Shown here: piece by piece, positions 1 through 64,000 of the stretch | How the letters are laid out: each line of letters opens with the position of its first letter | How positions within the stretch are numbered: the stretch's first letter is position 1 | Sequence record: OP168898.1 | Strand: one strand, 5' to 3' | Length of the DNA: 64,000 bases | Source of the DNA: Escherichia phage ZCEC14 | The notes under the pieces: generated by a model | Told to the model about the DNA's origin: nothing | Seen by the model: the letters and a program-made list of their open reading frames with translations, nothing else | Databases searched by the model: none | Translations under genes and position numbers: made by a program

Positions 1-1
1 A

Positions 2-1096
<1,095 letters not shown>

Positions 1097-1098
1097 TT

Positions 1099-1128
1099 GT
1101 TTACTTCCTCCAAGGGTTTTGATATTAT
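1099..1128 (+). promoter_or_regulatory. T4-type early promoter (GTTTAC, 18-bp spacer, TATTAT)
   Basis: GTTTAC 1099-1104, -10 1123-1128; followed by SD GGAGG and ATG 1156. Confidence 0.6.
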
Positions 1129-1155
1129 ACATTCATCAACTACTTGGAGGAAATT

Positions 1156-1296
1156 ATGACCCGTATCAATTTAACACTTGTTTCTGAATTGACCGACCAA
1201 CATCTTATGGCTGAGTATCGTGAATTACCACGCGTATTTGGTGCAGTCCGTGAACATGTTCAAAACGGTTTACGCTTAAGTATTAATATGGTATAA
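1156..1296 (+). pseudogene. truncated duplicate of denV 5' end (46 codons)
   Basis: [35 protein letters not shown] then divergent tail and stop; same N-terminus as full denV at 2306. Confidence 0.6.
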
Positions 1297-1325
1297 TTAC
1301 TCTATCAAAACAAACAAGGAAACAC

Positions 1326-1904
1326 ATGAAAACATATCAAGAATTTATTGCCGAAGCTTCTGTAGTAAAGGCCAAAGGTATTAATAAAGATGAGTGGACC
1401 TACCGATCGGGAAACGGCTTTGACCCTAAAACAGCTCCTATTGAACGGTACTTAGCTACAAAGGCTTCCGACTTTAAAGCTTTCGCTTGGGAAGGACTTC
1501 GCTGGCGTACCGATCTAAATATTGAAGTTGATGGGCTTAAATTTGGCCATATTCAGGATGTTGTTGCTAGTAACTTAGACGCAGCTTTTGTTAAAGCCGA
1601 CGGTGACCTTCGTCGCTGGAATTTAAAACTGTTCTCTAAACAGAAAGGCCCGGTGTTTGTGCCTAAAGCTGGTAAATGGGTTATTGATAACAAATTAGCT
1701 AAGGCTGTCAACTACGCTGGTCTTGAATTTGCCAAGCATAAATCATCATGGAAAGGTCTTGATGCAATGGCTTTCCGTAAAGAATTTGCTGATGTTATGG
1801 CTAAAGGCGGCTTTAAGGCAGAACTAGATACCTCTAAAGGTACGTTTAAAGACGCTAATGTTCAGTACGCTTACGCCGTTGCTAATGCAGCCCGTAATTC
1901 CTAA
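1326..1904 (+). CDS. ipIII: internal protein III
   Basis: 192 aa; MKTYQEFIAEASVVKAKGINKDEWTYRSGNGFDPK... matches T4 IPIII. Confidence 0.9.
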   Translation: MKTYQEFIAEASVVKAKGINKDEWTYRSGNGFDPKTAPIERYLATKASDFKAFAWEGLRWRTDLNIEVDGLKFGHIQDVVASNLDAAFVKADGDLRRWNLKLFSKQKGPVFVPKAGKWVIDNKLAKAVNYAGLEFAKHKSSWKGLDAMAFRKEFADVMAKGGFKAELDTSKGTFKDANVQYAYAVANAARNS

Positions 1905-1945
1905 TAAAGCTAATACTCAGACCTATTTACATTTAAAGGAAACAT

Positions 1946-2248
1946 ATGAAAACATATCAAGAATTTATTACTGAAGCGCGAGTGAGTGCAGGTAAATTAG
2001 AAGCCGCTATAAATAAAAAGGCCCATTCATTTCATGATTTGTCCGATAAAGACCGTAAGAAACTTGTAAGCCTTTATATTGACAAAGAGCGTATTCTCGC
2101 TCTTCCTGGCGCTAATGAAGGTAAACAGGCCAAGCCTTTGAATGCTGTCGAAAAGAAAATTGATAACTTTGCTTCTAAATTCGGTATGTCTATGGATGAC
2201 CTTCAGCAAGCGGCTATCGAAGCAGCTAAAGTAATTAAAGGTAAATAA
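1946..2248 (+). CDS. ipII: internal protein II
   Basis: 100 aa; MKTYQEFITEA N-terminus; size and position of T4 IPII. Confidence 0.8.
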   Translation: MKTYQEFITEARVSAGKLEAAINKKAHSFHDLSDKDRKKLVSLYIDKERILALPGANEGKQAKPLNAVEKKIDNFASKFGMSMDDLQQAAIEAAKVIKGK

Positions 2249-2250
2249 CA

Positions 2251-2280
2251 GTTTACTTTCTCCTAGAATTGTGATAGTAT
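2251..2280 (+). promoter_or_regulatory. T4-type early promoter upstream of denV
   Basis: GTTTAC 2251-2256, -10 TAGTAT 2275-2280, SD GGAGGGG before ATG 2306. Confidence 0.6.
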
Positions 2281-2305
2281 AATCATAATTACTTGGAGGG
2301 GTAAA

Positions 2306-2722
2306 ATGACTCGTATTAATTTGACTTTAGTATCTGAACTTGCTGATCAACATTTAATCGCGGAATACCGTGAATTGCCACGTGTTTTTGGTATAATTCG
2401 TAAACACGTGGCAAATGGTAAACGGGTTAAAGATTTTAAAATATCTTCCGAGTTTATTTTAGGTTCTGGTCATGTTACGTTCTTTTACGATAAGTTAGAA
2501 TTTTTGCGAAAGCGTCAATCAGACATTATAACGGAATGCTTAAAACGCGGGTTTAGTATAAAAGATACTGAAGTTCCTGATATCAGTGATATTCCAGTAG
2601 AATGGAAAAATGATTATAATCCATGCAAATCAGCTATTAAGTTGAGTCAACAACGACTCGATGAAAAAATTTTAATGAAGCCGCACTGGTATAAGTATTA
2701 CGGCAAAAATATTTACATTTAA
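2306..2722 (+). CDS. denV: endonuclease V (pyrimidine dimer DNA glycosylase/AP lyase)
   Basis: 138 aa; [28 protein letters not shown] ... WYKYYGK; catalytic Thr2, Arg22, Glu23, Arg26 present. Confidence 0.95.
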
Positions 2723-2866
2723 ATAACATGGGAACAAGCTGGACCTCATGATTCTGTGAGGGATTCCCGCCAACCTGTAATAAGGTCGAGCCCAAGCGCG
2801 GTAATGGGTAAATACAGAAATGGACAATTCATGCGCCACGGAATGGCCCAAACTTAGAGAGAAGAA

Positions 2867-3406
2867 ATGAGAACATTTTTAACTGGTCCTTATCTATCCC
2901 TGATGAATGCTTTTACACACCATTCTGATGCTAGAGTAGAAGAAATTTGTAAAAACGAATATATCCCGCCATTTGAAGACTTACTTAAACAGTATTGCAC
3001 ACTTCGACTAGACGGTGGACGTCAATCCGGTAAATCAATTGCTGTGACTAACTTTGCTGCTAATTGGCTGTATGATGGCGGAACAGTTATTGTTCTTTCT
3101 AATACTTCAGCTTACGCTAAAATTTCTGCAAATAACATTAAAAAGGAATTTTCGCGTTATTCTAATGATGATATACGTTTTCGTTTATTTACTGATTCTG
3201 TACGCAGTTTTATTGGTAATAAAGGAAGCAAGTTCAGAGGTTTATCGCTTTCGCGAATTTTGTATATAATTGATGAGCCTGTCAAATCTCCTGATATGGA
3301 TAAGATTTATAGTGTCCATATTGACACTGTGCAACACTGCTGCAATAGTAAATGCTGCATTGGTGGTATTACTCGTCCGCAGTTTTTCGTAATCGGAATG
3401 CAATGA
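2867..3406 (+). CDS. hypothetical protein with P-loop NTPase-like motifs
   Basis: 179 aa; Walker A-like GGRQSGKS and Walker B-like IIDEP. Confidence 0.5.
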   Translation: MRTFLTGPYLSLMNAFTHHSDARVEEICKNEYIPPFEDLLKQYCTLRLDGGRQSGKSIAVTNFAANWLYDGGTVIVLSNTSAYAKISANNIKKEFSRYSNDDIRFRLFTDSVRSFIGNKGSKFRGLSLSRILYIIDEPVKSPDMDKIYSVHIDTVQHCCNSKCCIGGITRPQFFVIGMQ

Positions 3407-3732
3407 TGACAGACACACAGCTTTTCGAATATCTTTATTTTTCGCCAAAAACTATTAAAAATAAATTGGTGAATCATTTTGAAATTTTGGCAAAAAATAA
3501 CATTTTAAGTGAATTTTATCCTAAGCAATACAAATTACAAAAAGGAGTATTCAAAGGATGCAGAGTTTTGTGTACTGCTCCTAATGCAAGATTAATGAAT
3601 AAAATTCCATATTTTACCATGGAATTTATTGATGGACCTTTTAAAGGATTAATTACCCAAAGTTTAATGGCATATGATTCTGAGCCATTTTTAATTAAAG
3701 AACAATCTTGGATAAATTTATTTTCTAATTGA
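3403..3732 (+). CDS. hypothetical early protein
   Basis: 109 aa from ATG 3403, overlapping upstream stop. Confidence 0.5.
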
Positions 3733-3739
3733 GGTTTAT

Positions 3740-4102
3740 ATGAAAGCATATCAAATTCTTGAAGGCACACATAAAGGTACTATTTATTTTGAAGATGGTA
3801 TTCAAGCACGAATTATTGTCTCTAAAACCTTCAAAGAGGACTCTTTTGTAGATCCAGAAATTTTCTACGGTTTGCATGCCCGTGAAATTGAAATTGAGCC
3901 ACAACCTACAGTTAAAATTGAAGGTGGTCAACACTTGAACGTTAACGTTCTGCGTCGCGAAACTCTGGAAGATGCAGTTAAGCATCCGGAAAAATATCCG
4001 CAGCTGACCATCCGTGTATCCGGTTATGCAGTTCGCTTTAACTCTCTGACTCCGGAACAGCAGCGCGACGTTATCGCTCGTACCTTTACCGAGAGTTTGT
4101 AA
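3740..4102 (+). CDS. autonomous glycyl-radical cofactor, GrcA/YfiD-like
   Basis: 120 aa; C-terminal [50 protein letters not shown] glycyl-radical motif; 3' half has host-like codon usage. Confidence 0.85.
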
Positions 4103-4323
4103 TGGCAAAGATAATTATTGAAGGTTCTGAAGATGTGCTAAATGCTTTCGCCGAGTGGTTTAGTAATTCAGGCGAACAGCAATTTAATGAAGCGTGGAAT
4201 ATGGGTGATATTGATGGAATTTATCCTACGACAGAAATTTCTGTTCAGGGATATGGCATTCATGAACCTATTCGTTTAGTTGAATATGATTTGGGAACGG
4301 GTGAGGAAGTAGAATATGATTGA
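4102..4323 (+). CDS. hypothetical small early protein
   Basis: 73 aa; ATG overlaps upstream stop. Confidence 0.5.
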   Translation: MAKIIIEGSEDVLNAFAEWFSNSGEQQFNEAWNMGDIDGIYPTTEISVQGYGIHEPIRLVEYDLGTGEEVEYD

Positions 4324-4582
4324 AGATATTAAAGGTTATAAGCCGCACACTGAAGAGAAAATCGATAAAGTGAATGCTATCAAAGACGCTGAAGTTCGTT
4401 TAGGACTTATCTTTGACGCTTTATACGATGAATTCTGGGAAGCACTAGATAATTGTGAAGACTGCGAATTCGCGAAGAATTATGCTGAAAGCCTCGATCA
4501 GTTAACTATTGCTAAAACGAAACTCAAAGAAGCCAGTATGTGGGCTTGTCGTGCCGTGTTCCAACCAGAGGAAAAATACTAA
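4316..4582 (+). CDS. hypothetical small early protein (position of T4 vs.4 by ORF count)
   Basis: 88 aa; fifth of six ORFs between denV and regB. Confidence 0.5.
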
Positions 4583-4860
4583 TGGCTCAATTAAGCGCCG
4601 GGTTTGGTTATGAGTATTATACTGCCCCTCGTCGTGTGTCTGTTGCTCCTAAGAAAATTCAAAGTCTTGATGACTTCCAGGAAGTAGTCCGTAAAGCTTT
4701 CCAGGACTATGCACGTTATCTTAAAGAAGATTCGCAGGACTGTCTCGAAGAAGATGAAATTGCTTACTATGAGCAACGTCTTGAGCAGCTTAAAAACCTA
4801 CATGAGGTCCGTGCAGAAGTTTCAAAGTCTATGAATAAATTGATTAGATTTAAAGAATAA
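4582..4860 (+). CDS. hypothetical small early protein
   Basis: 92 aa from ATG 4582 (TAATG overlap). Confidence 0.5.
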
Positions 4861-4862
4861 CT

Positions 4863-4892
4863 GTTTACTTTTCCTCTTGACTGTGGTATAAT
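4863..4892 (+). promoter_or_regulatory. T4-type early promoter upstream of regB
   Basis: GTTTAC 4863-4868, extended -10 TGGTATAAT ending 4892. Confidence 0.7.
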
Positions 4893-4919
4893 TTTTCTAT
4901 CAGTTAAGAGGAGAACAAC

Positions 4920-5381
4920 ATGACTATCAACACAGAAGTTTTTATCCGTCGAAATAAGCTCCGTCGTCACTTTGAGTCGGAGTTTCGTCAAATTAACAAT
5001 GAGATTCGTGAGGCATCAAAAGCAGCAGGAGTCTCATCGTTTCATCTAAAATATTCTCAGCATCTTCTTGACCGCGCAATTCAACGGGAGATTGATGAGA
5101 CATACGTTTTTGAATTATTCCATAAAATAAAAGACCATGTTTTAGAAGTTAATGAATTCCTAAGTATGCCTCCGCGTCCTGACATTGACGAGGATTTTAT
5201 TGATGGGGTTGAATATCGTCCTGGACGTTTAGAAATCACAGATGGAAATCTTTGGCTTGGATTTACAGTTTGTAAACCTAACGAGAAGTTCAAAGACCCG
5301 TCACTTCAATGTAGGATGGCAATTATCAACAGTCGTCGTTTACCAGGAAAGGCTTCTAAAGCAGTAATTAAAACTCAATGA
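4920..5381 (+). CDS. regB: RegB site-specific endoribonuclease
   Basis: 153 aa; MTINTEVFIRRNKLRRHFESEFRQINNEIREASK... matches T4 RegB. Confidence 0.9.
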   Translation: MTINTEVFIRRNKLRRHFESEFRQINNEIREASKAAGVSSFHLKYSQHLLDRAIQREIDETYVFELFHKIKDHVLEVNEFLSMPPRPDIDEDFIDGVEYRPGRLEITDGNLWLGFTVCKPNEKFKDPSLQCRMAIINSRRLPGKASKAVIKTQ

Positions 5382-5388
5382 GGTAAGC

Positions 5389-5934
5389 ATGAGAAAAGCA
5401 CTACTCGCTGGTCTATTGGCCATTTCAATGATGGCACATAGCTCCGAGCATACTTTCAGTAATGTCCAACTCGATAACATGCGTTACGCGTATCAATTCG
5501 GGGAACAATTTTCTAAGGATGGAAAATATAAAACACATAAAAATATCCACAAGAGCGGATTAGGTCATATAATGGCTGCTATTTTATGGCAAGAAAGCTC
5601 TGGCGGAGTTAATTTAAAATCTAAACCAAAGCATCACGCCTACGGAATGTTCCAAAATTATTTGCCTACTATGCGAGCAAGAGTTAAGGAACTTGGTTAT
5701 AATATGACCGATGCTGAAATAAAAAGAATGTTGAATAAACGATCCAATTCAGCTTCCTGGGCGTACATTGAACTTTCTTATTGGTTAAATATACATAAGG
5801 GCGATATAAGAAAAGCAATATCCTCTTATAATTCGGGATGGAATGTTAAAGCAGGTTCTAAATATGCTTCTGAAGTCCTAGAAAAGGCTAATTACCTTAA
5901 AAATAATAAACTTTTGGAAATAGTAAATGACTAA
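5389..5934 (+). CDS. secreted lytic-transglycosylase-like protein
   Basis: 181 aa; N-terminal signal peptide; QESSGG...GMFQ resembles SLT catalytic motif. Confidence 0.5.
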   Translation: MRKALLAGLLAISMMAHSSEHTFSNVQLDNMRYAYQFGEQFSKDGKYKTHKNIHKSGLGHIMAAILWQESSGGVNLKSKPKHHAYGMFQNYLPTMRARVKELGYNMTDAEIKRMLNKRSNSASWAYIELSYWLNIHKGDIRKAISSYNSGWNVKAGSKYASEVLEKANYLKNNKLLEIVND

Positions 5935-6274
5935 AATTTTGGTTTTATGTATAGGATTAATTTCATTTTCTGCTTCTGCGTCAGCAGATACATCATATAC
6001 TGAAATTAGAGAATATGTAAACCGCACTGCGGCAGATTATTGTGGGAAAAATAAAGCATGCCAAGCTGAATTTGCACAGAAATTAATATATGCATATAAA
6101 GACGGAGAAAGAGATAAATCAAGCAGATACAAAAACGATACATTATTAAAACGATATGCTAAAAAGTGGAATACTTTAGAATGTTCAGTTGCGGAGGAGA
6201 AAGATAAAGCCGCTTGTCATTCAATGGTTGACCGTTTGGTAGATTCTTATAATCGAGGATTGAGTACTAGATGA
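5927..6274 (+). CDS. small secreted protein, position and size of T4 vs
   Basis: 115 aa; signal peptide MTKILVLCIGLISFSASASA; synteny only. Confidence 0.45.
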   Translation: MTKILVLCIGLISFSASASADTSYTEIREYVNRTAADYCGKNKACQAEFAQKLIYAYKDGERDKSSRYKNDTLLKRYAKKWNTLECSVAEEKDKAACHSMVDRLVDSYNRGLSTR

Positions 6275-6738
6275 TTGTAAAATATATCAAGGGCGATATT
6301 GTCGCCCTTTTCGCTGAAGGTAAAAATATTGCGCATGGATGCAATTGTTTTCATACTATGGGTTCAGGCGTAGCGGGTCAATTAACCAAAGCTTTCCCTA
6401 AAATTTTGGAAGCTGATAAATTACAGACTGAATGGGGTGATGTAACTAAACTCGGTTCTTACTCAGTCTATGAAAAATACTTTAGGACTCATAAAGCGTA
6501 TTGCTTCAACCTTTATACTCAATTTCAACCAGGGCCAAATTTTGAGTATTCCGCTTTAATGAATTGTATGTTAGAATTAAATGAGTTTGGTGAAAATAAA
6601 CTGATTAAACCTACAATCTATATGCCTAGGATTGGTGCAGGCATAGGTAAAGGGAACTGGGATATTATTGAGGGGATTTTAGATACGTATTCCTCTAAAT
6701 TAGAAATTGTGATTGTTGATTGGGAACCGTTATTATGA
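6271..6738 (+). CDS. macro-domain-like protein (putative ADP-ribose binding/hydrolase)
   Basis: 155 aa; KGDIVALFAEGKNIAHGCNCFHTMGSGVAGQL resembles macro-domain GDIT...NAAN...GGGV signature. Confidence 0.45.
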   Translation: MIVKYIKGDIVALFAEGKNIAHGCNCFHTMGSGVAGQLTKAFPKILEADKLQTEWGDVTKLGSYSVYEKYFRTHKAYCFNLYTQFQPGPNFEYSALMNCMLELNEFGENKLIKPTIYMPRIGAGIGKGNWDIIEGILDTYSSKLEIVIVDWEPLL

Positions 6739-6947
6739 ATATACATTATCCACATCCATATGACCCAAAGAATAAGGCAGTAATTATTCGTCAATGGGAA
6801 CGCATTTGTCGTACTAAATGTCCAATTAATAGTCCACATGATGTAGATAAAGATTACATTGGAACATTCGTTGAATATACCTTTATTGATAAGAAAGGTC
6901 GTAAACAGCACGTAGAAGAATACTGCTTAAAGGTGACATGGTTATGA
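6735..6947 (+). CDS. hypothetical small protein
   Basis: 70 aa from ATG 6735 (ATGA overlap). Confidence 0.45.
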   Translation: MNIHYPHPYDPKNKAVIIRQWERICRTKCPINSPHDVDKDYIGTFVEYTFIDKKGRKQHVEEYCLKVTWL

Positions 6948-7150
6948 GTCAAACTAGTATTCTTAAAAATGCCCACTGTGAAAAGTGTAAATGGCCGGTT
7001 GTTTTTGCTTTATGCAACGATGAAATGGCTTGTGATTTCGATTATTGGTGCTATTGTTCTAATAAAGGATGCATCAATCATAAAGGTGAAGGATTTTATT
7101 CGGGATTTTATCCTTATCCAGAATTCGTTAAAGAAGGTAAACCGAAATGA
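6938..7150 (+). CDS. hypothetical Cys-rich small protein
   Basis: 70 aa; CEKCKW...CNDEMACDFDYWCYC...GC. Confidence 0.45.
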   Translation: MVMSQTSILKNAHCEKCKWPVVFALCNDEMACDFDYWCYCSNKGCINHKGEGFYSGFYPYPEFVKEGKPK

Positions 7151-7320
7151 ATAGTTCTGAGCTACAATATGAAGTGTCACGTGAACTTGATAATTTAATT
7201 GAACTCGCTGCTAATAAAGGTTTTGCCATTGGAATTGGTCAAAAAGATACTGATCATTTAACTATGGAAATATTTAAGCAAAAGCGAATTATTTTAAAAC
7301 TTCTGGAAATTAATATATGA
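7147..7320 (+). CDS. hypothetical small protein (not in ORF track)
   Basis: 57 aa; ATG 7147 overlaps upstream stop, own stop overlaps next ATG. Confidence 0.4.
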   Translation: MNSSELQYEVSRELDNLIELAANKGFAIGIGQKDTDHLTMEIFKQKRIILKLLEINI

Positions 7321-7502
7321 GCCTAAGCAAAGAACAAAAAGACAAACTCTTTTCTCTTATCCACGAAGTTATGGATAAAAATAGTGAATTGGAAAAAGTT
7401 TGTAATGAATGCGGTCCTTTTAGCGCAAATGAATACGAAGAACTTTCCAAAGAATTTGATAATAAAGAACAAGAACTCATTAATTATATAAATTCCTTAT
7501 GA
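7317..7502 (+). CDS. hypothetical small acidic protein
   Basis: 61 aa; paralog-like to next ORF. Confidence 0.45.
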   Translation: MSLSKEQKDKLFSLIHEVMDKNSELEKVCNECGPFSANEYEELSKEFDNKEQELINYINSL

Positions 7503-7687
7503 TTACTCGCGAACAAAAGAACGAAATATTATTTTTAGTTGGTGAAATTATTAGTTTAGAAAAGGATTTGTCTTTTGAATTATCTTCTGATTATGGAGAT
7601 GCCGAAACATATTACGAATTAGTAAAATCTATCGATAAAGCTGAAAATGATTTAGAAACATATTTAGAAAATTTAACTAAGGACTAA
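7499..7687 (+). CDS. hypothetical small acidic protein
   Basis: 62 aa; similar architecture to 7317-7502. Confidence 0.45.
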   Translation: MITREQKNEILFLVGEIISLEKDLSFELSSDYGDAETYYELVKSIDKAENDLETYLENLTKD

Positions 7688-7688
7688 A

Positions 7689-8270
7689 ATGGCGAGTTTA
7701 ATTTTTACTTATGCAGCAATGAATGCTGGAAAATCTGCTTCTCTTTTGACTGCTGCACATAATTATAAAGAACGCGGAATGAGTGTATTAGTTCTTAAGC
7801 CTGCTATTGATACTCGCGACTCTGTCTGTGAAGTCGTTTCTCGCATTGGAATTAAGCAGGAAGCGAATATTATCACAGATGATATGGATATTTTCGAGTT
7901 CTATAAATGGGCTGAAGCACAAAAAGATATTCATTGTGTATTTGTAGATGAAGCTCAGTTTTTAAAAACTGAACAGGTGCATCAATTAAGCCGAATTGTT
8001 GATACATATAATGTTCCTGTTATGGCTTATGGATTAAGGACTGATTTCGCTGGAAAATTATTTGAAGGTTCTAAAGAACTTTTAGCGATTGCAGATAAAC
8101 TTATTGAACTAAAAGCAGTTTGTCATTGCGGTAAAAAAGCGATTATGACAGCTCGATTAATGGAAGATGGAACACCAGTTAAAGAAGGTAATCAAATCTG
8201 TATTGGTGATGAAATTTATGTTTCTTTGTGTAGAAAACATTGGAATGAATTAACTAAAAAGCTCGGTTAG
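7689..8270 (+). CDS. tk: thymidine kinase
   Basis: 193 aa; P-loop AAMNAGKSASLL, C-terminal CHCGKKA zinc motif. Confidence 0.95.
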   Translation: MASLIFTYAAMNAGKSASLLTAAHNYKERGMSVLVLKPAIDTRDSVCEVVSRIGIKQEANIITDDMDIFEFYKWAEAQKDIHCVFVDEAQFLKTEQVHQLSRIVDTYNVPVMAYGLRTDFAGKLFEGSKELLAIADKLIELKAVCHCGKKAIMTARLMEDGTPVKEGNQICIGDEIYVSLCRKHWNELTKKLG

Positions 8271-8312
8271 TGCAAAAGTTATAAATAGGTTTATCTAACT
8301 AAAGGGGTATAT

Positions 8313-8525
8313 ATGTTACAATTAACTGAAAAGCAACTTCGCAATCTTACTGTGCTTCAATTAGATGAAATTCGTAGGGAAGTTGGAAATATCATTTCAG
8401 CTTTGCGTCGAGAAGTATCACTCAACCAATCTCCGGCAGACTATACTAGATTGCGAAATTTTGAAAAATACCTTGATAAAGTTAAGGCCGTGCATCGGCA
8501 CAAAGTAAATACAGGACAAAAATGA
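8313..8525 (+). CDS. hypothetical protein (rI.1 position)
   Basis: 70 aa ORF immediately upstream of rI. Confidence 0.5.
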
Positions 8526-8537
8526 TAGGAGGCCTTT

Positions 8538-8831
8538 ATGGCCTTAAAAGCAACGGCACTATTTGCCATGCTAGGATTGTCATTTGTTTTATCTCCATCG
8601 ATTGAAGCGAATGTCGATCCTCATTTTGATAAATTTATGGAATCTGGTATTAGGCACGTTTATACACTTTTTGAAAATAAAAGCGTAGAATCGTCTGAAC
8701 AATTCTATAGTTTTATGAGAACGACCTATAAAAATGACCCGTGCTCTTCTGATTTTGAATGTATAGAGCGAGGCGCGGAGATGGCACAATCATACGCTAG
8801 AATTATGAACATTAAATTGGAGACTGAATGA
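8538..8831 (+). CDS. rI: lysis inhibition regulator RI
   Basis: 97 aa; MALKATALFAMLGLSFVLSPSIEANVDPHFDKFMESGIRHVY... matches T4 RI. Confidence 0.85.
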   Translation: MALKATALFAMLGLSFVLSPSIEANVDPHFDKFMESGIRHVYTLFENKSVESSEQFYSFMRTTYKNDPCSSDFECIERGAEMAQSYARIMNIKLETE

Positions 8832-9214
8832 AATTCAGCGACTTTTCACAAAGTGGAAAACCTTCGAAGGCAGATGAATACTTAGGTTTATTAATGGCTG
8901 CACAAGCTTATTTTCATTCTGCGCATTTTGAAACTAAAAATTATGCTAGACACAAAGCATACGATTTTATTTTCTCCGAGTTGCCAGATTTGATTGATAA
9001 ATTTGGTGAACAATATTTGGGGTATTCTGGTAGAAAATACACACCTTCAATTCCAGATGCCAGTAAACTTCCTACCGACACAATTAAAATGATTGATCGC
9101 ATATTAGACCAATCTAACAGCATTTATAAAGAAATGCCTCCAGCCATCCAAAGCACGATAGATGATATTACTGGAATGTTTTACCAGAGTAAGTATCTTC
9201 TTTCCCTCGAATAA
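8828..9214 (+). CDS. hypothetical protein (rI.-1 position)
   Basis: 128 aa; ATGA overlap with rI. Confidence 0.5.
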
Positions 9215-9218
9215 CATT

Positions 9219-9241
9219 AGTCTCCTTCGGGAGACTTTTTT
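9219..9241 (+). terminator. intrinsic terminator, TTCG loop
   Basis: AGTCTCC-TTCG-GGAGACT followed by TTTTT. Confidence 0.7.
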
Positions 9242-9251
9242 CATTTTACCG

Positions 9252-9281
9252 GTTTACTTTCCGTTTGAGCTGTGGTATTAT
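9252..9281 (+). promoter_or_regulatory. T4-type early promoter
   Basis: GTTTAC 9252-9257, TGGTATTAT -10, shared leader repeat TACAACTATC. Confidence 0.65.
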
Positions 9282-9309
9282 ACAACTATCGGATAAAGAG
9301 GAGAACATC

Positions 9310-9498
9310 ATGAAAATTGAAGCACTCAATCAAGAAGGAAATATCTACGTCATCATTAATGGTGATTTTTTCGTCGACATGGATGAAGTTACTAGTGAAG
9401 AACTTGTAGAAGTTCTTAAGAAACGCTATAGTATGTGTGATGAAGCTGCAACTCATATGGCGTGTGCAATATTCTCTCTTTCATATGTGGTGGAATAA
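9310..9498 (+). CDS. hypothetical small early protein
   Basis: 62 aa from ATG 9310 with SD AAGAGGAGAA. Confidence 0.5.
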
Positions 9499-9701
9499 TG
9501 ATTAGTATTGAACAAGCAGATAAAATTAAAGAATTGGTAGCTTTAATTCGCAAAGCAGATGAGGAACTTAGTGACTTTGCTTGGTTTTCGGCAGGCATTG
9601 CAAATAAAGGTATTGAAGAATTTGAAGCTAAAGTTGATAATGCTGTAGAAGCTTTAGATATGTTTCTTGATGAAATTATCGATCACAATACGAGAGTTTA
9701 A
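9498..9701 (+). CDS. hypothetical small early protein
   Basis: 67 aa from ATG 9498 (TAATG overlap). Confidence 0.45.
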   Translation: MISIEQADKIKELVALIRKADEELSDFAWFSAGIANKGIEEFEAKVDNAVEALDMFLDEIIDHNTRV

Positions 9702-9703
9702 GT

Positions 9704-9898
9704 ATGCTGACACACGAACAGTTTGAAAAAATCATTAAATTAGCACGTGATGTTGAAATAGATTCATATCAATTAGCAGTTGAGCATTGTGAAGGATATT
9801 CATACGAAGGTATAGCAGCAGCTAAAAGAGATTTGGATAAATCTAAAGCTAAGTTAGTTCAATATCTTGAAATGATTAGGTGGAATAATGAAAACTGA
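9704..9898 (+). CDS. hypothetical small early protein
   Basis: 64 aa. Confidence 0.45.
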   Translation: MLTHEQFEKIIKLARDVEIDSYQLAVEHCEGYSYEGIAAAKRDLDKSKAKLVQYLEMIRWNNEN

Positions 9899-10061
9899 AA
9901 AGCAGATGTTTTTAATGAAGCTAATTGAAGAATATGCTAATGCAGTTTCTGACTATGAGTGTTCTTCTAGGGAAAGAGGCATAGCTTTTGCAAAGGAAGA
10001 AATGAAAATCATGGTTGATGCTCACACAAAACTCCAGAATTTTATTGAAAACGTCATTTAA
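9888..10061 (+). CDS. hypothetical small protein (not in ORF track)
   Basis: 57 aa; ATG 9888 overlaps upstream ORF end. Confidence 0.35.
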   Translation: MKTEKQMFLMKLIEEYANAVSDYECSSRERGIAFAKEEMKIMVDAHTKLQNFIENVI

Positions 10062-10063
10062 TG

Positions 10064-10106
10064 GTTTACAAGTTGGCAAGGTTATGGTATAGTAATCTTG
10101 CCAACT
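10064..10106 (+). promoter_or_regulatory. early promoter embedded in a perfect 10-bp hairpin (PeSL-like element)
   Basis: GTTTAC 10064-10069, -10 TATAGT 10088-10093; arms AGTTGGCAAG 10071-10080 / CTTGCCAACT 10097-10106. Confidence 0.6.
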
Positions 10107-10225
10107 GCCAAGGAGAAGAGAATGAAAGTTTTGTTTGTTGTGTATGTGATGATTCAATATAATTACCCAATGTTTACTTATAATCTGGTGAACAACATTA
10201 TTGATATTATTCAAAGGAGCATGTA

Positions 10226-10411
10226 ATGACAAGTGAGCAGGCTTTTAAATTAAGAGAATTAATTGAGATGTATAGTAAAGCTGTTCATGCATCAACAGTT
10301 ATTGATGAATCAGCTTTCTCCGGACATGCTAATAAGATTAAATACAAAACTCTTATGGAAGAAGCTAAAGTAAATCTTGATTCTTATATTGAAACTTTAA
10401 TTGGTGAATAA
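10226..10411 (+). CDS. hypothetical small early protein
   Basis: 61 aa; SD AAAGGAG. Confidence 0.5.
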   Translation: MTSEQAFKLRELIEMYSKAVHASTVIDESAFSGHANKIKYKTLMEEAKVNLDSYIETLIGE

Positions 10412-10412
10412 C

Positions 10413-10679
10413 ATGAGCTTTCCTAAATTAGAAGTAGGCGATTTAGTCTTAACAAAATTGTGGAATGATGCTCAATCAGTAGAAATCTGTCAATATCGTG
10501 GAGCAACAGGTAATTTGATGTACACGATTTATAACCCAGAAATTTTGTTAGAGTGTCATTTGGAACGCTTTATAAAAGACACCGATAGTATGCCTTATAG
10601 TGTATCGATTGTACGTAAATCTGATACAAAGGAATACTCTAAAATTTTAGAACAAATTCATGCCAATAAAAAGGATTAA
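10413..10679 (+). CDS. hypothetical protein
   Basis: 88 aa from ATG 10413. Confidence 0.45.
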   Translation: MSFPKLEVGDLVLTKLWNDAQSVEICQYRGATGNLMYTIYNPEILLECHLERFIKDTDSMPYSVSIVRKSDTKEYSKILEQIHANKKD

Positions 10680-10680
10680 T

Positions 10681-11211
10681 ATGAAACGATTAGTACTAGA
10701 AGTTAGTTCACTTTTTGGTGAATTGGCTATAGAAAAAGTAAATAATATGTATCGTTTGACGCAAGAAGACGATATGCTATATTTTACGCCTAGCGAAATT
10801 ATTCATTTAACCCAAATTGAAAAACCATACACTGATAAAATTGTAAGCATTAATGATGAGCATAAAATTCATTTTTATTCTTTATGCCCAGGATTTAATA
10901 TTGAAAGCGAGTCAATATGCTTATCAATTAATAATTGGGATAATTTTATAGCTAAGATTAAATATTTCTATTATTCTAATGAAAGAAAACATGGTTTAAA
11001 ATGGTTTAAAAATTGCAATGCTATTATTACTAACGCTTGTAATCAAAATTATGAAACTGTTTTAAATGTATCAAAATGCTATGAAGAGGGAGATGTCTTA
11101 ACTATTCGTCAATCGGTAAATGATGTTAATGTTGTTGTATTAAACAAAGAAGAAGCTGTTTTATTAAAGACTTATCTTGATTCTGTCATTCCAACTATGA
11201 TTTCAAAGTGA
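10681..11211 (+). CDS. hypothetical protein, paralog of next ORF
   Basis: 176 aa from ATG 10681; C-terminus similar to 11218-11739. Confidence 0.5.
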   Translation: MKRLVLEVSSLFGELAIEKVNNMYRLTQEDDMLYFTPSEIIHLTQIEKPYTDKIVSINDEHKIHFYSLCPGFNIESESICLSINNWDNFIAKIKYFYYSNERKHGLKWFKNCNAIITNACNQNYETVLNVSKCYEEGDVLTIRQSVNDVNVVVLNKEEAVLLKTYLDSVIPTMISK

Positions 11212-11217
11212 GGAAAT

Positions 11218-11739
11218 ATGTTTATTTCAAGTGAAAGTGGTTTAATTCGTGTTGAATTTAAAAATGACATCTTCCTTATTCAAGGAGATGATAATATTAA
11301 AATGAGTTATGACGAAATTAAGAAAATTTGTCATGCTCTTGAAAGTCATGGAAAAGTAAATGCTACTATCGATATAGGCGATTTATGGGTGACACTTTAT
11401 GAAGTATCCGAAGGATTTAACATTGAAGATGAAAACAACATCTTAGCTATTGATAAAAGAAGTGATTTGTTTGATGTGTTAAAAGTTTATGAACAGTCAA
11501 ACGGTGGAAGAAAAGCCGTATTAATTTATCAAAAACCGCATTCATGTGGAACTGCTTCAATCATTTCAAATATTGAAGATGAAACTGATACTTATATGTG
11601 TGTTTTGAAAGCTGGCCGTGACCGTCATCCGGATTTTATTTCTATTCGTCAAAACAATGAAGAAATTTCATTATCAAAATCAGAAGCTGAAGCTATGATT
11701 AAGTATTTAACAACTGTTACACCTTCAATGAAAGGATAA
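11218..11739 (+). CDS. hypothetical protein, paralog of previous ORF
   Basis: 173 aa; shared C-terminal K.EA..L..YL..V.P.M motif. Confidence 0.5.
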   Translation: MFISSESGLIRVEFKNDIFLIQGDDNIKMSYDEIKKICHALESHGKVNATIDIGDLWVTLYEVSEGFNIEDENNILAIDKRSDLFDVLKVYEQSNGGRKAVLIYQKPHSCGTASIISNIEDETDTYMCVLKAGRDRHPDFISIRQNNEEISLSKSEAEAMIKYLTTVTPSMKG

Positions 11740-11741
11740 TT

Positions 11742-12203
11742 ATGATTATTAATGAAAGCTCTTGGCACTATAAATTATTCAAAATGTTTAATGATGAATG
11801 GAAACGGCCTAAGACACTATGCGCGTATTTTTGGTCTATTGTTATTCCTACATTTTTCGTTTCTTTTTTCGGATGTACTATACTCGCAGGTCTAACTATC
11901 ATCTGTGCAGAAATCATACAGAAATGGTTTATTTTTGGTAGTTTATGGACTCTTATTCCATCAGCATTTGTACTTGCCATTTTGCTTGTTTTACTTATTA
12001 TTGGTTCATTTGTTATTCCTGCACAACTGCATGAAAAATATAAAGATTATAAATGGAAAAAGGATTATGCTTTACATGTAGAAAATATTGATAGGGCGTA
12101 TAAAGGTTTACCTCCTATTCAACCCAAGAAATCTATTATCGTCGAATTTTTAAAAGCTCGTAAAGCTAAAGTATGTCCTGTTATTGAATATAAGGCTGAA
12201 TGA
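11742..12203 (+). CDS. hypothetical membrane protein
   Basis: 153 aa; two or three hydrophobic helices. Confidence 0.5.
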   Translation: MIINESSWHYKLFKMFNDEWKRPKTLCAYFWSIVIPTFFVSFFGCTILAGLTIICAEIIQKWFIFGSLWTLIPSAFVLAILLVLLIIGSFVIPAQLHEKYKDYKWKKDYALHVENIDRAYKGLPPIQPKKSIIVEFLKARKAKVCPVIEYKAE

Positions 12204-13213
12204 TGAAAACAGTAATGAAAAGCTATTTTGGTAGTCATCTTTATGGAACTTCTACTCCAGAATCTGATGTAGATTTTAAAGAAATCTTTGTTCCTCCTGC
12301 TCGCGATATTCTTATCGGAAATGTTAAAGAGCATATGAGTAAAAACACTAACAACACATCATCTAAAAACACTAAAGATGATATTGACCATGAACTATAC
12401 AGTCTTAAGTATTTCTTTAAATTAGCAGCAGACGGTGAAACTGTAGCATTGGATATGCTTCACACTCCGCCTGAACTAGTAGTTAAATCTGATTTGCCTG
12501 ATGTATGGAAATTTATCCAAGACAATCGTTCACGGTTTTATACAACTAACATGAAAGCCTATTTAGGATATGTGCGCAAGCAAGCTTCTAAATATGGTGT
12601 TAAGGGTTCTCGTTTGGCTGCATTGCGTAATGTATTGAAAGTAGTTAATCAAATCCCCGATCAGTGGGTTGATTACCGAGAAGATGGAACACAAGGACAA
12701 CGTCGTACTAAAATTGTAGATATTAAACATCGGCTTCCTGAAAACGAGTTCTGTGAATGGGTATTCCATAACCACGAGAAAACAGGTCCTCAAACGTTCT
12801 ATACTGTTCTTGGACGTAAGTACCAAACCACCTTGTCTTTAATCGAGCTCAAGCAATCTCTGAATAAGCTCGATGCGGAATATGGTGAACGTGCTCGTAA
12901 GGCTGAAGCTAATGAAGGTATTGACTGGAAAGCTCTGAGTCATGCTTATCGCGCAGGGTATCAATTGATGGAAATCTACCAAACAGGTGATTTGGTGTTC
13001 CCATTGCGCGAAGCCTCTATCATTAAGCTGATTAAAGCCGGTGAATTACCATTTAAAGAAGTTCAAGAACTTCTTGAAGATACTGTTGATTTGGTTGAAG
13101 TCCTAGCCATCCAGGCAGCTAAGAACGGTATGCCTGATAAGGTAGACATGAAGTTCTGGGACAAGTTCGTTGAAGAGGTATATCTTGAAAACCACCGAAG
13201 TTATTATAAATGA
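12200..13213 (+). CDS. putative Pol-beta-superfamily nucleotidyltransferase
   Basis: 337 aa; N-terminal GSHLYGTSTPESDVDF fits G[SG]-x9-DxD motif, later VALDML acidic residue. Confidence 0.5.
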   Translation: MMKTVMKSYFGSHLYGTSTPESDVDFKEIFVPPARDILIGNVKEHMSKNTNNTSSKNTKDDIDHELYSLKYFFKLAADGETVALDMLHTPPELVVKSDLPDVWKFIQDNRSRFYTTNMKAYLGYVRKQASKYGVKGSRLAALRNVLKVVNQIPDQWVDYREDGTQGQRRTKIVDIKHRLPENEFCEWVFHNHEKTGPQTFYTVLGRKYQTTLSLIELKQSLNKLDAEYGERARKAEANEGIDWKALSHAYRAGYQLMEIYQTGDLVFPLREASIIKLIKAGELPFKEVQELLEDTVDLVEVLAIQAAKNGMPDKVDMKFWDKFVEEVYLENHRSYYK

Positions 13214-13214
13214 T

Positions 13215-13240
13215 AGGGAGCCTTCGGTCTCCCTTTTTGT
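13215..13240 (+). terminator. intrinsic terminator, TTCG loop
   Basis: AGGGAGCC-TTCG-GTCTCCCT followed by TTTTT. Confidence 0.65.
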
Positions 13241-13261
13241 TTAAAATGACGTCACAAAGTT

Positions 13262-13291
13262 GTTTACAAGCATAAAGCTTTATGGTACTAT
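13262..13291 (+). promoter_or_regulatory. T4-type early promoter with shared leader repeat
   Basis: GTTTAC 13262-13267, -10 TACTAT 13286-13291, leader TACAACTATCAACT. Confidence 0.65.
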
Positions 13292-13326
13292 ACAACTATC
13301 AACTGATGTGGATTTGGGGGAATAAA

Positions 13327-13476
13327 ATGAAAACTACGTTAATTGAAGTAAAAAAGTTGATTGACACAGAAGAGATTTCAGCTTGTTTTGAAAATTTCTT
13401 AGAAGATGCAACTGAAGATAACGCAGTTTATCTCGCTCAGAAAATTATAGAAACATATTTGGAGCAGAATCAATGA
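13327..13476 (+). CDS. hypothetical small protein
   Basis: 49 aa from ATG 13327 (SD GGGGG); track ORF started inside the promoter. Confidence 0.4.
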   Translation: MKTTLIEVKKLIDTEEISACFENFLEDATEDNAVYLAQKIIETYLEQNQ

Positions 13477-13736
13477 CAGTTTACGTAGATGTTTTAATGA
13501 ATCATGGATGGAAACTTCGCGGTCATCCAACTAAAAATTGTCATATGTTCACTGATGGAGATATTGAAGAGCTTCATGAAATGGCAGAAGCAATAGGAAT
13601 GAAACGCTCTTGGTTTCAAGATAAACGCATTAAACATTATGACTTACACGCGCGCCGCCGCCAAAAAGCCGTAGAACTTGGAGCTGTAGAAGTATCTCGT
13701 CGCGAAGCAGTAAAAATTTGGCGAACATTAAAATAA
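13473..13736 (+). CDS. conserved hypothetical protein (MTVYVD...EELH...WFQ...HYDL pattern)
   Basis: 87 aa; locally GC-rich segment; no function assigned. Confidence 0.5.
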   Translation: MTVYVDVLMNHGWKLRGHPTKNCHMFTDGDIEELHEMAEAIGMKRSWFQDKRIKHYDLHARRRQKAVELGAVEVSRREAVKIWRTLK

Positions 13737-13739
13737 ATT

Positions 13740-13769
13740 GTTTACAGTAGGGTAGTAGTGTGATACTAT
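13740..13769 (+). promoter_or_regulatory. T4-type early promoter
   Basis: GTTTAC 13740-13745, -10 TACTAT 13764-13769. Confidence 0.6.
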
Positions 13770-13805
13770 TACCCTATCAAAACAAATGTGAAATTGGAGA
13801 ATAAA

Positions 13806-14774
13806 ATGAAAACTGTAACTATCAATAAGGGTATCTACTTCGGTAAAGAAATCTCTGGAACTTTTGAGCTCTTAGGCGAATGGTTCCCAGATAATGCTCC
13901 GGTAGATGCACAAGGAGATGGTAAAGTTTTTGTTGAAATTGACGGTAAACGTCGCGGTGTTTGGGTTTACAAATCAGATATTTCATATGATGGTGTAAAA
14001 GTTGAAGAAGTTAAAGAATCATATGAAGATATGAAAACCCGCATTAATAAAAGATTTAATGTTATGGGAATGATGACGAATGGTATTATTAATGGAAATA
14101 TTCGTTCATTGATTATCTCTGGCGCAGCAGGTATTGGTAAAACGTATTCTTTAGATAAAGCTTTAAATAAAGCAAATGATAATGGATACATTGAATATAA
14201 AAGCATTAACGGTAAAATCTCTGGTATTGGTCTTTATGAACAGCTTTGGAATAATCGTGAAGAGAATTCTGTCCTTTTGATTGATGATGTGGATGTTTTC
14301 TCTGATATGGACATTCTTAATCTTCTAAAAGCTGCTCTGGACACTGGAGAGACCCGTAAAGTCTGCTGGAGCACTGCATCTTCTTACTTAGAAGAAAAAG
14401 GCATTGACCGTGAGTTTGAATTTAAAGGAACGATTGTTTTTATCACAAACGTTGACATTGACCGCGAATTAGACCGTGGTACTAAACTTGCTCCACATTT
14501 ACAAGCATTAGTGTCCCGCTCAGTTTATTTAGATTTGGGTGTTCACACTAATGAAGAAATTATGGTCAGGGTTGAAGATGTTATTCTTTCAACTGACATG
14601 ATGCAAAAGCGCGGTCTTTCTGATGAAGAAACTTATAAAGCATTATCATGGATGAAAGTTAATGTTAATCGTTTACGCAATGTTTCACTGCGTACTGCTC
14701 TTTATCTTGCTGACTTTATTATGACCGACAAAAACGGTTGGGAAGAAATTGCTGAGGTTACTCTTCTGAAATAA
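13806..14774 (+). CDS. AAA+/P-loop ATPase
   Basis: 322 aa from ATG 13806; Walker A GAAGIGKT, Walker B LLIDDVD. Confidence 0.6.
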   Translation: MKTVTINKGIYFGKEISGTFELLGEWFPDNAPVDAQGDGKVFVEIDGKRRGVWVYKSDISYDGVKVEEVKESYEDMKTRINKRFNVMGMMTNGIINGNIRSLIISGAAGIGKTYSLDKALNKANDNGYIEYKSINGKISGIGLYEQLWNNREENSVLLIDDVDVFSDMDILNLLKAALDTGETRKVCWSTASSYLEEKGIDREFEFKGTIVFITNVDIDRELDRGTKLAPHLQALVSRSVYLDLGVHTNEEIMVRVEDVILSTDMMQKRGLSDEETYKALSWMKVNVNRLRNVSLRTALYLADFIMTDKNGWEEIAEVTLLK

Positions 14775-14875
14775 TTCATAAGAGGACTTCTATGACAAAA
14801 AGGCAGTTCAGAAATAGATTATATGGACTGCCATTAAAAAGATGACTAGAATTAAACTGGTGAATGGAGGTAGTG

Positions 14876-15178
14876 ATGTTATACTCAAAGGCTCGTGAAA
14901 TTTACGAAACTAAAATTAAAGAAGCAGTATTTCAGTTCGCAACGACAATGCGATGGACAAATGACTGGGAGTATTCAAAAAATCATAAGAAGCCCATGGT
15001 GACAAGAAAGGCTCATATGTTGGTGTTAATAGACCGTGAGCAGATTAAAGCCCGAGAAGCCCTCCAGAATCATAAAAAGGCTGCCTTTGAATGGTTTATG
15101 GATAACACTGCTCCTGAGACTAAGAAAGCAGTAAGCGCATGGTTCAGTGGAAAAAATTGTGAAAGAAGTTTCTTTTAG
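14876..15178 (+). CDS. hypothetical protein
   Basis: 100 aa from ATG 14876 with SD GGAGG. Confidence 0.45.
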   Translation: MLYSKAREIYETKIKEAVFQFATTMRWTNDWEYSKNHKKPMVTRKAHMLVLIDREQIKAREALQNHKKAAFEWFMDNTAPETKKAVSAWFSGKNCERSFF

Positions 15179-15180
15179 TG

Positions 15181-15235
15181 GTTTACAAGACTGTTCCTCT
15201 GTGGTACTATACAACTATCAACTACGGAGGAACAG
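15181..15235 (+). promoter_or_regulatory. early promoter plus leader hairpin (PeSL-like); 9-bp arms include the SD
   Basis: GTTTAC 15181-15186, -10 TACTAT 15205-15210; CTGTTCCTC 15191-15199 pairs with GAGGAACAG 15227-15235. Confidence 0.6.
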
Positions 15236-15238
15236 AAA

Positions 15239-15766
15239 ATGAACGCTAAAGATATTTTCAACTTGGTAAATTACAACGATGGCAAATTTAAATCTGAAGC
15301 GCAAAGCAAGTTCTTTAACGACATCTCAATCGGAGGTGAAATCACTGTTGATGGAGGACAAATTTACAAATCCCGTTGGAATTGGATCGTTATTATTGAT
15401 GAGATCGGTATTGTAGAAATTTACAAGAATACGAATAAAAATCGTACATTACACTGGTCTCGTGATACTAACGAACAGTACAAAAAGGATAAAGCATCTA
15501 AAATGTCTCGTGTAACTCAAGAAGATATTGAGTTCATCAAGAAAGATATTTTAATGTATGATAACTTAATTGCTGAAGAGCAAGCTGTTATTGATAAATT
15601 TGACGAGATTAAAGCTTCTCGTGAAATTCCTGATTTTATGAAAGAATCAGTAAATGAACGATACTCTCTCATTTCAGAGCGTATTGAAACTTACAAAAAG
15701 CAAAGAGCTGAACGCCAAAATACTCTTCGGAAGTTTGAAGAACGGTTAAAGACGGTACTCGCATAA
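15239..15766 (+). CDS. hypothetical protein
   Basis: 175 aa. Confidence 0.5.
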   Translation: MNAKDIFNLVNYNDGKFKSEAQSKFFNDISIGGEITVDGGQIYKSRWNWIVIIDEIGIVEIYKNTNKNRTLHWSRDTNEQYKKDKASKMSRVTQEDIEFIKKDILMYDNLIAEEQAVIDKFDEIKASREIPDFMKESVNERYSLISERIETYKKQRAERQNTLRKFEERLKTVLA

Positions 15767-15821
15767 CCGCTTTATACCAAGGATGGTATAATGGTTCTAA
15801 GCCCTTTTAATTGAGATTATT

Positions 15822-16229
15822 ATGAAACGGTTGATAATTAAAAGATTGAATTTATTGATATGTTGTTTATGTATAGTAGTTGCATATGGTTATTACGCAA
15901 TTAATGATTATATGCATTATAAAGATTATGATGTTACTGTAGTTAATACTATTACAGGAACTCAAGGAAAAGGGTCTAGTTTATCGTTTATTGCCGTATA
16001 TGAACTCAAAGACGGTTATAGATTTAGTGAATATATTTCCCCAGAGATGTATTCTTCAATAGAAAAAGGTGATAATATTACTGTAAGTTTACGTCCTTTC
16101 GACGTAAAACAGACACTGTTTGATAATATTGTTTGGTTCTTTGGGATGGTATTAGTTCAATCCGTGTGTGGCGCTTATGTAGTTTGTTCAATCATATTCT
16201 GTGTATTTAGTAAAATTGAAATTGAGTGA
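15822..16229 (+). CDS. hypothetical membrane protein
   Basis: 135 aa; N- and C-terminal hydrophobic helices. Confidence 0.5.
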   Translation: MKRLIIKRLNLLICCLCIVVAYGYYAINDYMHYKDYDVTVVNTITGTQGKGSSLSFIAVYELKDGYRFSEYISPEMYSSIEKGDNITVSLRPFDVKQTLFDNIVWFFGMVLVQSVCGAYVVCSIIFCVFSKIEIE

Positions 16230-16236
16230 GGAAAAT

Positions 16237-17127
16237 ATGTCAGTAGTAATTAATAATGTCAATGCAGTAATTAAATCTTTAGTTAATAAAAAAATGATGA
16301 ATGAATGGACTGTACTTCGTCGTGGAGAGCCAGATAAATTTTTTCATAGATTTAACCCAACTTTGGATTTGAATGTTATTGATAAAGATGTTCATGCCGA
16401 AATTTTAGATAAGTTTAAAGTTGATATTGGATTTGGATTAGAAAAACATTTACAGCGAACAAATGGATCTGGAATGAGTTTATCTAATCGCATTATGAAA
16501 GCCCTTAATAAAATTGGAGCATTGTCTCGTATTAACGCGAGTGAAATCCTTCGTAATTATAATAAAGGATACGACCTTTATGGTCGACTAATGCCGAAAT
16601 TATCATTTGACCAAATGATCGCAGATTTGTGGGAAAATCAACGACGATTATTAGCATTAGGCGCTCGATTAGCTAAAGGTCTAGATAAACAAATGATTTT
16701 TAAGACCAATAATACAGAAGACCTTAAATGCTTTAAATTTAGTACTCGTGGAGATGATTATTACGTCAGAGCTCACTCTACAGATTATGTTAATATGGGG
16801 CATCATCTCTGTTTAGCTTTTGAAGTTTTAAAAGAAGCTGGAACATTAGAATATTCATCTGGTGCTAAATGTCCGATTGGTTCAAATTGCATTTTAATTT
16901 ATCGCCCAGATGAATCCAGTTCATCTAAATTACCTACAAAACCTGTACCAGTTCGTAGTAACGAAAAACATTCTGAACAAATTGCTTATTTTAATAAGCA
17001 GATTGAAGAGCTAAATATTTCTATTCAGCAATATGATGATGAAATTTTCAGACTATCTGGATTGAGTAGTAAAGCTAAATCTGAGCGTGAAAAGTTAATT
17101 AAAATTGTCGATTTACTTAAATCTTAA
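16237..17127 (+). CDS. paralog family member 1 (coiled-coil C-terminus)
   Basis: 296 aa from ATG 16237; first of four tandem related ORFs. Confidence 0.5.
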   Translation: MSVVINNVNAVIKSLVNKKMMNEWTVLRRGEPDKFFHRFNPTLDLNVIDKDVHAEILDKFKVDIGFGLEKHLQRTNGSGMSLSNRIMKALNKIGALSRINASEILRNYNKGYDLYGRLMPKLSFDQMIADLWENQRRLLALGARLAKGLDKQMIFKTNNTEDLKCFKFSTRGDDYYVRAHSTDYVNMGHHLCLAFEVLKEAGTLEYSSGAKCPIGSNCILIYRPDESSSSKLPTKPVPVRSNEKHSEQIAYFNKQIEELNISIQQYDDEIFRLSGLSSKAKSEREKLIKIVDLLKS

Positions 17128-17135
17128 GGAACACC

Positions 17136-18158
17136 ATGAAAACTCGTTCTCAAATTGAAGATATGGTTCGTAATGCCAGCTATACCCGTGATGTTATGAC
17201 ATTTTTGTGTGAAAATAATTTAGACCCTGATAAAGTTAATCGTGTTATTCATCACTTTAAGTATACGAATAGCAGTGAATGGGTGCGTAATTTTAGTAAA
17301 GCAGGGTATATTACACAAATGACTGCTCGTGAACAGCTCACCGATTTCTGTAAAACTATTGATTATAAAAATCCTTTGATTGTTCAAGGCGTTGGTCAAA
17401 GTAAGGTCGATTTATCATCTGGATTTTTCAATCCAAATCATTATCGTATTGAATGGAGATTTATTGCTCTGTTCCGTAGACAATTAAAGCAAATTTTGTC
17501 TACTGCTAGTCGATTAAAAGGCTCTGATATTAACTTAAAGAATCTGAAATTTGATGGTTATACTCTTCAGATGGAAGTAAGACCGTTAAAAGAAAATAAT
17601 AGAACTGCGCGAATTAGCTTTAAACCTAATACAAAAAATTCTCTTTCAATTTGTGAATGCCTTAAATCGCAGTTGACAGAAGCATTTAAGTATATGGATG
17701 TTGTTGCTGCTGTTCAATCTAAGATTTTACCTCGTTTTGAGCGAAATTGGGAACATACAACAACATATGAACTTGATATGATCGTTTCATTTAAATACGA
17801 TTTTTTGAGAAAGGACGAAGTCACACAAGAGAAAAAGCAGGAAGTGCAAGATAACTTAAATTTATCCAATTACTCATCAAACGATCCTAAATTTTGGATG
17901 TATAGTTCAGGTAATAAAGATGCATGGAAATTCAATAAAGTGAATTTTCTTCCTATTGAAAATCCGAGTCTTAAACCTGTTGAAAAATGGCATGCAGATG
18001 CGATTGAGAAGTCTATCAAGGCAGTAGATGATGAACTCGTTGAAGCAACTAATGAAGTGTTAGAAGCTGAAAAGGTGTTAGAAAAAGCTCAAGAAAAAGT
18101 CAAAAATCTCACGAAGCAACGTTCTAAACTGAACAATGCACTAAATGCACTGAACTAG
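17136..18158 (+). CDS. paralog family member 2
   Basis: 340 aa; RIEWRFIALFRRQLKQILSTASRLKGSD shared with member 3. Confidence 0.55.
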   Translation: MKTRSQIEDMVRNASYTRDVMTFLCENNLDPDKVNRVIHHFKYTNSSEWVRNFSKAGYITQMTAREQLTDFCKTIDYKNPLIVQGVGQSKVDLSSGFFNPNHYRIEWRFIALFRRQLKQILSTASRLKGSDINLKNLKFDGYTLQMEVRPLKENNRTARISFKPNTKNSLSICECLKSQLTEAFKYMDVVAAVQSKILPRFERNWEHTTTYELDMIVSFKYDFLRKDEVTQEKKQEVQDNLNLSNYSSNDPKFWMYSSGNKDAWKFNKVNFLPIENPSLKPVEKWHADAIEKSIKAVDDELVEATNEVLEAEKVLEKAQEKVKNLTKQRSKLNNALNALN

Positions 18159-18187
18159 TTTACTTTACCACAAGGATGTGGTATAAT
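18158..18187 (+). promoter_or_regulatory. T4-type early promoter
   Basis: GTTTAC 18158-18163, -10 TATAAT 18182-18187; same CCACAAGGATGTGG element as at 61849. Confidence 0.65.
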
Positions 18188-18215
18188 GTTCTTACTTTCT
18201 ACTGAGGAGATTAAT

Positions 18216-19217
18216 ATGACTCGTAACGAATATATCAAATCATTTAATAGCGTTATTGATGATAAAGTTAAACCTATGTCTAGTCAGAATAACGTTATTT
18301 CCATTATCAATCAATGGCTCAATAATATTGATGTAAGCATTGTTTCTTCCAGCAAATTTATTCATGAAGTTCATAAAATTTCTAGTCGCGAAGATAAAGG
18401 TGATATTAAGGAAACCTTTAAAGGTTCTCGTCTTCTTTCATATTTAGTTAATCAGGATATTCTTGGTAATTTTGGGAAAGAAATTAAACGAACCAAAGAT
18501 GTAGTAGGATATAATTGGTTTGGTGATGTTAATTCTTATCATCTTAATAATAAAGAAGACCCTGAGAATATTTTTACTCGTCGTTGGATTAGTAATTTCA
18601 GACTTTTCAAAAAGCAAATTCTAAAATCAGCTTCTAAATTATGCTATGGTGATTATCGTCAAATTCATCCTTGGGCTTCTGACATGATTATCATAAAAGA
18701 ATATGAACTTGATAAAAATAAAGCAGCTATTTTTGTGAATTATGGATTTTTTACACCAGAAGCTAATCAAAAGAACATTAATAAATTTTTCTCAATTGCT
18801 AGTGATATAACTCGTCAATTAGAGACTGCATTATTTTGTATGGAAACGGTAGAAAATATTCATACTTATCCTTTTAAGAATATGTGCGGCTGGGAAGGAT
18901 ATAAAATTGTAGTTAGTCTCCGTGAAGTAAAGTGCGCGTACTCACCGACTGATAAAGAAATTTACCAACAAAAATGTGATGAAATTGTGAATACTCCTAA
19001 AGAAGAAACTACCCTTGAGGAACTAATGGAATGTCTTGATGATTCACTTGAACCGGTAGAAATTCGTCCAGAAGTTATTGCACTAGAAAAAGCTTATAAA
19101 GAAGTTCTAGAAATTTCTAATAAAGCACAGAAAGAATATGAGCAGGCTAAAAGGATTTGGGAAGAATCTGTTAATCGCCTGGATCGTCTTGAACAAGCTT
19201 TACAGTTAATTAAGTAA
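18216..19217 (+). CDS. paralog family member 3
   Basis: 333 aa from ATG 18216; TRRWISNFRLFKKQILKSASKLCYGD. Confidence 0.55.
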   Translation: MTRNEYIKSFNSVIDDKVKPMSSQNNVISIINQWLNNIDVSIVSSSKFIHEVHKISSREDKGDIKETFKGSRLLSYLVNQDILGNFGKEIKRTKDVVGYNWFGDVNSYHLNNKEDPENIFTRRWISNFRLFKKQILKSASKLCYGDYRQIHPWASDMIIIKEYELDKNKAAIFVNYGFFTPEANQKNINKFFSIASDITRQLETALFCMETVENIHTYPFKNMCGWEGYKIVVSLREVKCAYSPTDKEIYQQKCDEIVNTPKEETTLEELMECLDDSLEPVEIRPEVIALEKAYKEVLEISNKAQKEYEQAKRIWEESVNRLDRLEQALQLIK

Positions 19218-19269
19218 TTTAAAGCCAAGGATGGCTCGGAGTATAAATCATTAACCAAGTGAGAAGAAC

Positions 19270-20199
19270 ATGAAAACTCGTAAACATTATATTGATTATT
19301 TTGATAGTCTTATTACTAAACACCGTAATTATCAGATTGGGCACAGAGCAGTAATCAATAATATTCTTCGTGATTTCTTTCAATATGTTGGCCAGGAAAA
19401 TCATATCTGTAAAGATACTCAAAACGCTTATTCTCATTCGTTAGGCAATTTGCTTGAATGGTTTAAACGTTCTCGTCTGTTATCTTCTACTGTAGCTAGT
19501 GATAACATTAAAAACTTTATGAAGCCGAGCTTCATTAAATCTGAGACATCTATAACCGATTTGGTTGAATTTACTATTGTTAACGATGTTAAAAAGACCC
19601 ATTTGGCTGATTGGTTATCTACCATTCCCGAAACTAAATTTGCTGATAAATTCGCTTGTCAATTCAATGACCAAGTGAATATGCTTTTTAAGCATGCTCG
19701 TAAACTATTTACCGCGGGCGATGACCGTACAAATACAGTTCATGTTAAGGATTGGGTTATTGCTGATGAAGTAACACACAAGCCAGGTGGTTCATCAGTA
19801 TTAATTAATATCCAGGTTCCTTATTATTACTCACGTAATCTCGGCACCATGACAGCTAGAGAAATTAATAAGCACAACAAAATTATTCGTTCGTTGTCTT
19901 ATAAACTCTGCACGATGGTGGAGATGATGGACGTAGTGGAAATGTATGACGAAACCGAAGATAATGGTTCAATGCTGTACAGTTCACGCATTCTAATTAA
20001 ACTGAAGAACCCTAATACATATAAGCAAGTTGTAAAAGAACCTAAAGTAGAAAAGGTTGATAACTTGAGCGAAGAACGTGAATATCTCAAATCTCGACTG
20101 GTTGAAGTTGAAGCCCAAATTGCAGAACACACCAAATTGTTAAAAGCTCTTAATGCAAAAGCAAATGGTTTACGTAATGCTATTGAGGTATTGAAATGA
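19270..20199 (+). CDS. paralog family member 4
   Basis: 309 aa; MKTR N-terminus as member 2, C-terminal coiled coil. Confidence 0.5.
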   Translation: MKTRKHYIDYFDSLITKHRNYQIGHRAVINNILRDFFQYVGQENHICKDTQNAYSHSLGNLLEWFKRSRLLSSTVASDNIKNFMKPSFIKSETSITDLVEFTIVNDVKKTHLADWLSTIPETKFADKFACQFNDQVNMLFKHARKLFTAGDDRTNTVHVKDWVIADEVTHKPGGSSVLINIQVPYYYSRNLGTMTAREINKHNKIIRSLSYKLCTMVEMMDVVEMYDETEDNGSMLYSSRILIKLKNPNTYKQVVKEPKVEKVDNLSEEREYLKSRLVEVEAQIAEHTKLLKALNAKANGLRNAIEVLK

Positions 20200-20510
20200 A
20201 AAAGCGTCTATTAGAAGACATTGCAGCTTCAAGTAATTCTAGTCTAATTAAAATTATTATGGCTGGTGAAGAAGACGATTTGGAAATGCGTGGAAAGATT
20301 CATGGTTGTGATGATTATAGCAGCCCTATTAATTGGGATTCTGTAATGGTCATGGTTGAACGCCGCGAACGTGCTTCTAAAAACGTTCCTAATTGCCCTG
20401 AATGTGGAACTGAACAGGTCCAATTGATCCATTGGCAGACTAATAATCTTCGTTATAAATGTCGCCATTGTAAACACCGATTTGACCGAGAAGAAAATGA
20501 CAAAGCGTAA
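20196..20510 (+). CDS. hypothetical zinc-ribbon protein
   Basis: 104 aa; CPECG...CRHCKH. Confidence 0.5.
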
Positions 20511-20739
20511 AGAATATATGGAAACTGCTGAAAAGGCAGTCCGTGAATTAGCAATAGCTTATTATAATGAACATGGTAAATTTCCTGATAGATACAGCGT
20601 GCTTAAATCTGCTTTAACTCGTTCATATAAAAATATGCTATCAGAAGTAAGTGATATTATATACAAACATAAAGAACAAACGGGCCAAAGTCTTGATTAC
20701 GACGAGACTTTTAAACGAGTACTAGGAATTAAGGAATAA
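20482..20739 (+). CDS. hypothetical protein
   Basis: 85 aa; start uncertain (20482 or 20497). Confidence 0.4.
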
Positions 20740-20740
20740 T

Positions 20741-21004
20741 ATGTTTAAAGTATATGGTTATGATAGCAACATTCATAAATGCGTGTATTGTGATAATGCA
20801 AAACGTCTTTTGACCGTGAAGAAACAGCCGTTTGAATTTATCAACATTATGCCGGAAAAAGGTGTTTTTGATGATGAGAAAATTGCTGAGCTTCTGACGA
20901 AACTAGGTCGTGATACTCAAATCGGTTTGACAATGCCACAAGTATTTGCTCCTGATGGAAGTCATATTGGTGGATTTGACCAATTACGGGAATACTTTAA
21001 ATGA
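20741..21004 (+). CDS. nrdC: glutaredoxin/thioredoxin NrdC
   Basis: 87 aa; MFKVYGYDSNIHKCVYCDNAKRLL matches T4 NrdC. Confidence 0.85.
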   Translation: MFKVYGYDSNIHKCVYCDNAKRLLTVKKQPFEFINIMPEKGVFDDEKIAELLTKLGRDTQIGLTMPQVFAPDGSHIGGFDQLREYFK

Positions 21005-21216
21005 TGCTCGAAGGAACTGATTATATTCATGATTACCGCGGAAGCGCGGTATATGTAGGTGATGAGGTTGCAGTTTACTACGGGTATGGAACTTTGATGA
21101 CAGCCAAGGTTATTCAAATTAAAAATAACCGTGCTAAACTTGAAGTTTATTATTCTAATGGTGAAAAGTCTATTTCTAAATGGAAATATGGCGATTGTAT
21201 GGTCAAACTGGGGTAA
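21001..21216 (+). CDS. hypothetical protein
   Basis: 71 aa; ATGA overlap with nrdC. Confidence 0.45.
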   Translation: MMLEGTDYIHDYRGSAVYVGDEVAVYYGYGTLMTAKVIQIKNNRAKLEVYYSNGEKSISKWKYGDCMVKLG

Positions 21217-21218
21217 AT

Positions 21219-21389
21219 ATGATTTACGATATTAGTGTATCAAGAACTCCATCAATGGTTACTATTCCAGCTGAAGAACTAGATCGTCTTCAGAAAATTG
21301 AAGAGCTTCTTTGGGAAATTGAATCTGATTTGCCATCAGGATTAGAATCCTGGATTGATTATGAAGAACTTAATAAGCTTCGGGGTTAA
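21219..21389 (+). CDS. hypothetical small acidic protein
   Basis: 56 aa from ATG 21219. Confidence 0.4.
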   Translation: MIYDISVSRTPSMVTIPAEELDRLQKIEELLWEIESDLPSGLESWIDYEELNKLRG

Positions 21390-21511
21390 ACCCTGGTGGG
21401 CGGCTAGATGGGAAACTGTAGAGCCAGAGCCGGAAGAACCGGTTTACACTGATGAAGAAACAGTATATAATGAACCAACGATAAATGACTTAATTGATAT
21501 GGAGATGGGAC

Positions 21512-21958
21512 ATGATTACAGTAGATAAGTGGTTTAGAATTAATCGTGCTGATACAGGACTGTGTAATTACTGGCCGGAACTTAGTGCAGGTGCTGTCTT
21601 TAAAGTTCGTGAACTTGCAAAAGAATGTGAAGATGATATAGAGCCTGATACTGGAATTATTGAAATTGAACTTTCTGATGGAAAGATTATTAATATCTAC
21701 GATAAGCCAATTACATATTGGTGTTTGTGGAATACTGAATCAGTCGAAAATGGCGAAATTGAAGAAGTTGTAGAGCGAACTAATCAAGTTGTTCAGAAGC
21801 CTAAAGCCGATTTTCAAGGTGAACGTATTTCATACGCATTAGCTAAATTAGCTGCACAAGAAAATAACGATGGCTATGAAGGAAATTTAATGCAAGCTGC
21901 CGCAGAGTACATTGAATGGCTTGAAACTCAAAATTCTTTTTCTGACAGGGCATTTTAA
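21512..21958 (+). CDS. hypothetical protein (between nrdC and 49)
   Basis: 148 aa from ATG 21512 with SD GGAG; track start was TTG. Confidence 0.45.
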   Translation: MITVDKWFRINRADTGLCNYWPELSAGAVFKVRELAKECEDDIEPDTGIIEIELSDGKIINIYDKPITYWCLWNTESVENGEIEEVVERTNQVVQKPKADFQGERISYALAKLAAQENNDGYEGNLMQAAAEYIEWLETQNSFSDRAF

Positions 21959-22134
21959 TGAAAACCGAATTGGTTTATACTGAAAAGTTAAATGGCGGTA
22001 AGGTTTGGAAACTTTTTATTAAAGGACATTCTACGGACCCTCATATGACTACTTGCGTAGGAATCTATTCTCGTCCTACTAAAAAGATGATTCGACAGTA
22101 TAAACGATTGCATCGAATGTTTTACAATACTTGA
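21958..22134 (+). CDS. hypothetical small basic protein (not in ORF track)
   Basis: 58 aa; TAATG overlap with upstream ORF. Confidence 0.35.
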   Translation: MKTELVYTEKLNGGKVWKLFIKGHSTDPHMTTCVGIYSRPTKKMIRQYKRLHRMFYNT

Positions 22135-22138
22135 AAAT

Positions 22139-22175
22139 AATAAATACCCTTATCTATTTAAGGTAAGGGTTTATT
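22139..22175 (+). promoter_or_regulatory. hairpin sequestering the gene 49 SD, with a late-promoter-like AATAAATA
   Basis: ACCCTTA 22146-22152 / TAAGGGT 22164-22170; arrangement resembles reported T4 gene 49 control. Confidence 0.45.
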
Positions 22176-22649
22176 ATGTTATTGACTGGCAAATTATATA
22201 AAGAAGAAAAACAGAAATTTTATGATGCACAAAACGGTAAATGCTTAATTTGCCAACGAGAACTAAATCCTGATGTTCAAGCTAATCACCTCGACCATGA
22301 CCATGAATTAAATGGACCAAAAGCAGGAAAGGTGCGTGGATTGCTTTGTAATCTCTGCAATGCCGCAGAAGGTCAAATGAAACATAAATTTAATCGTTCT
22401 GGCTTAAAGGGACAAGGGGTTGATTATCTTGAATGGTTAGAAAATTTACTTACTTATTTAAAATCCGATTACACCCAAAATAATATTCACCCTAACTTTG
22501 TTGGAGATAAATCAAAGGAATTTTCTCGTTTAGGAAAAGAGGAAATGATGGCTGAGATGCTTCAAAGAGGATTTGAATATAATGAATCTGACACCAAAAC
22601 ACAGTTAATAGCTTCATTTAAGAAGCAGCTTAGAAAGAGTTTAAAATGA
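22176..22649 (+). CDS. 49: endonuclease VII (Holliday junction resolvase)
   Basis: 157 aa; MLLTGKLYKEEKQKFYDAQNGKCLICQRE...HLDHDHELNG. Confidence 0.9.
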   Translation: MLLTGKLYKEEKQKFYDAQNGKCLICQRELNPDVQANHLDHDHELNGPKAGKVRGLLCNLCNAAEGQMKHKFNRSGLKGQGVDYLEWLENLLTYLKSDYTQNNIHPNFVGDKSKEFSRLGKEEMMAEMLQRGFEYNESDTKTQLIASFKKQLRKSLK

Positions 22650-24463
22650 CAATTGAAAAAGAAATTGAAGGATTGATTCATAAAACTAATAAAGACCTTT
22701 TAAACGAGAATGCTAATAAAGATTCTCGTGTTTTTCCAACTCAACGGGACCTTATGGCTGGTATTGTGTCTAAACACATTGCCAAAAATATGGTCCCGTC
22801 TTTTATTATGAAAGCGCATGAAAGCGGAATTATTCATTTCCACGATATTGATTATTCCCCTGCTCTTCCATTTACTAATTGCTGTTTAGTAGATTTAAAA
22901 GGAATGCTTGAGAACGGATTTAAGCTAGGTAATGCACAGATTGAAACTCCTAAATCAATTGGCGTTGCTACTGCAATTATGGCACAAATTACTGCACAGG
23001 TTGCTTCTCACCAATATGGCGGAACGACTTTTGCGAATGTAGATAAAGTACTTTCTCCTTATGTTAAACGCACCTATGCAAAACATATTGAGGATGCAGA
23101 AAAATGGCAAATCACTGATGCGTTGAATTATGCTCAATCTAAAACAGAAAAAGACGTATACGATGCATTCCAAGCTTATGAATATGAAGTAAATACTCTC
23201 TTTAGTTCAAACGGACAAACGCCTTTTGTAACAATTACATTTGGTACGGGAACTGACTGGACTGAACGAATGATTCAGAAAGCAATTCTGAAAAATCGTA
23301 TTAAAGGTCTTGGTCGTGATGGGATAACTCCTATTTTCCCTAAGCTTGTTATGTTCGTTGAAGAAGGTGTTAATCTTTATAAAGACGATCCGAACTATGA
23401 TATTAAGCAGCTTGCTCTAGAGTGTGCAAGCAAAAGGATGTATCCTGATATTATTTCAGCTAAGAACAATAAAGCTATCACTGGTTCATCTGTTCCTGTT
23501 TCTCCAATGGGTTGCCGTAGTTTCTTGAGCGTATGGAAAGATTCGACTGGCAATGAAATTCTTGATGGACGTAATAATCTTGGTGTTGTAACATTGAATC
23601 TTCCTCGCATCGCGTTAGATTCTTATATTGGAACACAGTTCAATGAACAGAAATTTGTTGAATTGTTCAATGAACGAATGGATTTATGTTTTGAAGCTTT
23701 GATGTGTAGAATTAGTTCCTTAAAAGGAGTTAAAGCTACTGTTGCTCCTATTCTTTACCAAGAAGGTGCATTCGGGGTTCGTCTTAAACCTGATGACGAT
23801 ATAATTGAGTTATTTAAAAACGGTAGAAGTTCAGTGTCTTTAGGATACATTGGTATTCACGAATTGAATATTCTTGTCGGTCGTGATATTGGACAGGAAA
23901 TTTTAACTAAAATGAATGCTCATCTTAAACAGTGGACTGAAAGAACCGGATTTGCTTTTAGTTTATATTCGACTCCTGCTGAAAACCTTTGTTATCGCTT
24001 CTGTAAACTTGATACAGAAAAATATGGAAGCGTAAAAGATGTTACCGATAAAGGCTGGTACACTAACAGTTTCCATGTTTCAGTAGAAGAAAATATTACT
24101 CCGTTTGAAAAAATTTCTCGTGAAGCGCCATATCATTTCATTGCGACAGGTGGTCACATTTCTTATGTTGAACTTCCTGATATGAAAAACAATTTAAAAG
24201 GTCTTGAGGCTGTATGGGATTATGCTGCACAACATTTAGATTATTTTGGTGTTAATATGCCAGTAGATAAATGTTTTACATGTGGAAGTACCCATGAAAT
24301 GACTCCTACTGAAAACGGATTTGTTTGTTCTATTTGTGAAGAAACTGATCCTAAAAAGATGAATACTATAAGAAGAACATGTGGTTATTTGGGAAATCCG
24401 AACGAACGCGGATTTAATCTCGGTAAAAATAAAGAAATCATGCATAGGGTTAAGCACCAATGA
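22646..24463 (+). CDS. nrdD: anaerobic ribonucleoside-triphosphate reductase (class III)
   Basis: 605 aa uninterrupted ORF; C-terminal glycyl-radical region RRTCGYLG; no intron. Confidence 0.95.
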   Translation: MTIEKEIEGLIHKTNKDLLNENANKDSRVFPTQRDLMAGIVSKHIAKNMVPSFIMKAHESGIIHFHDIDYSPALPFTNCCLVDLKGMLENGFKLGNAQIETPKSIGVATAIMAQITAQVASHQYGGTTFANVDKVLSPYVKRTYAKHIEDAEKWQITDALNYAQSKTEKDVYDAFQAYEYEVNTLFSSNGQTPFVTITFGTGTDWTERMIQKAILKNRIKGLGRDGITPIFPKLVMFVEEGVNLYKDDPNYDIKQLALECASKRMYPDIISAKNNKAITGSSVPVSPMGCRSFLSVWKDSTGNEILDGRNNLGVVTLNLPRIALDSYIGTQFNEQKFVELFNERMDLCFEALMCRISSLKGVKATVAPILYQEGAFGVRLKPDDDIIELFKNGRSSVSLGYIGIHELNILVGRDIGQEILTKMNAHLKQWTERTGFAFSLYSTPAENLCYRFCKLDTEKYGSVKDVTDKGWYTNSFHVSVEENITPFEKISREAPYHFIATGGHISYVELPDMKNNLKGLEAVWDYAAQHLDYFGVNMPVDKCFTCGSTHEMTPTENGFVCSICEETDPKKMNTIRRTCGYLGNPNERGFNLGKNKEIMHRVKHQ

Positions 24464-24930
24464 ATTATGATAGATTTTATCCTTGCGATTTTGTGAATGG
24501 CCCTGGTTGCAGGGTCGTTCTTTTCGTTACAGGTTGTTTGCATAAATGTGAAGGGTGTTATAATAAATCAACATGGAATGCTAGAAATGGTATTCCATTC
24601 ACTGGTGAAACACTAGAACAATTGATTGAATGTTTGAATAATGATTATATAGAAGGATTAACTATAACTGGAGGAGACCCTCTCTATCCTGACAATCGAG
24701 ATGTTATTCATTGCATTGTTCAAACAGTAAAAAATCTTTATCCCAATAAAAGCATTTGGTTGTGGACAGGATATAAGTTTGAAGATATTAAACAACTAGA
24801 AATGCTTAAATATGTTGATGTTATTATTGATGGGAAGTATGAGAAAAATCTTCCGACTAAAAAGCTGTGGCGAGGATCAGATAATCAGCGACTTTGGTCA
24901 AATACCGATGGGGTGTGGAAACATGATTAA
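24460..24930 (+). CDS. nrdG: anaerobic RNR activating enzyme (radical SAM)
   Basis: 156 aa; CLHKCEGCYN cluster motif; ATGA overlap with nrdD. Confidence 0.9.
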   Translation: MNYDRFYPCDFVNGPGCRVVLFVTGCLHKCEGCYNKSTWNARNGIPFTGETLEQLIECLNNDYIEGLTITGGDPLYPDNRDVIHCIVQTVKNLYPNKSIWLWTGYKFEDIKQLEMLKYVDVIIDGKYEKNLPTKKLWRGSDNQRLWSNTDGVWKHD

Positions 24931-25048
24931 ATTGAATTATATTATGGATACTATAAATGATATGATTTTTCATTTTGGTCCAGAATTTTATTCGCAGTAT
25001 AGTTTAGTGCTTATCAATGCTTGGTTAATTAATTAAAGGTAAAGGTAA

Positions 25049-25264
25049 ATGTATAAATTTCGTAAAGGTTTAGCTGATTTTCTTACAACTGTAACATTCT
25101 TTCTGTTTATGGCAGTTGGAGCTATTTTCCTTATTCCTTTTATTGCTATATTTTTCGTGATTAGTTTGATTTCTCCAGAAAAGGGCTTATCTTCTAGTGA
25201 ATTCAATGAGCGTCTGGATAAAATTACTAACAAGCTGAATGCTGTTCTTGATAAAAAGGCTTAA
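25049..25264 (+). CDS. hypothetical small membrane protein
   Basis: 71 aa; one long hydrophobic segment. Confidence 0.45.
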   Translation: MYKFRKGLADFLTTVTFFLFMAVGAIFLIPFIAIFFVISLISPEKGLSSSEFNERLDKITNKLNAVLDKKA

Positions 25265-25266
25265 TT

Positions 25267-25578
25267 ATGATTAGTTTTGAGCGGTATGTGGTAGAGAGTT
25301 GGAATGGTTTTGATATGTTCGGTAATGACTATTATTTCTATGAATGTAGTCTAAATCCTAGTTTTTGGGCCGGACGTGAACGAGAACTCGAAGAAATTAA
25401 TAATCGTGCTGAATTGTTAGGTGAATTACCTACGGTTTATTTTACCTTTGATGCATCTGGATTTGTTATCCAGGTTTATTTTCCTGAAGAAAATTCTGGC
25501 GATGATTCTGTTAACCCGCCATATTGGGCTTATCAAGGAATTATTTCTCGTGGAACAAAACTCGAACTTAAAGAATAA
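25267..25578 (+). CDS. hypothetical protein
   Basis: 103 aa; stop abuts the glutaredoxin-like domain in the +1 frame. Confidence 0.45.
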   Translation: MISFERYVVESWNGFDMFGNDYYFYECSLNPSFWAGRERELEEINNRAELLGELPTVYFTFDASGFVIQVYFPEENSGDDSVNPPYWAYQGIISRGTKLELKE

Positions 25579-25873
25579 GATTGAAGTCTATGGAATTCCA
25601 GATGAAGTAGGTCGTTGTCCTGGATGTCAATCAGTTACAAAACTTCTAAAGGAGCTCAATGCTCCTTTTACTTTCTATAAAGTTCTTACAAATAATGGTA
25701 AGATTGAGTATGATCGTCCACTGATTGTATCTCTTGCTAAACGCGCTGGATTCACATCTCTTAGTATTCGTTATCCAGTCATTTTCATCAATGATTCTAG
25801 ACAAAAGAACATTAAACACTTCAAAGAAACTCTCATTTCACTTGGATATGATAGAGATATCATAGAAGATTAA
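25550..25873 (+). CDS. glutaredoxin-like protein (NrdH-like), start codon uncertain
   Basis: KIEVYGIPDEVGRCPGCQ redoxin domain; no ATG after upstream stop; candidates GTG 25550, ATG 25502, ATG 25451. Confidence 0.5.
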   Translation: MEQNSNLKNKIEVYGIPDEVGRCPGCQSVTKLLKELNAPFTFYKVLTNNGKIEYDRPLIVSLAKRAGFTSLSIRYPVIFINDSRQKNIKHFKETLISLGYDRDIIED

Positions 25874-25877
25874 GACG

Positions 25878-25897
25878 GGCCCTCTGGGCCTTTCTTT
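25878..25897 (+). terminator. intrinsic terminator
   Basis: GGCCC-TCT-GGGCC followed by TTTCTTTCT. Confidence 0.55.
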
Positions 25898-25971
25898 CTC
25901 ACATTCTGTATATTACCATTCTAAGCTATCGTTCCTTTCTTATCATTCCCTAAAATATTTTTCACAAAGTT

Positions 25972-26001
25972 GTTTACAACAAGTTCAAACCGTGGTATTA
26001 T
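25972..26001 (+). promoter_or_regulatory. T4-type early promoter
   Basis: GTTTAC 25972-25977, -10 TATTAT 25996-26001. Confidence 0.65.
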
Positions 26002-26031
26002 TAACATATGAATTACCTTTGAGGAATTGAT

Positions 26032-26208
26032 ATGGTTGATAAAGAGATTAAAATTGACCAGTATTATCGTGTTAACGGACATATCGTTATTGTTACAGCA
26101 GTCGATGATTTAGATGTTCATTATACTGCGATTAAATGGAACAAACGTATGATTTGTGATCGTGCTGTATTTAGTTCAGTTGCTAAGGAAATTAAACTCC
26201 ATGGGTAA
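26032..26208 (+). CDS. hypothetical small protein (not in ORF track)
   Basis: 58 aa from ATG 26032 with SD GAGGA. Confidence 0.4.
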   Translation: MVDKEIKIDQYYRVNGHIVIVTAVDDLDVHYTAIKWNKRMICDRAVFSSVAKEIKLHG

Positions 26209-26494
26209 AACGTATCGTCGTAAAGACTTAAAAGTGCGTGATTATGACTATTTCGGAAAGCGTAAAGCTCCTGATGGTGTAAGTCATAAAGATATGGTTG
26301 AAAACATTTTTCGCTCAGATAAATGGCGTAGAATGAAAGGCATTGATTCAGAAGTTAAAGATGAGTTAAATCGTCAATTACGCGGTGAAGTAAGAAAGTT
26401 GAAAAAATCAGTTTACATTGACGATGATTTTGATTATAATACTTCTCAACGAGTTGCTAAACGTAAATCAAACGAGTGTTATCGTTACAGCTGA
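26201..26494 (+). CDS. hypothetical basic protein
   Basis: 97 aa from ATG 26201. Confidence 0.45.
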   Translation: MGKTYRRKDLKVRDYDYFGKRKAPDGVSHKDMVENIFRSDKWRRMKGIDSEVKDELNRQLRGEVRKLKKSVYIDDDFDYNTSQRVAKRKSNECYRYS

Positions 26495-26501
26495 GGAAAA
26501 T

Positions 26502-26636
26502 ATGAATATCAAACGAATGCTTTTTAAGCAAGGGCTATACACTTTAAATGTTACTCCAAAAGGCGATACAACTAAGTGGTCAGTAAATGACTGGATTAAA
26601 TTTATTGATGAAAATGGCAATTGGTGGGAAATTTAA
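26502..26636 (+). CDS. hypothetical small protein
   Basis: 44 aa from ATG 26502 with SD GAGGAAAA. Confidence 0.35.
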   Translation: MNIKRMLFKQGLYTLNVTPKGDTTKWSVNDWIKFIDENGNWWEI

Positions 26637-26837
26637 ATGAATCCTGAATCTAAATTATCGCAGCGAATTGCCGAAGCTCGTCGTCAGTTCTTTGAAAATA
26701 TGATAGCCCAAGGTATTGATGATGAAGTTTTTCTGAACTGGTTTTGGAATCACAAATATTCAAGTTGCTCAGGAGCAATATTAATATCAGCCGCAATGAT
26801 GTATGAAGGCTGGAAGGGTGCCAAAAAGTTTAGCTAA
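26637..26837 (+). CDS. hypothetical small protein
   Basis: 66 aa. Confidence 0.45.
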   Translation: MNPESKLSQRIAEARRQFFENMIAQGIDDEVFLNWFWNHKYSSCSGAILISAAMMYEGWKGAKKFS

Positions 26838-26855
26838 GGGCTTCGGCCCTTTTTG
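26837..26855 (+). terminator. intrinsic terminator, TTCG loop
   Basis: AGGGC-TTCG-GCCCT followed by TTTT. Confidence 0.7.
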
Positions 26856-26889
26856 GATAATAAAATTTTAACGTAATTGAGGATAATGT

Positions 26890-27216
26890 ATGACTATTCA
26901 AATTAAAAACGCCATCAATTCTTACGCATATGATAAAGTAGTTTCTTTGCTAGAAAAAGGCGATATTGTAACTCCTCAAATTTTGGATAAATGGGAAAAA
27001 GAGCTTCATCAGACGATGAAACAGAATGATCAGAAGATTGGACGTAATACTGTCCGTGAATTGCTGGTTCAGTATATCTTGTCAGAATTTGATGTTAAAG
27101 CTTTTGGTGTAGAATCTAAAGCTTATCAAAAGCATGAAATTTCCGATAAGACTATTCGTCGCATGAAAAATCAACGCAAGAAAAAATTTGCAGACCTGAA
27201 AATTACTAAGGTATAA
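26890..27216 (+). CDS. hypothetical protein
   Basis: 108 aa. Confidence 0.5.
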   Translation: MTIQIKNAINSYAYDKVVSLLEKGDIVTPQILDKWEKELHQTMKQNDQKIGRNTVRELLVQYILSEFDVKAFGVESKAYQKHEISDKTIRRMKNQRKKKFADLKITKV

Positions 27217-27218
27217 TT

Positions 27219-27434
27219 ATGAACGAAGCTCTTATTAACGATTTGCGTCTTGCTGGATATGAAGTAAATACAAATGGCATTGGTTTAACTCAAATTGAAG
27301 GAAATGGATTCATCCTTGAGTATGAATTTAGCCAATGGTGGTTATATGCTAATTACGGCGAATTGATTGAATATGTTGACCAATTTGATTCACTAGATGC
27401 AGCTCTCGAAGCGGCTAAGTTGATGAATGTATGA
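27219..27434 (+). CDS. hypothetical small protein
   Basis: 71 aa. Confidence 0.45.
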   Translation: MNEALINDLRLAGYEVNTNGIGLTQIEGNGFILEYEFSQWWLYANYGELIEYVDQFDSLDAALEAAKLMNV

Positions 27435-27700
27435 AATTTATTAATATTTCTATTACTATTGAAAATTATGGCATTTTCTATGTTGACCAATACATGAAAA
27501 TTTCATTTTTCCCAAATAAGACTGGTGTTGGATATTGGGAAAGTCATGTTTCTGAATTAAATGAAAGTGAATATGTTAGCACACATGAAAAGTTTTTAGA
27601 CTTTTTATATCATGCTGATTTAACTAGTCATTATATAGATATTCATGAATTTAAAAAGATGATGGAGAAAGTGTTCCAAGCATACTGCTTACTTAGATAA
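27431..27700 (+). CDS. hypothetical protein
   Basis: 89 aa; ATGA overlap. Confidence 0.45.
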   Translation: MKFINISITIENYGIFYVDQYMKISFFPNKTGVGYWESHVSELNESEYVSTHEKFLDFLYHADLTSHYIDIHEFKKMMEKVFQAYCLLR

Positions 27701-27780
27701 CTGATTCATCCTCTATGCTTTAAGATAGATCTTCAAATATTATGATATAATAGATCTATGAATTGAGCTAAGAGGTGAAA

Positions 27781-28338
27781 ATGTCAGAAACTAAGCCTAA
27801 ATATAATTACGTAAACAATAAAGAGCTTTTACAAGCTATTATTGATTGGAAAACAGAATTAGCAAATAATAAAGACCCAAATAAAGTAGTTCGTCAGAAT
27901 GATACTATCGGATTAGCCATTATGCTTATTGCAGAAGGCTTATCTAAACGTTTCAACTTTTCAGGATACACCCAATCCTGGAAACAAGAAATGATTGCAG
28001 ATGGTATAGAAGCTTCTATTAAGGGGCTTCACAATTTTGATGAAACGAAATATAAAAACCCACATGCGTATATAACTCAAGCTTGTTTTAATGCATTCGT
28101 CCAACGTATTAAAAAAGAACGTAAGGAAGTTGCAAAGAAATATAGTTACTTCGTTCACAATGTCTATGACAGTCGTGACGACGATATGGTTGCGTTAGTA
28201 GATGAAACTTTTATTCAAGACATCTATGATAAAATGACGCATTACGAAGAATCAACCTATAGAACACCGGGGGCTGAAAAGAAAAGTGTTGTAGACGATT
28301 CTCCTAGTTTGGATTTTTTATATGAGGCTAACGATTAA
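27781..28338 (+). CDS. 55: late-transcription sigma factor gp55
   Basis: 185 aa from ATG 27781; [24 protein letters not shown] matches T4 gp55. Confidence 0.9.
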
Positions 28339-28540
28339 CCTCTCCGGATTCTTGGAAGAAATACCTGAAGTTGAAGCTATTCCCTATTTACTTAAAATGT
28401 ATCTCAGGGAAGTTTTAGCTCTTGACATTGATATTGATCCAGAAAATCCGTATGATACCGCTTTTAAATCTAATGGTGTAGAATTAAACTATCGGTATCA
28501 TTTAACAGATGATGATTTTTATTTTATATTAGAGAAATAA
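28322..28540 (+). CDS. hypothetical small protein
   Basis: 72 aa; overlaps gene 55 end. Confidence 0.4.
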
Positions 28541-28541
28541 T

Positions 28542-28859
28542 ATGACTGATAAACCCGAAATTAATGATGAAGTGGAAAAGCTTATTTCTTCTATTGAAGA
28601 AAAGAACCGTCTTGAAGCAGAAAGAAAAGCAAATAAGTTATTGTCTAAAAACAAACGCGAACTGAACCGTCTTTATAAGCACGCTCAGATTGCAGCTGAA
28701 AACAATAATTTCGCTCAATACGAATATGCTATCAAGAAAAGTCGGGATATTCTAAAACAGCCATATAACGATGAACTCATTAGTATTCTTTGGAAGACTA
28801 CTAGATCGCAGATTGAGGATATGATTGATGCTTACACGCGTAAAATTCAAGCGTCTTAA
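28542..28859 (+). CDS. hypothetical protein
   Basis: 105 aa. Confidence 0.45.
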   Translation: MTDKPEINDEVEKLISSIEEKNRLEAERKANKLLSKNKRELNRLYKHAQIAAENNNFAQYEYAIKKSRDILKQPYNDELISILWKTTRSQIEDMIDAYTRKIQAS

Positions 28860-29031
28860 AATTAATGCAGGATTTACTGAATCTTTGAATGGTCATCTTT
28901 GCGTGAAAATTTCTGAAAAAGAATACCATGATAGTTCAATTAAAGAAGTTAATCCTCCTATTGTAAGAGCAGACCCTAATATGAAAGTGTGGGTTGATTC
29001 TTATCAAGTCAAAAAATGGTGGCAACTGTGA
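28825..29031 (+). CDS. hypothetical small protein
   Basis: 68 aa; overlaps upstream ORF by 35 nt. Confidence 0.35.
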   Translation: MMLTRVKFKRLKINAGFTESLNGHLCVKISEKEYHDSSIKEVNPPIVRADPNMKVWVDSYQVKKWWQL

Positions 29032-29034
29032 AAG

Positions 29035-29208
29035 ATGAACACCCAGACTTCTGAAATAGATTATAATAAAATTCGTTCCTCTAAAGTAGAAATGATGAGA
29101 CGCTTTAAAGAGTCTCATGATAAAGCTAAAGCAGAAGGAACTATAACATATAAGCGTATAAAATTTAGAAGCTCTAATGAGCCTCTGTATGGCGTATTAT
29201 GCGGATAG
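29035..29208 (+). CDS. hypothetical small protein (not in ORF track)
   Basis: 57 aa from ATG 29035. Confidence 0.35.
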   Translation: MNTQTSEIDYNKIRSSKVEMMRRFKESHDKAKAEGTITYKRIKFRSSNEPLYGVLCG

Positions 29209-29221
29209 GAGCTTCGGCTCC
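29208..29221 (+). terminator. TTCG-loop hairpin, weak terminator or RNA-stability element
   Basis: GGAGC-TTCG-GCTCC without a clean T-run. Confidence 0.4.
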
Positions 29222-29274
29222 TATATTGCTTTATAAATTTTTGGTAAAATAAACCAAAACAATGAGGATATTAA

Positions 29275-30477
29275 ATGAAAGTATGTATTTTTATGGCTCG
29301 AGGTCTTGAAGGTTGCGGTGTAACTAAATTTTCTCTTGAGCAACGTGATTGGTTTATTAAAAATGGTCATGAAGTAACTTTGGTTTATGCTAAAGATAAA
29401 TCATTTACTCGTAATTGCGCACATGATTATAAGTCATTTTCAATTCCGGTTTTATTGGCAAAAGAATACGATAAAACACTTAAACTGGTAAATGATTGCG
29501 ATATTTTAATTATCAATTCAGTTCCTGCTACTTCAGTAGAAGAAGACACCATTAATAACTATAAAAAAATTATTGATAACATTAAACCTTCGGTTCGTGT
29601 TGTAGTTTATCAGCATGACCATTCTTCTCTTTCTTTGCGTCGAAATTTGGGATTAGAAGAAACTGTTCGTCGAGCTGATGTTATTTTTAGCCATTCTGAT
29701 AATGGTGACTTTAATAAAGTTTTGATGAAAGAATGGTATCCGGAAACTGTTTCTCTGTTTGATGATATTGAAGAAGCACCGACCGTATATAACTTTCAGC
29801 CTCCTATGGATATTGCGAAGGTTCGATCAACCTACTGGAAAGATGTTTCTGAAATTAACATGAATATCAACCGTTGGATTGGTCGTACTACTACATGGAA
29901 AGGCTTTTATCAGATGTTTGATTTTCATGAAAAACATCTTAAACCTGCAGGACTAAGTACTATTATGGAAGGTCTGGAACGTTCTCCAGCATTCATTCCT
30001 ATTAAAGAAAAAGGAATTCCATACGAGTATTATCGTCTTCATCAAGTAGACCAAATTAAAATTGCTCCTAATTTGCCAACGCAAATTCTCGACCGTTATG
30101 TAAATAGCGAAATGCTTGAACGCATGAGTAAATCCGGATTTGGTTATCAGCTGAGTAAGTTGGACAAAAAATATCTACAGCGTTCTTTAGAATACACTCA
30201 TCTCGAGCTTGGTGCATGTGGAACAATTCCAGTATTTTGGAAATCTACTGGCGAAAATTTAAAATTCCGTGTTGATAATACTCCATTAATTTCACATGAT
30301 AGCGGTATCGTTTGGTTTGATGAAAATGACATGGAATCAACATTTGAACGTATTAAAGAACTGTCATCTGACCGAGCTCTTTATGATCGCGAACGCGAAA
30401 AAGCTTATGAATTTTTGTATCAGCATCAAGATTCAAGCTTCTGCTTTAAAGAACAGTTTGACATTATTACAAAATAA
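29275..30477 (+). CDS. agt: DNA alpha-glucosyltransferase
   Basis: 400 aa; MKVCIFMARGLEGCGVTKFSLEQRDWFIKNGHEV matches T4 alpha-gt. Confidence 0.85.
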   Translation: MKVCIFMARGLEGCGVTKFSLEQRDWFIKNGHEVTLVYAKDKSFTRNCAHDYKSFSIPVLLAKEYDKTLKLVNDCDILIINSVPATSVEEDTINNYKKIIDNIKPSVRVVVYQHDHSSLSLRRNLGLEETVRRADVIFSHSDNGDFNKVLMKEWYPETVSLFDDIEEAPTVYNFQPPMDIAKVRSTYWKDVSEINMNINRWIGRTTTWKGFYQMFDFHEKHLKPAGLSTIMEGLERSPAFIPIKEKGIPYEYYRLHQVDQIKIAPNLPTQILDRYVNSEMLERMSKSGFGYQLSKLDKKYLQRSLEYTHLELGACGTIPVFWKSTGENLKFRVDNTPLISHDSGIVWFDENDMESTFERIKELSSDRALYDREREKAYEFLYQHQDSSFCFKEQFDIITK

Positions 30478-30493
30478 AGGGCTTCGGCCCTTT
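30478..30493 (+). terminator. intrinsic terminator, TTCG loop
   Basis: GGGC-TTCG-GCCC followed by TTT. Confidence 0.6.
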
Positions 30494-30516
30494 AGCTTTA
30501 TACGGAGTTTGATATA

Positions 30517-30657
30517 ATGATATTTCTTGGATATGTGATACTTTTTCTAGCGTTTTATCTATTCACTAGAGCATGTTGGATTGGATTCTTTAGTACTCCA
30601 GATGGATTTATTTCAATAATTTTATTTTGCATTTCAATGACGGTTCTTGATATATGA
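30517..30657 (+). CDS. hypothetical small membrane peptide (not in ORF track)
   Basis: 46 aa; hydrophobic; ATGA overlap with gene 47. Confidence 0.35.
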   Translation: MIFLGYVILFLAFYLFTRACWIGFFSTPDGFISIILFCISMTVLDI

Positions 30658-31673
30658 AAATTTTAAATTTAGGTGATTGGCATTTAGGTGTTAAAGCCGA
30701 TGATGAGTGGGTTCAATCCATTCAGTTGGATGGAATTAAACAAGCAATAGAATATTCTAAGAAAAATGGAATTACTACATGGATTCAATATGGCGATATT
30801 TTTGATGTGCGAAAAGCAATCACACATAAAACTATGGAGTTCGCTCGTGAAATAGTTCAAATGCTTGATGATGCTGGTATTACCCTACATACTGTTGTAG
30901 GAAACCATGATATGCACTTTAAAAATACTTTAACTCCAAATGCTTCTACTGAACTTTTGGCTAAATATCCTAATGTTAAAGTATATGATAAGCCTACTAC
31001 AGTAGATTTTGACGGATGTTTGATTGATTTAATTCCTTGGATGTGTGAAGAAAATACTGGTGAAATTCTTGAACACATCAAAACTTCATCTGCTTCTTTT
31101 TGTGTTGGCCACTGGGAGCTGAATGGATTTTATTTTTATAAAGGAATGAAATCTCACGGTCTTGAACCCGATTTCCTTAAGACTTATAAAGAGGTGTGGT
31201 CTGGTCACTTCCATACTATCTCTGAGGCTGCTAACGTCAGATATATTGGGACACCATGGACACTAACTGCAGGTGACGAGAATGACCCTCGTGGGTTCTG
31301 GATGTTTGATACAGAAACAGAACGAATGGAATTTATTCCAAACAATACTACCTGGCATCGTAGAATTCATTATCCATTTAAAGGAAAAATTGACTATAAA
31401 GATTTTACAAATCTATCAGTACGTGTTATAGTAACTGAAGTAGACAAAAATCTGACGAAGTTCGAATCTGAACTAGAAAAAGTTGTGCATTCATTACGAG
31501 TTGTGTCAAAGATTGATAACTCTGTCGAGTCAGATGACAGTGAAGAAGTTGAAGTTCAATCGCTTCAGACGTTGATGGAAGAATACATTAATGCAATTCC
31601 AGACATCACTGATTCTGATCGTGAAGCACTTATTCAATATGCAAATCAGCTATATGTAGAGGCAACACAATGA
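30654..31673 (+). CDS. 47: recombination nuclease gp47 (Mre11/SbcD-like)
   Basis: 339 aa; phosphoesterase motifs GDWHLG, GNHD. Confidence 0.9.
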   Translation: MKILNLGDWHLGVKADDEWVQSIQLDGIKQAIEYSKKNGITTWIQYGDIFDVRKAITHKTMEFAREIVQMLDDAGITLHTVVGNHDMHFKNTLTPNASTELLAKYPNVKVYDKPTTVDFDGCLIDLIPWMCEENTGEILEHIKTSSASFCVGHWELNGFYFYKGMKSHGLEPDFLKTYKEVWSGHFHTISEAANVRYIGTPWTLTAGDENDPRGFWMFDTETERMEFIPNNTTWHRRIHYPFKGKIDYKDFTNLSVRVIVTEVDKNLTKFESELEKVVHSLRVVSKIDNSVESDDSEEVEVQSLQTLMEEYINAIPDITDSDREALIQYANQLYVEATQ

Positions 31674-31933
31674 CTTTTGATGAATTTAAAAATGTTATGA
31701 TGAGTCAGCATTTTGAATGCGAAGTGAAAGATGATATTGGGCATAAAGAAATTATTGAATATTGGTTTGAACCGCTAGAGGTTGAAGATAATCGTATTAA
31801 AAAGGTTACGGTCTGCACTGATTGGGCCGTATCTTTTAACTTCAACATTTTAGATAATGACACACCTAAATCATTACAAGATATGGCTGTATCTTGTATT
31901 AAGGATGCATACTGTGAAGTTTTCGACATTTGA
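31670..31933 (+). CDS. hypothetical protein
   Basis: 87 aa; ATGA overlap with 47. Confidence 0.45.
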   Translation: MTFDEFKNVMMSQHFECEVKDDIGHKEIIEYWFEPLEVEDNRIKKVTVCTDWAVSFNFNILDNDTPKSLQDMAVSCIKDAYCEVFDI

Positions 31934-32120
31934 CATTAACGATGAATTCATAGCAAATATTGATTACACCGAAGAAGATTCTAGATATGTTGGAATAATT
32001 TATATCACATCAAAAGCAGCACAAGGTGTTGTTTGCATGGCTGAATTTGATGAATACTTTTTAGATTATGATGATATGATAGAATGGTCTAAAAGATACA
32101 TTAAAAGGAATCTTTTGTGA
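31905..32120 (+). CDS. hypothetical protein
   Basis: 71 aa from ATG 31905; overlaps upstream ORF. Confidence 0.4.
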   Translation: MHTVKFSTFDINDEFIANIDYTEEDSRYVGIIYITSKAAQGVVCMAEFDEYFLDYDDMIEWSKRYIKRNLL

Positions 32121-33799
32121 AGAATTTTAAACTAAACCGAGTTAGGTATCAAAATATAATGTCAGTAGGTGGAAATCCTATTGACATTCAATTAGATAAG
32201 GTTCAAAAAACTCTTATTACTGGACGAAATGGTGGTGGTAAGTCTACTATGTTAGAAGCCATCACATTTGGGCTTTTTGGCAAGCCATTCCGTGATGTAA
32301 AGAAAGGCCAATTAATAAACAGCACAAATAAGAAAGAGCTTTTAGTTGAACTGTGGATGGAATATGATGAGAAAAAGTACTATATCAAAAGAGGACAAAA
32401 ACCAAATGTTTTCGAAATCACCGTTAACGGTACACGTCTTAATGAATCTGCCAGCAGTAAAGATTTCCAAGCAGAATTTGAACAGCTTATCGGAATGTCA
32501 TACGCCAGTTTCAAACAGATCGTCGTACTCGGCACGGCTGGATATACCCCTTTCATGGGCCTATCCACTCCTGCAAGAAGAAAACTCGTCGAAGACCTGC
32601 TCGAGGTAGGAACATTAGCTGAAATGGATAAGCTTAATAAAGCACTAATACGTGAATTAAATTCACAAAACCAAGTGCTTGATGTTAAAAAAGATAGTAT
32701 TATCCAACAAATTAAAATATATAATGATAACGTTGAACGCCAGAAAAAATTAACTGGCGACAACCTTACTCGTCTGCAAAATATGTATGATGATTTGGCA
32801 AAAGAAGCTAGAACGCTAAAATCGGAAATAGAAGAAGCTAATGAAAGATTAGTTAATATTGTTTTAGATGAAGACCCGACTGATGCATTTAATAAAATTG
32901 GTCAAGAAGCAGTTTTAATTAAATCAAAAATTGACTCATATAATAAAGTCATTAATATGTATCACGAAGGTGGATTATGTCCAACCTGCTTGTCACAATT
33001 AAGTTCCGGTGATAAAGTTGTTTCTAAAATTAAAGATAAAGTTTCTGAATGCACGCATTCGTTTGAACAGCTTTCAACACATCGTGATAATTTAAAAGTT
33101 CTTGTTGATGAATACCGAGATAATATTAAAACCCAGCAGACGTTGGCGAATGATATTCGCAATAAAAAGCAATCCTTAATCACGACGGTAGATAAAGCTA
33201 AAAAGGTTAAAGCGGCTATAGAAAAAGCATCATCCGAGTTTATTGACCATGCTGATGAAATAGCACTGCTTCAAGAAGAACTTGATAAAATTGTTAAGAC
33301 GAAAACTAATTTAGTAATGGAAAAATACCACAGAGGAATTTTGACTGACATGCTCAAAGATTCTGGTATTAAAGGTGCTATTATTAAAAAGTACATTCCA
33401 TTATTTAATAAGCAGATTAACCATTATCTTAAAATAATGGAAGCGGATTATGTGTTTACATTAGATGAAGAATTTAATGAGACAATTAAATCCCGTGGTC
33501 GCGAAGATTTTAGTTATGCTTCATTTAGTGAAGGTGAAAAAGCACGAATTGATATTGCTCTTTTATTTACTTGGCGTGATATTGCTTCTATCGTATCTGG
33601 TGTTAGTATTAGTACATTAATTCTTGATGAAGTATTTGATGGGTCATTTGATGCCGAAGGTATTAAAGGCGTAGCTAATATTATAAATTCAATGAAAAAT
33701 ACTAATGTTTTTATAATTTCGCATAAAGACCATGACCCGCAAGAATATGGTCAGCATCTTCAAATGAAGAAAGTCGGTCGATTTACTGTAATGGTTTAA
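32117..33799 (+). CDS. 46: recombination ATPase gp46 (Rad50/SbcC-like)
   Basis: 560 aa; Walker A GRNGGGKST, zinc-hook CPTC; GTG start at 32117. Confidence 0.9.
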   Translation: MKNFKLNRVRYQNIMSVGGNPIDIQLDKVQKTLITGRNGGGKSTMLEAITFGLFGKPFRDVKKGQLINSTNKKELLVELWMEYDEKKYYIKRGQKPNVFEITVNGTRLNESASSKDFQAEFEQLIGMSYASFKQIVVLGTAGYTPFMGLSTPARRKLVEDLLEVGTLAEMDKLNKALIRELNSQNQVLDVKKDSIIQQIKIYNDNVERQKKLTGDNLTRLQNMYDDLAKEARTLKSEIEEANERLVNIVLDEDPTDAFNKIGQEAVLIKSKIDSYNKVINMYHEGGLCPTCLSQLSSGDKVVSKIKDKVSECTHSFEQLSTHRDNLKVLVDEYRDNIKTQQTLANDIRNKKQSLITTVDKAKKVKAAIEKASSEFIDHADEIALLQEELDKIVKTKTNLVMEKYHRGILTDMLKDSGIKGAIIKKYIPLFNKQINHYLKIMEADYVFTLDEEFNETIKSRGREDFSYASFSEGEKARIDIALLFTWRDIASIVSGVSISTLILDEVFDGSFDAEGIKGVANIINSMKNTNVFIISHKDHDPQEYGQHLQMKKVGRFTVMV

Positions 33800-33805
33800 T
33801 TTATA

Positions 33806-33841
33806 AGAGATTATGCTTTAATTTATTAGAGTATAATCTCT
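33806..33841 (+). promoter_or_regulatory. candidate middle promoter (MotA-box-like TGCTTTA + TATAAT) inside a 9-bp inverted repeat
   Basis: TGCTTTA 33814-33820, TATAAT 33832-33837, 11-bp spacer; AGAGATTAT / ATAATCTCT arms. Confidence 0.45.
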
Positions 33842-33854
33842 ACGGAGGAAAAAC

Positions 33855-34043
33855 ATGGAATATTCAACTGGACAGCATCTATTAACTATTCCTGAAATAA
33901 AACGATATATTCTGAGAAATAATTTTTCTAATGAAGAGCATATAGTTACTGAATCTATGCTTAAGAATGCATTTAAATCAGAATATACGAAAATAATGTC
34001 CAACAGGAATGAAGCTTGGACTGTTACTGATTATTATGACTAA
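33855..34043 (+). CDS. hypothetical small protein
   Basis: 62 aa; SD GGAGG. Confidence 0.45.
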   Translation: MEYSTGQHLLTIPEIKRYILRNNFSNEEHIVTESMLKNAFKSEYTKIMSNRNEAWTVTDYYD

Positions 34044-34052
34044 AGGTGTATT

Positions 34053-34442
34053 ATGACTAAAATTACTGTGAATTATACTGTTGATGTAAAAGATATTCAG
34101 CCAAAACACGTGCGTTCTGAATCAAATCCGCAAAACCAAAATAAAATTCGTCGAGCATGGGTTTTGTCTCTTTCTGATAACGCGATGGAAGTTATTCAGA
34201 ACAAAATTAAATCTGCACCTGCTCGTCATGCGTATTATGAAGCTATCGATCGTGAAGTGAGTGATAAATGGATTGAACTGATGCGCAAACATACGGCAGA
34301 ATCTCTAAATGCTGGTGCTAAATTTATTATGACTTCATGTGGTGAACGCCTTGAAGACGATTATTGTGGTAATGCAGATGAACGTCTAATTGTTGCTGCT
34401 CAAATTGTTGCGGAAACAATTGCTGCTGATTTTAATCGTTAA
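34053..34442 (+). CDS. rpbA: RNA polymerase-binding protein RpbA
   Basis: 129 aa; position between 46 and 45 as in T4. Confidence 0.7.
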
Positions 34443-34497
34443 TTGCTTTATTAAATTAGTTATAAAATTAAATCTCATTTGAATTGAAGGAAATTAC

Positions 34498-35184
34498 ATG
34501 AAACTGTCTAAAGATACTACTGCTCTGCTTAAAAATTTCGCTACTATTAACTCTGGCATTATGCTTAAATCTGGTCAATTTATTATGACTCGTGCAGTTA
34601 ATGGTACAACTTATGCGGAAGCAAATATTTCTGACGTTATTGATTTTGATGTAGCAATTTACGATTTGAACGGTTTTCTCGGTATTCTGTCTCTAGTTAA
34701 TGATGATGCAGAAATTTCCCAGTCAGAAGATGGTAATATTAAAATTGCTGATGCCCGTTCAACAATTTTTTGGCCGGCAGCCGATCCGAGTACAGTAGTT
34801 GCTCCTAATAAACCAATTCCATTCCCGGTAGCATCTGTTGTTACTGAAATTAAAGCTGAAGACCTTCAACAGCTGTTGCGTGTATCTCGTGGTCTGCAGA
34901 TTGATACAATTGCTATCACAGTAAAAGAAGGTAAAATCGTAATTAACGGTTTTAATAAAGTAGAAGATTCCGCTTTGACCCGTGTTAAATATTCTTTGAC
35001 TCTTGGTGATTATGATGGTGAAAATACATTTAATTTCATTATCAATATGGCAAATATGAAAATGCAACCAGGAAATTATAAACTTCTGCTCTGGGCAAAA
35101 GGTAAACAAGGCGCTGCTAAATTTGAAGGTGAACACGCGAATTATGTAGTAGCTCTTGAAGCTGATTCTACCCACGACTTTTAA
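34498..35184 (+). CDS. 45: sliding clamp gp45
   Basis: 228 aa; MKLSKDTTALLKNFATINSGIMLKSGQF matches T4 gp45. Confidence 0.93.
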   Translation: MKLSKDTTALLKNFATINSGIMLKSGQFIMTRAVNGTTYAEANISDVIDFDVAIYDLNGFLGILSLVNDDAEISQSEDGNIKIADARSTIFWPAADPSTVVAPNKPIPFPVASVVTEIKAEDLQQLLRVSRGLQIDTIAITVKEGKIVINGFNKVEDSALTRVKYSLTLGDYDGENTFNFIINMANMKMQPGNYKLLLWAKGKQGAAKFEGEHANYVVALEADSTHDF

Positions 35185-35185
35185 T

Positions 35186-35204
35186 AGAGGGCTTCGGCCC
35201 TTTA
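35186..35204 (+). terminator. intrinsic terminator, TTCG loop
   Basis: AGGGC-TTCG-GCCCT followed by TT. Confidence 0.6.
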
Positions 35205-35235
35205 TAATTTGCACTAAAACTTGAATGAGGAAATT

Positions 35236-36195
35236 ATGATTACTGTAAATGAAAAAGAACACATTCTTGAACAGAAATATCGTCCATCTACTATCGATGA
35301 ATGTATTCTTCCCTCCTTTGATAAAGAAACCTTTAAATCTATTACAAGTAAAGGTAAGATTCCACATATTATTCTTCATTCTCCTTCTCCAGGAACAGGT
35401 AAAACAACCGTAGCAAAAGCATTGTGTCATGATGTAAATGCTGATATGATGTTTGTGAATGGGTCAGATTGTAAAATTGATTTCGTTCGTGGTCCTTTGA
35501 CTAATTTTGCTAGTGCAGCTTCATTTGATGGTCGTCAAAAAGTAATCGTCATTGATGAATTTGACCGTTCAGGATTAGCAGAGTCTCAGCGACATCTTCG
35601 TTCCTTTATGGAAGCTTATAGTTCAAACTGTAGTATTATTATTACTGCTAACAATATTGATGGTATTATTAAACCGCTTCAGTCACGCTGCCGAGTTATT
35701 ACGTTCGGTCAACCGACCGATGAAGATAAAATTGAAATGATGAAGCAGATGATTCGTCGATTGACTGAAATCTGTAAGCGTGAAGGAATTGCTATAGCTG
35801 ATATGAAAGTTGTAGCAGCTTTGGTTAAAAAGAATTTTCCTGATTTTCGTAAAACTATCGGCGAGCTCGATAGTTATTCATCTAAAGGTGTTTTGGATGC
35901 TGGTATTTTATCACTGGTTACTAACGATCGTGGTGCTATTGATGATGTTCTTGAGTCTCTCAAAAATAAAGATGTTAAACAACTCAGAGCTTTAGCACCA
36001 AAATATGCGGCTGATTATTCGTGGTTCGTAGGTAAACTTGCCGAAGAAATTTATACACGCGTAACTCCGCAAAGTATTATTCGTATGTATGAAATTGTTG
36101 GTGAAAATAACCAGTATCATGGAATTGCGGCTAATACGGAATTACATTTAGCATATCTTTTCATTCAATTGGCATGCGAAATGCAGTGGAAGTGA
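35236..36195 (+). CDS. 44: clamp loader large subunit gp44 (AAA+)
   Basis: 319 aa from ATG 35236; Walker [11 protein letters not shown]. Confidence 0.93.
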
Positions 36196-36196
36196 T

Positions 36197-36760
36197 ATGA
36201 GCTTATTTGAAGATGATATTCAATTAAACGAGCATCAAGTTGCTTGGTATTCAAAAGATTGGACAGCTGTCCAATCTGCTGCTGATTCTTTTAAAGAAAA
36301 AGCTGAAAATGAGTTTTTTGAAATAATTGGAGCTATTAATAATAAAACTAAATGCTCTATTGCTCAAAAAGATTATTCAAAATACATGGTTGAGAATGCA
36401 TTATCACAATTTCCGGAGTGCATGCCAGCTGTATATGCTATGAATTTAATTGGATCAGGTTTAAGCGATGAAGCCCATTTTAATTATCTGATGGCTGCTG
36501 TTCCTCGTGGTAAAAGATATGGTAAATGGGCAAAACTGGTTGAAGATTCTACCGAAGTATTGATTATTAAGTTACTTGCTAAGCGGTATCAAGTTAATAC
36601 AAATGATGCAATTAACTATAAATCAATTCTTACTAAAAATGGAAAACTTCCTTTAGTATTAAAAGAACTAAAAGGTTTAGTCACGGATGATTTTTTGAAA
36701 GAAGTGACTAAGAACGTAAAAGAACAGAAACAACTCAAAAAACTAGCATTGGAATGGTAA
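36197..36760 (+). CDS. 62: clamp loader small subunit gp62
   Basis: 187 aa; position and size as T4 gp62. Confidence 0.85.
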
Positions 36761-36761
36761 A

Positions 36762-37130
36762 ATGATTGAAATTACTCTTAAAAAACCTGAAGATTTTCTG
36801 AAAGTAAAAGAAACTTTGACTCGTATGGGAATTGCTAATAATAAAGATAAAGTTCTGTATCAGTCCTGTCATATTCTTCAGAAAAAAGGACTATACTATA
36901 TCGTTCATTTTAAAGAAATGCTTCGTATGGATGGTCGCCAAGTTGAAATGACAGAAGAAGATGAAGTTCGTCGTGATTCGATTGCATGGTTGTTAGAAGA
37001 TTGGGGACTGATTGAAATCGTTCCTGGTCAAAGAACTTTTATGAAAGATTTAACTAATAATTTCCGAGTTATTTCTTTTAAACAAAAACATGAATGGAAA
37101 CTCGTTCCTAAATATACGATTGGTAATTAA
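36762..37130 (+). CDS. regA: translational repressor RegA
   Basis: 122 aa; MIEITLKKPEDFLKVKETLTRMGIANNKDKVLYQSCHIL. Confidence 0.9.
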   Translation: MIEITLKKPEDFLKVKETLTRMGIANNKDKVLYQSCHILQKKGLYYIVHFKEMLRMDGRQVEMTEEDEVRRDSIAWLLEDWGLIEIVPGQRTFMKDLTNNFRVISFKQKHEWKLVPKYTIGN

Positions 37131-37132
37131 GC

Positions 37133-37153
37133 AAGGGGCTTCGGCCCCTTAAT
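37133..37153 (+). terminator. intrinsic terminator, TTCG loop
   Basis: GGGGC-TTCG-GCCCC followed by TT. Confidence 0.6.
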
Positions 37154-37208
37154 TGGAGTATAATATATCAAGAGCCTAATAACTCGGGCTATAAACTAAG
37201 GAATATCT

Positions 37209-39905
37209 ATGAAAGAATTTTATATCTCTATCGAAACAGTCGGAAATAACATTATTGAACGTTATATTGATGAAAACGGAAAGGAACGTACTCGTGAAGT
37301 AGAATATCTTCCAACTATGTTTAGGCATTGTAAGGAAGAGTCAAAATATAAAGACATCTATGGTAAAAACTGCGCTCCTCAAAAATTTCCATCAATGAAA
37401 GATGCTCGAGATTGGATGAAGCGAATGGAAGACATCGGTCTCGAAGCTCTCGGTATGAACGATTTTAAACTCGCTTATATCAGTGATACGTATGGTTCAG
37501 AAATTGTTTATGACCGAAAATTTGTTCGTGTAGCTAACTGTGACATTGAGGTTACTGGTGATAAATTTCCTGACCCAATGAAAGCAGAATATGAAATTGA
37601 TGCTATCACTCATTATGATTCAATTGATGATCGTTTTTATGTTTTCGACCTTTTGAATTCAATGTATGGTTCAGTATCAAAATGGGATGCAAAGTTAGCT
37701 GCTAAGCTTGACTGTGAAGGTGGTGATGAAGTTCCTCAAGAAATTCTTGACCGAGTAATTTATATGCCATTTGACAATGAGCGTGATATGCTCATGGAAT
37801 ATATCAATCTCTGGGAACAGAAACGACCTGCTATTTTTACTGGTTGGAATATTGAGGGGTTTGACGTTCCGTATATCATGAATCGCGTTAAAATGGTTCT
37901 CGGCGAACGCAGTATGAAACGCTTCTCTCCAATCGGTCGAGTAAAATCTAAACTAATTCAAAATATGTACGGTAGCAAAGAAATTTATTCTATTGATGGC
38001 GTATCTATTCTTGATTATTTAGATTTGTACAAGAAATTCGCATTTACTAATTTGCCATCGTTCTCTTTGGAATCAGTTGCTCAGCATGAAACCAAAAAAG
38101 GTAAATTACCATACGACGGTCCTATTAATAAACTTCGTGAGACTAATCATCAACGATACATTAGTTATAACATCATTGACGTAGAATCAGTTCAAGCAAT
38201 TGATAAAATTCGTGGGTTTATCGATCTAGTTTTAAGTATGTCTTATTACGCTAAAATGCCTTTTTCTGGTGTAATGAGTCCTATTAAAACTTGGGATGCT
38301 ATTATTTTTAACTCATTGAAAGGTGAACATAAGGTTATTCCTCAACAAGGTTCGCACGTTAAACAGAGTTTTCCGGGTGCATTTGTGTTTGAACCTAAAC
38401 CAATTGCTCGTCGATATATTATGAGTTTTGACTTGACGTCTCTGTATCCTAGCATTATTCGTCAGGTTAACATTAGTCCTGAAACTATTCGTGGTCAGTT
38501 CAAAGTTCATCCAATTCATGAATATATCGCAGGAACAGCTCCTAAACCGAGTGATGAATATTCTTGTTCTCCGAATGGATGGATGTATGATAAGCATCAA
38601 GAAGGTATCATTCCAAAGGAAATCGCTAAAGTATTTTTCCAGCGTAAAGATTGGAAAAAGAAAATGTTCGCGGAAGAAATGAATGCCGAAGCTATTAAAA
38701 AGATTATTATGAAAGGAGCAGGGTCTTGTTCAACTAAACCAGAAGTTGAACGATATGTTAAGTTCAATGATGATTTCTTAAACGAATTATCGAATTACAC
38801 CGAATCTGTTCTTAATAGTCTGATTGAAGAATGTGAAAAAGCAGCTACACTTGCTAACACAAATCAGCTGAACCGTAAAATTCTCATTAACAGTCTTTAT
38901 GGTGCTCTTGGTAATATTCATTTCCGTTACTATGATTTGCGAAATGCTACTGCTATCACAATTTTTGGTCAAGTCGGTATTCAGTGGATTGCTCGTAAAA
39001 TTAATGAATATCTGAATAAAGTATGCGGAACTAATGATGAAGATTTCATTGCAGCAGGTGATACTGATTCGGTATATGTTTGCGTAGATAAAGTAATTGA
39101 AAAAGTAGGTCTTGACCGCTTTAAAGAACAAAATGATTTAGTTGAATTCATGAATCAGTTTGGTAAGAAAAAGATGGAACCTATGATTGATGTTGCATAT
39201 CGTGAGTTATGTGATTATATGAATAACCGCGAGCATCTGATGCATATGGACCGTGAAGCTATTTCTTGCCCTCCGCTTGGTTCAAAGGGTGTCGGTGGAT
39301 TTTGGAAAGCGAAAAAACGTTATGCTCTGAACGTTTATGATATGGAAGATAAGCGATTTGCTGAACCGCATCTAAAAATCATGGGCATGGAAACTCAGCA
39401 GAGTTCAACACCAAAAGCAGTACAAGAAGCTCTCGAAGAAAGTATTCGTCGTATTCTCCAGGAAGGTGAAGAGTCTGTCCAAGAATATTACAAGAACTTC
39501 GAGAAAGAATATCGTCAACTTGACTATAAAGTTATTGCTGAAGTAAAAACTGCGAACGATATAGCGAAATATGATGATAAAGGTTGGCCAGGATTTAAAT
39601 GCCCGTTCCATATTCGTGGTGTGCTAACTTATCGTCGAGCTGTTAGTGGTCTAGGTGTAGCTCCAATTTTGGATGGAAATAAAGTAATGGTTCTTCCATT
39701 ACGTGAAGGAAATCCATTTGGTGACAAGTGTATTGCTTGGCCGTCGGGCACAGAACTTCCAAAAGAAATTCGTTCTGACGTACTGTCTTGGATTGACTAC
39801 TCAACCTTGTTCCAAAAATCGTTTGTTAAACCGCTTGCGGGTATGTGTGAATCGGCAGGTATGGACTATGAAGAAAAAGCTTCGTTAGACTTCCTGTTTG
39901 GCTGA
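37209..39905 (+). CDS. 43: DNA polymerase gp43 (family B)
   Basis: 898 aa; exonuclease and polymerase motifs (DxE, YGDTDS); T4 gp43 length. Confidence 0.97.
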   Translation: MKEFYISIETVGNNIIERYIDENGKERTREVEYLPTMFRHCKEESKYKDIYGKNCAPQKFPSMKDARDWMKRMEDIGLEALGMNDFKLAYISDTYGSEIVYDRKFVRVANCDIEVTGDKFPDPMKAEYEIDAITHYDSIDDRFYVFDLLNSMYGSVSKWDAKLAAKLDCEGGDEVPQEILDRVIYMPFDNERDMLMEYINLWEQKRPAIFTGWNIEGFDVPYIMNRVKMVLGERSMKRFSPIGRVKSKLIQNMYGSKEIYSIDGVSILDYLDLYKKFAFTNLPSFSLESVAQHETKKGKLPYDGPINKLRETNHQRYISYNIIDVESVQAIDKIRGFIDLVLSMSYYAKMPFSGVMSPIKTWDAIIFNSLKGEHKVIPQQGSHVKQSFPGAFVFEPKPIARRYIMSFDLTSLYPSIIRQVNISPETIRGQFKVHPIHEYIAGTAPKPSDEYSCSPNGWMYDKHQEGIIPKEIAKVFFQRKDWKKKMFAEEMNAEAIKKIIMKGAGSCSTKPEVERYVKFNDDFLNELSNYTESVLNSLIEECEKAATLANTNQLNRKILINSLYGALGNIHFRYYDLRNATAITIFGQVGIQWIARKINEYLNKVCGTNDEDFIAAGDTDSVYVCVDKVIEKVGLDRFKEQNDLVEFMNQFGKKKMEPMIDVAYRELCDYMNNREHLMHMDREAISCPPLGSKGVGGFWKAKKRYALNVYDMEDKRFAEPHLKIMGMETQQSSTPKAVQEALEESIRRILQEGEESVQEYYKNFEKEYRQLDYKVIAEVKTANDIAKYDDKGWPGFKCPFHIRGVLTYRRAVSGLGVAPILDGNKVMVLPLREGNPFGDKCIAWPSGTELPKEIRSDVLSWIDYSTLFQKSFVKPLAGMCESAGMDYEEKASLDFLFG

Positions 39906-39916
39906 TAGAATAAATC

Positions 39917-39940
39917 TAGGGACCTCCGGGTCCCTTTTTC
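39917..39940 (+). terminator. intrinsic terminator
   Basis: GGGACC-TCCG-GGTCCC followed by TTTTT. Confidence 0.75.
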
Positions 39941-40022
39941 ATACAAGTAATATAAATCTATACTTAGGAAAAATAGATGATTCTAGGTCCTGTAAATTTA
40001 TTAAAAATTTTTTCACAAAACT

Positions 40023-40077
40023 GTTTACATCCCTGTTCTTCCATGGTACTATACAACTATCAACTACGGAGGAACAC
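40023..40077 (+). promoter_or_regulatory. early promoter plus leader repeat (PeSL-like), near-copy of the 15181 element
   Basis: GTTTAC 40023-40028, -10 TACTAT 40047-40052, leader TACAACTATCAACTACGGAGGAACA. Confidence 0.65.
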
Positions 40078-40080
40078 AAA

Positions 40081-40332
40081 ATGAAAAACATTCAAACTAA
40101 TTTTATTCAAAATTTAAAAGTTGTTAATGCAGAAAAAGCTAATAAATTCTTTAAAGTTAAAGAATTCGAAAATGAAGGTAATACTTATGGTATTATAGAA
40201 CAAAATGGAATGGTGACTGGATTAGAAATTTATAATGGCAAAGGAAAATTTCAGTCACAGCCAATTTCTGTTATGGGTGTAAGAAAAGGAATTAAAACTG
40301 AAGATGCTTTAAAATTATTTGTTAAGTTTTAA
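40081..40332 (+). CDS. hypothetical protein
   Basis: 83 aa from ATG 40081; track ORF extended through the promoter. Confidence 0.5.
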   Translation: MKNIQTNFIQNLKVVNAEKANKFFKVKEFENEGNTYGIIEQNGMVTGLEIYNGKGKFQSQPISVMGVRKGIKTEDALKLFVKF

Positions 40333-40344
40333 GAGGAAATTGTT

Positions 40345-40725
40345 ATGAAAATCGCTATTTTGGTTATTGCATTAGGTCTTACTGGTTGTGTAGCTCAAGG
40401 ACCGGTAGTAAATCAGTCTGATGTAGGAAAAATTGTAAACTGTTCAAGCAAATTTTATAATCCTAATGTCAAGTGTTATAAAGAAGCTCCAAAGCAAACA
40501 GTAGAACAAATGCAGGCGAATTTTGACGAAGCTATTCGTCCAGATGAATCTGCTCAAGCATATCGTAATTCGGATGTAATTACACGCGAAGAAAAAATTG
40601 AAAATTACTGTGCCGTGCTTTGGGCAAATTGGGCTAATAATTACCAGTGGCGTACAGGTAAAAATGCTCCGATGGAGTATGTAGTGAATTCTTATAATTC
40701 ATGCGTAAAAAATTTGACTAAGTGA
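40345..40725 (+). CDS. putative lipoprotein
   Basis: 126 aa; signal peptide with lipobox LTGC. Confidence 0.55.
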   Translation: MKIAILVIALGLTGCVAQGPVVNQSDVGKIVNCSSKFYNPNVKCYKEAPKQTVEQMQANFDEAIRPDESAQAYRNSDVITREEKIENYCAVLWANWANNYQWRTGKNAPMEYVVNSYNSCVKNLTK

Positions 40726-40732
40726 GGAAAAC

Positions 40733-40984
40733 ATGGAAACTTTAGTAGCGGGTTCAATTTTTATGGTTTTAGTTTCAGGCGTGTTGGCTATTATTATATA
40801 CATGCTTCCGTGGTTCATCGCCTTGATGCGTGGGTCAAAATCGACAGTAGGAATCTTTTTCACGTCTTTACTGTTTAACTGGTCAATTATTGGTTGGTTT
40901 ATTACATTTATTTGGTCAATTGCTGGTGAAACTAAAAAGTCTGCGCAGCCAAATCAGGTAATTATCATCAGAGAGAAGGAATGA
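40733..40984 (+). CDS. imm: membrane immunity protein (Imm-like, superinfection exclusion)
   Basis: 83 aa; two TM helices; size and position of T4 Imm. Confidence 0.6.
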   Translation: METLVAGSIFMVLVSGVLAIIIYMLPWFIALMRGSKSTVGIFFTSLLFNWSIIGWFITFIWSIAGETKKSAQPNQVIIIREKE

Positions 40985-41130
40985 AAAGCAAAATTATAGC
41001 AGCATTGCTTTTAATCTTGATGATTATAATAAGTATATACTATAGTGTAACGGTTCCTCTTATGATTCCAACTATTATTTTAGGTTGGAGTTTATTACTG
41101 TTACAAGTTAAATATGAATGTATCAATTGA
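40981..41130 (+). CDS. hypothetical small membrane peptide (not in ORF track)
   Basis: 49 aa; two hydrophobic segments; ATGA overlap with imm. Confidence 0.35.
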   Translation: MKSKIIAALLLILMIIISIYYSVTVPLMIPTIILGWSLLLLQVKYECIN

Positions 41131-41137
41131 GGTTTAA

Positions 41138-41878
41138 ATGATTAGTGACTCTATGACAGTTGAAGAAATCCGTCTTCATTTGGGGCTTGCATTAAAAGAA
41201 AAAGATTTCGTAGTTGATAAAACTGGTGTCAAAACTATTGAAATTATTGGCGCATCATTTGTAGCAGATGAACCGTTTATTTTTGGCGCTCTTAATGATG
41301 AATACATTCAGCGTGAACTTGAATGGTATAAATCTAAAAGCTTGTTCGTTAAAGATATTCCGGGTGAAACACCGAAGATTTGGCAACAAGTAGCATCTTC
41401 TAAAGGTGAAATTAACTCGAATTATGGTTGGGCTATCTGGTCAGAAGATAACTATGCCCAGTATGATATGTGTTTAGCTGAACTTGGTCAAAATCCTGAT
41501 TCTCGGCGCGGTATCATGATTTATACTCGTCCATCTATGCAGTTTGACTACAATAAAGATGGTATGTCAGATTTCATGTGTACTAATACAGTACAGTACT
41601 TGATTCGTGATAAGAAAGTCAATGCAGTAGTAAGCATGCGCTCAAATGACGTGGTCTTCGGATTCCGTAATGATTATGCATGGCAAAAATACGTATTAGA
41701 TAAATTAGTATCTGATTTGAATGCAGGCGATTCAACTCGTCAGTATAAAGCAGGTTCTATTATATGGAATGTTGGAAGTCTTCATGTATATTCTCGTCAT
41801 TTTTACTTGGTTGATCATTGGTGGAATACTGGCGAAACTCATATTGTGAAAAAAGACTATAAAGGTGAGTGGAAATGA
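41138..41878 (+). CDS. 42: dCMP hydroxymethylase gp42
   Basis: 246 aa; thymidylate-synthase-like fold; matches T4 gp42. Confidence 0.95.
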   Translation: MISDSMTVEEIRLHLGLALKEKDFVVDKTGVKTIEIIGASFVADEPFIFGALNDEYIQRELEWYKSKSLFVKDIPGETPKIWQQVASSKGEINSNYGWAIWSEDNYAQYDMCLAELGQNPDSRRGIMIYTRPSMQFDYNKDGMSDFMCTNTVQYLIRDKKVNAVVSMRSNDVVFGFRNDYAWQKYVLDKLVSDLNAGDSTRQYKAGSIIWNVGSLHVYSRHFYLVDHWWNTGETHIVKKDYKGEWK

Positions 41879-42717
41879 TTCAATTCGTAATTCCGAGCTA
41901 TCAACGTGTAGGGGCAGTTTCTGCCCTTGATATGTTTCCGACTGATTATGAACCGCATATTGTAGTACGTGAACATGAAGAAAAAGCTTATTACGATGCC
42001 TATGGGTCTAGAGCTAAAATTATAACTATTCCTGATGATGTAAATGGAATTGCTGGAACTCGTAAAGCAATTACTGATATGTATGCAGGTCAACGAATCT
42101 GGATGATTGACGATGATACTACTATTCGTATGAGTTCAATGCGAAAAAGAGATGATCGTCGTTGCGTAGATAAAGTCAATCAATTGACTCGTGAACAGTT
42201 CTATGAATTGATTCAATATGTTGAGGATGCCATGGATTGCGGGTATTATCATGGCCATGCTCGTCTACCTATTTTTAAAATTACTTCATCTTGGGGTAAT
42301 TATCGTGAAAATTCATATGGATTCACGAATACATGGTATGACCTCGGAAAACTTACGACAGAACAAATTGGGTATGGAAAAATTGATTTATGTGAAGATA
42401 TGTATGCATTTCTCAATTTAATTAATCAAGGTTATCCGCATTTGGCCTTGTTCAAATATCTAGTTGTATCTGGAAAAGCACAAGCTCCTGGCGGATGCAG
42501 TTCAATTCGTAGTAATTCTAAACATAATAGAGCGCTTGAGCAAATCAATAGAGAGTTTCCAGATCAAGCTCGTTGGAAAACTTCTAATATTGAAAAACGA
42601 AAATCGTTGGGTGAAGAAGATGAACCACTAAAGGTTCTTCGTATGTGTGTTTCGCGTAAAGAAAAATCAGAAGCATTTCATAAGTTTAATGCTATTCATC
42701 CAATAGCAGTTGATTAA
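41875..42717 (+). CDS. putative GT-A glycosyltransferase in the beta-gt position (beta-alpha-gt-like)
   Basis: 280 aa from ATG 41875; DDD motif (WMIDDDTT); unlike T4 beta-gt. Confidence 0.5.
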   Translation: MIQFVIPSYQRVGAVSALDMFPTDYEPHIVVREHEEKAYYDAYGSRAKIITIPDDVNGIAGTRKAITDMYAGQRIWMIDDDTTIRMSSMRKRDDRRCVDKVNQLTREQFYELIQYVEDAMDCGYYHGHARLPIFKITSSWGNYRENSYGFTNTWYDLGKLTTEQIGYGKIDLCEDMYAFLNLINQGYPHLALFKYLVVSGKAQAPGGCSSIRSNSKHNRALEQINREFPDQARWKTSNIEKRKSLGEEDEPLKVLRMCVSRKEKSEAFHKFNAIHPIAVD

Positions 42718-42794
42718 TGCCTAAATTTATTGTGTTATAATTACTCTATCTTTAACCAGTGAGGAAAATATAATGATGCCTATGGAAAAAATGA

Positions 42795-43976
42795 ATGTCT
42801 ATTGCAGATTTAAAATCCCGTTTGATTAAAGCTTCCACTTCTAAAATGACTGCTGAACTGACTACATCTAAATTCTTTAATGAAAAGGATGTAATCCGTA
42901 CAAAAATCCCAATGCTTAATATCGCTATTTCTGGTGCGATTGATGGCGGTATGCAGTCTGGTTTAACTATTTTCGCAGGGCCTTCTAAACACTTTAAATC
43001 AAATATGTCTTTGACTATGGTTGCGGCGTATTTGAACAAATATCCTGACGCGGTTTGTCTATTCTATGATAGCGAATTTGGTATTACTCCTGCTTATTTG
43101 CGATCCATGGGAGTTGACCCGGAACGAGTAATTCATACACCAATTCAGTCAGTTGAACAGCTGAAAATTGATATGGTGAATCAGCTTGAAGCTATTGAGC
43201 GTGGTGAAAAAGTTATTGTATTCATCGACTCAATCGGTAATATGGCTTCTAAGAAAGAAACTGAAGATGCCTTGAATGAAAAATCTGTGGCAGATATGAC
43301 TCGTGCTAAATCGCTGAAGTCATTATTTCGTATTGTTACTCCTTATTTTAGTATTAAAAACATTCCGTGCGTTGCGGTTAACCATACAATTGAAACAATT
43401 GAAATGTTTAGTAAAACCGTGATGACAGGTGGTACAGGCGTAATGTATTCGGCTGATACTGTATTCATTATCGGTAAGCGCCAGATTAAAGATGGTTCTG
43501 ATCTTCAGGGGTATCAATTTGTTCTAAATGTAGAAAAATCTCGTACCGTTAAAGAAAAAAGTAAATTCTTTATTGATGTTAAATTTGACGGTGGTATCGA
43601 TCCTTATTCTGGATTGTTAGATATGGCTCTAGAATTAGGATTTGTAGTAAAACCTAAGAATGGTTGGTATGCTCGTGAATTTCTTGACGAAGAAACCGGC
43701 GAGATGATTCGCGAAGAAAAATCTTGGCGTGCAAAAGATACCAACTGCACTACATTCTGGGGTCCTTTATTTAAGCATCAACCATTCCGAGATGCTATTA
43801 AACGCGCTTATCAGTTAGGTGCTATTGATAGTAATGAAATTGTTGAAGCTGAAGTTGATGAATTGATTAACTCAAAGGTTGAAAAATTTAAATCTCCAGA
43901 AAGTAAAAGTAAATCAGCATCTGATTTAGAAACTGACCTCGAACAGTTAAGTGATATGGAAGAATTTAATGAATAA
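42795..43976 (+). CDS. uvsX: RecA-like recombinase UvsX
   Basis: 393 aa; Walker A GPSKHFKS; near-identical to T4 UvsX. Confidence 0.95.
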   Translation: MSIADLKSRLIKASTSKMTAELTTSKFFNEKDVIRTKIPMLNIAISGAIDGGMQSGLTIFAGPSKHFKSNMSLTMVAAYLNKYPDAVCLFYDSEFGITPAYLRSMGVDPERVIHTPIQSVEQLKIDMVNQLEAIERGEKVIVFIDSIGNMASKKETEDALNEKSVADMTRAKSLKSLFRIVTPYFSIKNIPCVAVNHTIETIEMFSKTVMTGGTGVMYSADTVFIIGKRQIKDGSDLQGYQFVLNVEKSRTVKEKSKFFIDVKFDGGIDPYSGLLDMALELGFVVKPKNGWYAREFLDEETGEMIREEKSWRAKDTNCTTFWGPLFKHQPFRDAIKRAYQLGAIDSNEIVEAEVDELINSKVEKFKSPESKSKSASDLETDLEQLSDMEEFNE

Positions 43977-44313
43977 AGATGATTTAGATTTAGATCTAGA
44001 AATTATCGATGAATCCCCCTCTTCGGAGGGGGAAGAAGAAAGAAAAGAACGTCTTTTTAATGAGTCTCTTAAGATAATTAAATCCGCTATGGAAAATGTT
44101 ATCCAGGAGATTGTCATTAAACTAGAAGATGGTTCTACACACATTGTGTATGTGACAAAATTAGATTGGGTTGATGGAAAAGTCGTAATGGACTTTGCTG
44201 TTCTTGACCAAGAAAGAAAAGCTGAGTTAGCTCCTCATGTAGAAAAATGTATTACAATGCAACTACAAGATGCATTTAATAAAAGGTCAAAGAAAAAATT
44301 TAAATTCTTTTAA
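43969..44313 (+). CDS. 40: head vertex assembly chaperone gp40
   Basis: 114 aa from ATG 43969; position between uvsX and 41. Confidence 0.6.
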   Translation: MNKDDLDLDLEIIDESPSSEGEEERKERLFNESLKIIKSAMENVIQEIVIKLEDGSTHIVYVTKLDWVDGKVVMDFAVLDQERKAELAPHVEKCITMQLQDAFNKRSKKKFKFF

Positions 44314-44322
44314 GGAGTAAGT

Positions 44323-45750
44323 GTGGTAGAAATTATTCTTTCTCATCTCATATTTGATCAAGCTTATTTTTCAAAAGTTTGGCCATATATGGATTCAGAA
44401 TATTTTGAAAGTGGTCCAGCTAAAAATACATTCAAATTAATTAAATCTCATGTCAATGAGTATCATAGCGTTCCATCTATTAATGCGTTAAATGTTGCAT
44501 TAGAAAATAGTTCATTTACTGAAACAGAATATTCTGGTGTAAAAACACTTATTTCAAAACTAGCTGATTCTCCGGAAGACCACAGTTGGTTAATAAAAGA
44601 AACAGAAAAATATGTTCAGCAAAGGGCGATGTTTAATGCTACGTCTAAAATAATCGAAATTCAAACTAATGCTGAGCTTCCTCCGGAAAAACGAAATAAG
44701 AAAATGCCGGATGTTGGTGCTATTCCTGACATCATGCGTCAAGCATTATCAATTTCATTTGATAGTTACGTTGGTCATGATTGGATGGATGACTACGAAG
44801 CACGTTGGCTATCTTATATGAATAAAGCGCGTAAGGTTCCATTTAAACTCAAAATTCTAAACAAAATTACTAAAGGCGGAGCTGAAACTGGAACACTGAA
44901 TGTTTTAATGGCTGGTGTTAACGTTGGTAAGTCATTAGGATTGTGTTCATTAGCAGCAGATTATTTGCAGCTCGGACATAATGTTCTTTACATTTCCATG
45001 GAAATGGCAGAAGAAGTCTGTGCTAAACGTATTGACGCTAATATGCTTGATGTTTCTCTTGATGACATTGATGATGGGCATATTTCTTACGCTGAGTATA
45101 AAGGAAAAATGGAAAAATGGCGTGAGAAATCTACTCTCGGTCGTTTAATCGTTAAACAGTATCCTACTGGCGGAGCAGATGCTAATACATTTCGATCACT
45201 TTTAAACGAATTGAAGCTCAAAAAGAATTTTGTTCCAACAATCATTATTGTCGACTATCTAGGTATTTGTAAATCTTGCCGCATCAGAGTTTATTCAGAA
45301 AATAGTTACACAACTGTTAAAGCTATTGCAGAGGAATTGCGTGCTTTGGCTGTTGAAACCGAAACTGTTCTTTGGACTGCAGCACAGGTTGGTAAACAAG
45401 CTTGGGACTCTTCCGATGTTAACATGAGCGATATTGCAGAATCTGCCGGTCTTCCAGCAACAGCCGATTTTATGCTTGCAGTCATTGAAACCGAGGAGTT
45501 AGCAGCTGCTGAACAACAACTCATTAAGCAAATCAAATCACGATATGGCGATAAGAACAAATGGAATAAGTTTTTGATGGGTGTTCAAAAAGGAAATCAG
45601 AAATGGGTAGAAATTGAACAAGATTCTACTCCAACTGAAGTGAGTGAAGTAGCAGGTTCACAACAGATTCAGGCTGAGCAGAATCGCTATCAAAGAAATG
45701 AATCCACTCGAGCTCAGTTAGATGCTTTGGCAAATGAATTAAAATTTTAG
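44323..45750 (+). CDS. 41: replicative DNA helicase gp41 (DnaB-like)
   Basis: 475 aa; Walker A GVNVGKS; GTG start. Confidence 0.95.
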   Translation: MVEIILSHLIFDQAYFSKVWPYMDSEYFESGPAKNTFKLIKSHVNEYHSVPSINALNVALENSSFTETEYSGVKTLISKLADSPEDHSWLIKETEKYVQQRAMFNATSKIIEIQTNAELPPEKRNKKMPDVGAIPDIMRQALSISFDSYVGHDWMDDYEARWLSYMNKARKVPFKLKILNKITKGGAETGTLNVLMAGVNVGKSLGLCSLAADYLQLGHNVLYISMEMAEEVCAKRIDANMLDVSLDDIDDGHISYAEYKGKMEKWREKSTLGRLIVKQYPTGGADANTFRSLLNELKLKKNFVPTIIIVDYLGICKSCRIRVYSENSYTTVKAIAEELRALAVETETVLWTAAQVGKQAWDSSDVNMSDIAESAGLPATADFMLAVIETEELAAAEQQLIKQIKSRYGDKNKWNKFLMGVQKGNQKWVEIEQDSTPTEVSEVAGSQQIQAEQNRYQRNESTRAQLDALANELKF

Positions 45751-45792
45751 TTTACAAGCTGACAAGACTATGGTATAGTAGTCTTGTTGGTT
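45750..45792 (+). promoter_or_regulatory. early promoter within hairpin (PeSL-like)
   Basis: GTTTAC 45750-45755, -10 TATAGT 45774-45779; arms ACAAGACT / AGTCTTGT. Confidence 0.6.
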
Positions 45793-45808
45793 AAATGAGG
45801 AGATTGTT

Positions 45809-45991
45809 ATGGAATTGGTAAAGGTAGTTTTTATGGGGTGGTTTAAGAACGAAAGCATGTTTACTAAAGAAATCACAATGATGAAAGATGACGTTCAATG
45901 GGCTACTACTCAATATGCTGAAGTTAATAAAGCATTAGTTAAAGCTTTCATTGATGACAAGAAAGTATGTGAAGTAGATTGCCGAGGATAA
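45809..45991 (+). CDS. dmd: Dmd, antitoxin against host RnlA/LsoA
   Basis: 60 aa; MELVKVVFMGWFKNESMFTKEITMMKDDVQW; adjacent to gene 41. Confidence 0.7.
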   Translation: MELVKVVFMGWFKNESMFTKEITMMKDDVQWATTQYAEVNKALVKAFIDDKKVCEVDCRG

Positions 45992-45992
45992 T

Positions 45993-46235
45993 ATGCATAT
46001 TGTTTTATTTAAACCTACTCCGTATAACGTCAGGAAAAATACACAATTCAAAGCACTTATTGCAGATACGTGGGAATTGGTGCTAGATATTCCAGCAGAA
46101 GAAAGTCCTCCATTTGGTCGAGTGGAATTTATTAAGTTTGCTGTGCGCCCTACGAAGCGACAGATTCGCCAATGCAAAAGATACTTTCGTAAAATCGTCA
46201 AATTAGAGAAACAGTTATTGATGCTAGTAAAATAG
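45993..46235 (+). CDS. hypothetical small basic protein (position of T4 61.4)
   Basis: 80 aa; immediately downstream of dmd. Confidence 0.5.
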   Translation: MHIVLFKPTPYNVRKNTQFKALIADTWELVLDIPAEESPPFGRVEFIKFAVRPTKRQIRQCKRYFRKIVKLEKQLLMLVK

Positions 46236-46237
46236 TA

Positions 46238-46280
46238 GTTTACAAGCTGATAGAGTTGTGTTATAGTAATTCTATCAGCT
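46238..46280 (+). promoter_or_regulatory. early promoter within hairpin (PeSL-like)
   Basis: GTTTAC 46238-46243, -10 TATAGT 46262-46267; arms AGCTGATAGA / TCTATCAGCT. Confidence 0.6.
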
Positions 46281-46298
46281 AATCGCGGAGAAAAGAAA

Positions 46299-46553
46299 AT
46301 GATGCTAGTTAATAGAGAATATCAGTTTAAATCAGAAGAAGATTTGGAAAAATTCGCAAGTGGTTGTGAACTGAATAGACGCACAGCTAAAGTCATAGGA
46401 TTAAAACCCTTTACAGTTCTAGATTGTGAAGTTTCTAAATTCCGCAGAGGGTGTTCTATTAGCGGTCATGCTCTGGTTGATGGGAACACATTTTTCTTTG
46501 TTTTTAGCGTCAGAGAACTTTTATTGATTAACGAACTTGAGGAAATAAAATAG
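46299..46553 (+). CDS. hypothetical protein
   Basis: 84 aa. Confidence 0.45.
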   Translation: MMLVNREYQFKSEEDLEKFASGCELNRRTAKVIGLKPFTVLDCEVSKFRRGCSISGHALVDGNTFFFVFSVRELLLINELEEIK

Positions 46554-46582
46554 TTTACTTTTGTTGGAAATTGAGATACTAT
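46553..46582 (+). promoter_or_regulatory. T4-type early promoter
   Basis: GTTTAC 46553-46558, -10 TACTAT 46577-46582. Confidence 0.6.
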
Positions 46583-46610
46583 ATAAACATAAACTACTGA
46601 GGAGATTATC

Positions 46611-46904
46611 ATGAAAAAATTTATCTTTGCTACAATTTTTGCTTTAGCTTCTTGCGCTGCTCAGCCTGCTATGGCAGGTTATGATAAAGATTTGTGCGAA
46701 TGGTCTATGACTGCGGATCAGACTGAGGTTGAAACCCAAATTGAAGCAGATATTATGAATATCGTTGAGCGTGATCGTCCTGAAATGAAAGATGAAGTAC
46801 AAAAACAACTTAAGTCTGGCGGTGTAATGCAGTATAATTATGTTCTGTATTGCGATAAAAACTTTAATAATAAAAATATCATCGCTGAAGTGGTAGGTGA
46901 ATAA
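46611..46904 (+). CDS. sp: periplasmic spackle protein Sp
   Basis: 97 aa; signal peptide MKKFIFATIFALASCAAQPAMA; size and position of T4 sp. Confidence 0.6.
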   Translation: MKKFIFATIFALASCAAQPAMAGYDKDLCEWSMTADQTEVETQIEADIMNIVERDRPEMKDEVQKQLKSGGVMQYNYVLYCDKNFNNKNIIAEVVGE

Positions 46905-46916
46905 TTAGAGGTTGAT

Positions 46917-47273
46917 ATGTATAGTTCTGAATTTTCATATTTAAAAATGGAAAAAATTTCATACGATTTTATAGATGAAAAGGTTTATTACAGTTTCCAT
47001 GAACCACGTTTTAATAGTGAGGTTGGGTTTATTGTAGTAAAAGACAATTTCATTTTAAAAATATATTCGGCATTAAAGGATTTTCACTACGAAAATATTA
47101 ACCTAAAATTTAATAAAGAAAACGTTCGTAATTGCGCAGTAACAATTACAGGAAATAAAGGTACATGTGTTATGCTATCTGATGAAATTAATGATTTGCT
47201 AAATGATGCAGAAAATATTACTGCACCATCTATTGATGACCAAATTTTTAACGCTTTTATGAATAGAGGTTAA
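46917..47273 (+). CDS. hypothetical protein
   Basis: 118 aa. Confidence 0.45.
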   Translation: MYSSEFSYLKMEKISYDFIDEKVYYSFHEPRFNSEVGFIVVKDNFILKIYSALKDFHYENINLKFNKENVRNCAVTITGNKGTCVMLSDEINDLLNDAENITAPSIDDQIFNAFMNRG

Positions 47274-47274
47274 T

Positions 47275-47439
47275 ATGAAAACATATAAAGAATTTATCAA
47301 AGAAGATATGGTTGCTGGAGATTCAGGTGGTAATCCTGAAAATATCTCTACTGGAACAACATCAGGTGCTGCAGTAAATAAAGGTCCTGAACAGATTCCT
47401 AAAAAGAAAAAAGAGGAATCTAAAGAAAAAGAAGAGTAA
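47275..47439 (+). CDS. small protein with capsid-targeting-sequence-like N-terminus (not in ORF track)
   Basis: 54 aa; MKTYKEFIKE then Gly/Ser-rich and Lys/Glu-rich tail. Confidence 0.4.
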   Translation: MKTYKEFIKEDMVAGDSGGNPENISTGTTSGAAVNKGPEQIPKKKKEESKEKEE

Positions 47440-47441
47440 AA

Positions 47442-48470
47442 ATGTCATCAATACCTTGGATTGATAATGAGTTTGCGTATCGTGCATTAGCTCATTTACC
47501 TAAATTTACACAAGTAAATAATAGTTCAACTTTTAAATTACGGTTTAGATGCCCTGTTTGTGGAGATTCAAAAACCGACCAGAATAAAGCTCGTGGATGG
47601 TATTATGGTGATAATAATGAAGGAAATATTCATTGTTATAACTGTAACTATCATGCACCAATCGGAATATATTTAAAGGAGTTTGAACCTGATTTATATC
47701 GTGAGTATATCTTTGAAATAAGAAAAGAAAAAGGTAAAAGTCGTCCAGTAGAAAAACCTAAAGAACTTCCTAAACAACCTGAGAAGAAAATAATTAAATC
47801 TCTTCCGTCATGTATTAGATTAGATAAACTGGTGGAAGACCATCCAATTATAAAATATGTAAAAGCTCGTTGTATTCCAAAGGATAAATGGAAATATCTT
47901 TGGTTTACAACCGAATGGCCTAAATTAGTTAATAGCATAGCACCGGGAACATATAAAAAGGAAATACCTGAGCCTCGTCTTGTTATTCCAATTTATAATG
48001 CTAATGGAAAAGCTGAGTCTTTTCAAGGACGTGCATTAAAGAAAGATGCTCCTCAAAAATATATCACCATCAAAGCTTATCCTGAGGCAACAAAAATCTA
48101 TGGAGTCGAACGAGTTAAAGATGGTGATGTATATGTTCTAGAAGGACCTATAGATTCACTTTTTATTGAAAATGGTATAGCTATTACGGGTGGTCAATTA
48201 GACCTAGAAGTTGTTCCATTTAAAGATAGACGCGTGTGGGTCTTAGATAATGAACCTCGTCACCCTGACACTATCAAACGAATGACTAAATTAGTTGATG
48301 CAGGAGAAAGGGTTATGTTTTGGGATAAATCTCCCTGGAAATCAAAAGATGTTAATGATATGATTAGAAAGGAAGGTGCAACCCCTGAACAAATTATGGA
48401 ATATATGAAAAATAATATTGCCCAGGGGTTAATGGCTAAAATGCGGTTATCTAAATATGCTAAGATTTAA
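47442..48470 (+). CDS. 61: DNA primase gp61
   Basis: 342 aa; zinc ribbon CPVCGDS...CYNC; matches T4 gp61. Confidence 0.93.
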   Translation: MSSIPWIDNEFAYRALAHLPKFTQVNNSSTFKLRFRCPVCGDSKTDQNKARGWYYGDNNEGNIHCYNCNYHAPIGIYLKEFEPDLYREYIFEIRKEKGKSRPVEKPKELPKQPEKKIIKSLPSCIRLDKLVEDHPIIKYVKARCIPKDKWKYLWFTTEWPKLVNSIAPGTYKKEIPEPRLVIPIYNANGKAESFQGRALKKDAPQKYITIKAYPEATKIYGVERVKDGDVYVLEGPIDSLFIENGIAITGGQLDLEVVPFKDRRVWVLDNEPRHPDTIKRMTKLVDAGERVMFWDKSPWKSKDVNDMIRKEGATPEQIMEYMKNNIAQGLMAKMRLSKYAKI

Positions 48471-48667
48471 ATTAACCCAACTAAAGCAAATGCTAAATCT
48501 ACAAATGTATCAAGAGTAACTACTGGAATATTAACACCATGAGCAATAGCAATTGGTGATAAAACAAAATTCCAGAGTAAAATTCCTACCATAGCAGAAA
48601 TAGTAAAAGCTATACGCTTTTTATTACCTTTGATGGCATTAACAAGTGCCATTAATTTTTGTACCAT
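48467..48667 (-). CDS. hypothetical small membrane protein, convergent with gene 61
   Basis: 66 aa on minus strand; strong SD AAGGAGG 7 nt before ATG; two hydrophobic helices. Confidence 0.45.
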   Translation of the reverse strand: MVQKLMALVNAIKGNKKRIAFTISAMVGILLWNFVLSPIAIAHGVNIPVVTLDTFVDLAFALVGLI

Positions 48668-48738
48668 ATGTCCTCCTTATTGCTTTATATATTTATTGTA
48701 TAATTAATCTACTAACCCATGAATTGAAAGGAAAAATA

Positions 48739-49257
48739 ATGGCATACTTTAACGAATGTAGTCAACTGATTGAAGGCGCTGATAAAGCTCAAAATGAATA
48801 TTGGGATATTCTTGGTGATGAAAAAGACCCGCTGCAGGTTATGCTTGATATGCAGAAATCTCTACAGGTTCGTTTAGCTAAAGATAAACCTGAATATAAT
48901 CGTCATCCTGATGACTTGGCTACTGCAGGCGAAGTTGTTGATTGGCTGCGCAATCAGAAAGATTATATTGATGATGAATTCCGTGAACTTCTGACTTCTC
49001 TTGGTGGTATGAGCAATGGTGAAAAAGATGCATCTGCTGTATGGAAGCCTTGGAAGTCGCAACATGGTGAACGTCGTGAAACTCTAATTACTGATTTGTC
49101 TCCGCAAGATCAATTGGAAATTAAATTTGAAATGATTGATATTCTCCATTTCGTTCTGAACATGTTCCAAGGTCTTGGTCTTACAGCAGAAGAAATCTTT
49201 AAACTTTATTATCTGAAAAATGCTGAAAACTTTGCTCGTCAAGACCGAGGTTATTAA
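48739..49257 (+). CDS. 56: dCTP/dCDP pyrophosphatase gp56
   Basis: 172 aa from ATG 48739; NEYWDILGDEKDPLQVMLDMQ...FKLYYLKN matches T4 gp56. Confidence 0.85.
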   Translation: MAYFNECSQLIEGADKAQNEYWDILGDEKDPLQVMLDMQKSLQVRLAKDKPEYNRHPDDLATAGEVVDWLRNQKDYIDDEFRELLTSLGGMSNGEKDASAVWKPWKSQHGERRETLITDLSPQDQLEIKFEMIDILHFVLNMFQGLGLTAEEIFKLYYLKNAENFARQDRGY

Positions 49258-49287
49258 CAGCTCGTCTTAAAAGCCGCGAGAATTTAT

Positions 49288-49295
49288 TATAAATA
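49288..49295 (+). promoter_or_regulatory. T4 late promoter TATAAATA upstream of soc
   Basis: exact octamer about 30 nt before soc ATG. Confidence 0.7.
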
Positions 49296-49325
49296 ATCAT
49301 GTAATTTAAATAAAAGGAGAATTAC

Positions 49326-49571
49326 ATGGCTAGTACTCGCGGTTATGTTAATATCAAAACATTTGAGCAGAAATTAGATGGAAATAAGAAAATTGAAGGA
49401 AAGGAAATTTCAGTAGCTTTCCCTCTTTATTCTGACGTTCACAAAATTTCTGGTGCTCATTACCAGACGTTCCCTTCAGAAAAAGCAGCATATACTACTG
49501 TATATGAAGAAAATCAGCGTACTGAATGGATTGCTGCAAACGAAGATTTGTGGAAAGTAACTGGTGGTTAA
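49326..49571 (+). CDS. soc: small outer capsid protein Soc
   Basis: 81 aa; MASTRGYVNIKTFEQKLDGNKKIEGKEISVAFPLYSD matches T4 Soc. Confidence 0.9.
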   Translation: MASTRGYVNIKTFEQKLDGNKKIEGKEISVAFPLYSDVHKISGAHYQTFPSEKAAYTTVYEENQRTEWIAANEDLWKVTGG

Positions 49572-49578
49572 TAATTCA

Positions 49579-49604
49579 AGGACTCCTTCGGGAGTCCTTT
49601 TTTC
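49579..49604 (+). terminator. intrinsic terminator, TTCG loop
   Basis: AGGACTCC-TTCG-GGAGTCCT followed by TTTTTT. Confidence 0.8.
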
Positions 49605-49623
49605 ATTTAAACGGTTTACTTTC

Positions 49624-49653
49624 CAAAATGAGTATGGTATAATAGATTTATCT
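49624..49653 (+). promoter_or_regulatory. T4-type early promoter
   Basis: GTTTAC 49624-49629, extended -10 TGGTATAAT ending 49653. Confidence 0.7.
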
Positions 49654-49669
49654 TATAGAGGAGAGCACT

Positions 49670-49882
49670 ATGTTAAATCGCTGGATTAAACCAAATGAAG
49701 ACCTCCAGAAGGTTCTTGATAAAGCTATCTCTGATAAATGGGGTATGAAAAGCTGGGATTGTGATGTCGTCACGCATTCATTCATGATGCATGCAGATGG
49801 TTCAGTCGAGTTCAATGCTGAAATGCGATACACTGACTGGGGTGGATTTCAAAGAGTCGAATTTCAAAGAGGCTTTTTATAA
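49670..49882 (+). CDS. hypothetical protein
   Basis: 70 aa. Confidence 0.45.
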   Translation: MLNRWIKPNEDLQKVLDKAISDKWGMKSWDCDVVTHSFMMHADGSVEFNAEMRYTDWGGFQRVEFQRGFL

Positions 49883-50223
49883 TGTTTATCTTTAATTGGT
49901 TTAAAAGTTTCTTTACGGATTTTTTCTCTACAACTCCCGGAGAAGGTGTAGTTCCTATTTCAAACGATTACCTTCCTTTAACTGTAGTTGAATATGTTTA
50001 TATGGGAGATGGAACAGTAGAAGCAGTTACTATGACTTATGAAGAAGCCCAAGAATATTATAAAAATCCTTGGCGCTGGTCAGTACCTACTACATCATCT
50101 AACACACAGAATACACAGTCTAGTTCTGATTCATATGATACTAATGTTCCTGTTCATGTATGGACGGGCGATTCATGTGGAAGTTCTTGTGATTCTAGTT
50201 GTTCATCTACATCTTGTGATTGA
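49882..50223 (+). CDS. hypothetical protein with Cys/Ser-rich C-terminal tail
   Basis: 113 aa; ends [18 protein letters not shown]. Confidence 0.45.
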
Positions 50224-50231
50224 GGAAAATT

Positions 50232-50717
50232 ATGGAAGCGATTTTGTTTGAAATGTATATTAGCAGTAATAGTATGTCGTTTGCTAAAGATGTTCCAATT
50301 ACCGTAGCAGTAATGATTGATAAGGGTTATTGTGACCCAATGTATCTCGTAGAAAATTTCGTTTCAATGCCAGTTCCAGAAGATGCTGAAATAAAACTTA
50401 AAAAGATTGGTATTATTGAAACTGTACCAAATATTCCGTTTAGAGCAATTGAAGCATTTACTAAATCCGAATACATTAATGTTAGCGCAGAACAATATAA
50501 TGATAAACCATTATCTTTTTATTCGTACGATTCAGTATATAGTTGGAAAATAGATAAAGGAAATAAATTTATAATTGCAAGTGAAGATGCTTTATCATAC
50601 TTTATTTCTTCTGTGTGGAATAGTTTACATCCAAATTTGCTAAAAATTCATGAATTTGATGATGCTCCTACTGTTGTTTTAGGTAAAACAAATGAAAGTT
50701 CTGAAGAAGATGCTTGA
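50232..50717 (+). CDS. hypothetical protein
   Basis: 161 aa from ATG 50232 with SD GAGGAAAA. Confidence 0.5.
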
Positions 50718-50895
50718 ATGGTTCAATAGACCAAACTCAATGTATATTGACGATGGTTGGGTTGAACAAGCAAATAAAGAAATGCAGAACGAATCAGAAG
50801 AATGGATGAAATCAATGATTAGTGCTGAGAAAGAAAAGAAATTAGAACGCTCAGCGCTTAAATTGATGAGAGACATCTATGGGGATAAATCGTGA
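50692..50895 (+). CDS. hypothetical protein
   Basis: 67 aa; overlaps upstream ORF by 26 nt. Confidence 0.4.
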
Positions 50896-50903
50896 ACAGA
50901 GAT

Positions 50904-51056
50904 ATGACATTAGAAGAGGCTAAAGCTAAAGCAAATGAAGCCTTAGATTTGCTTCTTAAAATCGGTAGTAAAATGATGGAAGAAAATGAGAAATATATCC
51001 AGGAAAACAAAATTCCTGACGGTCCGTTAGTAGGCAAGAGGAAATCGCATGATTGA
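50904..51056 (+). CDS. hypothetical small protein (not in ORF track)
   Basis: 50 aa from ATG 50904 (or GTG 50892). Confidence 0.3.
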
Positions 51057-51519
51057 AGTAGCAAAACATTATTCAATAGAATTTATGTCTAAAGAAGGTA
51101 AATCAGTAAATACACTTGATAAAAAGTGCTCATTAATTATTCCTTTAGCAGAAAATCCGGATATTTTAATTAAAGATATAAAAGAAAGAAAATATCCAGA
51201 AAATGTTATTCTAATTATAAAGCATACTGAAGATATTTTGCAGAATACTGATTCACCGTTTTCTTCTTCTGAAGCTTTAACTATTAAAGGCTATAAAAGA
51301 GCTCATGAATATGGTCTTTTTGACCTGTTTGAAGACGATAAAGTTAAATTAGCTAGTCAACCTTATAAAAGTAAAACATTCATTATTGAAGATATTAAAG
51401 ATATAAATGCATTTGTTAAGATGGTCTGGGCTCATTTTGATGTTGGACTACGCTGGAGAATGTCCGAAGAAGAAAGAAAGATTATTGAAGCTAATCGTCA
51501 ATTTGGTTTTTATCGCTAG
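51049..51519 (+). CDS. hypothetical protein
   Basis: 156 aa. Confidence 0.5.
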
Positions 51520-51527
51520 GAATTAAT

Positions 51528-51710
51528 ATGGATTTATTTGAGATGTTAGAAGATAATCATTCTACGAATATCCAGAATGATTCTAGTGATTATAAGAAAG
51601 AGTACCGTATAGTATTACAGAATTATGGAATTGAAGCCCCAGATGCTCTTCTAGAAGAACTAGCTTCATACCACCTTGACCCTCCGCCTTGGGCTCCCTG
51701 GGCAAAATAA
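51528..51710 (+). CDS. hypothetical small protein
   Basis: 60 aa. Confidence 0.4.
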   Translation: MDLFEMLEDNHSTNIQNDSSDYKKEYRIVLQNYGIEAPDALLEELASYHLDPPPWAPWAK

Positions 51711-51721
51711 TTCAAAAAGTT

Positions 51722-51751
51722 GTTTACTTTCCTTCCTAACGATGATATGAT
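51722..51751 (+). promoter_or_regulatory. T4-type early promoter
   Basis: GTTTAC 51722-51727, -10 TATGAT 51746-51751. Confidence 0.6.
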
Positions 51752-51777
51752 AGCTTCTGAAGTATACGGAGGCTATC

Positions 51778-52401
51778 ATGATTATTAATCTTGTAGATGT
51801 TGAACAGTTATCTATAAAAGCTGAAAGTGTTGATTTTCAATATGATATGTATAAAAAGGTCTGTGAAAAATTTACTGACTTTGAACAGTCAATTCTTTGG
51901 CAATGTATGGAAGCCAAAAAGAATGAAGCTCTTCATCAGCAGTTGAATAAAATCATTAAAAAGCATTTAACTAAATCACCTTATCAGCTATATCGTGGTA
52001 TATCAAAATCGACAAAAGAACTCATTAAAGATTTACAAGTCGGAGAAGTGTTTTCAACGAACAGGGTAGATTCATTTACTACTAGTTTGCATACAGCGTG
52101 TTCTTTTTCTTATGCCGAATATTTCACTGACACAATACTTCGCTTAAAAACTGATAAAGCTTTTAATTACTCTGACCATATCAGCGATATTATACTTTCT
52201 TCTCCTAATACTGAGTTTAAGTACACGTATGAAGATACTGATGGATTAGATTCAGAACGTACTGATAACTTAATGATGATTGTACGTGAACAAGAATGGA
52301 TGATTCCAATTGGAAAGTATAGAATAACTTCTATTTCAAAAGAAAAATTACACGATTCATTTGGAACATTTAAAGTTTATGATATTGAGGTAGTTGAATG
52401 A
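51778..52401 (+). CDS. modB: Mod-family ADP-ribosyltransferase (ModB-like by length and order)
   Basis: 207 aa; R-S-E signature: LYRGIS, TTS, EQEWMIP. Confidence 0.65.
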   Translation: MIINLVDVEQLSIKAESVDFQYDMYKKVCEKFTDFEQSILWQCMEAKKNEALHQQLNKIIKKHLTKSPYQLYRGISKSTKELIKDLQVGEVFSTNRVDSFTTSLHTACSFSYAEYFTDTILRLKTDKAFNYSDHISDIILSSPNTEFKYTYEDTDGLDSERTDNLMMIVREQEWMIPIGKYRITSISKEKLHDSFGTFKVYDIEVVE

Positions 52402-53000
52402 AATACTCAGTAATGCAATTAAAAGATTTTAAAATCAAATCAATGGATGCATCGGTGCGTGCTTCTATTCGTGAGGAATTGCTTTCTGAAGGGTTTAATT
52501 TATCTGAAATTGAACTTTTAATTCATTGTATTACCAACAAACCAGATGACCATACTTGGTTAAATGAAATAATCAAATCTCGTTTGGTTCCAAACGATAA
52601 ACCTCTTTGGAGAGGTGTTCCAGCTGAGACTAAACAAGTATTAAATCAAGGAATTGATATTATTACATTTGATAAAGTCGTATCAGCTTCATATGATAAA
52701 AATATAGCTCTACATTTTGCTTCCGGTTTAGAATATAACACACAAGTTATTTTTGAATTCAAAGCTCCTATGGTATTCAATTTCCAGGAGTATGCTATAA
52801 AAGCTCTACGCTGTAAAGAATACAATCCAAACTTTAAGTTTCCGGATAGTCATCGTTATCGTAATATGGAATTAGTTTCAGATGAACAAGAAGTAATGAT
52901 ACCAGCTGGAAGTGTATTTAGAATTGCGGATAGATATGAGTATAAAAAGTATTCAACATACACTATCTATACTCTTGATTTTGAAGGATTTAATCTATAA
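52398..53000 (+). CDS. modA: Mod-family ADP-ribosyltransferase (ModA-like by length and order)
   Basis: 200 aa; R-S-E signature: LWRGVP, SASY, EQEVMIP. Confidence 0.65.
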   Translation: MKYSVMQLKDFKIKSMDASVRASIREELLSEGFNLSEIELLIHCITNKPDDHTWLNEIIKSRLVPNDKPLWRGVPAETKQVLNQGIDIITFDKVVSASYDKNIALHFASGLEYNTQVIFEFKAPMVFNFQEYAIKALRCKEYNPNFKFPDSHRYRNMELVSDEQEVMIPAGSVFRIADRYEYKKYSTYTIYTLDFEGFNL

Positions 53001-53056
53001 TGGAAGGACTTAGATTCATTATACCACGAAAGTTTTAAAGCATTTTTCATAAAGTT

Positions 53057-53086
53057 GTTTACAAACTGAAGTAAAAATGTTATAGT
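53057..53086 (+). promoter_or_regulatory. T4-type early promoter
   Basis: GTTTAC 53057-53062, -10 TATAGT 53081-53086. Confidence 0.6.
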
Positions 53087-53116
53087 ATAAGTAGTTAACC
53101 CGTCCGTGAGAAAAAT

Positions 53117-53863
53117 ATGAAACTGTCTAAAAATCAAATTCGTAAAATTACACGTCGTCTAGAGCATACTCAGGCATCTGCAAAAAGACGTTCTAAAGAT
53201 TTTAACTTAGACTTCAATTACATTAAGAACATTTTAGATCAAAAAGTTTGCGCTTACTCGGGAGAACCTTTTGATAATCGTATTGAAGGAGAGAAATTAT
53301 CATTAGAACGTTTTGATAATAACGTTGGATACATTAAAGGGAACGTTATTGCAGTAAAGAAAAAGTATAATACATTTCGCTCTGATTATACTTTAGAGGA
53401 GTTAATTGAAAAACGTGATTTGTTTGCTTTGCGAATTGGTCGTTCATCTGCGAAAAAAGTTCATAAACTAAATTTAGATGAAAAGAAATGGGCTAAAATC
53501 AAAAAGACTTATAATCAAATTAAAGCTATACAGAAAAAACGTGAAAACCGAATTGAACACATTTCTCAGCTTTCTAAATCAAAACAGACCTCTGACATTA
53601 AGCTAACGATTATAGCGCTTAAAGCTCGTATTGATGGTTCTCGTATAGCAGAAGGCGCTGAAGTTGTTAAACTGAACGTTCTTCTTAAAGGCTCGGATTG
53701 GAAAACCGTGAAAAAGTTGTCAGAAGCAGAAATGCAATATGATATGTGTGATAAAATTATTCAAGGTGTAGAGCGGTATCAAAACTTGTCTTTTATTGAT
53801 AAACTTAAACTGAAAAGAGGATACCCGCTAAATTGCTCAATTTTTAAACTTATCCGAGGATAA
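53117..53863 (+). CDS. Srd-like protein (position of T4 srd)
   Basis: 248 aa, basic; between mod genes and dda; synteny only. Confidence 0.45.
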   Translation: MKLSKNQIRKITRRLEHTQASAKRRSKDFNLDFNYIKNILDQKVCAYSGEPFDNRIEGEKLSLERFDNNVGYIKGNVIAVKKKYNTFRSDYTLEELIEKRDLFALRIGRSSAKKVHKLNLDEKKWAKIKKTYNQIKAIQKKRENRIEHISQLSKSKQTSDIKLTIIALKARIDGSRIAEGAEVVKLNVLLKGSDWKTVKKLSEAEMQYDMCDKIIQGVERYQNLSFIDKLKLKRGYPLNCSIFKLIRG

Positions 53864-53864
53864 T

Positions 53865-54176
53865 ATGGTTTATGTATACGCGATAGTTTACCGAGACAAA
53901 GACGGATTTACGGCGCCAGTTCCGCTTGATGAACATCGTCCTGCTGTATTTTTTGAATGGAAGATTGCTGATAAAGTATTTACCACTCTTAAAGAGCAGT
54001 ATCAACTAGCTTTAGGTAAGGGAATTCCAAGATTAGTTGAGACTCCACGTAAATTTTGGTTTAATAAAATAGAAGTTAAACATGTTAAGCCTGACGTAGA
54101 CACACAAAGATTATATCAGCGAATTTTAGATACTGGGCGTATTGTTAGTATACCAATTGCAGGGAATTTACGATGA
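53865..54176 (+). CDS. hypothetical protein (dda.1 position)
   Basis: 103 aa. Confidence 0.45.
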   Translation: MVYVYAIVYRDKDGFTAPVPLDEHRPAVFFEWKIADKVFTTLKEQYQLALGKGIPRLVETPRKFWFNKIEVKHVKPDVDTQRLYQRILDTGRIVSIPIAGNLR

Positions 54177-55492
54177 CATTTGATGATTTGACAGAAGGCC
54201 AGAAAAATGCCTTTAACATTGTTATGAAGGCTATTAAAGAAAAGAAACATCATGTAACTATTAATGGACCTGCTGGTACTGGTAAGACTACTCTTACCAA
54301 GTTCATTATTGAAGCCCTAATATCTACAGGTGAAACTGGTATTATTTTAGCAGCTCCTACACATGCAGCTAAAAAGATTCTTTCAAAACTGTCAGGGAAA
54401 GAAGCGAGTACTATTCACAGTATTCTCAAAATTAACCCGGTAACATATGAAGAAAATGTTCTTTTTGAACAAAAAGAAGTACCAGATTTAGCTAAATGCA
54501 GGGTATTAATCTGTGATGAAGTGTCAATGTATGATAGAAAGCTATTTAAAATTCTGCTTTCAACTATCCCGCCGTGGTGTACTATAATTGGAATAGGGGA
54601 TAATAAGCAAATTAGACCTGTTGATCCAGGAGAAAATACTGCTTATATCAGTCCATTCTTTACGCATAAAGATTTTTATCAGTGCGAACTCACTGAAGTT
54701 AAACGCAGTAATGCTCCTATTATTGATGTAGCTACTGATGTTCGTAACGGTAAGTGGATTTATGATAAAATTGTTGACGGGCATGGAGTACGTGGATTTA
54801 CAGGTGATACCGCTTTACGCGATTTTATGGTAAATTATTTTTCAATCGTAAAATCACTAGATGATTTGTTTGAAAATCGCGTAATGGCATTTACGAATAA
54901 ATCTGTTGATAAGTTAAATAGCATTATTCGCAAAAAGATTTTTGAAACTGATAAAGATTTTATCGTTGGTGAAATTATCGTAATGCAGGAACCATTAATT
55001 AAAACATACAAAATTGATGGAAAGCCTGTGTCAGAAATTATTTTTAATAACGGACAATTAGTTCGTATTATAGAAGCAGAGTATACATCAACGTTTGTTA
55101 AAGCTCGTGGTGTTCCCGGAGAATATCTAATTCGTCATTGGGATTTAACAGTAGAAACTTACGGCGATGATGAATATTATCGTGAAAAGATTAAAATAAT
55201 TTCGTCTGATGAAGAGCTATATAAGTTTAACCTATTTTTAGGTAAAACGGCAGAAACGTATAAAAATTGGAACAAAGGCGGAAAAGCTCCGTGGAGTGAT
55301 TTTTGGGATGCTAAATCACAGTTTAGTAAAGTGAAAGCACTTCCTGCATCAACATTCCATAAAGCTCAGGGCATGTCTGTAGATCGTGCTTTCATCTATA
55401 CACCTTGTATTCATTATGCAGATGCTGAATTGGCTCAACAGCTTCTTTATGTTGGTGTTACCCGTGGTCGTTATGATGTATTTTATGTATGA
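54173..55492 (+). CDS. dda: Dda DNA helicase (SF1)
   Basis: 439 aa; Walker A GPAGTGKTT, DEVSM; matches T4 Dda. Confidence 0.93.
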   Translation: MTFDDLTEGQKNAFNIVMKAIKEKKHHVTINGPAGTGKTTLTKFIIEALISTGETGIILAAPTHAAKKILSKLSGKEASTIHSILKINPVTYEENVLFEQKEVPDLAKCRVLICDEVSMYDRKLFKILLSTIPPWCTIIGIGDNKQIRPVDPGENTAYISPFFTHKDFYQCELTEVKRSNAPIIDVATDVRNGKWIYDKIVDGHGVRGFTGDTALRDFMVNYFSIVKSLDDLFENRVMAFTNKSVDKLNSIIRKKIFETDKDFIVGEIIVMQEPLIKTYKIDGKPVSEIIFNNGQLVRIIEAEYTSTFVKARGVPGEYLIRHWDLTVETYGDDEYYREKIKIISSDEELYKFNLFLGKTAETYKNWNKGGKAPWSDFWDAKSQFSKVKALPASTFHKAQGMSVDRAFIYTPCIHYADAELAQQLLYVGVTRGRYDVFYV

Positions 55493-55513
55493 TTAAATTT
55501 GAGGAAGCTATTC

Positions 55514-55759
55514 GTGGAAATAACTAAAGATCAGTTTTATCTTCTTCAAGATAAAGTAAGCGAAATTTATGAAATAGCTTATAGCAAAAATCGCAAAAAT
55601 GTGAAAACTGAATCAGGCAAGTTAATGCTTCAATTAGAAGAAATTGAACGAGATTTGATTGCGTTAGAATTCTTTTGTGGTGAAGTGAAAACTGTTACAA
55701 TCAGTGATTACATTTTAGGTGAAATTAGCCATCTTTATAAGGCGGTTATTAATGATTGA
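55514..55759 (+). CDS. hypothetical protein, paralog of next ORF
   Basis: 81 aa from GTG 55514 with SD GAGGAAG. Confidence 0.4.
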   Translation: MEITKDQFYLLQDKVSEIYEIAYSKNRKNVKTESGKLMLQLEEIERDLIALEFFCGEVKTVTISDYILGEISHLYKAVIND

Positions 55760-55994
55760 ATTAAGTTGGTGTCAGTTTAAATCTCTTATGACAAATGTTA
55801 AAGCTGTCATTGAGAAAAATTCTGGTCCTGAAAATATTACTATTCGCGAAAAAGCTTTAAAGGTAATATACAGTCTTGAAGAGATGCAAAAAGATATTGA
55901 ATCTATGGCAAAATTTATTGATGAACCTATTAATAAAGTTTATATTCAAGACTATACTGTAGGCCAAATTTGCGATTTAGCGAGGAAAGTTTAA
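55752..55994 (+). CDS. hypothetical protein, paralog of previous ORF
   Basis: 80 aa from ATG 55752; shared SLEEM/LQLEEIERD and C-terminal motifs. Confidence 0.45.
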   Translation: MIELSWCQFKSLMTNVKAVIEKNSGPENITIREKALKVIYSLEEMQKDIESMAKFIDEPINKVYIQDYTVGQICDLARKV

Positions 55995-56677
55995 TGTTTG
56001 ATTTTATTATAGATTTTGAAACAATGGGAAGTGGTGAAAAAGCAGCTGTTATTGATTTGGCTGTAATTGCTTTTGACCCTAATCCAGAAGTCGTTGAAAC
56101 GTTTGATGAATTAGTTTCACGTGGCATTAAAATCAAATTTGATTTAAAAAGCCAAAAAGGACATCGTCTTTTTACTAAAAGCACTATCGAATGGTGGAAA
56201 AATCAATCTCCTGAAGCTCGAAAAAATATTGCACCATCCGATGAAGATGTAAGCACTATTGATGGTATTGCAAAATTTAATGATTACATCAATGCGCATA
56301 ATATCGATCCTTGGAAATCTCAAGGCTGGTGCCGCGGAATGTCGTTTGATTTTCCAATTTTAGTCGATCTCATTCGTGATATTCAACGTCTTAATGGCGT
56401 TTCTGAGAATGAGCTTGACACATTTAAGTTAGAACCGTGTAAATTCTGGAATCAGCGTGATATTCGTACTAGAATTGAAGCACTTCTGCTTGTTCGTGAT
56501 ATGACCACATGTCCTCTTCCAAAGGGAACTTTAGATGGATTCGTTGCGCATGATTCTATTCATGACTGTGCAAAAGACATCCTGATGATGAAGTATGCTT
56601 TGCGATATGCTATGGGTCTTGAAGATGCTCCGTCAGAGGAAGAGTGCGATCCTCTATCTCTTCCAACAAAACGATAA
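55994..56677 (+). CDS. dexA: exonuclease A (DexA, DEDD family)
   Basis: 227 aa from ATG 55994; MFDFIIDFETMGSGE DEDD motif. Confidence 0.85.
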   Translation: MFDFIIDFETMGSGEKAAVIDLAVIAFDPNPEVVETFDELVSRGIKIKFDLKSQKGHRLFTKSTIEWWKNQSPEARKNIAPSDEDVSTIDGIAKFNDYINAHNIDPWKSQGWCRGMSFDFPILVDLIRDIQRLNGVSENELDTFKLEPCKFWNQRDIRTRIEALLLVRDMTTCPLPKGTLDGFVAHDSIHDCAKDILMMKYALRYAMGLEDAPSEEECDPLSLPTKR

Positions 56678-56683
56678 AAAGTT

Positions 56684-56713
56684 GTTTACTTCCTCGGTTA
56701 GTTGTGGTATTAT
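56684..56713 (+). promoter_or_regulatory. T4-type early promoter
   Basis: GTTTAC 56684-56689, extended -10 TGGTATTAT ending 56713. Confidence 0.65.
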
Positions 56714-56740
56714 AACACCATAGCTACTGAGGATAATAAA

Positions 56741-57241
56741 ATGAAAATTTATCGTGTTGAATCATCGTTTAGTATTCTTGATTATGAAGATGCTATAACA
56801 ATACGTCGAAATCTTTGTGTTCAAATAACGCCGTACAGGAGTATAATAGATTCATGGAGCGAAGAGTGGCTATTACACGTAGGTTATGACAGACCTAATT
56901 TTATGCATCATAGCGATAATAATAAAAGAATTCCTTTACCACACGAAGATAAACTATTAGTTAAAAACGCTAATATAGTAATTAATACTAAGTTCAAGAA
57001 AGATTATGTTGGAGTAGAATATCATATTCCAGGATGGTTTATAGCTCTTTATCATTTTGCTTTCGCTAGCGAATATGATATGATGAGATGGTTCACACGA
57101 GAAGAGCGGGAAGAATTATCTTCTAAAGGATTTTATCTCGCTGTATACGAAGTTCCTGAAGATGAAGTTATCATTGGTGGGCACCAAGTAATGTTCCGCA
57201 AATCGCATGCTGAACTCGTAGATTTTATTGAAATGAGATAA
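56741..57241 (+). CDS. hypothetical protein
   Basis: 166 aa from ATG 56741. Confidence 0.5.
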   Translation: MKIYRVESSFSILDYEDAITIRRNLCVQITPYRSIIDSWSEEWLLHVGYDRPNFMHHSDNNKRIPLPHEDKLLVKNANIVINTKFKKDYVGVEYHIPGWFIALYHFAFASEYDMMRWFTREEREELSSKGFYLAVYEVPEDEVIIGGHQVMFRKSHAELVDFIEMR

Positions 57242-57243
57242 TT

Positions 57244-57777
57244 ATGAAATTTAATTATAATCCTGAATACATACCAAATCCGGTAGCTAAACTGATTGAT
57301 TTTGATGTTGTAAGCACTTATGTATGCCCTGTTAAACCACTGGAAATTAAGGAACCTACTATGACTACCGCTATTGAAATCGGCAAAACCTACAAATTGG
57401 TTGAACCTGAAATTAAAACTAATGCCTTGATTTCTGGCCATAAAACTCTGACTGATGTTTTTGGCGAAGGTGAATTTATTGTTGAAGATTTTGAAAAAAG
57501 TAAATGGTTTACTAAATCTTATATTGTCCACGGTCGTCGTTTAGACAATAACAAAATAGAGAAAATCCTGGTTTATGAAGCAGAGTTCATCCTCTTTCAA
57601 GAATGCGATCCTACTGACCTTCTAACTCATGCGGTAGCTATTAAGACCCCATTTATTTCGGTCTGTGGTTGGGTAACAGATCAGTGGATTGAAGATGGTG
57701 TTGAACTTCTGAACGTTGTTCATGCAGGTGATTTTAGCGTAGTACCTCGTAGTGCAGTGGTAGCTATTTTGAATTAA
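57244..57777 (+). CDS. hypothetical protein, paralog of 57854-58351
   Basis: 177 aa; C-terminal TDQWIEDGVELLNVVHAGDF shared. Confidence 0.5.
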   Translation: MKFNYNPEYIPNPVAKLIDFDVVSTYVCPVKPLEIKEPTMTTAIEIGKTYKLVEPEIKTNALISGHKTLTDVFGEGEFIVEDFEKSKWFTKSYIVHGRRLDNNKIEKILVYEAEFILFQECDPTDLLTHAVAIKTPFISVCGWVTDQWIEDGVELLNVVHAGDFSVVPRSAVVAILN

Positions 57778-57779
57778 TA

Positions 57780-57822
57780 GTTTACAAACTCTTGGGACCA
57801 GAGTATAATGGTCCCGTGGAGT
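57780..57822 (+). promoter_or_regulatory. early promoter within hairpin (PeSL-like)
   Basis: GTTTAC 57780-57785, -10 TATAAT 57804-57809; arms GGGACCA / TGGTCCC. Confidence 0.6.
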
Positions 57823-57853
57823 ATAAAATCTTTTTAACAAGTGAGAGATAACT

Positions 57854-58351
57854 ATGATTATTAATATTGGTGAAATTGCTCGTGTATCTGATAAATCCCG
57901 TTCTAAAGCAGCAGGAAAATTGGTTGAAATTGTAAGCATTCAGCTTAAACATGGTGTTAAAGATGAAGATTCTGAAGTAAAAGTGCGTATCATTCCTAAA
58001 GATGGAAAGTCTAAACCTCAGTTTGGTTATGTTCGTGCGAAATTTCTTGAATCTGCGTTTTTGAAAGCTGTTCCTGCTAAAGGAATTGAAACGATTGATA
58101 CTTCACATGTAGGCGTAGACTTTAAGTGGAAACTCGGTCAAGCTATTAAGTTCGTCGCTCCTTATGAATTTGAATTTACCGAAGACGAAGAAGGGGTTGT
58201 TCAAAAACATCGTACTCGCGCTATGTGTGCATACATTACCGATCAATGGGTAGAAGATGGCGTTAAGTTGTACAACGCGGTATTTTTAGGAACATACAAA
58301 GTCATTCCTGAAAGTTGGATTAAACATTATAGCAAAGCTCGCTGTGCATAA
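57854..58351 (+). CDS. hypothetical protein (position and size of T4 motB), paralog of previous
   Basis: 165 aa; C-terminal TDQWVEDGVKLYNAVFLGTY. Confidence 0.5.
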   Translation: MIINIGEIARVSDKSRSKAAGKLVEIVSIQLKHGVKDEDSEVKVRIIPKDGKSKPQFGYVRAKFLESAFLKAVPAKGIETIDTSHVGVDFKWKLGQAIKFVAPYEFEFTEDEEGVVQKHRTRAMCAYITDQWVEDGVKLYNAVFLGTYKVIPESWIKHYSKARCA

Positions 58352-58523
58352 AGTTTAAAATTTTTTCATAAAACTATATACATCAGTAGTTGATTATGGT
58401 ACTATATTAATATCAACTACTGATATAGAAAATAACTTGGAGAATAAAATGGAAAATTTGCCAAAGGTGCTGCTACTCTTCTGAAACGCATCGCTCCAAT
58501 GTTCAATTAATGAGGAAATTGTA

Positions 58524-58739
58524 ATGAAACGCAAAATTGTTCAGAACTGCACTAATGACGAATTTGAAGACGTGTTATTCGATCCAGATTTGGTAGTAGT
58601 TCAAAAGGAACACACTGCTAAGTTTACTCACTTGACTTCGGTTTATGTGTATGAAAAGGTTGGTGATAAACAACCGATTTATGGTGTATTCCGTGAAATC
58701 ACTGAAGACGGTACAACTTACTGGAAGGAAATTTATTAA
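58524..58739 (+). CDS. hypothetical small protein (position and size of T4 cef)
   Basis: 71 aa. Confidence 0.45.
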
Positions 58740-59143
58740 TGGCTATTAGATTTGAAGTTAATAAATGGTATCAATTTAAAAATAAACAAGCTCAAGAAAA
58801 TTTTATTAAAGACCATACTGATAACGGAATCTATGCACGACGTTTAGGTATGGAACCTTTTAAAATTTTAGATGCTGATTATCTTGGGCGTCCTACTAAA
58901 ATTGTGACATCCACAGGTGTACTCAAACGTTGTGCCGGCGCTGATATCCTTGACGAAAACTTTATCTGGCTCTCTACTAACGAAGCTGGGTTCTTTGATG
59001 AAGTGGAAAATCCATACCAAGCTTCTGAAGAGCAAGAACAAATAGAAGATTTCACAGAATTCCCTGTCATGAAAGTTACTATTGAAAATAATGAACAGGC
59101 ATGGTCCTTGTATCAGATGTTGAAAGCACACTTTAAGGAATAA
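58739..59143 (+). CDS. hypothetical protein
   Basis: 134 aa; ATGG overlap with upstream stop. Confidence 0.45.
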
Positions 59144-59145
59144 TT

Positions 59146-59322
59146 ATGCCAATGTATGATTATAAATGCCAATCTGAAGATTGCGGGCATGAATATGAAA
59201 AAATTAAAAAGATTTCTGAACGAGAAAATGATGTTTGCCCTAAATGTCATCGTTTGTCTACTCGTCGGCCTTCTGCTCCTAAGCATGTGAATGGTGGATT
59301 TTACGACTTACTTAAAGGGTGA
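59146..59322 (+). CDS. zinc-ribbon small protein, FmdB-like (not in ORF track)
   Basis: 58 aa; MPMYDYKCQSEDCGHEYE...CPKCH two CxxC pairs. Confidence 0.45.
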   Translation: MPMYDYKCQSEDCGHEYEKIKKISERENDVCPKCHRLSTRRPSAPKHVNGGFYDLLKG

Positions 59323-59324
59323 TT

Positions 59325-59696
59325 ATGTTTAAAATCGGTAAGAAATATCGTGTTCGCGAAGGTGAAGAAAAGAAATATCTACTTTCTTCTATTTATAGGA
59401 ATGGTTCTATTAATGCCGTAATATCTTCAAGCGAATTTATCGTTGAAGATATGAAAGGCCATAATGTTACAATGATTAGTACAGCATCTGGAAATGATGG
59501 AAAAATTCTTCACAGTTTTCAGAGTAATGTTCTAATTTATGATGAAGAATTTGACTTCTTCGAAGAAGTTCCTGAAGATTTTGATTTTGAATGCACTATC
59601 ACTATGAAATCTGGCGACCCTATTTCTTTTACAGTTAAAGATGAAAGAAGTCGCTTGAGAATTATTAGTCTTCTTCAAGCCATTAAATTTAAGTGA
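59325..59696 (+). CDS. hypothetical protein
   Basis: 123 aa from ATG 59325. Confidence 0.45.
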   Translation: MFKIGKKYRVREGEEKKYLLSSIYRNGSINAVISSSEFIVEDMKGHNVTMISTASGNDGKILHSFQSNVLIYDEEFDFFEEVPEDFDFECTITMKSGDPISFTVKDERSRLRIISLLQAIKFK

Positions 59697-59701
59697 AAAT
59701 T

Positions 59702-59962
59702 ATGAAATATGTTAATCGTTCTATCGCGGCATTAGTATTAGCAGTATCTTTAGTAGGATGTACTGATGCTGATAATGCAACTAAAGTTTTGTCTTCAAGT
59801 GGTTTTACTAATATTGAAATCACTGGATATAACTGGTTCGGTTGCTCTGAAAATGATTTCCAACATACTGGATTTCGTGCTATTGGACCTACTGGGCAGA
59901 AAGTAGAAGGAACGGTATGTTCTGGTCTATTCTTCAAGGATTCGACTATCCGTTTTAAATAA
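59702..59962 (+). CDS. putative lipoprotein
   Basis: 86 aa from ATG 59702; signal peptide with lipobox LVGC. Confidence 0.5.
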   Translation: MKYVNRSIAALVLAVSLVGCTDADNATKVLSSSGFTNIEITGYNWFGCSENDFQHTGFRAIGPTGQKVEGTVCSGLFFKDSTIRFK

Positions 59963-59985
59963 AAGGCCTTCGGGCCTTTAGCTTT
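59963..59985 (+). terminator. intrinsic terminator, TTCG loop
   Basis: AGGCC-TTCG-GGCCT followed by TT. Confidence 0.6.
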
Positions 59986-60031
59986 ATGATTGCCGGAGTA
60001 TAATATTCCCGAAACCAAACGAGGATAAGTG

Positions 60032-61849
60032 ATGATTAAGAATGAAATTAAAATTCTGAGCGATATTGAACATATCAAAAAGCGTAGCGGCATGTACATT
60101 GGCTCTTCAGCTAATGAAATGCATGAGCGCTTTCTGTTTGGTAAATGGGAAAGTGTTCAGTATGTACCTGGTCTTGTTAAGCTTATTGATGAAATTATCG
60201 ATAACTCAGTAGATGAAGGTATTCGTACTAAGTTTAAATTCGCAAATAAAATTAATGTTACTATCAAAAACAATCAAGTAACAGTTGAAGATAACGGTCG
60301 TGGTATTCCACAAGCGATGGTTAAAACACCTACCGGTGAAGAAATTCCTGGTCCTGTTGCTGCGTGGACTATTCCAAAAGCAGGTGGTAACTTTGGTGAT
60401 GATAAAGAACGCGTCACTGGCGGTATGAATGGTGTTGGTTCTAGTTTGACAAACATTTTTTCTGTGATGTTTGTTGGTGAAACTGGCGACGGTGAAAATA
60501 ATATTGTAGTTCGTTGTTCAAATGGCATGGAAAATAAATCATGGGAAGATATTCCTGGAAAATGGAAAGGAACCCGTGTTACTTTCATTCCTGATTTTAT
60601 GTCATTTGAAACTAATGAGCTGTCCCAAGTTTATCTTGACATTACACTAGATCGTCTCCAGACACTTGCTGTTGTTTATCCTGATATTCAATTTACCTTT
60701 AATGGTAAAAAGGTTCAGGGCAATTTTAAGAAATATGCACGCCAATATGATGAGCATGCTATCGTTCAAGAACAAGAAAATTGTTCTATTGCGGTTGGTC
60801 GTTCACCGGATGGTTTTCGTCAATTAACATACGTGAATAACATTCATACTAAGAATGGTGGCCATCACATTGACTGCGTTATGGATGATATTTGTGAAGA
60901 CCTTATTCCACAAATCAAACGTAAGTTCAAAATTGATGTAACTAAAGCACGCGTTAAAGAATGTTTGACTATCGTTATGTTTGTTCGTGATATGAAAAAC
61001 ATGCGATTTGATTCTCAAACTAAAGAGCGTTTGACTTCTCCATTTGGCGAAATTCGTAGTCATATTCAACTTGATGCTAAAAAGATTTCACGTGCTATTC
61101 TAAATAATGAAGCGATTTTGATGCCGATTATTGAAGCTGCTTTGGCTCGTAAATTGGCGGCAGAAAAAGCAGCAGAAACTAAAGCAGCTAAAAAGGCTTC
61201 TAAAGCTAAGGTTCATAAACATATTAAAGCGAATCTTTGTGGTAAAGATGCTGATACTACTCTTTTCTTGACTGAGGGTGATTCTGCTATCGGATATCTT
61301 ATTGATGTTCGTGATAAAGAACTTCACGGTGGTTATCCATTGCGTGGTAAAGTTCTTAATAGCTGGGGTATGTCTTATGCCGATATGCTTAAAAACAAAG
61401 AACTGTTTGATATTTGCGCAATCACTGGATTAGTTCTTGGTGAAAAAGCCGAAAACTTGAATTATCATAATATTGCAATTATGACTGATGCTGACCATGA
61501 TGGTCTAGGAAGCATTTATCCTTCTCTGCTCGGATTTTTTAGTAATTGGCCAGAACTGTTTGAACAAGGAAGAATTCGTTTTGTCAAAACTCCTGTAATC
61601 ATCGCTCAGGTCGGTAAAAAACAAGAATGGTTTTATACAGTCGCTGAATATGAGAGTGCCAAAGATGCTCTACCTAAACATAGCATCCGTTATATTAAGG
61701 GACTTGGCTCTTTGGAAAAATCTGAATATCGTGAGATGATTCAAAACCCAGTATATGATGTTGTTAAACTTCCTGAGAACTGGAAAGAGCTTTTTGAAAT
61801 GCTCATGGGAGATAATGCTGACCTTCGTAAAGAATGGATGAGCCAGTAG
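60032..61849 (+). CDS. 39: DNA topoisomerase II large (ATPase, GyrB-like) subunit, uninterrupted
   Basis: 605 aa from ATG 60032; GHKL ATPase and TOPRIM in one ORF, no split into 39 and 60. Confidence 0.9.
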   Translation: MIKNEIKILSDIEHIKKRSGMYIGSSANEMHERFLFGKWESVQYVPGLVKLIDEIIDNSVDEGIRTKFKFANKINVTIKNNQVTVEDNGRGIPQAMVKTPTGEEIPGPVAAWTIPKAGGNFGDDKERVTGGMNGVGSSLTNIFSVMFVGETGDGENNIVVRCSNGMENKSWEDIPGKWKGTRVTFIPDFMSFETNELSQVYLDITLDRLQTLAVVYPDIQFTFNGKKVQGNFKKYARQYDEHAIVQEQENCSIAVGRSPDGFRQLTYVNNIHTKNGGHHIDCVMDDICEDLIPQIKRKFKIDVTKARVKECLTIVMFVRDMKNMRFDSQTKERLTSPFGEIRSHIQLDAKKISRAILNNEAILMPIIEAALARKLAAEKAAETKAAKKASKAKVHKHIKANLCGKDADTTLFLTEGDSAIGYLIDVRDKELHGGYPLRGKVLNSWGMSYADMLKNKELFDICAITGLVLGEKAENLNYHNIAIMTDADHDGLGSIYPSLLGFFSNWPELFEQGRIRFVKTPVIIAQVGKKQEWFYTVAEYESAKDALPKHSIRYIKGLGSLEKSEYREMIQNPVYDVVKLPENWKELFEMLMGDNADLRKEWMSQ

Positions 61850-61878
61850 TTTACTTTACCACAAGGATGTGGTAAAAT
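61849..61878 (+). promoter_or_regulatory. T4-type early promoter
   Basis: GTTTAC 61849-61854, -10 TAAAAT 61873-61878; CCACAAGGATGTGG element. Confidence 0.6.
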
Positions 61879-61903
61879 TAATTGGGCAAATGAGGATATT
61901 GAA

Positions 61904-62107
61904 ATGAAATCATACAAAGTAAATTTAGAACTTTTTGATAAAGCAGTTCATCGAGAATATAGAATCATTCAACGCTTTTTCGATATGGGAGAAGCCGAAG
62001 AGTTTAAAAACCGCTTTAAGGATATTAGAGATAAAATTCAATCCGATACCGCAACTAAAGATGAACTACTAGAAGTTGCTGAAGTTATTAAACGCAATAT
62101 GAATTAA
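61904..62107 (+). CDS. hypothetical small protein (rIIA.1 position)
   Basis: 67 aa. Confidence 0.45.
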
Positions 62108-62117
62108 TGAGGAAATT

Positions 62118-64000
62118 ATGATTATCACCACTGAAAAAGAAACAATTCTTGGTAATGGTTCTAAATCAAAAGCATTTAGCATCACAGCATCTCCTAAAGT
62201 ATTCAAAATTCTGTCATCTGATTTGTATACAAACAAGATTCGCGCAGTAGTCCGTGAATTGATTACTAACATGATTGATGCCCATGCTCTCAATGGAAAT
62301 CCTGAAAAATTTATCATTCAAGTTCCAGGACGATTAGATCCTCGATTTGTTTGTCGAGATTTTGGTCCAGGTATGAGCGATTTTGATATTCAGGGTGATG
62401 ATAATTCTCCTGGGTTGTATAATTCATACTTTAGTTCATCTAAGGCTGAATCTAACGATTTCATTGGTGGATTTGGTTTAGGTTCTAAATCTCCGTTTAG
62501 TTATACTGATACATTTAGTATTACTTCATATCATAAAGGCGAAATTCGTGGTTATGTAGCTTACATGGATGGTGATGGCCCACAGATTAAACCTACATTC
62601 GTAAAAGAAATGGGTCCAGATGATAAAACTGGTATTGAAATCGTAGTTCCAGTTGAAGAAAAAGACTTTAGAAACTTTGCTTATGAAGTTTCTTATATCA
62701 TGCGGCCGTTCAAAGATTTGGCTATCATTAATGGTCTTGACCGCGAAATTGATTATTTTCCGGATTTCGATGACTATTACGGCGTAAATCCAGAAAGATA
62801 CTGGCCTGATCGTGGTGGATTATATGCTATCTATGGCGGTATTGTTTATCCTATTGATGGTGTTATTAGAGACCGTAACTGGTTAAGCATTCGCAATGAA
62901 GTGAATTATATTAAGTTTCCAATGGGTTCACTTGATATTGCTCCATCACGTGAAGCTCTTTCATTAGATGATCGTACTCGTAAAAATATTATTGAGCGTG
63001 TTAAAGAACTCAGTGAGAAGGCATTCAATGAAGATGTAAAACGATTTAAAGAATCTACATCTCCTCGTCATACATACCGTGAATTGATGAAGATGGGATA
63101 TTCTGCTCGAGATTATATGATTAGTAATTCAGTCAAATTTACGACTAAAAATCTGTCATATAAGAAGATGCAAAGCATGTTTGAACCTGACAGTAAGTTA
63201 TGCAATGCAGGGGTTGTATATGAAGTAAATCTTGACCCTCGGCTGAAACGCATTAAGCAAAGCCATGAAACTTCAGCCGTTGCATCAAGTTATCGTCTGT
63301 TTGGTATTAATACAACAAAAATTAATATCGTTATTGATGATATTAAAAATCGTGTTAATATTGTTCGTGGATTAGCACATGCGTTAGATGATAGTGAATT
63401 TAATAACACTTTGAATATTCATCACAATGAGCGTCTTCTGTTTATTAATCCAGAAGTAGAATCGCAGATTGATTTACTCCCTGATATTATGGCGATGTTT
63501 GAAAGTGATGAAGTTAACATTCATTATTTGTCAGAAATTGAAGCTTTAGTTAAAAGCTATATTCCAAAGGTAGTTAAAAGTAAAGCTCCTCGTCCTAAAG
63601 CTGCTACAGCATTTAAGTTTGAAATTAAAGACGGGCGGTGGGAAAAAGAGGAATTATTTACGCTCACATCAGAAGCAGATGAAATTACTGGGTATGTAGC
63701 GTATATGCATCGTTCTGATATTTTCTCTATGGATGGTACTACATCTCTTTGTCATCCATCTATGAATATTTTGATTCGTATGGCTAATCTTATTGGCATT
63801 AATGAATTTTATGTTATTCGTCCGCTTTTACAGAAAAAGGTAAAAGAACTCGGTCAGTGCCAATGTATTTTTGAAGCTTTGCGTGATTTATATGTAGATG
63901 CTTTTGATGATGTAGATTATGATAAGTATGTAGGTTATTCAAGTTCAGCTAAACGATATATTGATAAAATTATCAAGTATCCTGAGTTAGATTTTATGAT
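62118..64000 (+). CDS. rIIA: rIIA, partial (3' end beyond window)
   Basis: ATG 62118 with SD GAGGAAA; open to window end (about 627 codons); [20 protein letters not shown] matches T4 RIIA. Confidence 0.85.

Follow-up and report, generated by a model that had tools for sequence, protein, structure and literature searches.

The region described here belongs to the genome of Escherichia phage ZCEC14 (OP168898.1) and lies within a stretch of 64,000 nucleotides that was analysed as a whole (the window), and that shares 99.3-99.6% nucleotide identity with Escherichia phages EcNP1, Nami, and P8. It contains three open reading frames of the plus strand, 12200-13213 (337 aa), 13473-13736 (87 aa), and 13806-14774 (322 aa), in a preliminary description of this DNA interpreted as genes of a nucleotidyltransferase (NTase), a small protein, and an ATPase. 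The T4 gene order nrdC.11, nrdC.10, nrdC.9, nrdC.8 is kept in the window, which bears out the earlier placement of these genes in a T4-like hyperplastic early region and settles the question, left open at that time, of whether they are T4 nrdC.x genes: the NTase gene is nrdC.11 and the ATPase gene is nrdC.10, both oriented as in T4. The features of the region are as follows.

11742-12203, plus strand: predicted membrane protein of 153 aa, encoded directly upstream of nrdC.11 (phrog_944, E 1e-49)
12200-13213, plus strand: nrdC.11 orthologue, encoding a Pol-beta nucleotidyltransferase of the RlaP family (PF10127), assigned by Pfam and by orthology to T4
13215-13234, plus strand: hairpin followed by a T-run, similar to an intrinsic terminator, directly after the nrdC.11 stop codon (-12.1 kcal/mol, z -2.4) and conserved in the T4 spacer
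13263-13291, plus strand: early-promoter-like element, copy 1 (TTTACA-N17-TACTAT with TG upstream)
13327-13476, plus strand: acidic ORF of 49 aa, pI 4.1 (phrog_6888, E 5e-29), annotated in phage P8
13336-13793, no strand: segment of 458 bp without a T4 counterpart, the nrdC.11-nrdC.10 spacer of T4 being just 114 bp long
13473-13736, plus strand: DUF4031 protein (PF13223, assigned by Pfam) of 87 aa, basic, pI 9.7
13741-13769, plus strand: early-promoter-like element, copy 2, identical to copy 1 and preceding nrdC.10
13806-14774, plus strand: nrdC.10 orthologue, encoding an AAA+ ATPase of 322 aa (phrog_1250, E 5e-167, and orthology to T4)

Chance can be ruled out as the source of all these features (Pfam E-values of 2.5e-13 for RlaP and 8e-22 for DUF4031, and PHROG matches with E-values of 1e-44 to 1e-167). 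The divergence from T4 is uneven, as the nrdC.11 product is 87% identical in amino acid sequence (83% in DNA) to T4 NrdC.11 (NP_049709), in contrast to the 98.7% identity between the nrdC.10 product and T4 NrdC.10 (NP_049708). The site of the T4 mobD homing endonuclease is occupied in the window by the membrane-protein gene and a second mobD.1-like paralogue. No tRNA genes were found in the window and no Rfam RNA family within positions 10000-17000. Of the four proteins scanned with PADLOC (NrdC.11, the 49-aa ORF product, DUF4031, and NrdC.10), none was assigned to a defence-system family, and searches of PDB sequences with single sequences and family profiles of NrdC.11, DUF4031, and NrdC.10 gave nothing significant. 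The genes are already known as T4 genes and their domain assignments have been published: the NTase assignment of NrdC.11 and the AAA assignment of NrdC.10 in 2006 (PMC1524935), the recognition of RlaP as a phage RNA-repair family in 2021, and the RlaP membership of NrdC.11 in 2025.

The first ATG of nrdC.11 gives the 337-aa product, and the second one (12203), which is the start in most annotated orthologues, would give a product of 336 aa. The protein matches PF10127 with 50.7 bits, against a gathering cut-off of 23, and PF10127 is carried by every NrdC.11 homologue listed in the database search. The match covers residues 7-136 and positions 23-143 of the 249 positions of the model, and the C-terminal half of NrdC.11 thus lies outside it. 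The NTase signature GSHLYGTSTPESDVDF, noted previously, is present in the translation. In an alignment of 30 sequences of 34-52% identity, all share G11, S22, D23, D25, N57, D61, and D63, and at least 90% have S12 and D85. The AlphaFold2 (AF2) model (pLDDT 92.2) consists of an NTase core (about residues 1-115), a variable beta subdomain (about 155-209), and a C-terminal helical bundle (214-336) with a long final helix (317-336). The additional acidic residue that had been pointed out in the string VALDML is indeed there, as D85, and is conserved in the above proportion of sequences; the position of a third carboxylate, however, is better fitted by D63. In the AF2 model D85 lies within the helix 81-87, while D63, a part of the invariant motif N57...D61-x-D63, is on the beta-strand 62-68, and it is on a beta-strand that the third catalytic carboxylate is usually found. 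Taking secondary-structure position alone as the basis, D63 rather than D85 appears to be this residue. The family match and the intact catalytic residues agree with the earlier assignment of the protein to the Pol-beta superfamily. Neither of the two findings that had been named as arguing against catalysis was made, as the family is a catalytic one and the active-site acidic residues are invariant or nearly so. By its family and motifs, NrdC.11 is a catalytically intact Pol-beta-superfamily nucleotidyltransferase.

The resemblance to minimal or cGAS/DncV-like NTases that had been seen in this signature would make NrdC.11 an enzyme that synthesizes or mimics a nucleotide second messenger and that belongs, as do the small protein and the ATPase, to a host-takeover or anti-CBASS/Thoeris module. 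Among CD-NTase and CBASS cyclase profiles, PADLOC returns PDC-S09 alone, with an E-value of 0.003-0.03 over 17 residues, and there is no such match in Pfam. The predicted fold of NrdC.11 is not of the cGAS/OAS/DncV type; its nearest solved folds are those of template-independent terminal or aminoglycoside-type (ANT) NTases. We therefore find a signalling enzyme of this kind hardly credible, although an anti-defence role as such, also proposed earlier, remains plausible for NrdC.11. It is unlikely, too, that NrdC.11 makes oligonucleotides which keep an effector of Hailong type off, like those of HalB (PDB 9dbh), an NTase that synthesises oligodeoxyadenylate in the Hailong defence system. HalB has only 217 residues compared to 337 in NrdC.11, no relationship between them was detected at the sequence level, and their likeness is that of the shared NTase core.

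Another possibility is that the substrate of NrdC.11 is a protein or a small molecule instead of RNA, and that the enzyme resembles aminoglycoside and lincosamide NTases, GlnE, DrrA, or antitoxins of MntA type, and for instance AMPylates a host factor or a host toxin. However, the match of NrdC.11 to MntA comprises only the 18-residue GS...DxD motif and is far under the cut-off, whereas the specific family match is to RlaP, two members of which act on RNA and not on protein or DNA, and we regard such a substrate as unlikely. According to a 2025 preprint, which names T4 NrdC.11 as a member of PF10127 in cluster 5 of its SSN, the bacterial enzymes PfRlaP and PaRlaP attach one or two NMPs to the 3'-OH of RNA, favour the 5' half of a cleaved tRNA, are most active with Mn2+ or Co2+, and modify neither DNA nor protein. 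The GS...DxD motif and the third Asp are conserved in NrdC.11, in addition to the above-threshold Pfam match, and its model combines an NTase core with a helical C-terminal domain, a layout that may correspond to the one described for PfRlaP. Differences concern the assignment of the assayed enzymes to cluster 1a and not to cluster 5, as well as the greater length of NrdC.11, with its extra variable beta subdomain. Iyer et al. (2021) found that the distribution of RlaP in jumbo phages parallels that of RNA ligases, and predicted that RlaP replaces the nucleotides that RloC removes. Genes encoding an RNA ligase or a kinase-phosphatase are absent beside nrdC.11, its neighbours being the genes of the membrane protein, mobD.1-like proteins, DUF4031, and NrdC.10, and thus the association that stands behind the RlaP name is not seen locally. 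In T4, pseT and rnlA are located elsewhere in the genome.

The above comparisons establish the RlaP membership of NrdC.11 and, at the level of its residues, an intact active site, while its RNA substrate and its role in tRNA repair are inferred. NrdC.11 would be a template-independent RNA-end nucleotidyltransferase, and probably a helper in tRNA repair. Its likely substrate would be the 5' half of a tRNA that a host anticodon nuclease (RloC, for example) has cut in the anticodon loop and then trimmed, and the phage end-healing and sealing enzymes encoded elsewhere in the genome (in T4, Pnkp and Rnl1) would afterwards rejoin the full-length tRNA. Viable T4 mutants with reduced genomes lack, among other large fragments, the block from nrdC.11 to mobD.3 (PMC9825161), and the dispensability of this block fits an accessory or counter-defence role.

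Downstream of nrdC.11, the terminator and fresh promoters of the preliminary description are recognizable as the hairpin 13215-13234 and the two promoter-like elements. Copy 1 corresponds in the alignment to the T4 promoter preceding nrdC.10; here, it would drive the 49-aa ORF and the DUF4031 gene. Copy 2 is embedded in a hairpin with a 14-bp stem (about 13747-13778; -20.2 kcal/mol, z -4.6), and a third identical copy is located at 15182-15210. The DUF4031 gene is absent from T4. At both edges of the segment 13336-13793 the same T4 sequence of about 20 bp aligns, comprising the RBS and ATGAAAACT, both cassette junctions thus corresponding to one T4 segment (55312-55332).

Such an arrangement resembles the promoter-early stem-loop (PeSL) elements, which are mobile regulatory cassettes (Arbiol et al. 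2010; Comeau et al. 2014), and the indels mediated by which are documented in hyperplastic regions of T4-type phages (PMC2839356, PMC4122927). As in PeSLs, a stem-loop and an early promoter bound an indel between close relatives, and a promoter/RBS sequence is duplicated around genes that only some of the relatives have. Unlike in PeSLs, the repeat in the window also covers the RBS as well as the first three codons (ATGAAAACT), and the second promoter copy is placed inside a much stronger, 14-bp hairpin. The hairpin 13215-13234 provides the stem-loop half of such an element. The cassette was probably gained or lost via recombination between the duplicated early-promoter/RBS sequences, that is by the known PeSL mechanism.

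The product of nrdC.10 would have 328 aa if translated from the alternative GTG at 13788. The strings GAAGIGKT and LLIDDVD, on which its recognition as a P-loop/AAA+ ATPase was based, are present, and the corresponding residues of Walker A (G106-x4-G111-K112-T113) and Walker B (D160-D161) are invariant in 22 sequences. A candidate sensor-1 residue, N215, is invariant in the motif VFITN, as is R238 in the motif ALVSRS. The central part is preceded by a beta-rich N-terminal domain of about 75 aa and followed by a helical C-terminal domain. No curated AAA+ profile matched above its threshold, AAA_16, AAA_22, AAA_14, nSTAND3, Hda, and Cdc6 all falling below the cut-offs. Weak, sub-threshold matches to AAA_16 and to AAA_22 were found in 20 of the 22 members each and to Hda in nine, and Cdc6 was matched as well. 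With the DnaA/Hda/Cdc6-Orc1 group, AAA_16, and AAA_22, NrdC.10 shares Walker A, Walker B, the candidate sensor-1 N215, and a helical lid, but its beta-rich N-terminal domain is unique to it. It may be weakly nearest to the DnaA/Hda/Cdc6 group. It was also considered as a clamp-loader paralogue; we rejected this possibility, since a search of the window with the NrdC.10 profile yielded no further ORF and the weak matches favour Hda/Cdc6 and AAA_16/AAA_22. What is notable in this protein is its high conservation: among the Straboviridae genera that were aligned, identity amounts to 55-79%, and it drops to 43-46% in some Vibrio phages. As far as can be judged from its sequence, NrdC.10 is a strongly conserved AAA+ ATPase, and it probably serves as an ATP-dependent switch or loader, whose target would be nucleic acid or a partner protein.

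The grouping of the NTase, the small protein, and the ATPase into one module finds no support. The genes are separated by the terminator and have separate promoters, the cassette between them is absent from T4 and has another position in Moonvirus and Jiaodavirus, and their distributions are independent; separate transcription units and independent distributions leave a three-gene module unsupported. The adjacency of the NTase gene, the DUF4031 cassette, and nrdC.10 reflects T4-type synteny rather than a functional module. One could still assume that NrdC.11 and NrdC.10 cooperate, the ATPase delivering or remodelling RNA or RNP for the NTase, with the DUF4031 cassette as an incidental insertion. 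Both genes are indeed widespread in Straboviridae (1517 records of nrdC.11 and 1311 of nrdC.10), and their order is kept across Tevenvirinae and in an Acinetobacter phage of Twarogvirinae, with small ORFs alone between them. Nevertheless, apart from the terminator and promoters that separate them, nrdC.10 occurs without a nearby nrdC.11 in a Vibrio phage (between nrdAB and topoisomerase II genes) and in an Aeromonas phage (between motA and asiA), with no nrdC.11 within 6 kb in either, and in jumbo phages of Asteriusvirus the NrdC.10 homologue is truncated and stands alone, nrdC.11 being absent from the 5 kb around it. The numbers of nrdC.11 and nrdC.10 records per host genus are discordant as well (Klebsiella, 286 vs. 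149; Vibrio, 59 vs. 121), and bacterial RlaPs function without such an ATPase. Taken together, these data make the cooperation of NrdC.11 with NrdC.10 quite improbable. We lean towards the view that this is an ordinary piece of Tequatrovirus DNA, from the nrdC-mobD hyperplastic early region, and that it comprises three independent units.

The value of these results is corrective: they advise against following up the NTase as a cGAS-like signalling enzyme or the three genes as an operon-like module. T4 is the phage in which RNA repair was discovered. NrdC.11, as a candidate RlaP of T4, might complete the Pnkp/Rnl1 pathway, an idea already implied by the papers on RlaP.

The 87-aa protein, seen previously as conserved-looking, belongs to the DUF4031 family (77.7 bits, against a gathering cut-off of 25.6). 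Its gene had also been called locally GC-rich; the GC content is raised, but modestly (39.4% vs. 34.5% in the window), being equal to that of nrdC.9 and lower than that of the 3' half of nrdC.11 (41.3%). Residues Y4, D6, H24, Q49, H55, Y56, and D57 are invariant in DUF4031, and the location of invariant Asp and His residues on consecutive predicted beta-strands suggests a small hydrolase. DUF4031 is a compact alpha/beta domain and may be a small metal-dependent or His-based hydrolase, by a mechanism proposed from conserved residues. The 49-aa ORF was overlooked in the preliminary description. Its stop codon overlaps the DUF4031 start codon in ATGA, by which the two genes are translationally coupled. 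This ORF travels with the DUF4031 gene in Straboviridae and is directly upstream of it also in Moon and in a Jiaodavirus; in Moonvirus and Jiaodavirus the cassette is located 1.6 kb downstream of nrdC.10. The acidic 49-aa protein may regulate DUF4031.

DUF4031 occurs in Straboviridae, in unrelated phages, and in many Actinomycetota. The two genes could form a so far unrecognised mobile unit. DUF4031 would then be a very small His/Asp-dependent hydrolase of a new fold, not convincingly close to any solved structure, whose substrate in phage-host conflict would be a nucleic acid or a nucleotide, and the acidic 49-aa protein would regulate or inhibit it; we give this reading a slim chance. A Foldseek search of BFVD with DUF4031 returned nothing at E < 0.01, and no NTase, ATPase, or RNA-repair partner was found in the neighbourhoods of DUF4031 at 80 bacterial loci, where ORFs in the high-GC DNA were called with GC3 filtering. 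Only in Acidimicrobiales is bacterial DUF4031 accompanied by a conserved protein of about 496 aa encoded downstream, thiolase-like by inspection of its sequence, and by other apparently metabolic genes, which is a matter of lineage synteny. In unrelated phages and prophages, in the few cases seen, the genes around DUF4031 are those of replication, nucleases, and methylases, and in two cases DUF5131 (Gp37/Gp68) is nearby.

The 337-aa and 322-aa proteins are the counterparts of T4 NrdC.11 (87% identity across 336 aa; 'nucleotidyltransferase' in the T4 annotation) and T4 NrdC.10 (98.7% identity), respectively, which answers the question of whether these genes equal nrdC.x genes of T4, left open in the preliminary description. 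The two ORFs that follow nrdC.10 encode, by comparison with the T4 reference record, NrdC.9 and then NrdC.8. The finding is already known; nrdC.11 was assigned as a COG3541 nucleotidyltransferase and nrdC.10 as an AAA ATPase by Nolan et al. 2006 (PMC1524935). At the nucleotide level, Escherichia phages EcNP1, Nami, and P8 share 99.3-99.6% identity with the segment, which matches 761 phage records in a nucleotide search, the majority of them Tequatrovirus. Translation confirmed the three ORFs proposed on the + strand together with the sequence motifs quoted from them, and the predicted terminator with fresh promoters behind the first ORF was recovered as a hairpin and promoter-like elements. 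The ORF of the 87-aa protein is preceded by a conserved 49-aa ORF that had been overlooked. The features of the region are as follows:

12200-13213, + strand: nrdC.11 ORF, 337 aa (ORF translation)
13215-13234: terminator-like hairpin with T-run, after nrdC.11 (-12.1 kcal/mol, z -2.4)
13263, 13741, and 15182: early-promoter-like element, three identical copies (TTTACA-N17-TACTAT, TG upstream)
13327-13476: 49-aa ORF (phrog_6888, E 5e-29; annotated in phage P8)
13473-13736, + strand: DUF4031 ORF, 87 aa (ORF translation)
13806-14774, + strand: nrdC.10 ORF, 322 aa (ORF translation)

The stop codon of the 49-aa ORF and the start codon of the DUF4031 ORF overlap in ATGA. The latter ORF, described earlier as locally GC-rich, is mildly so relative to the window (39.4% vs. 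34.5%) but no richer than nrdC.11 or nrdC.9. An Rfam scan of 10000-17000 returned no RNA family, and the whole window contains no tRNA genes. Many phage records label the orthologues of nrdC.11, nrdC.10, and nrdC.9 as 'thioredoxin', and one as 'putative HNH homing endonuclease'. The former label was probably derived from the gene-name prefix nrdC; as none of the three genes (window 12200-15178) encodes a thioredoxin domain, it is a propagated misannotation.

NrdC.11 belongs to the RlaP family (PF10127; 50.7 bits vs. a gathering score of 23, E 2.5e-13), although the Pfam match spans only its N-terminal 130 residues, and among PHROGs it matches phrog_388 'nucleotidyltransferase' (E 3e-132). Its family comprises 3,544 representative clusters (50% identity) that match with an E-value of at most 0.001; those with the highest scores align across almost the full length. 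In an alignment of 30 members of 34-52% identity, all carry G11, G16, S22, D23, D25, N57, D61, and D63, while at least 90% carry S12 and D85; the active-site acidic residues, whose loss would have spoken against the assignment, are thus retained. The confident AF2 model of NrdC.11 (pLDDT 92.2) combines a nucleotidyltransferase core with a variable beta subdomain (residues ~155-209) and, at the C-terminus, a helical bundle (214-336), which is consistent with the two-domain description given for PfRlaP, one of two Pseudomonas RlaPs in a recent preprint. In this model D85, the acidic residue of the VALDML motif, lies in a helix, and D63 lies on strand 62-68. The third carboxylate of nucleotidyltransferases usually occupies a strand position such as that of D63, and the model thus points to D63, rather than D85, as the putative third catalytic carboxylate. 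The proposed similarity to cGAS/DncV-like enzymes found no support, because the protein matches the RlaP family and none of the PADLOC CBASS cyclase models matches it.

The December 2025 preprint of Carruthers, Fatma and Huang characterised two Pseudomonas RlaPs from rtcB operons. These enzymes extend RNA 3'-OH ends by one or two NMP (or dNMP), are most active in the presence of Mn2+ or Co2+, favour the 5' half when given a mimic of cleaved tRNA, and do not use DNA or protein as substrates (doi 10.64898/2025.12.29.696909). The two RlaPs also improve the aminoacylation efficiency of a repaired tRNA that had lost one anticodon-loop nucleotide, and the authors propose RlaP as an antidote to 'smart' ribotoxins, exemplified by RloC, whose cleavage of tRNA is followed by trimming (doi 10.64898/2025.12.29.696909). 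T4 NrdC.11 is listed there among the PF10127 members, marked 'unknown function' and placed in similarity cluster 5, whereas the assayed RlaPs fall into cluster 1a (doi 10.64898/2025.12.29.696909). Iyer et al. 2021 had earlier noted that RlaPs and RNA ligases have parallel distributions among jumbo phages, and had made the same functional prediction for RlaPs (PMC7824862). Template-independent extension of RNA 3' ends is the best-supported candidate mechanism for NrdC.11, and such extension would most plausibly support the T4 Pnkp/Rnl1 tRNA-repair pathway. The 3'-OH that this pathway requires is the end produced by RlaP (doi 10.64898/2025.12.29.696909). In viable genome-reduced T4 mutants, the large lost fragments include the nrdC.11-mobD.3 block (PMC9825161), so that nrdC.11 is dispensable in the laboratory. 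No RNA-repair gene adjoins nrdC.11 in the window. RNA repair was discovered in phage T4, and the presence of an RlaP-family protein, NrdC.11, in that very phage is one part of the residual value of the region.

The evidence argues against the grouping of nucleotidyltransferase, small protein, and ATPase into one module. A terminator and separate promoters divide nrdC.11, the DUF4031 cassette (the 49-aa and 87-aa ORFs), and nrdC.10, and sequence comparison shows the cassette in the middle to be optional as well as mobile. In Vibrio phage D486, nrdC.10 lies between nrdAB and topoisomerase II, and in Aeromonas phage UP87 between motA and asiA, in both cases with nrdC.11 absent within 6 kb. The numbers of nrdC.11 and nrdC.10 records also disagree by host genus (286 vs. 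149 for Klebsiella; 59 vs. 121 for Vibrio). The nrdC.11 to nrdC.10 order is retained in Tevenvirinae and in an Acinetobacter Twarogvirinae phage, as expected from the general synteny of T4-type phages, and there is a small chance that the two proteins cooperate. What stands of the suggested host-takeover or anti-defence module is an accessory early region that encodes a real, probably active nucleotidyltransferase and an ATPase and may have a role in counter-defence; the cGAS-like enzyme and the module itself do not.

The sequence at 13336-13793 has no T4 counterpart, the T4 nrdC.11-nrdC.10 spacer being only 114 bp, and both cassette junctions align to one T4 segment (55312-55332). The single spacer unit of T4, which consists of a terminator hairpin, GTTTACA...TGGTACTAT, and then GGAGAATAAAATGAAAACT, occurs twice in the window, before the 49-aa ORF and before nrdC.10, and a hairpin with a 14-bp stem (-20.2 kcal/mol, z -4.6) encloses its second copy. 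This duplicated-unit pattern agrees with the description of PeSL (promoter-early stem-loop) cassettes, which mediate insertions and deletions within T4-type hyperplastic regions (PMC2839356, PMC4122927). The hairpin (13738-13785), directly 3' of the DUF4031 stop codon, is very stable (matched by 0 of 200 shuffles), extends into the promoter-like element before nrdC.10, where it overlaps both spacer and -10 region, and is not followed by a T-run; it may stabilise the transcript as a 3' structure, serve as a processing site, or occlude the promoter. The third promoter-like copy (15182-15210), which precedes nrdC.8 and whose flanking sequence is 76% identical to the T4 spacer before nrdC.10, is a potential further PeSL recombination point.

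A sharp mosaic boundary coincides with the terminator/promoter spacer (12199-13335 vs. 13794-15124). The DNA of nrdC.11 is 83% identical to that of T4, and its allele is found at 95% identity or more in only 7 phage records, while from nrdC.10 onward the identity to T4 is 96.6% and 502 records reach at least 95%; this suggests allele exchange at PeSL. Upstream, the segments 10238-10682 and 11237-12198 have no T4 counterpart and take the position of the T4 mobD HNH homing endonuclease:

10401-10679: 92-aa ORF, in the segment 10238-10682
11218-11739: second y05I/mobD.1-like paralogue (PF24449 and PF24448), in the segment 11237-12198
11742-12203: 153-aa predicted membrane protein, in the segment 11237-12198

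The 87-aa protein is a DUF4031 protein (PF13223, E 8e-22; phrog_4887). The domain occurs in 336 phage records, including T4-like phages of Klebsiella, Escherichia, and Enterobacter as well as unrelated Burkholderia, Pseudomonas, and Labrenzia phages, and in genomes of 395 bacterial species, almost all Actinomycetota among the 80 loci listed. Residues Y4, D6, H24, L34, A38, G42, Q49, H55, Y56, D57, and G70 are invariant in 25 diverse members, and consecutive predicted strands carry the invariant Asp and His residues, which may make up a small site for catalysis or metal binding. With a pI of 9.7 the protein is basic, in contrast to its coupled acidic 49-aa partner (pI 4.1). The pair is conserved in Citrobacter phage Moon and a Klebsiella Jiaodavirus, where it is found ~1.6 kb downstream of nrdC.10 instead of in the nrdC.11-nrdC.10 interval, and therefore moves as a unit, independently of its neighbours. 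Gene neighbourhoods elsewhere (phage loci and the 80 listed bacterial ones) yielded no functional partner of DUF4031. It lies 2-4 genes downstream of DUF5131 (Gp37/Gp68) in two unrelated settings, a Mycobacterium prophage-like region and Labrenzia phage vB_LagS-V1, in the latter of which two DNA methyltransferase genes directly follow it; in Burkholderia phage Mica, the genes that precede it are VRR-NUC and ParB-like. These neighbours, although too few in number, may point to a function related to DNA. As conserved proteins, DUF4031, together with its acidic partner, and NrdC.10 make up the other part of the residual value of the region.

The assignment of the third ORF product as an AAA+/P-loop ATPase was upheld. 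In an alignment of 22 sequences, in which NrdC.10 is strikingly well conserved, with 55-79% identity across Escherichia, Serratia, Yersinia, Acinetobacter, Aeromonas, and Vibrio phages, the Walker A (G106...G111-K112-T113) and Walker B (D160-D161) residues, R238 in 'ALVSRS', and the candidate sensor-1 Asn, N215, are invariant. Matches to AAA_16 (20/22), AAA_22 (20/22), and Hda (9/22) all lie below curated thresholds, as does that to Cdc6 (E 0.17), and point weakly to the DnaA/Hda/Cdc6 group as the nearest. NrdC.10 can thus be described as an AAA+ ATPase with a private N-terminal beta-rich domain; it has no paralogue in the window. It is found in 1,311 phage records, including jumbo Asteriusvirus. 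Homologues of jumbo phages (~350 kb; 37-41% identity), in Escherichia phage Sharanji (Asteriusvirus; 5001-5780 of the extracted locus) and, as a second case, Yersinia phage fHe-Yen9-04, lack the N-terminal ~65-75 residues; outside Straboviridae, therefore, the AAA+ core is also in circulation, with no beta-rich N-domain attached.

Follow-up and report, generated by a model that had tools for sequence, protein, structure and literature searches.

Where does translation of the glutaredoxin-like gene nrdH begin in Escherichia phage ZCEC14? In the stretch of DNA analysed here (the window: 64,000 nucleotides of sequence record OP168898.1, from a T4-like phage of the Tequatrovirus group), the redoxin domain opens with the AAG codon at 25577 that encodes the K of KIEVYG, exactly where the upstream open reading frame, ORF103, reaches its TAA stop (25576-25578). 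The two frames differ by +1, and there is no ATG between that stop and the domain. The original prediction, made from the letters alone, had described this junction, and all of its coordinates were confirmed; its one inaccuracy was the statement that the domain has no canonical start. GTG is a standard start codon in bacteria and phages, and a GTG preceded by a Shine-Dalgarno (SD) sequence lies at 25550, inside the end of ORF103. Sequence comparisons strongly suggest that nrdH is an ordinary SD-dependent gene initiated at GTG 25550 and overlapping ORF103 by 29 nt, an assignment in which our confidence is high. Overlapping, GTG-initiated nrdH genes are already known, being annotated in reference phages, and no new biology is implied by this start.

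Layout of the locus and identity of its products

The features on which the argument draws are as follows, all on the + strand.

24460-24930, +: nrdG (Fer4_12/Radical_SAM)
25049-25264, +: 55.8 homologue, a 71-aa predicted membrane protein (phrog_1930, E=2.7e-36), directly 5' of ORF103
25267-25578, +: ORF103, 103 aa, of the RB69ORF082c / phrog_2749 family (phrog_2749, E=1e-48)
25535-25539, +: nrdH SD, AAGGA, exactly 10 nt 5' of the GTG and within the ORF103 codons Q-G
25550-25552, +: nrdH start codon GTG, homologue of the GTG from which T4 and T6 nrdH are annotated
25550-25873, +: nrdH coding sequence, 107 aa (MEQNSNLKNKIEVYGIPDEVGRCPGCQ...), T4-type glutaredoxin/thioredoxin fold with a CPGC active site
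25550-25578, +: overlap of nrdH with the 3' end of ORF103, 29 nt, nrdH in the +1 frame
25877-25891, +: intrinsic terminator hairpin (GGGCCCTCTGGGCC and a T-run), 3 nt past the nrdH stop
25973-26001, +: T4 early-promoter-like site from a sequence scan, TTTACA-N17-TATTAT with TG

Over the surrounding 1.1 kb, identity to Escherichia phage vB_EcoM_G8 is 97%, and 674 phage records contain a match. The homologue of 55.8 carries that name in RB14 and RB51, and its counterpart in the uncultured lineage L029 matches the Pfam family Phage_T4_Y04H. The terminator has a fold energy of -15.9 kcal/mol (z = -4.7 against shuffles) and is also annotated after nrdH in ASO78A and PhAPEC2. The promoter-like site, whose equivalent the ASO78A record lists as an early promoter, begins the next transcription unit, with a 55.6 homologue at 26032. 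Further terminator-like hairpins lie inside coding sequence, in nrdH (AAAGGAGCTCAATGCTCCTTT, 25648-25668) and in ORF103 (ATCTGGATTTGTTATCCAGGT, 25455-25475); these two are probably chance matches of a simple scan, which returned 4 sites against 0.9 expected. A short ORF overlapping the end of nrdG (24923-25036) corresponds to the 37-aa 'gp55.9 / RB32ORF074c' of T6, RB51 and CT01; T4 has the same DNA, and NC_000866 annotates no CDS there.

The open stretch of the redoxin frame spans 25421-25873, and its in-frame start candidates are GTG 25421, TTG 25448, ATG 25451, ATG 25502 and GTG 25550, the last being the sole candidate conserved in all lineages examined. The longer starts yield hydrophobic products that are an out-of-frame read of ORF103 (MHLDLLSRFIFLKKILAMILL...). 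From GTG 25550, the start region reads AAGGAATtatttctcGTGgAACAAAA...TAAGATTGAAGTC (in its longer form, AAGGAATtatttctcGTGgAACAAAAc...TAAGATTGAAGTC) and encodes the N-terminal peptide (M)EQNSNLKNKIEVYGIPDEVGR, in which a tail of nine residues, MEQNSNLKN, precedes the first beta-strand, KIEVYG. At 5 nt the SD is short, and its distance from the GTG is 10 nt, as opposed to 6 nt in T4. RNA folds around the start regions of the window, T4 and VR25 did not stand out from shuffled controls (z -0.6 to +1.7) and so provide no hint of regulatory structure.

The product matches PHROG 22, 'thioredoxin domain' (E=8.7e-16), and scores 22.5 bits (E=1.4e-4) against Pfam Glutaredoxin (PF00462), for which the gathering threshold is 22.9 bits. 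Against T4 glutaredoxin (PDB 1ABA, E=6e-4), its CPGC is aligned with the CxxC that follows the first beta-strand, and residue 3 of 1ABA falls on residue 12 of the 107-aa product, so that the fold requires no N-terminal extension. Identity to the T4 and T6 proteins is 99% over 98 aa (tblastn), and for the core it reaches 99-100% with T4 and with many other phages. NrdH is carried by 1,351 phage records. Synteny also matches T4-type NrdH, in the order nrdG, (55.9), 55.8, [ORF103], nrdH, terminator, 55.6. By sequence, synteny and start architecture, the gene is thus assigned as T4-type nrdH, and the GenBank notes for T4 and T6 nrdH read 'has glutaredoxin activity' (an annotation, for glutathione-dependent disulfide reduction). 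With bacterial NrdH-redoxin the phage protein shares a name, and orthology is not demonstrable at the sequence level, because no NCBIfam family, GlrX_NrdH included, matched it at E <= 0.01.

ORF103 occurs in 526 phage records and, in every locus examined, across at least five Tevenvirinae genera, it stands between 55.8 and nrdH; this tight linkage in sequence hints at a related role. Sequence searches of Pfam, NCBIfam and PDB gave no match for it. AF2 models it as an alpha/beta fold (pLDDT 80.8, but under 50 at residues 96-98 and 100-103), and a structure search with this model returned no convincing structural neighbour. Judged from these models, the overlap is cheap at the protein level: it combines a short N-terminal tail of NrdH, absent altogether from T4 glutaredoxin, with a mostly low-confidence C-terminal end of ORF103. 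One ORF103 variant, in the Logan assembly P0002, has a frameshifted C-terminus (…YQGNYFSWNKTQT) that places a third frame over the nrdH start region (window 25540-25578); it represents natural variation or else an indel introduced in assembly.

Conservation of the SD-GTG start across lineages

For comparison of the starts, the junction was extracted from 25 related loci. Tequatrovirus was covered by the window, G8, ASO78A, RB14, RB51, CT01 and the ORF103-bearing IMG/VR contigs L005-L007, L011 and L012; the other loci bearing ORF103 were those of PhAPEC2 (Mosigvirus), VR25 (Gaprivervirus), IME08 and ABTNLsp5 (Dhakavirus), CIP9 and Kosakonia phage 305 (Kanagawavirus), and the uncultured lineages L029 and L032. 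In every ORF103-bearing lineage, a GTG precedes the IE[VI]YG codons by 21-30 nt and is itself preceded, at exactly 10 nt, by AAGGA, AAGGAG or AAGGTGG; this SD-N10-GTG module is kept even though ORF103 identity falls to 37-64% across lineages. Stops in the nrdH frame occur upstream of the GTG at 6 nt in VR25, 30 nt in IME08, 42 nt in L032 and 45 nt in both CT01 and L029; VR25, IME08, CT01 and L029 have no canonical nrdH start other than the GTG. Within Tequatrovirus, the 29-nt overlap is identical in sequence at all loci examined.

The residues that follow the GTG are likewise kept in the nrdH frame (E/D/G-Q-N/K...K-I-E), as MEQNS.., MGQNS.., MDQKL.., MENQS.. or MDQNK, and as MKQNK in T4; Karamvirus PG7 has an ATG at the homologous codon and reads MENSQL where CIP9 reads (V)ENQSL. 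Beneath the GTG, the ORF103 codon is CGT (Arg) or TGT (Cys), with xGT-G always kept; CGT is a commonly used arginine codon in T-even phages, so conservation of the T in xGT is by itself weak evidence for the GTG start. The uncultured lineage L029 bridges the window and T4 forms in that it combines ORF103 and AAGGA-N10-GTG with a T4-length N-terminus, VDQNKIEIYG. The more distant Jiaoda-, Gelderland-, Pseudoteven- and Lazarusvirus loci start with ATG and have upstream overlaps of 4-41 nt, and the distant genera that use ATG place 1-3 residues before the first strand (8 in Karamvirus PG7).

The original prediction had suggested comparison with nrdH of T4, T2 and T6: a homologous GTG start was found there, and ORF103 is absent. 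T4 nrdH (41805-42113, minus strand) is annotated as 102 aa from a GTG (taaggaatagttGTGaaacaaaataagattgaagtc; also aaggaatagttGTGaaacaaaataagATTGAAGTC), giving MKQNKIEVYG, and its start region, AAGGAATagttGTGaAACAAAATAAGATTGAAGTC, is visibly homologous to that of the window. Both T4 and T6 nrdH are annotated from this homologous GTG (AAGGAAT..GTG.AA CAA AA), and an in-frame TAA 9 nt 5' of it leaves the GTG as the only canonical nrdH start there. T2 has the T4-type junction at 100% identity.

A census found the 70-nt junction of the window type in 418 phage records, with an identity of >=99% in 164, as opposed to 211 records, including T2 and T4, for the T4-type junction (>=80% query coverage), which makes the ORF103-less form the minority. 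The arrangement in T4, T2 and T6 is probably derived, ORF103 having been lost by deletion while the SD-GTG module was retained, since Shigella phage CT01 has an independent partial deletion with that module intact. In CT01 (L020, 412-675), an in-frame deletion, independent of that in T4, T2 and T6, joins 55.8 to the final 24 ORF103 codons as an 87-aa chimera.

Initiation at GTG 25550 would involve the binding of 30S subunits to AAGGA at 25535-39, within the coding region of ORF103. Ribosomes finishing ORF103, 26 nt downstream, may hold this site unfolded or feed reinitiation, which would amount to translational coupling, and the weak GTG would keep NrdH output modest. The weak codon persists in T4, T2 and T6, where ORF103 no longer constrains it. 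A stronger version of the same idea, that SD-N10-GTG is kept in the ORF103 3' end of at least five Tevenvirinae genera as a regulatory design, with NrdH synthesis obligatorily coupled to, or throttled by, ORF103 translation and both proteins acting jointly in anaerobic ribonucleotide reduction, appears unlikely.

Alternatives to the GTG start and conflicting annotations

Several other origins of the NrdH N-terminus can be envisioned. One is a long-extension protein started deep inside ORF103, at ATG 25451 or TTG 25448 (141-142 aa) or at ATG 25502 (124 aa). In its favour, the open stretch of the frame reaches back to 25421, every ORF103-bearing Tequatrovirus and Mosigvirus locus has ATG 25451, and such starts are annotated in ASO78A and PhAPEC2. 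The same frame, however, is closed by the stops that lie 6-45 nt 5' of the GTG in VR25, IME08, L029, L032 and CT01 and by the TAA in T4 and T6; ATG 25502 is missing from G8, ASO78A, RB14, RB51 and PhAPEC2; ATG 25451 arises incidentally where ORF103 encodes a conserved F-D (TTT GAT G); neither ATG has an SD; and the extension, a hydrophobic out-of-frame read of ORF103 (for example, LLSRFIFLK), has no counterpart in any NrdH or in T4 glutaredoxin. We consider these starts very improbable, and the doubt that the original prediction had expressed about the long hydrophobic extensions was well placed, given the in-frame stops in related phages. Comparably improbable is non-canonical initiation at the domain boundary, by reinitiation after TAA 25576-78 at ATT 25580 or at a near-cognate codon close by. 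ATT 25580 is 2 nt past the ORF103 stop, termination-reinitiation is common in T4-type phages, and Jiaodavirus phiA85 has an ATG immediately before IEIYG that overlaps the upstream stop (ATGA). Against this stand the rarity and inefficiency of AUU initiation, the availability of a conserved, SD-equipped GTG 27 nt 5' of the domain boundary (25577), which renders a non-canonical start unnecessary, and the codons between GTG and domain, whose conservation as protein (E/D-Q-N...K) across genera and in T4 would be left unexplained.

The remaining alternatives are weaker still. Programmed +1 frameshifting of ribosomes at the 3' end of ORF103, yielding an ORF103-NrdH fusion of ~200 aa, would account for the +1 relation of the frames and for a domain that begins exactly at the stop, and such shifting can be promoted by a stop codon occupying the A site, as it is in prfB. 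The features of a prfB-type shift, namely a conserved shift-prone P-site codon and an upstream SD-like stimulator, were not found at the compared junctions: the last sense codons are GAA (window), GAC (VR25), AAC (IME08), GAT (CIP9, L029 and PhAPEC2) and TAT (L032), which are not conserved and none of which can re-pair after a shift to the +1 frame, and no SD-like stimulator lies just 5' of the ORF103 stop. Moreover, nrdH with the same GTG stands alone in the ORF103-less T4, T2 and T6, CT01 retains only the fused 24-codon remnant of ORF103, and a frameshift would make the conserved SD-GTG unnecessary; the fusion is accordingly given very little credence. Least credible of all is an artefact or a decayed gene, whether through sequencing error or a recent start-codon mutation, for which nothing speaks beyond the missing ATG. 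The conservation of SD-GTG and the census of independent phage records (418) exclude both: the GTG is common to all ORF103-bearing lineages examined and to T4 and T6, with the T2 junction identical to that of T4, and the NrdH core has the 99-100% identity to T4 and many other phages given above. Initiation at GTG 25550 thus fared best among the possibilities that the original prediction had listed, being supported, with its upstream AAGGA and its overlap, by homology to T4 and T6 and by conservation across lineages, whereas the frameshift fusion, start-codon mutation, sequence error and non-canonical initiation were not borne out.

Public records are inconsistent on this start. GenBank/RefSeq entries annotate nrdH from this GTG in RB14, RB51, G8, VR25, IME08, ABTNLsp5, CIP9, Kosakonia 305 and CT01, and overlaps with the upstream gene, as given by record annotation, are 29 nt in RB14, RB51, G8 and CT01, 20 nt in VR25, IME08 and ABTNLsp5, and 26 nt in CIP9 and Kosakonia 305; gene overlaps of 16-32 nt are common in neighbouring T4 annotation. 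A longer nrdH is annotated from TTG 25448 in ASO78A and from the ATG equivalent to 25451 in PhAPEC2, start choices that the in-frame stops in other genera show to be wrong; on this comparison, the long hydrophobic leaders are artefacts of gene callers picking the longest ORF. Over the interval equivalent to window 25448-25873, MZ726795 and NC_024794 illustrate how near-identical phages conflict on the start (GTG, 107 aa, versus TTG/ATG, ~141 aa), and many records of near-identical phages label nrdH 'hypothetical protein'. The matter is mainly one of annotation quality: inconsistent nrdH starts in public phage records are worth correcting, and, where T4 serves as the annotation template, it is relevant that the T4, T2 and T6 arrangement is the minority form and probably derived by deletion of ORF103.

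Comparison with known systems

The original prediction had looked to reference phages with the same arrangement and an annotated, experimentally supported start. The annotation exists, in RB14, RB51 and G8; on the experimental side there is a protein class for T4, and we found no direct data in the literature from N-terminal sequencing or initiation-site profiling of NrdH in any T-even phage. In a supplementary table of PMC9697503, T4 nrdH is listed with the protein-level temporal class 'late' and the RNA class 'early', and 55.8 has no protein class in that table; a protein-level entry for a gene with GTG as its only canonical start implies, as far as this table goes, that T4 nrdH yields detectable protein.

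The closest parallels are RB14, RB51 and vB_EcoM_G8, in which 55.8, ORF103 (RB14ncORF074c in RB14, RB51ncORF079c in RB51) and then nrdH from the same GTG follow one another with the 29-nt overlap of the window. They share ~97% DNA identity with it; ORF103 carries a few substitutions and NrdH a single one, at residue 72 of 107 (S versus N). T4 nrdH (T4p072, NP_049686, 102 aa; formerly ORF 55.7/Y04G) resembles that of the window in its GTG preceded by AAGGAAT, in the same downstream terminator and in the same neighbours, nrdG, 55.8 and 55.6. By contrast, T4, T2 and T6 are without ORF103, so that nrdH directly follows 55.8 with no overlap; their SD-GTG spacing is the shorter one, 6 nt rather than 10 nt, and their NrdH tail is five residues shorter (MKQNK versus MEQNSNLKNK).

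Among solved structures, the closest by sequence to NrdH is T4 glutaredoxin / 'thioredoxin' NrdC (PDB 1ABA, 1AAZ), whose fold begins right after the initiator methionine and which has its CxxC in the same place. Sequence similarity between the two is low, the active site being CVYC in NrdC and CPGC in NrdH, and NrdH, unlike NrdC, has a ~20-residue C-terminal extension together with its short N-terminal tail. Bacterial NrdH-redoxin, exemplified by E. coli NrdH, is, like the phage protein, a small CxxC redoxin encoded beside ribonucleotide reductase genes, but those genes are of class Ib, whereas phage nrdH adjoins the class III genes nrdD/nrdG.

Follow-up and report, generated by a model that had tools for sequence, protein, structure and literature searches.

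The gene that lies between gene 42 and uvsX in Escherichia phage ZCEC14 is almost certainly a beta-glucosyl-HMC-alpha-glucosyltransferase gene of the type found in phages T2 and T6, and its product is a member of the Pfam family TAGT (PF20691). The gene was studied in a 64,000-nucleotide stretch of the phage sequence (record OP168898.1), referred to here as the window. The analysis itself established how closely the sequence matches known enzymes, to which family and fold the protein belongs, how well its motif is conserved, that the locus is syntenic, and that the partner enzymes are encoded. The features discussed are collected in Table 1.

The gene would decide whether the hydroxymethylcytosines of the phage carry one glucose or the disaccharide gentiobiose. 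This choice bears on sensitivity to defenses directed at modified DNA, among them the Brig1 glycosylase and type IV restriction of the GmrSD/BrxU type (PMC13216743, PMC13390438). The identity, fold, position, and product of the gene are already known, and the copy in the window is an ordinary intact allele. What the analysis offers for this window is a correct annotation, under which the DNA modification of ZCEC14 follows the T2/T6 pattern and not that of T4.

Table 1. Features of the glucosyltransferase locus and of its partner genes, in positions of the window
Feature	Position	Strand	Detail
Gene assigned as second-glucose DNA glucosyltransferase (beta-alpha-gt / ggt / TAGT family)	41875..42717	+	280 aa
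Coupling signals: GGTGA (Shine-Dalgarno-like, 6 nt before the ATG) and ATGA overlap with the gene 42 stop	41864..41878	+	Sequence
R11 codon	41905..41907	+	Arg in 83/83 homologues; His in T2
DDD motif, D79-D80-D81	42109..42117	+	Conserved in 81/83, 83/83, and 82/83 homologues
ED pair, E174-D175	42394..42399	+	D175 in 83/83, E174 in 67/83; opens helix 174-184 (model)
Variable cassette without DNA homology to T4	41861..42806	+	From alignments of the window with T4 and T2 at both edges
Gene 42, dCMP hydroxymethylase	41138..41878	+	238/245 (97%) identical to T4 gp42; PF00303
uvsX, right-hand neighbor	42795..43976	+	PF21134, PF00154; same order in T2
alpha-gt, DNA alpha-glucosyltransferase	29275..30477	+	400 aa; PF11440, E 2.4e-236, full profile

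Family membership and distribution

The closest known enzymes, those of T2 and T6, share the length and the genomic setting of the protein. The T2 protein BBC14657.1, annotated as a beta-glucosyl-HMC-alpha-glucosyltransferase, is identical at 277 of 280 positions (99%) over equal length, and the T6 RefSeq protein YP_010067197.1 at 275 of 280 (98%). The likeness to T2 and T6 extends to the position between gene 42 and uvsX and to the presence of alpha-gt as a partner. Phages Solly, EH2, and Maryam each have a protein that is identical at 279 of 280 positions. The PHROG family 842, itself named beta-glucosyl-HMC-alpha-glucosyltransferase, is matched over residues 1-275 (E 5e-89). The initial annotation had suggested that the ORF might be the beta-alpha-glucosyltransferase of T2 and T6, and the identities with both phages, together with the PHROG and Pfam families, support that proposal. 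The families matched are PHROG 842 and PF20691, and no match to a non-glycosyltransferase family was found.

The match to PF20691 runs from residue 3 to 207 on profile positions 2-205 of 205, with 38.9 bits against a gathering cut-off of 27.5, and the homologues found likewise match this profile. The whole profile is therefore covered, and the positions of R11, the DDD triplet, the ED pair, a GG pair, and R212 are shared with it. The modest score indicates that the T-even enzymes form a divergent branch of the family. The phage setting also differs from the one for which the family was named (TET-associated glycosyltransferase). In the phage, it is gp42 that introduces the hydroxymethyl group, at the nucleotide level, and not a dioxygenase of the TET/JBP kind working on DNA, and the acceptor would be a sugar already on the base rather than 5-hmC itself.

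At a single position the window protein stands apart from those of Solly, EH2, and Maryam. This is E230D (codon 42562-42564), directly after the conserved P229. Residue 230 is D in the window protein and E in all five relatives aligned, and the change, a conservative one, is probably neutral.

In T4, the slot between gene 42 and uvsX holds beta-gt, as the initial annotation stated and as the T4 annotation agrees. The two enzymes share the slot and would also share the use of UDP-glucose, a beta linkage, and hmC-DNA as the target. The T4 enzyme, however, has 351 residues, the GT-B fold (PDB 1JG7; PMC13216743), and 5-hmC as its acceptor, whereas the window enzyme is a 280-residue GT-A protein whose acceptor would be alpha-glucosyl-hmC. 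Homology between them was rejected because BLASTP of the window protein against T4 beta-gt gave only noise (best E 2.2), in line with the lack of resemblance to its N terminus given in the initial annotation. The T4 protein matches PF09198, and the window ORF does not.

The gene is widely distributed. With nucleotide identity set at 90% or higher, 474 phage records match its DNA (90-98%), all over the full length, and most of these are Escherichia, Shigella, and Yersinia phages of the genus Tequatrovirus. Many of the matching records, six T2 records among the matches listed included, annotate a beta-glucosyl-HMC-alpha-glucosyltransferase. By tblastn against the phage collection, a TAGT homologue is present in 688 records, with 471 at 95% identity or higher, and a beta-gt homologue in 126, with 27 at that level. 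The combination of alpha-gt and beta-gt has been reported from only 6 of 753 genomes, the usual arrangement being alpha-gt or beta-gt plus a TAGT enzyme (PMC13216743). T2 and T6 themselves have only alpha-gt and the TAGT-family enzyme (PMC13216743, NAR 2026), and the TAGT position has been described as syntenic with T4 beta-gt (PMC13390438, 2026). Alpha-gt with TAGT is thus the common arrangement in Tequatrovirus, and the alpha-gt and beta-gt of T4 are the exception. The initial annotation presented the gene as an unrelated occupant of a beta-gt slot. The position and the unrelatedness stand, but the suggestion that this is unusual does not, given that TAGT is common there by both of these counts.

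Naming in public records is uneven. In many Tequatrovirus records the TAGT gene goes under the name "hypothetical protein," "b-gt," or "beta-glucosyltransferase." Confusion in the other direction occurs in record KM607002 (RB55), where a beta-gt that is 100% T4-type bears the name "beta-glucosyl-HMC-alpha-glucosyl-transferase," and the RefSeq name for gp42 is "thymidylate synthase."

Fold, conserved residues, and proposed chemistry

A library-wide phmmer search with an E cut-off of 0.001 returned 347 relatives. An alignment of 83 homologues, reaching down to about 20% identity, was used as the multiple sequence alignment for a structure model. The single-sequence AlphaFold2 model was unusable (pLDDT 39.5) and was replaced by the model based on the 83 sequences (pLDDT 95.4, pTM 0.92). 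This model is a single Rossmann-like alpha/beta/alpha domain that can be superimposed on solved GT-A enzymes, which agrees with the GT-A-like character that had been proposed for the protein. The T6 enzyme has likewise been assigned to GT-A by AlphaFold3, and it clusters as a sister group of GT2 (PMC13216743).

The resemblance to GT2 enzymes is one of structure. By sequence, no relative was found in the PDB; the best matches (E 1.6-2) were chance ones to an unrelated PNPOx-like protein. Sequence identity to the GT2-like inverting GT-A enzymes TarP (6H1J), TarS (5TZE), AvpGT (9JMA), and BcsA (4P00) is only 8-16%. Compared with Pfam at a cut-off as loose as E 10, the protein matched PF20691 alone and did not match the GT2 profile PF00535 (Glycos_transf_2), so the term "GT2-like" describes structure only. 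The acceptors differ as well. Enzymes of the TarP, TarS, AvpGT, and BcsA kind act on polysaccharide, teichoic acid, or lipid, whereas the window enzyme would act on glucosylated DNA.

In GT-A enzymes, the DxD motif is canonically placed after the fourth beta strand. The stretch WMIDDDTT, pointed out in the initial annotation as a DxD-type motif, spans residues 76-83, and its DDD triplet directly follows strand beta4 (residues 74-78) in the secondary structure of the model. The triplet is near-invariant in the 83 homologues, so it is not a chance DxD. Four residues (R11, D80, D175, and G207) are invariant in all 83 sequences, and another ten (I6, P7, R63, I66, D79, D81, G186, G206, R212, and P229) are kept in at least 90% of them. 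The roles of these residues rest on the model and on analogy. By this reasoning, a divalent metal and the diphosphate of UDP-glucose would be bound by the DDD triplet, where beta4 ends. D175 of the ED pair is the most likely candidate for the base that an inverting GT-A enzyme needs for catalysis, with E174 as the alternative general base.

The proposed pathway has three steps. First, gp42 would make hydroxymethyl-dCMP, which would then be incorporated into DNA. Second, alpha-gt would add the first glucose to 5-hmC in an alpha linkage, creating the alpha-glucosyl-HMC acceptor. Third, the TAGT enzyme would use UDP-glucose to attach a second glucose, in a beta linkage, at the 6-OH of the first, and the product would be alpha-5-gentiobiosylmethyl-cytosine. 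The gentiobiosyl product comes from published work. In T2 and T6, the enzyme is described as placing a glucosyl group onto already alpha-glucosylated hmC to give 5-gentiobiosyl-methylcytosine (PMC13216743), and gentiobiose is Glc-beta(1->6)-Glc, joined via an alpha linkage (PMC13390438). With a UDP-alpha-glucose donor and a beta product, the transfer implies inversion, which fits a GT2-like GT-A enzyme. The reaction would then be an inverting, single-displacement transfer carried out by a single-domain GT-A protein.

The DNA of two phages with nearly identical enzymes has been analyzed by HPLC/MS. In Solly and EH2, about one third is 5-hmdC and alpha-5-gent-mdC accounts for about two thirds, with little mono-glucosyl-dC (PMC13390438). 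From the match between the proteins, ZCEC14 DNA would be expected to be heavily gentiobiosylated in the same manner, although the extent of diglucosylation is not readable from sequence, as T2 and T6 differ widely (about 5% in T2 versus about 72% in T6; quoted in PMC13390438) with enzymes that are ~98% identical.

The measurements also bear on a different account of the gene, in which the protein would be an analogue of T4 beta-gt with another fold that attaches a single beta-linked glucose directly to 5-hmC. The gene sits at the position of T4 beta-gt, many records name it "beta-glucosyltransferase" or "b-gt," and an inverting GT-A enzyme would likewise yield a beta linkage. Solitary TAGT homologues, found without alpha-gt or beta-gt, also imply that some family members use another acceptor (PMC13216743). 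However, Solly and EH2 DNA contains alpha-glucosyl and alpha-gentiobiosyl hmC and no beta-glucosyl-hmC by HPLC/MS (PMC13390438), published work has the T2/T6 enzyme act on hmC that is already alpha-glucosylated (PMC13216743), and the "b-gt" labels are inherited misnomers. Direct beta mono-glucosylation by the window enzyme is accordingly highly improbable. Beta-monoglucosylated hmC is predicted to be absent from ZCEC14 DNA.

Variant alleles in T2 and T6

The T2 enzyme differs from the window protein by three substitutions, given here as window/T2: R11/H, D230/E, and P251/S. The first of these is at a position where all 83 family members have Arg. Of 681 records, only 8 contain the exact N-terminal 30-mer of T2 that includes H11, and all of them are T2-derived.

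Two T6 sequences are available, each with a different lesion in the glucosyltransferase gene, and the window and T2 have neither. In MH550421 there is a TAG at codon 10, and the record annotates a 261-aa product starting from M20; among 473 records, no other one shares the exact 90-nt stretch (4895-4984 of the segment analyzed). In AP018814 and its RefSeq copy NC_054907 (905-1744 of the segment analyzed), a 3-nt deletion removes one Asp of the DDD triplet and leaves 279 aa. The window allele retains both R11, which is absent in T2, and the full DDD, which is absent in the T6 RefSeq sequence.

Because T2 is classically poorly diglucosylated and has His at the invariant R11, the R11H change is a candidate cause. 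Extended further, this would make the window gene a high-activity allele that yields mostly gentiobiosyl-hmC and the T2 His11 allele a hypomorph, which could explain the low diglucosylation of T2; such an extension is tentative and, on present evidence, somewhat doubtful. The variants of T2 and T6 also give a hint that selection for the second glucose may be relaxed, or even reversed, when the phages are passaged in the laboratory.

The same variants lend some color to the idea that the window gene encodes a dead or degenerating pseudo-enzyme and persists through its linkage to genes 42 and uvsX. Laboratory stocks evidently tolerate lesions in this gene, namely the TAG at codon 10 and the missing Asp in T6, and H11 in T2. 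Against this, the window gene has a full-length frame and keeps all the invariant and nearly invariant residues of the family: R11, D79-81, D175, G186, G206-207, R212, and P229. It differs by the conservative E230D alone from enzymes of phages in which gentiobiosylation has been measured. Decay of the window copy is thus extremely improbable. A sugar-nucleotide nucleotidyltransferase (RmlA/GlmU-like), which would have the same Rossmann-like fold without being a glycosyltransferase, can be set aside, as it is contradicted by the ranking of structural matches, the DxD motif, and the sequence families PHROG 842 and PF20691.

Gene boundaries, expression signals, and neighborhood

As read from the sequence, the 280-aa frame is intact from the ATG at 41875 to the TAA at 42715-42717, and the coordinates and position between gene 42 and uvsX given in the initial annotation are exact. 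A mechanical list of ORFs had placed the start at the GTG at 41869, which would give 282 aa. This start was dropped in favor of ATG 41875, which is supported by its distance from the Shine-Dalgarno-like sequence and by the ATGA coupling and is the start annotated in the records of T2, Solly, EH2, and Maryam. The ATGA overlap, which T2 shares with the window, suggests that the glucosyltransferase gene is translationally coupled to gene 42. A promoter scan of 40900-42900 found 13 candidates versus 9.5 ± 2.6 in shuffled sequences, which is within expectation.

A predicted stable RNA hairpin is located within codons 10-21 of the ORF (41903-41936, plus strand; stem core 41909-41929), just past the end of gene 42. 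Its minimum free energy is -17.4 kcal/mol (z -2.9 versus shuffles), and the scan scored it as terminator-like. The hairpin is kept in T2 and T6. The record of Yersinia phage fPS-65 annotates a "terminator" under the glucosyltransferase gene.

The order of genes in this part of the window is 43, imm.1, imm, 42, glucosyltransferase, uvsX, 40, 41, as in T2, and the region is ~96% identical at the nucleotide level to Tequatrovirus genomes. The alpha-gt gene lies elsewhere in the window and is intact, as had been reported, with a full-length match to PF11440.

Relative to T4, the glucosyltransferase gene lies in a variable cassette. DNA homology to T4 breaks off within gene 42, some six codons short of its end (~41861), and returns at codon 5 of uvsX (~42807). 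At the left edge, the C terminus of gp42 reads KGEWK in the window versus VGKYA in T4. At the right edge, uvsX has two extra codons (I3 and A4) relative to T4, as it does in T2. The cassette is ~0.95 kb in the window versus ~1.9 kb in T4, where it holds beta-gt and segA. T4 has the homing endonuclease gene segA ahead of uvsX, and the corresponding interval of the window (42718-42806) has no segA gene.

Two small ORFs lie upstream in the same region. Between gene 43 and imm.1, an 83-aa gene (40081-40332, plus strand) is identical at 82 of 83 positions (99%) to the hypothetical protein T2_046. In the T4 record these two genes are separated by a 183-nt gap in which nothing is annotated. The gap between imm and gene 42 is filled by a strongly hydrophobic 49-aa ORF (40981-41130, plus strand), MKSKIIAALLLILMIIISIYYSVTVPLMIPTIILGWSLLLLQVKYECIN, which has an ATGA overlap with the stop of imm. 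The same ORF is present in T4, identical at 49 of 49 positions (minus strand, 7228-7377 of the T4 segment analyzed), and it carries no annotation in the T4 RefSeq and T2 records. This ORF may be an unannotated small membrane protein.

Follow-up and report, generated by a model that had tools for sequence, protein, structure and literature searches.

What does a 54-codon gene that begins like a packaged internal protein do directly in front of a primase gene? The question is raised by Escherichia phage ZCEC14, of which a stretch of 64,000 nucleotides (record OP168898.1, hereafter the window) was analysed. The reading frame, located in Table 1 with its neighbours, encodes MKTYKEFIKEDMVAGDSGGNPENISTGTTSGAAVNKGPEQIPKKKKEESKEKEE. 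It is a real gene. The stop codon of the upstream 118-aa ORF (47271-47273) sits between the Shine-Dalgarno GAGG and the ATG, leaving a gap of 1 nt, and together with the position of the primase ATG this indicates tight gene packing. The surrounding region is 98% identical to many sequenced Tequatrovirus (T-even) isolates, and the ORF corresponds to gene 61.1, entered in GenBank as 'gp61.1 hypothetical protein' in T4, T2, RB14, PP01 and others (in T4, T4p034 and UniProt P39228). The sequence-only reading had described an unannotated 54-codon ORF; the ORF stands, but 'unannotated' is true only of the ORF track with its 60-aa cutoff, since public records carry it as gene 61.1. Full-length similarity links the product to phrog_1823 (residues 1-54, E 1.5e-32), and residues 8-53 match phrog_2086 (E 5e-15). 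Scans of the 54 residues against Pfam and NCBIfam gave no matches.

Table 1. Gene 61.1, its putative parts, its neighbours and the comparator locus in the window
Feature	Position	Strand	Remarks
Gene 61.1 CDS	47275..47439	+	ATG at 47275, 54 codons, TAA 47437-47439; ORF list
Shine-Dalgarno GAGG	47266..47269	+	5 nt before the 61.1 ATG; read from sequence
61.1 codons 1-10, MKTYKEFIKE	47275..47304	+	CTS-like propeptide; matches to ip genes and VR5 Ip3
61.1 codons 8-10, I-K-E	47296..47304	+	predicted gp21 prohead-protease site, cut after E10; aligns with gp23 L63-T64-E65/A66
61.1 codons 11-42, DMVAGDSGGNPENISTGTTSGAAVNKGPEQIP	47305..47400	+	homologue of the gp23* N-fist region (gp23 66-97); phmmer, profile, hhalign
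61.1 codons 43-54, KKKKEESKEKEE	47401..47436	+	charged tail; alignments
Helicase gene 41	44323-45750		gene-order neighbour
Sigma-70-like early-type promoter match, extended -10	45751..45779	+	upstream of dmd; consensus scan
dmd	45809-45991		gene-order neighbour
ORF in the tifA/61.4 position	45993-46235		gene-order neighbour
Second sigma-70-type match	46239-46267		upstream of the goF-like ORF; consensus scan
goF-like 84-aa ORF	46299-46553		gene-order neighbour
Spackle (sp)	46611-46904		gene-order neighbour
118-aa ORF	46917-47273		directly before 61.1, which is followed by primase gene 61
Gene 61 (DNA primase, 342 aa)	47442..48470	+	begins 2 nt past the 61.1 stop
ip locus (comparators)	815..2248	+	three CTS-bearing ORFs: 815-1096, 1326-1904, 1946-2248

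The leader of 61.1 resembles the capsid-targeting sequence (CTS) of the internal proteins. Within the ip locus, the ipIII-like ORF at 1326 starts with MKTYQEFIAE and the ipII-like ORF at 1946 with MKTYQEFITE. The first ten residues of 61.1 are identical at 8 of 10 positions to the starts of all three ip ORFs, and only positions 5 and 9 distinguish them from MKTYQEFIAE. When all six frames of the 64 kb were searched with the pattern M[KR]T[YF].[EQ][FY][ILV].E, the matches were the three ip ORFs and 61.1 only. With about 1e-4 matches expected by chance in the window (a rough composition-based estimate), the 8/10 leader match is not fortuitous. A closer match is found in phage VR5, where four annotated internal proteins start with MKTYQEFITE, MKTYKEFIAE, MKTYQEFIAE and MKTYQEFITE. 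The second of these, Ip3, is 9/10 identical to the 61.1 leader and differs solely at position 9, which is variable among internal proteins; its start demonstrates that Lys5 occurs in a genuine CTS. According to Mullaney and Black (1996), as summarized in a review (PMC9026906), residues 4 and 7 of the CTS matter mainly for targeting, and residues 8 and 10 for processing. All four of these reported functional positions (Y4, F7, I8 and E10) are retained in 61.1; T4's own 61.1 has Phe, not Tyr, at position 4. At the DNA level, the first 30 nt of 61.1 are identical to the ip gene starts at 24-26 of 30 positions, and the upstream DNA is unrelated. As evidence of recent recombination with ip genes the 30-nt identity was rejected, since the flanks differ and it would follow from shared amino acids and codon preference.

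What the sequence-only reading had observed in this leader is confirmed, and its interpretation is supported in part. The 8/10 match to MKTYQEFIAE, I-x-E included, was correct and is borne out by the six-frame search; the start it had called CTS-like falls within the natural variation of genuine internal-protein CTSs, as Ip3 of VR5 illustrates; and the gene does lie outside the canonical ip locus, 45 kb away, between sp and gene 61. It had also looked to other T-even genomes for conservation, which is found: the leader is kept as MKT[YF]KEF[IV]xE in Tequatro-, Dhaka-, Jiaoda- and Kanagawavirus. Homologues devoid of the MKTY.EFI.E start, which it had named as evidence against its proposal, are part of the picture. 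The four Tevenvirinae genera keep the decapeptide, but homologues beyond the T-even group lack the MKTY start, yet keep [LIV]-x-E. The whole genome of Phi1 was searched for targeting sequences that track the local leader; the strict pattern is matched by 61.1 alone, and a loose one by UvsW.1. The Phi1 lineage is therefore uninformative, and VR5 is the only usable comparator genome. In the literature, 'gp61.1' appears in gene tables only and no publication found links 61.1 with the CTS; a search on MKTYQEFIAE returned a vaccine-engineering paper only.

Past the leader, a second head-protein signal was recognized. When the single 61.1 sequence was compared with all PDB chains by phmmer, T4 gp23 was the only hit, residues 4-39 matching gp23 59-94 (FGSFLTE/AEIGGDHGYNATNIAAGQTSGAVTQIGPA, the slash marking the cleavage site here and below) with an E-value of 0.034. 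A profile of the 61.1 family raised this match to E 2.3e-7, with the best unrelated chain at 0.45, and hhalign of the family against gp23 N-termini from five genera aligned gp23 54-102 with 98.6% probability (E 1.1e-15). The negative controls gp24, gp22, gp21, gp67 and gp68 gave no hhalign match to 61.1. An HMM built from long-form 61.1 sequences only (see below) found every 61.1 and all five gp23 sequences at E 3e-14 to 4.5e-11 in 442 kb of T4-like DNA, searched in six frames as 6740 ORF pieces, and nothing else below E = 1. Within these 442 kb, the gp23-like block is carried only by gp23 and 61.1. The alignment is gapless, places I8-K9-E10/D11 of 61.1 on L63-T64-E65/A66 of gp23 and lysines 43-46 on R100-R101, and includes the shared conserved elements G-D-x-G, N-I-x-x-G-x-T-S-G-A and G-P; past the cut site, 14-20 of 37 residues are identical. 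Matched 61.1/gp23 pairs from five phages display no clear excess of identity within a phage and so do not clearly co-vary; the gp23 fist is too conserved to reveal co-evolution. The 'Gly/Ser-rich segment' and 'Lys/Glu-rich tail' of the sequence-only reading are accurate as to composition; the middle, however, is a copy of part of gp23 and not merely a Gly/Ser-rich stretch.

In gp23, cleavage at E65/A66 by the prohead protease gp21 detaches a delta piece of 65 residues (PMC9546572). The N-fist, gp23 66 to ~90, is disordered and lies inside as long as the cleaved prohead has not expanded; in the expanded shell it locks capsomers together, touching four adjacent subunits, and contributes to the site where Soc binds (PMC9958956, PMC9546572). 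The HK97-fold body of gp23 (A and P domains, E-loop) is absent from 61.1, in which only gp23 54-102 is matched. Judged from these alignments, 61.1 is a partial paralogue or mimic of gp23; a capsid protein it is not. The gp23-like block accounts for the labels 'major capsid (domain-containing) protein' and 'head morphogenesis protein' attached to 61.1 in some records and in UniRef.

The motif at the junction between leader and block is constant throughout the family. [LIV]-x-E is present there in 34/34 aligned family members and in 19/19 lineages read, and I-K-E before the putative cut in ZCEC14 agrees with the motif of gp21 substrates and stands in a C-module predicted to be disordered (pLDDT <50). 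In gp23, the corresponding conserved stretch is A-F-G-x-F-[LI]-x-E, the aromatic residues of which are in register with Tyr4 and Phe7 of the CTS (conserved gp23 positions F59, F62, L/I63 and E65). This shared register makes the 61.1 leader, the CTS and the gp23 junction look like variants of a single signal and suggests a common docking signal, aromatic-x-x-Phe-[Ile/Leu]-x-Glu, for the CTS and the gp23 junction. Cleavage after E10 would yield a mature peptide, DMVAGD...KEE, of 44 residues and 4574 Da, with a pI of 5.0, 7 K+R and 9 D+E. The tryptic peptide predicted for uncleaved 61.1 is EDMVAGDSGGNPENISTGTTSGAAVNK; in T4 or T2, a cut after E10 would be betrayed by the semi-tryptic peptide DMVAGDSGGNPENISTGTTSGA[A/V]VNK, and its absence by the fully tryptic EDMVAGD...VNK. 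A head-length mutation, A66D, exists in gp23 (PMC9546572), so that Asp after the cut site is probably tolerated. Head-length control maps to gp23 residues 66, 94 and 97.

Gene 61.1 is widespread and constrained. tblastn retrieved it from 1410 records of phages whose hosts range from Escherichia to Klebsiella, Acinetobacter, Aeromonas and Vibrio; as a comparator, 1439 records contain a gp23 at least 60% identical to that of T4, the two record sets having been counted separately. The gene is therefore close to universal among phages with a close gp23. Between four Tevenvirinae genera its dN/dS is 0.03-0.15, with saturated synonymous sites (~20-27 of ~29 differing); codons 1-42 give a dN of 0.09-0.22 and a dN/dS of 0.03-0.12, and the whole gene a dN/dS of 0.09-0.15. 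Gene 61.1 is under purifying selection and strongly constrained. In 19/19 lineages read, it precedes primase gene 61 directly or at a short distance. The order 41-61.1-61, with directly adjacent genes, occurs in Aeromonas phage 31, Vibrio phage nt-1 and Morganella phage MP1, and in Aeromonas phage 25 one small extra ORF separates 61.1 and 61. The order in phages 31, nt-1 and MP1 implies that dmd-tifA-sp-adfA of the T-even phages is an insertion beside an older 61.1-61 pair. The notion of a chance ORF, or of a functionless fragment decaying after duplication of gene 23, could draw on the shortness of 61.1 and its resemblance to part of another gene; it is excluded by these data on selection and conservation, retains virtually no probability, and fits neither the position by gene 61 kept in every lineage examined nor the strong Shine-Dalgarno sequence and translational packing.

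The family comprises short and long forms. Short forms, such as that of ZCEC14, have 52-62 residues with a leader of 10-23 residues, which is MTLLEKYKQSLSE in Marfavirus, MKTFLECSGK...QVDE in Aeromonas phages 31 and 25 and MIGFKQFVEENKLKE in Krischvirus. Long forms, of 148-166 residues, account for most other lineages (Mosig-, Teguna-, Roskilde-, Karam-, Gelderland-, Pseudoteven-, Lazarus-, Mylas- and Gualtarvirus) and carry a conserved, mostly helical N-domain of ~105 residues before the shared module. All members, short or long, have [LIV]-x-E directly before the (D/E/S)MVAGD block, and in 36/37 long-form sequences a second conserved [IL]-[TN]-E (E95) lies thirteen residues upstream. Unlike ZCEC14, most other lineages have a purely basic tail (KKRKR...). 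Comparison of the two forms indicates that the T-even 61.1 is a truncated version of the long form, with a CTS-like leader in place of the N-domain.

The N-domain itself is absent from the 64-kb window and has no Pfam match. AlphaFold2 modelling of the long form gave a poor model (pLDDT 58, with the C-module <50), and a Foldseek search of this model against PDB and BFVD returned sequence relatives or noise only. With hhalign, the N-domain showed no relation to gp67, gp68, gp21, gp22, gp23 or gp24, and the notion that the long form equals the complete delta domain of a capsid paralogue was abandoned. A word-indexed homologue search with the short 61.1 gave just 10 close relatives, and the long form was used as query instead; the N-domain family counts 1703 clusters (50% identity, E 1e-3 or better). 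Its distant homologues sit in T4-like replication modules with the order pol, uvsX, gp41 ... nrdB, and no cultured relatives of them were found.

The expression signals of 61.1 differ between lineages. In the window, the two sigma-70-type matches of Table 1, identified by consensus scans only, are the likely sources of its transcription, and no late promoter (TATAAATA) occurs on the + strand from 8280 to 49288. T4 likewise has no late promoter near 61.1; there, the 61.1 transcript belongs to the early class, and a time-resolved proteome did not detect the protein. By transcript, the same data set also ranks ipII, ipIII and gene 40 as 'early'. A perfect TATAAATA is present 21, 29 and 35 nt before the 61.1 ATG in VR5, Potts1 and TG1, respectively, and a 7/8 version, NATAAATA, at -20 to -27 in Mineola, Cronus, Meroveus and CC31. 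Genome-wide rates predict 0.04-0.05 lineages with ATAAATA between -45 and -9 of the gene, compared with 7/19 observed. It thus appears that 61.1 possesses a late promoter of its own, like head genes, in a good part of the family.

As far as homology can tell, the 61.1 product is built from two head-protein signals, namely an internal-protein-type CTS and the gp23 junction with its N-fist. Since it resembles a miniature copy of the signals for head entry and trimming, 61.1 is probably a head-associated peptide and not a replication protein. The tentatively preferred reading, to which we give somewhat less than an even chance, has 61.1 docking in the prohead, where a cut after E10 yields the 44-residue peptide. 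The product would be taken into the assembling prohead core via the contacts that hold the gp23 junction and the propeptides of internal proteins. There, gp21 would split it into a 10-residue propeptide and a mildly acidic peptide of 4.6 kDa, probably unstructured alone in view of the low pLDDT (<50) of the C-module. This peptide might be retained and injected with the DNA, be bound to the shell at N-fist contact sites, or be lost with core fragments, which escape from the cleaved prohead through capsomer openings of 14-17 Å (PMC9546572). Two further results independently support a link of the gene with the head: the gp23 homology starting at the gp21 site and the late-promoter element upstream in several lineages. 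Against a head role stand its location among replication genes (helicase 41 on one side, primase 61 on the other, the anti-toxin genes dmd, tifA and adfA close by), the early T4 transcript and undetected T4 protein, the lack of a late promoter in the window and in T4, the acidity of the predicted mature peptide, the lack of clear co-variation with gp23, and the confinement of the MKTY leader to part of the Tevenvirinae, other members having different leaders or an N-domain unrelated to head proteins. A T4 virion mass-spectrometry study makes no mention of 61.1, nor does a review of the core and quasicore (PMC2993671). No unassigned fist-like density is reported for published T4 capsid maps at 3.3-3.4 Å, the only extra density mentioned being helical and under gp24 (PMC9546572).

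It is tempting to go further and propose that 61.1 is an overlooked near-core T4-like gene supplying a free copy of the docking-and-cleavage junction and N-fist of gp23. The CTS itself would then mimic gp23 56-65, the grip of the shell protein on the scaffolding core or protease, and the released fist peptide would act in head maturation, structurally or as a regulator. We consider this extended version unlikely as a whole. Possible roles of a free fist peptide include filling empty N-fist sockets (at the vertex or portal), timing gp21 and tuning head-length control.

Another way to account for such a gp23 copy, somewhat unlikely in our estimate, keeps it in the cytoplasm. Made early, 61.1 would be a decoy or pseudo-substrate for whatever recognizes the gp23 junction, and hence an anti-defence or assembly-timing peptide; its target might be gp21 that is active too early, a factor in folding or assembly, or a host defence sensor that responds to the major capsid protein. 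The resemblance to gp23 54-102 is specific, and the early T4 transcript agrees with a decoy, as does the lack of a late promoter in the window and in T4. The gene lies at the edge of a proposed 'anti-TA island' (dmd, tifA, adfA), other genes of which have been called attractive anti-toxin candidates (PMC9391042), and the N-terminal quarter of gp23 is known to engage host EF-Tu and trigger the Lit protease (PMC3014915). A Lit/Gol decoy was considered for 61.1. The Gol core, however, we take to lie downstream of the copied gp23 segment, the copy ending about where that core begins. As a rule, accessory anti-defence genes are patchy in distribution; 61.1, by contrast, is nearly universal and also occurs in phages that lack the island (31, nt-1, MP1 and 25). 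The late-promoter element before 61.1 in 7/19 lineages also speaks against a cytoplasmic decoy, which would not need a conserved [LIV]-x-E and a CTS-like leader, unless gp21 were its target.

The place beside gene 61, invariant across genera, invites the view that 61.1 assists the 41 helicase and 61 primase, by its charged tail on DNA or by translational coupling to gene 61 (the 2-nt spacing before the primase ATG would suit this), the gp23-like block being an old captured segment without a current role in the head. Distant N-domain homologues in replication modules and the basic tail of most lineages point the same way. Since T4-like gene order is conserved in general, synteny with gene 61 is weak evidence. 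The tail is not basic in ZCEC14, and the conserved N-fist residues, the [LIV]-x-E junction, the leader of internal-protein type and the late-promoter elements are all left unexplained, which makes a replication accessory improbable. Only a slim chance is likewise given to the proposal of the sequence-only reading, here taken as a classical internal protein of which many copies stay in the DNA-filled head, are injected and act in the next host like IPI, IPII, IPIII and Alt. It shares the CTS and the processing motif with 61.1, but an acidic, probably disordered 44-residue peptide is within the size range that escapes through the 14-17 Å openings (PMC9546572), its gene is nearly invariant and outside the hypervariable ip loci, and its body copies a shell-contact element and not an effector.

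Gene 61.1 itself is already known, and so is the CTS. What appears to be new is that a nearly universal gene, located away from the head and ip clusters, joins a CTS-type leader to a copy of the gp23 cleavage junction with its N-fist. The literature still calls protein selection for the T4 prohead core mysterious (PMC9958956), and 61.1 yields a specific, cheap-to-test hypothesis on prohead content. One product of 54 residues unites the CTS with the cleavage junction of the capsid protein, which offers a small, non-essential-looking gene for testing the one-signal idea. The CTS moreover serves in engineering as a handle to package foreign proteins. With a function assigned, inconsistent database labels (hypothetical, 'major capsid protein', 'head morphogenesis') would be corrected. 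If the decoy reading were true, 61.1 would be a conserved capsid-mimic counter-measure, relevant to capsid-sensing defence systems.

Among known systems, the internal proteins come first. Like IPII and IPIII of T4 and the polymorphic Ip family, 61.1 begins with M-K-T-Y-x-E-F-[ILV]-x-E, ending in the gp21 motif. T4 internal proteins are basic, in contrast to the predicted mature part of 61.1, which is short (44 residues), acidic (pI 5.0) and conserved. Internal proteins are poorly conserved (PMC9026906) and encoded in hypervariable ip loci next to e/denV or 57B, outside of which 61.1 resides; in ZCEC14 it has early-type promoters only, and the residue after its predicted cut is Asp, not Ala or Ser. 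As locus and charge thus differ and packaging is only predicted, membership of 61.1 among the internal proteins is not established. With gp23 ~54-102 (end of the delta piece, E65/A66, N-fist) it shares a gapless alignment and basic residues at the position of R100-R101, but it has neither the HK97-fold body nor delta residues 1-53 and is a separate gene, 85 kb away in T4.

Short N-terminal propeptides ending in [LI]-x-E are typical of T4 head components, as in gp22 (MLKEQLIAE/A), gp21 (...LLIE) and gp67 (MEGLIE/A), and Alt has gp21-type sites at ITE-6 and LTE-619 (PMC5694885). A parallel in layout is gp24 (MAKINELLRE/S), which like 61.1 has a 10-residue leader with hydrophobic residues at 4, 7 and 8 and Glu at 6 and 10, ending in [LI]-x-E. 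Unlike 61.1, gp24, gp21, gp22, gp67 and Alt have an established place in the head, and their genes belong to the late head-gene cluster. With dmd (61.5), tifA (61.4) and adfA (61.2), 61.1 has in common its small size and its place in the early-transcribed stretch between 41 and 61; it has no sequence relation to them, is nearly universal and predates the island, whereas they vary between phages. Last come the long-form gp61.1 proteins (phrog_2086; RB43, RB69-type, CC31, S16-type, Acinetobacter and KVP40-type) and the distant phrog_18642, the C-module of which is orthologous and found in the same place upstream of primase; the long-form proteins differ from the 61.1 of ZCEC14 by their helical N-domain of ~105 residues.

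In seven of 19 lineages, the small gene 61.1, which precedes primase gene 61, has a T4-type late-promoter element (TATAAATA or NATAAATA) immediately in front of it, with AGGAG after the element. Among the lineages compared, no such element directly upstream of 61.1 was found in Tequatrovirus, where anti-toxin genes abut 61.1. In Aeromonas phages 31 (L006) and 25 (L032), gene 41 is followed by a GC-rich hairpin (aagccctcttttgagggctt; tggcctaacggcca) and then by 61.1, which suggests, from sequence, that 61.1 and 61 form a transcription unit of their own in these phages.

Besides the junction site, the predicted cleavage site of the prohead protease gp21, long-form gp61.1 proteins conserve a further motif of this kind, [IL]-[TN]-E, 13 residues upstream of that site. 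The upstream motif occurs in 36 of the 37 sequences of their alignment (residues 93-95 of P0011), and cleavage by gp21 at both sites would set free a short linker peptide. Distant homologues of the N-domain (P0231, P0252 and P0134; L009, L012), encoded on uncultured T4-like contigs, are proteins of 265-490 aa that have the same N-domain, carry EEPTNVIGDAGENDNI as a related motif and possess long tails rich in Lys and Arg. Their genes adjoin a DUF7207 gene, in the module pol-uvsX-gp41 ... nrdB.

Features of the window and late-promoter elements of other lineages
Feature	Position	Strand	Remarks
Diverged partial copy of denV, 5' part	1109-1284		between 93-aa internal-protein ORF (815-1096) and ipIII-like gene
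Full denV	2306-2722
84-aa goF-like ORF	46299-46553	+	phrog_2980, E 3e-20; between tifA-position ORF (45993-46235) and spackle
118-aa ORF, RB32ORF033c-like	46917-47273	+	phrog_4122
66-aa hydrophobic ORF	48467-48667	-	overlaps primase stop, opposite strand
Late-promoter element	20-35 nt upstream of 61.1 start codon		VR5 (L023), Potts1 (L021), TG1 (L022); four further lineages (L018, L004, L005, L029)

The 66-aa ORF at the end of the primase gene is tagged 'putative head morphogenesis protein' in one T2 record, through annotation transfer. The labels of that record are unreliable, because it also names helicase 41 'major capsid protein'. In the hypervariable ip locus, the partial denV copy looks, by its sequence, like a recombination scar. 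Nucleotides 1109-1284 and 2261-2435 are identical at 126 of 173 positions.

UvsW.1 of phage Phi1 (78 aa; L017/L026, record position 104234) begins with MISFKRFLVE|A, which fits a loose capsid-targeting pattern and is very similar to the 61.1 leader of the same phage, MIGFKQFVEE; both likenesses may be due to chance.

The site of the goF-like ORF, between the tifA position and spackle, holds no gene in T2 or teqhad. Residues 23-118 of the 118-aa ORF align with phrog_3781 (210 aa) over its C-terminal half (E 1.7e-6), and teqhad encodes both a 208-aa ORF and a counterpart of the 118-aa ORF. In the window, this phrog_4122 member takes the place that adfA/61.2 occupies in T4.
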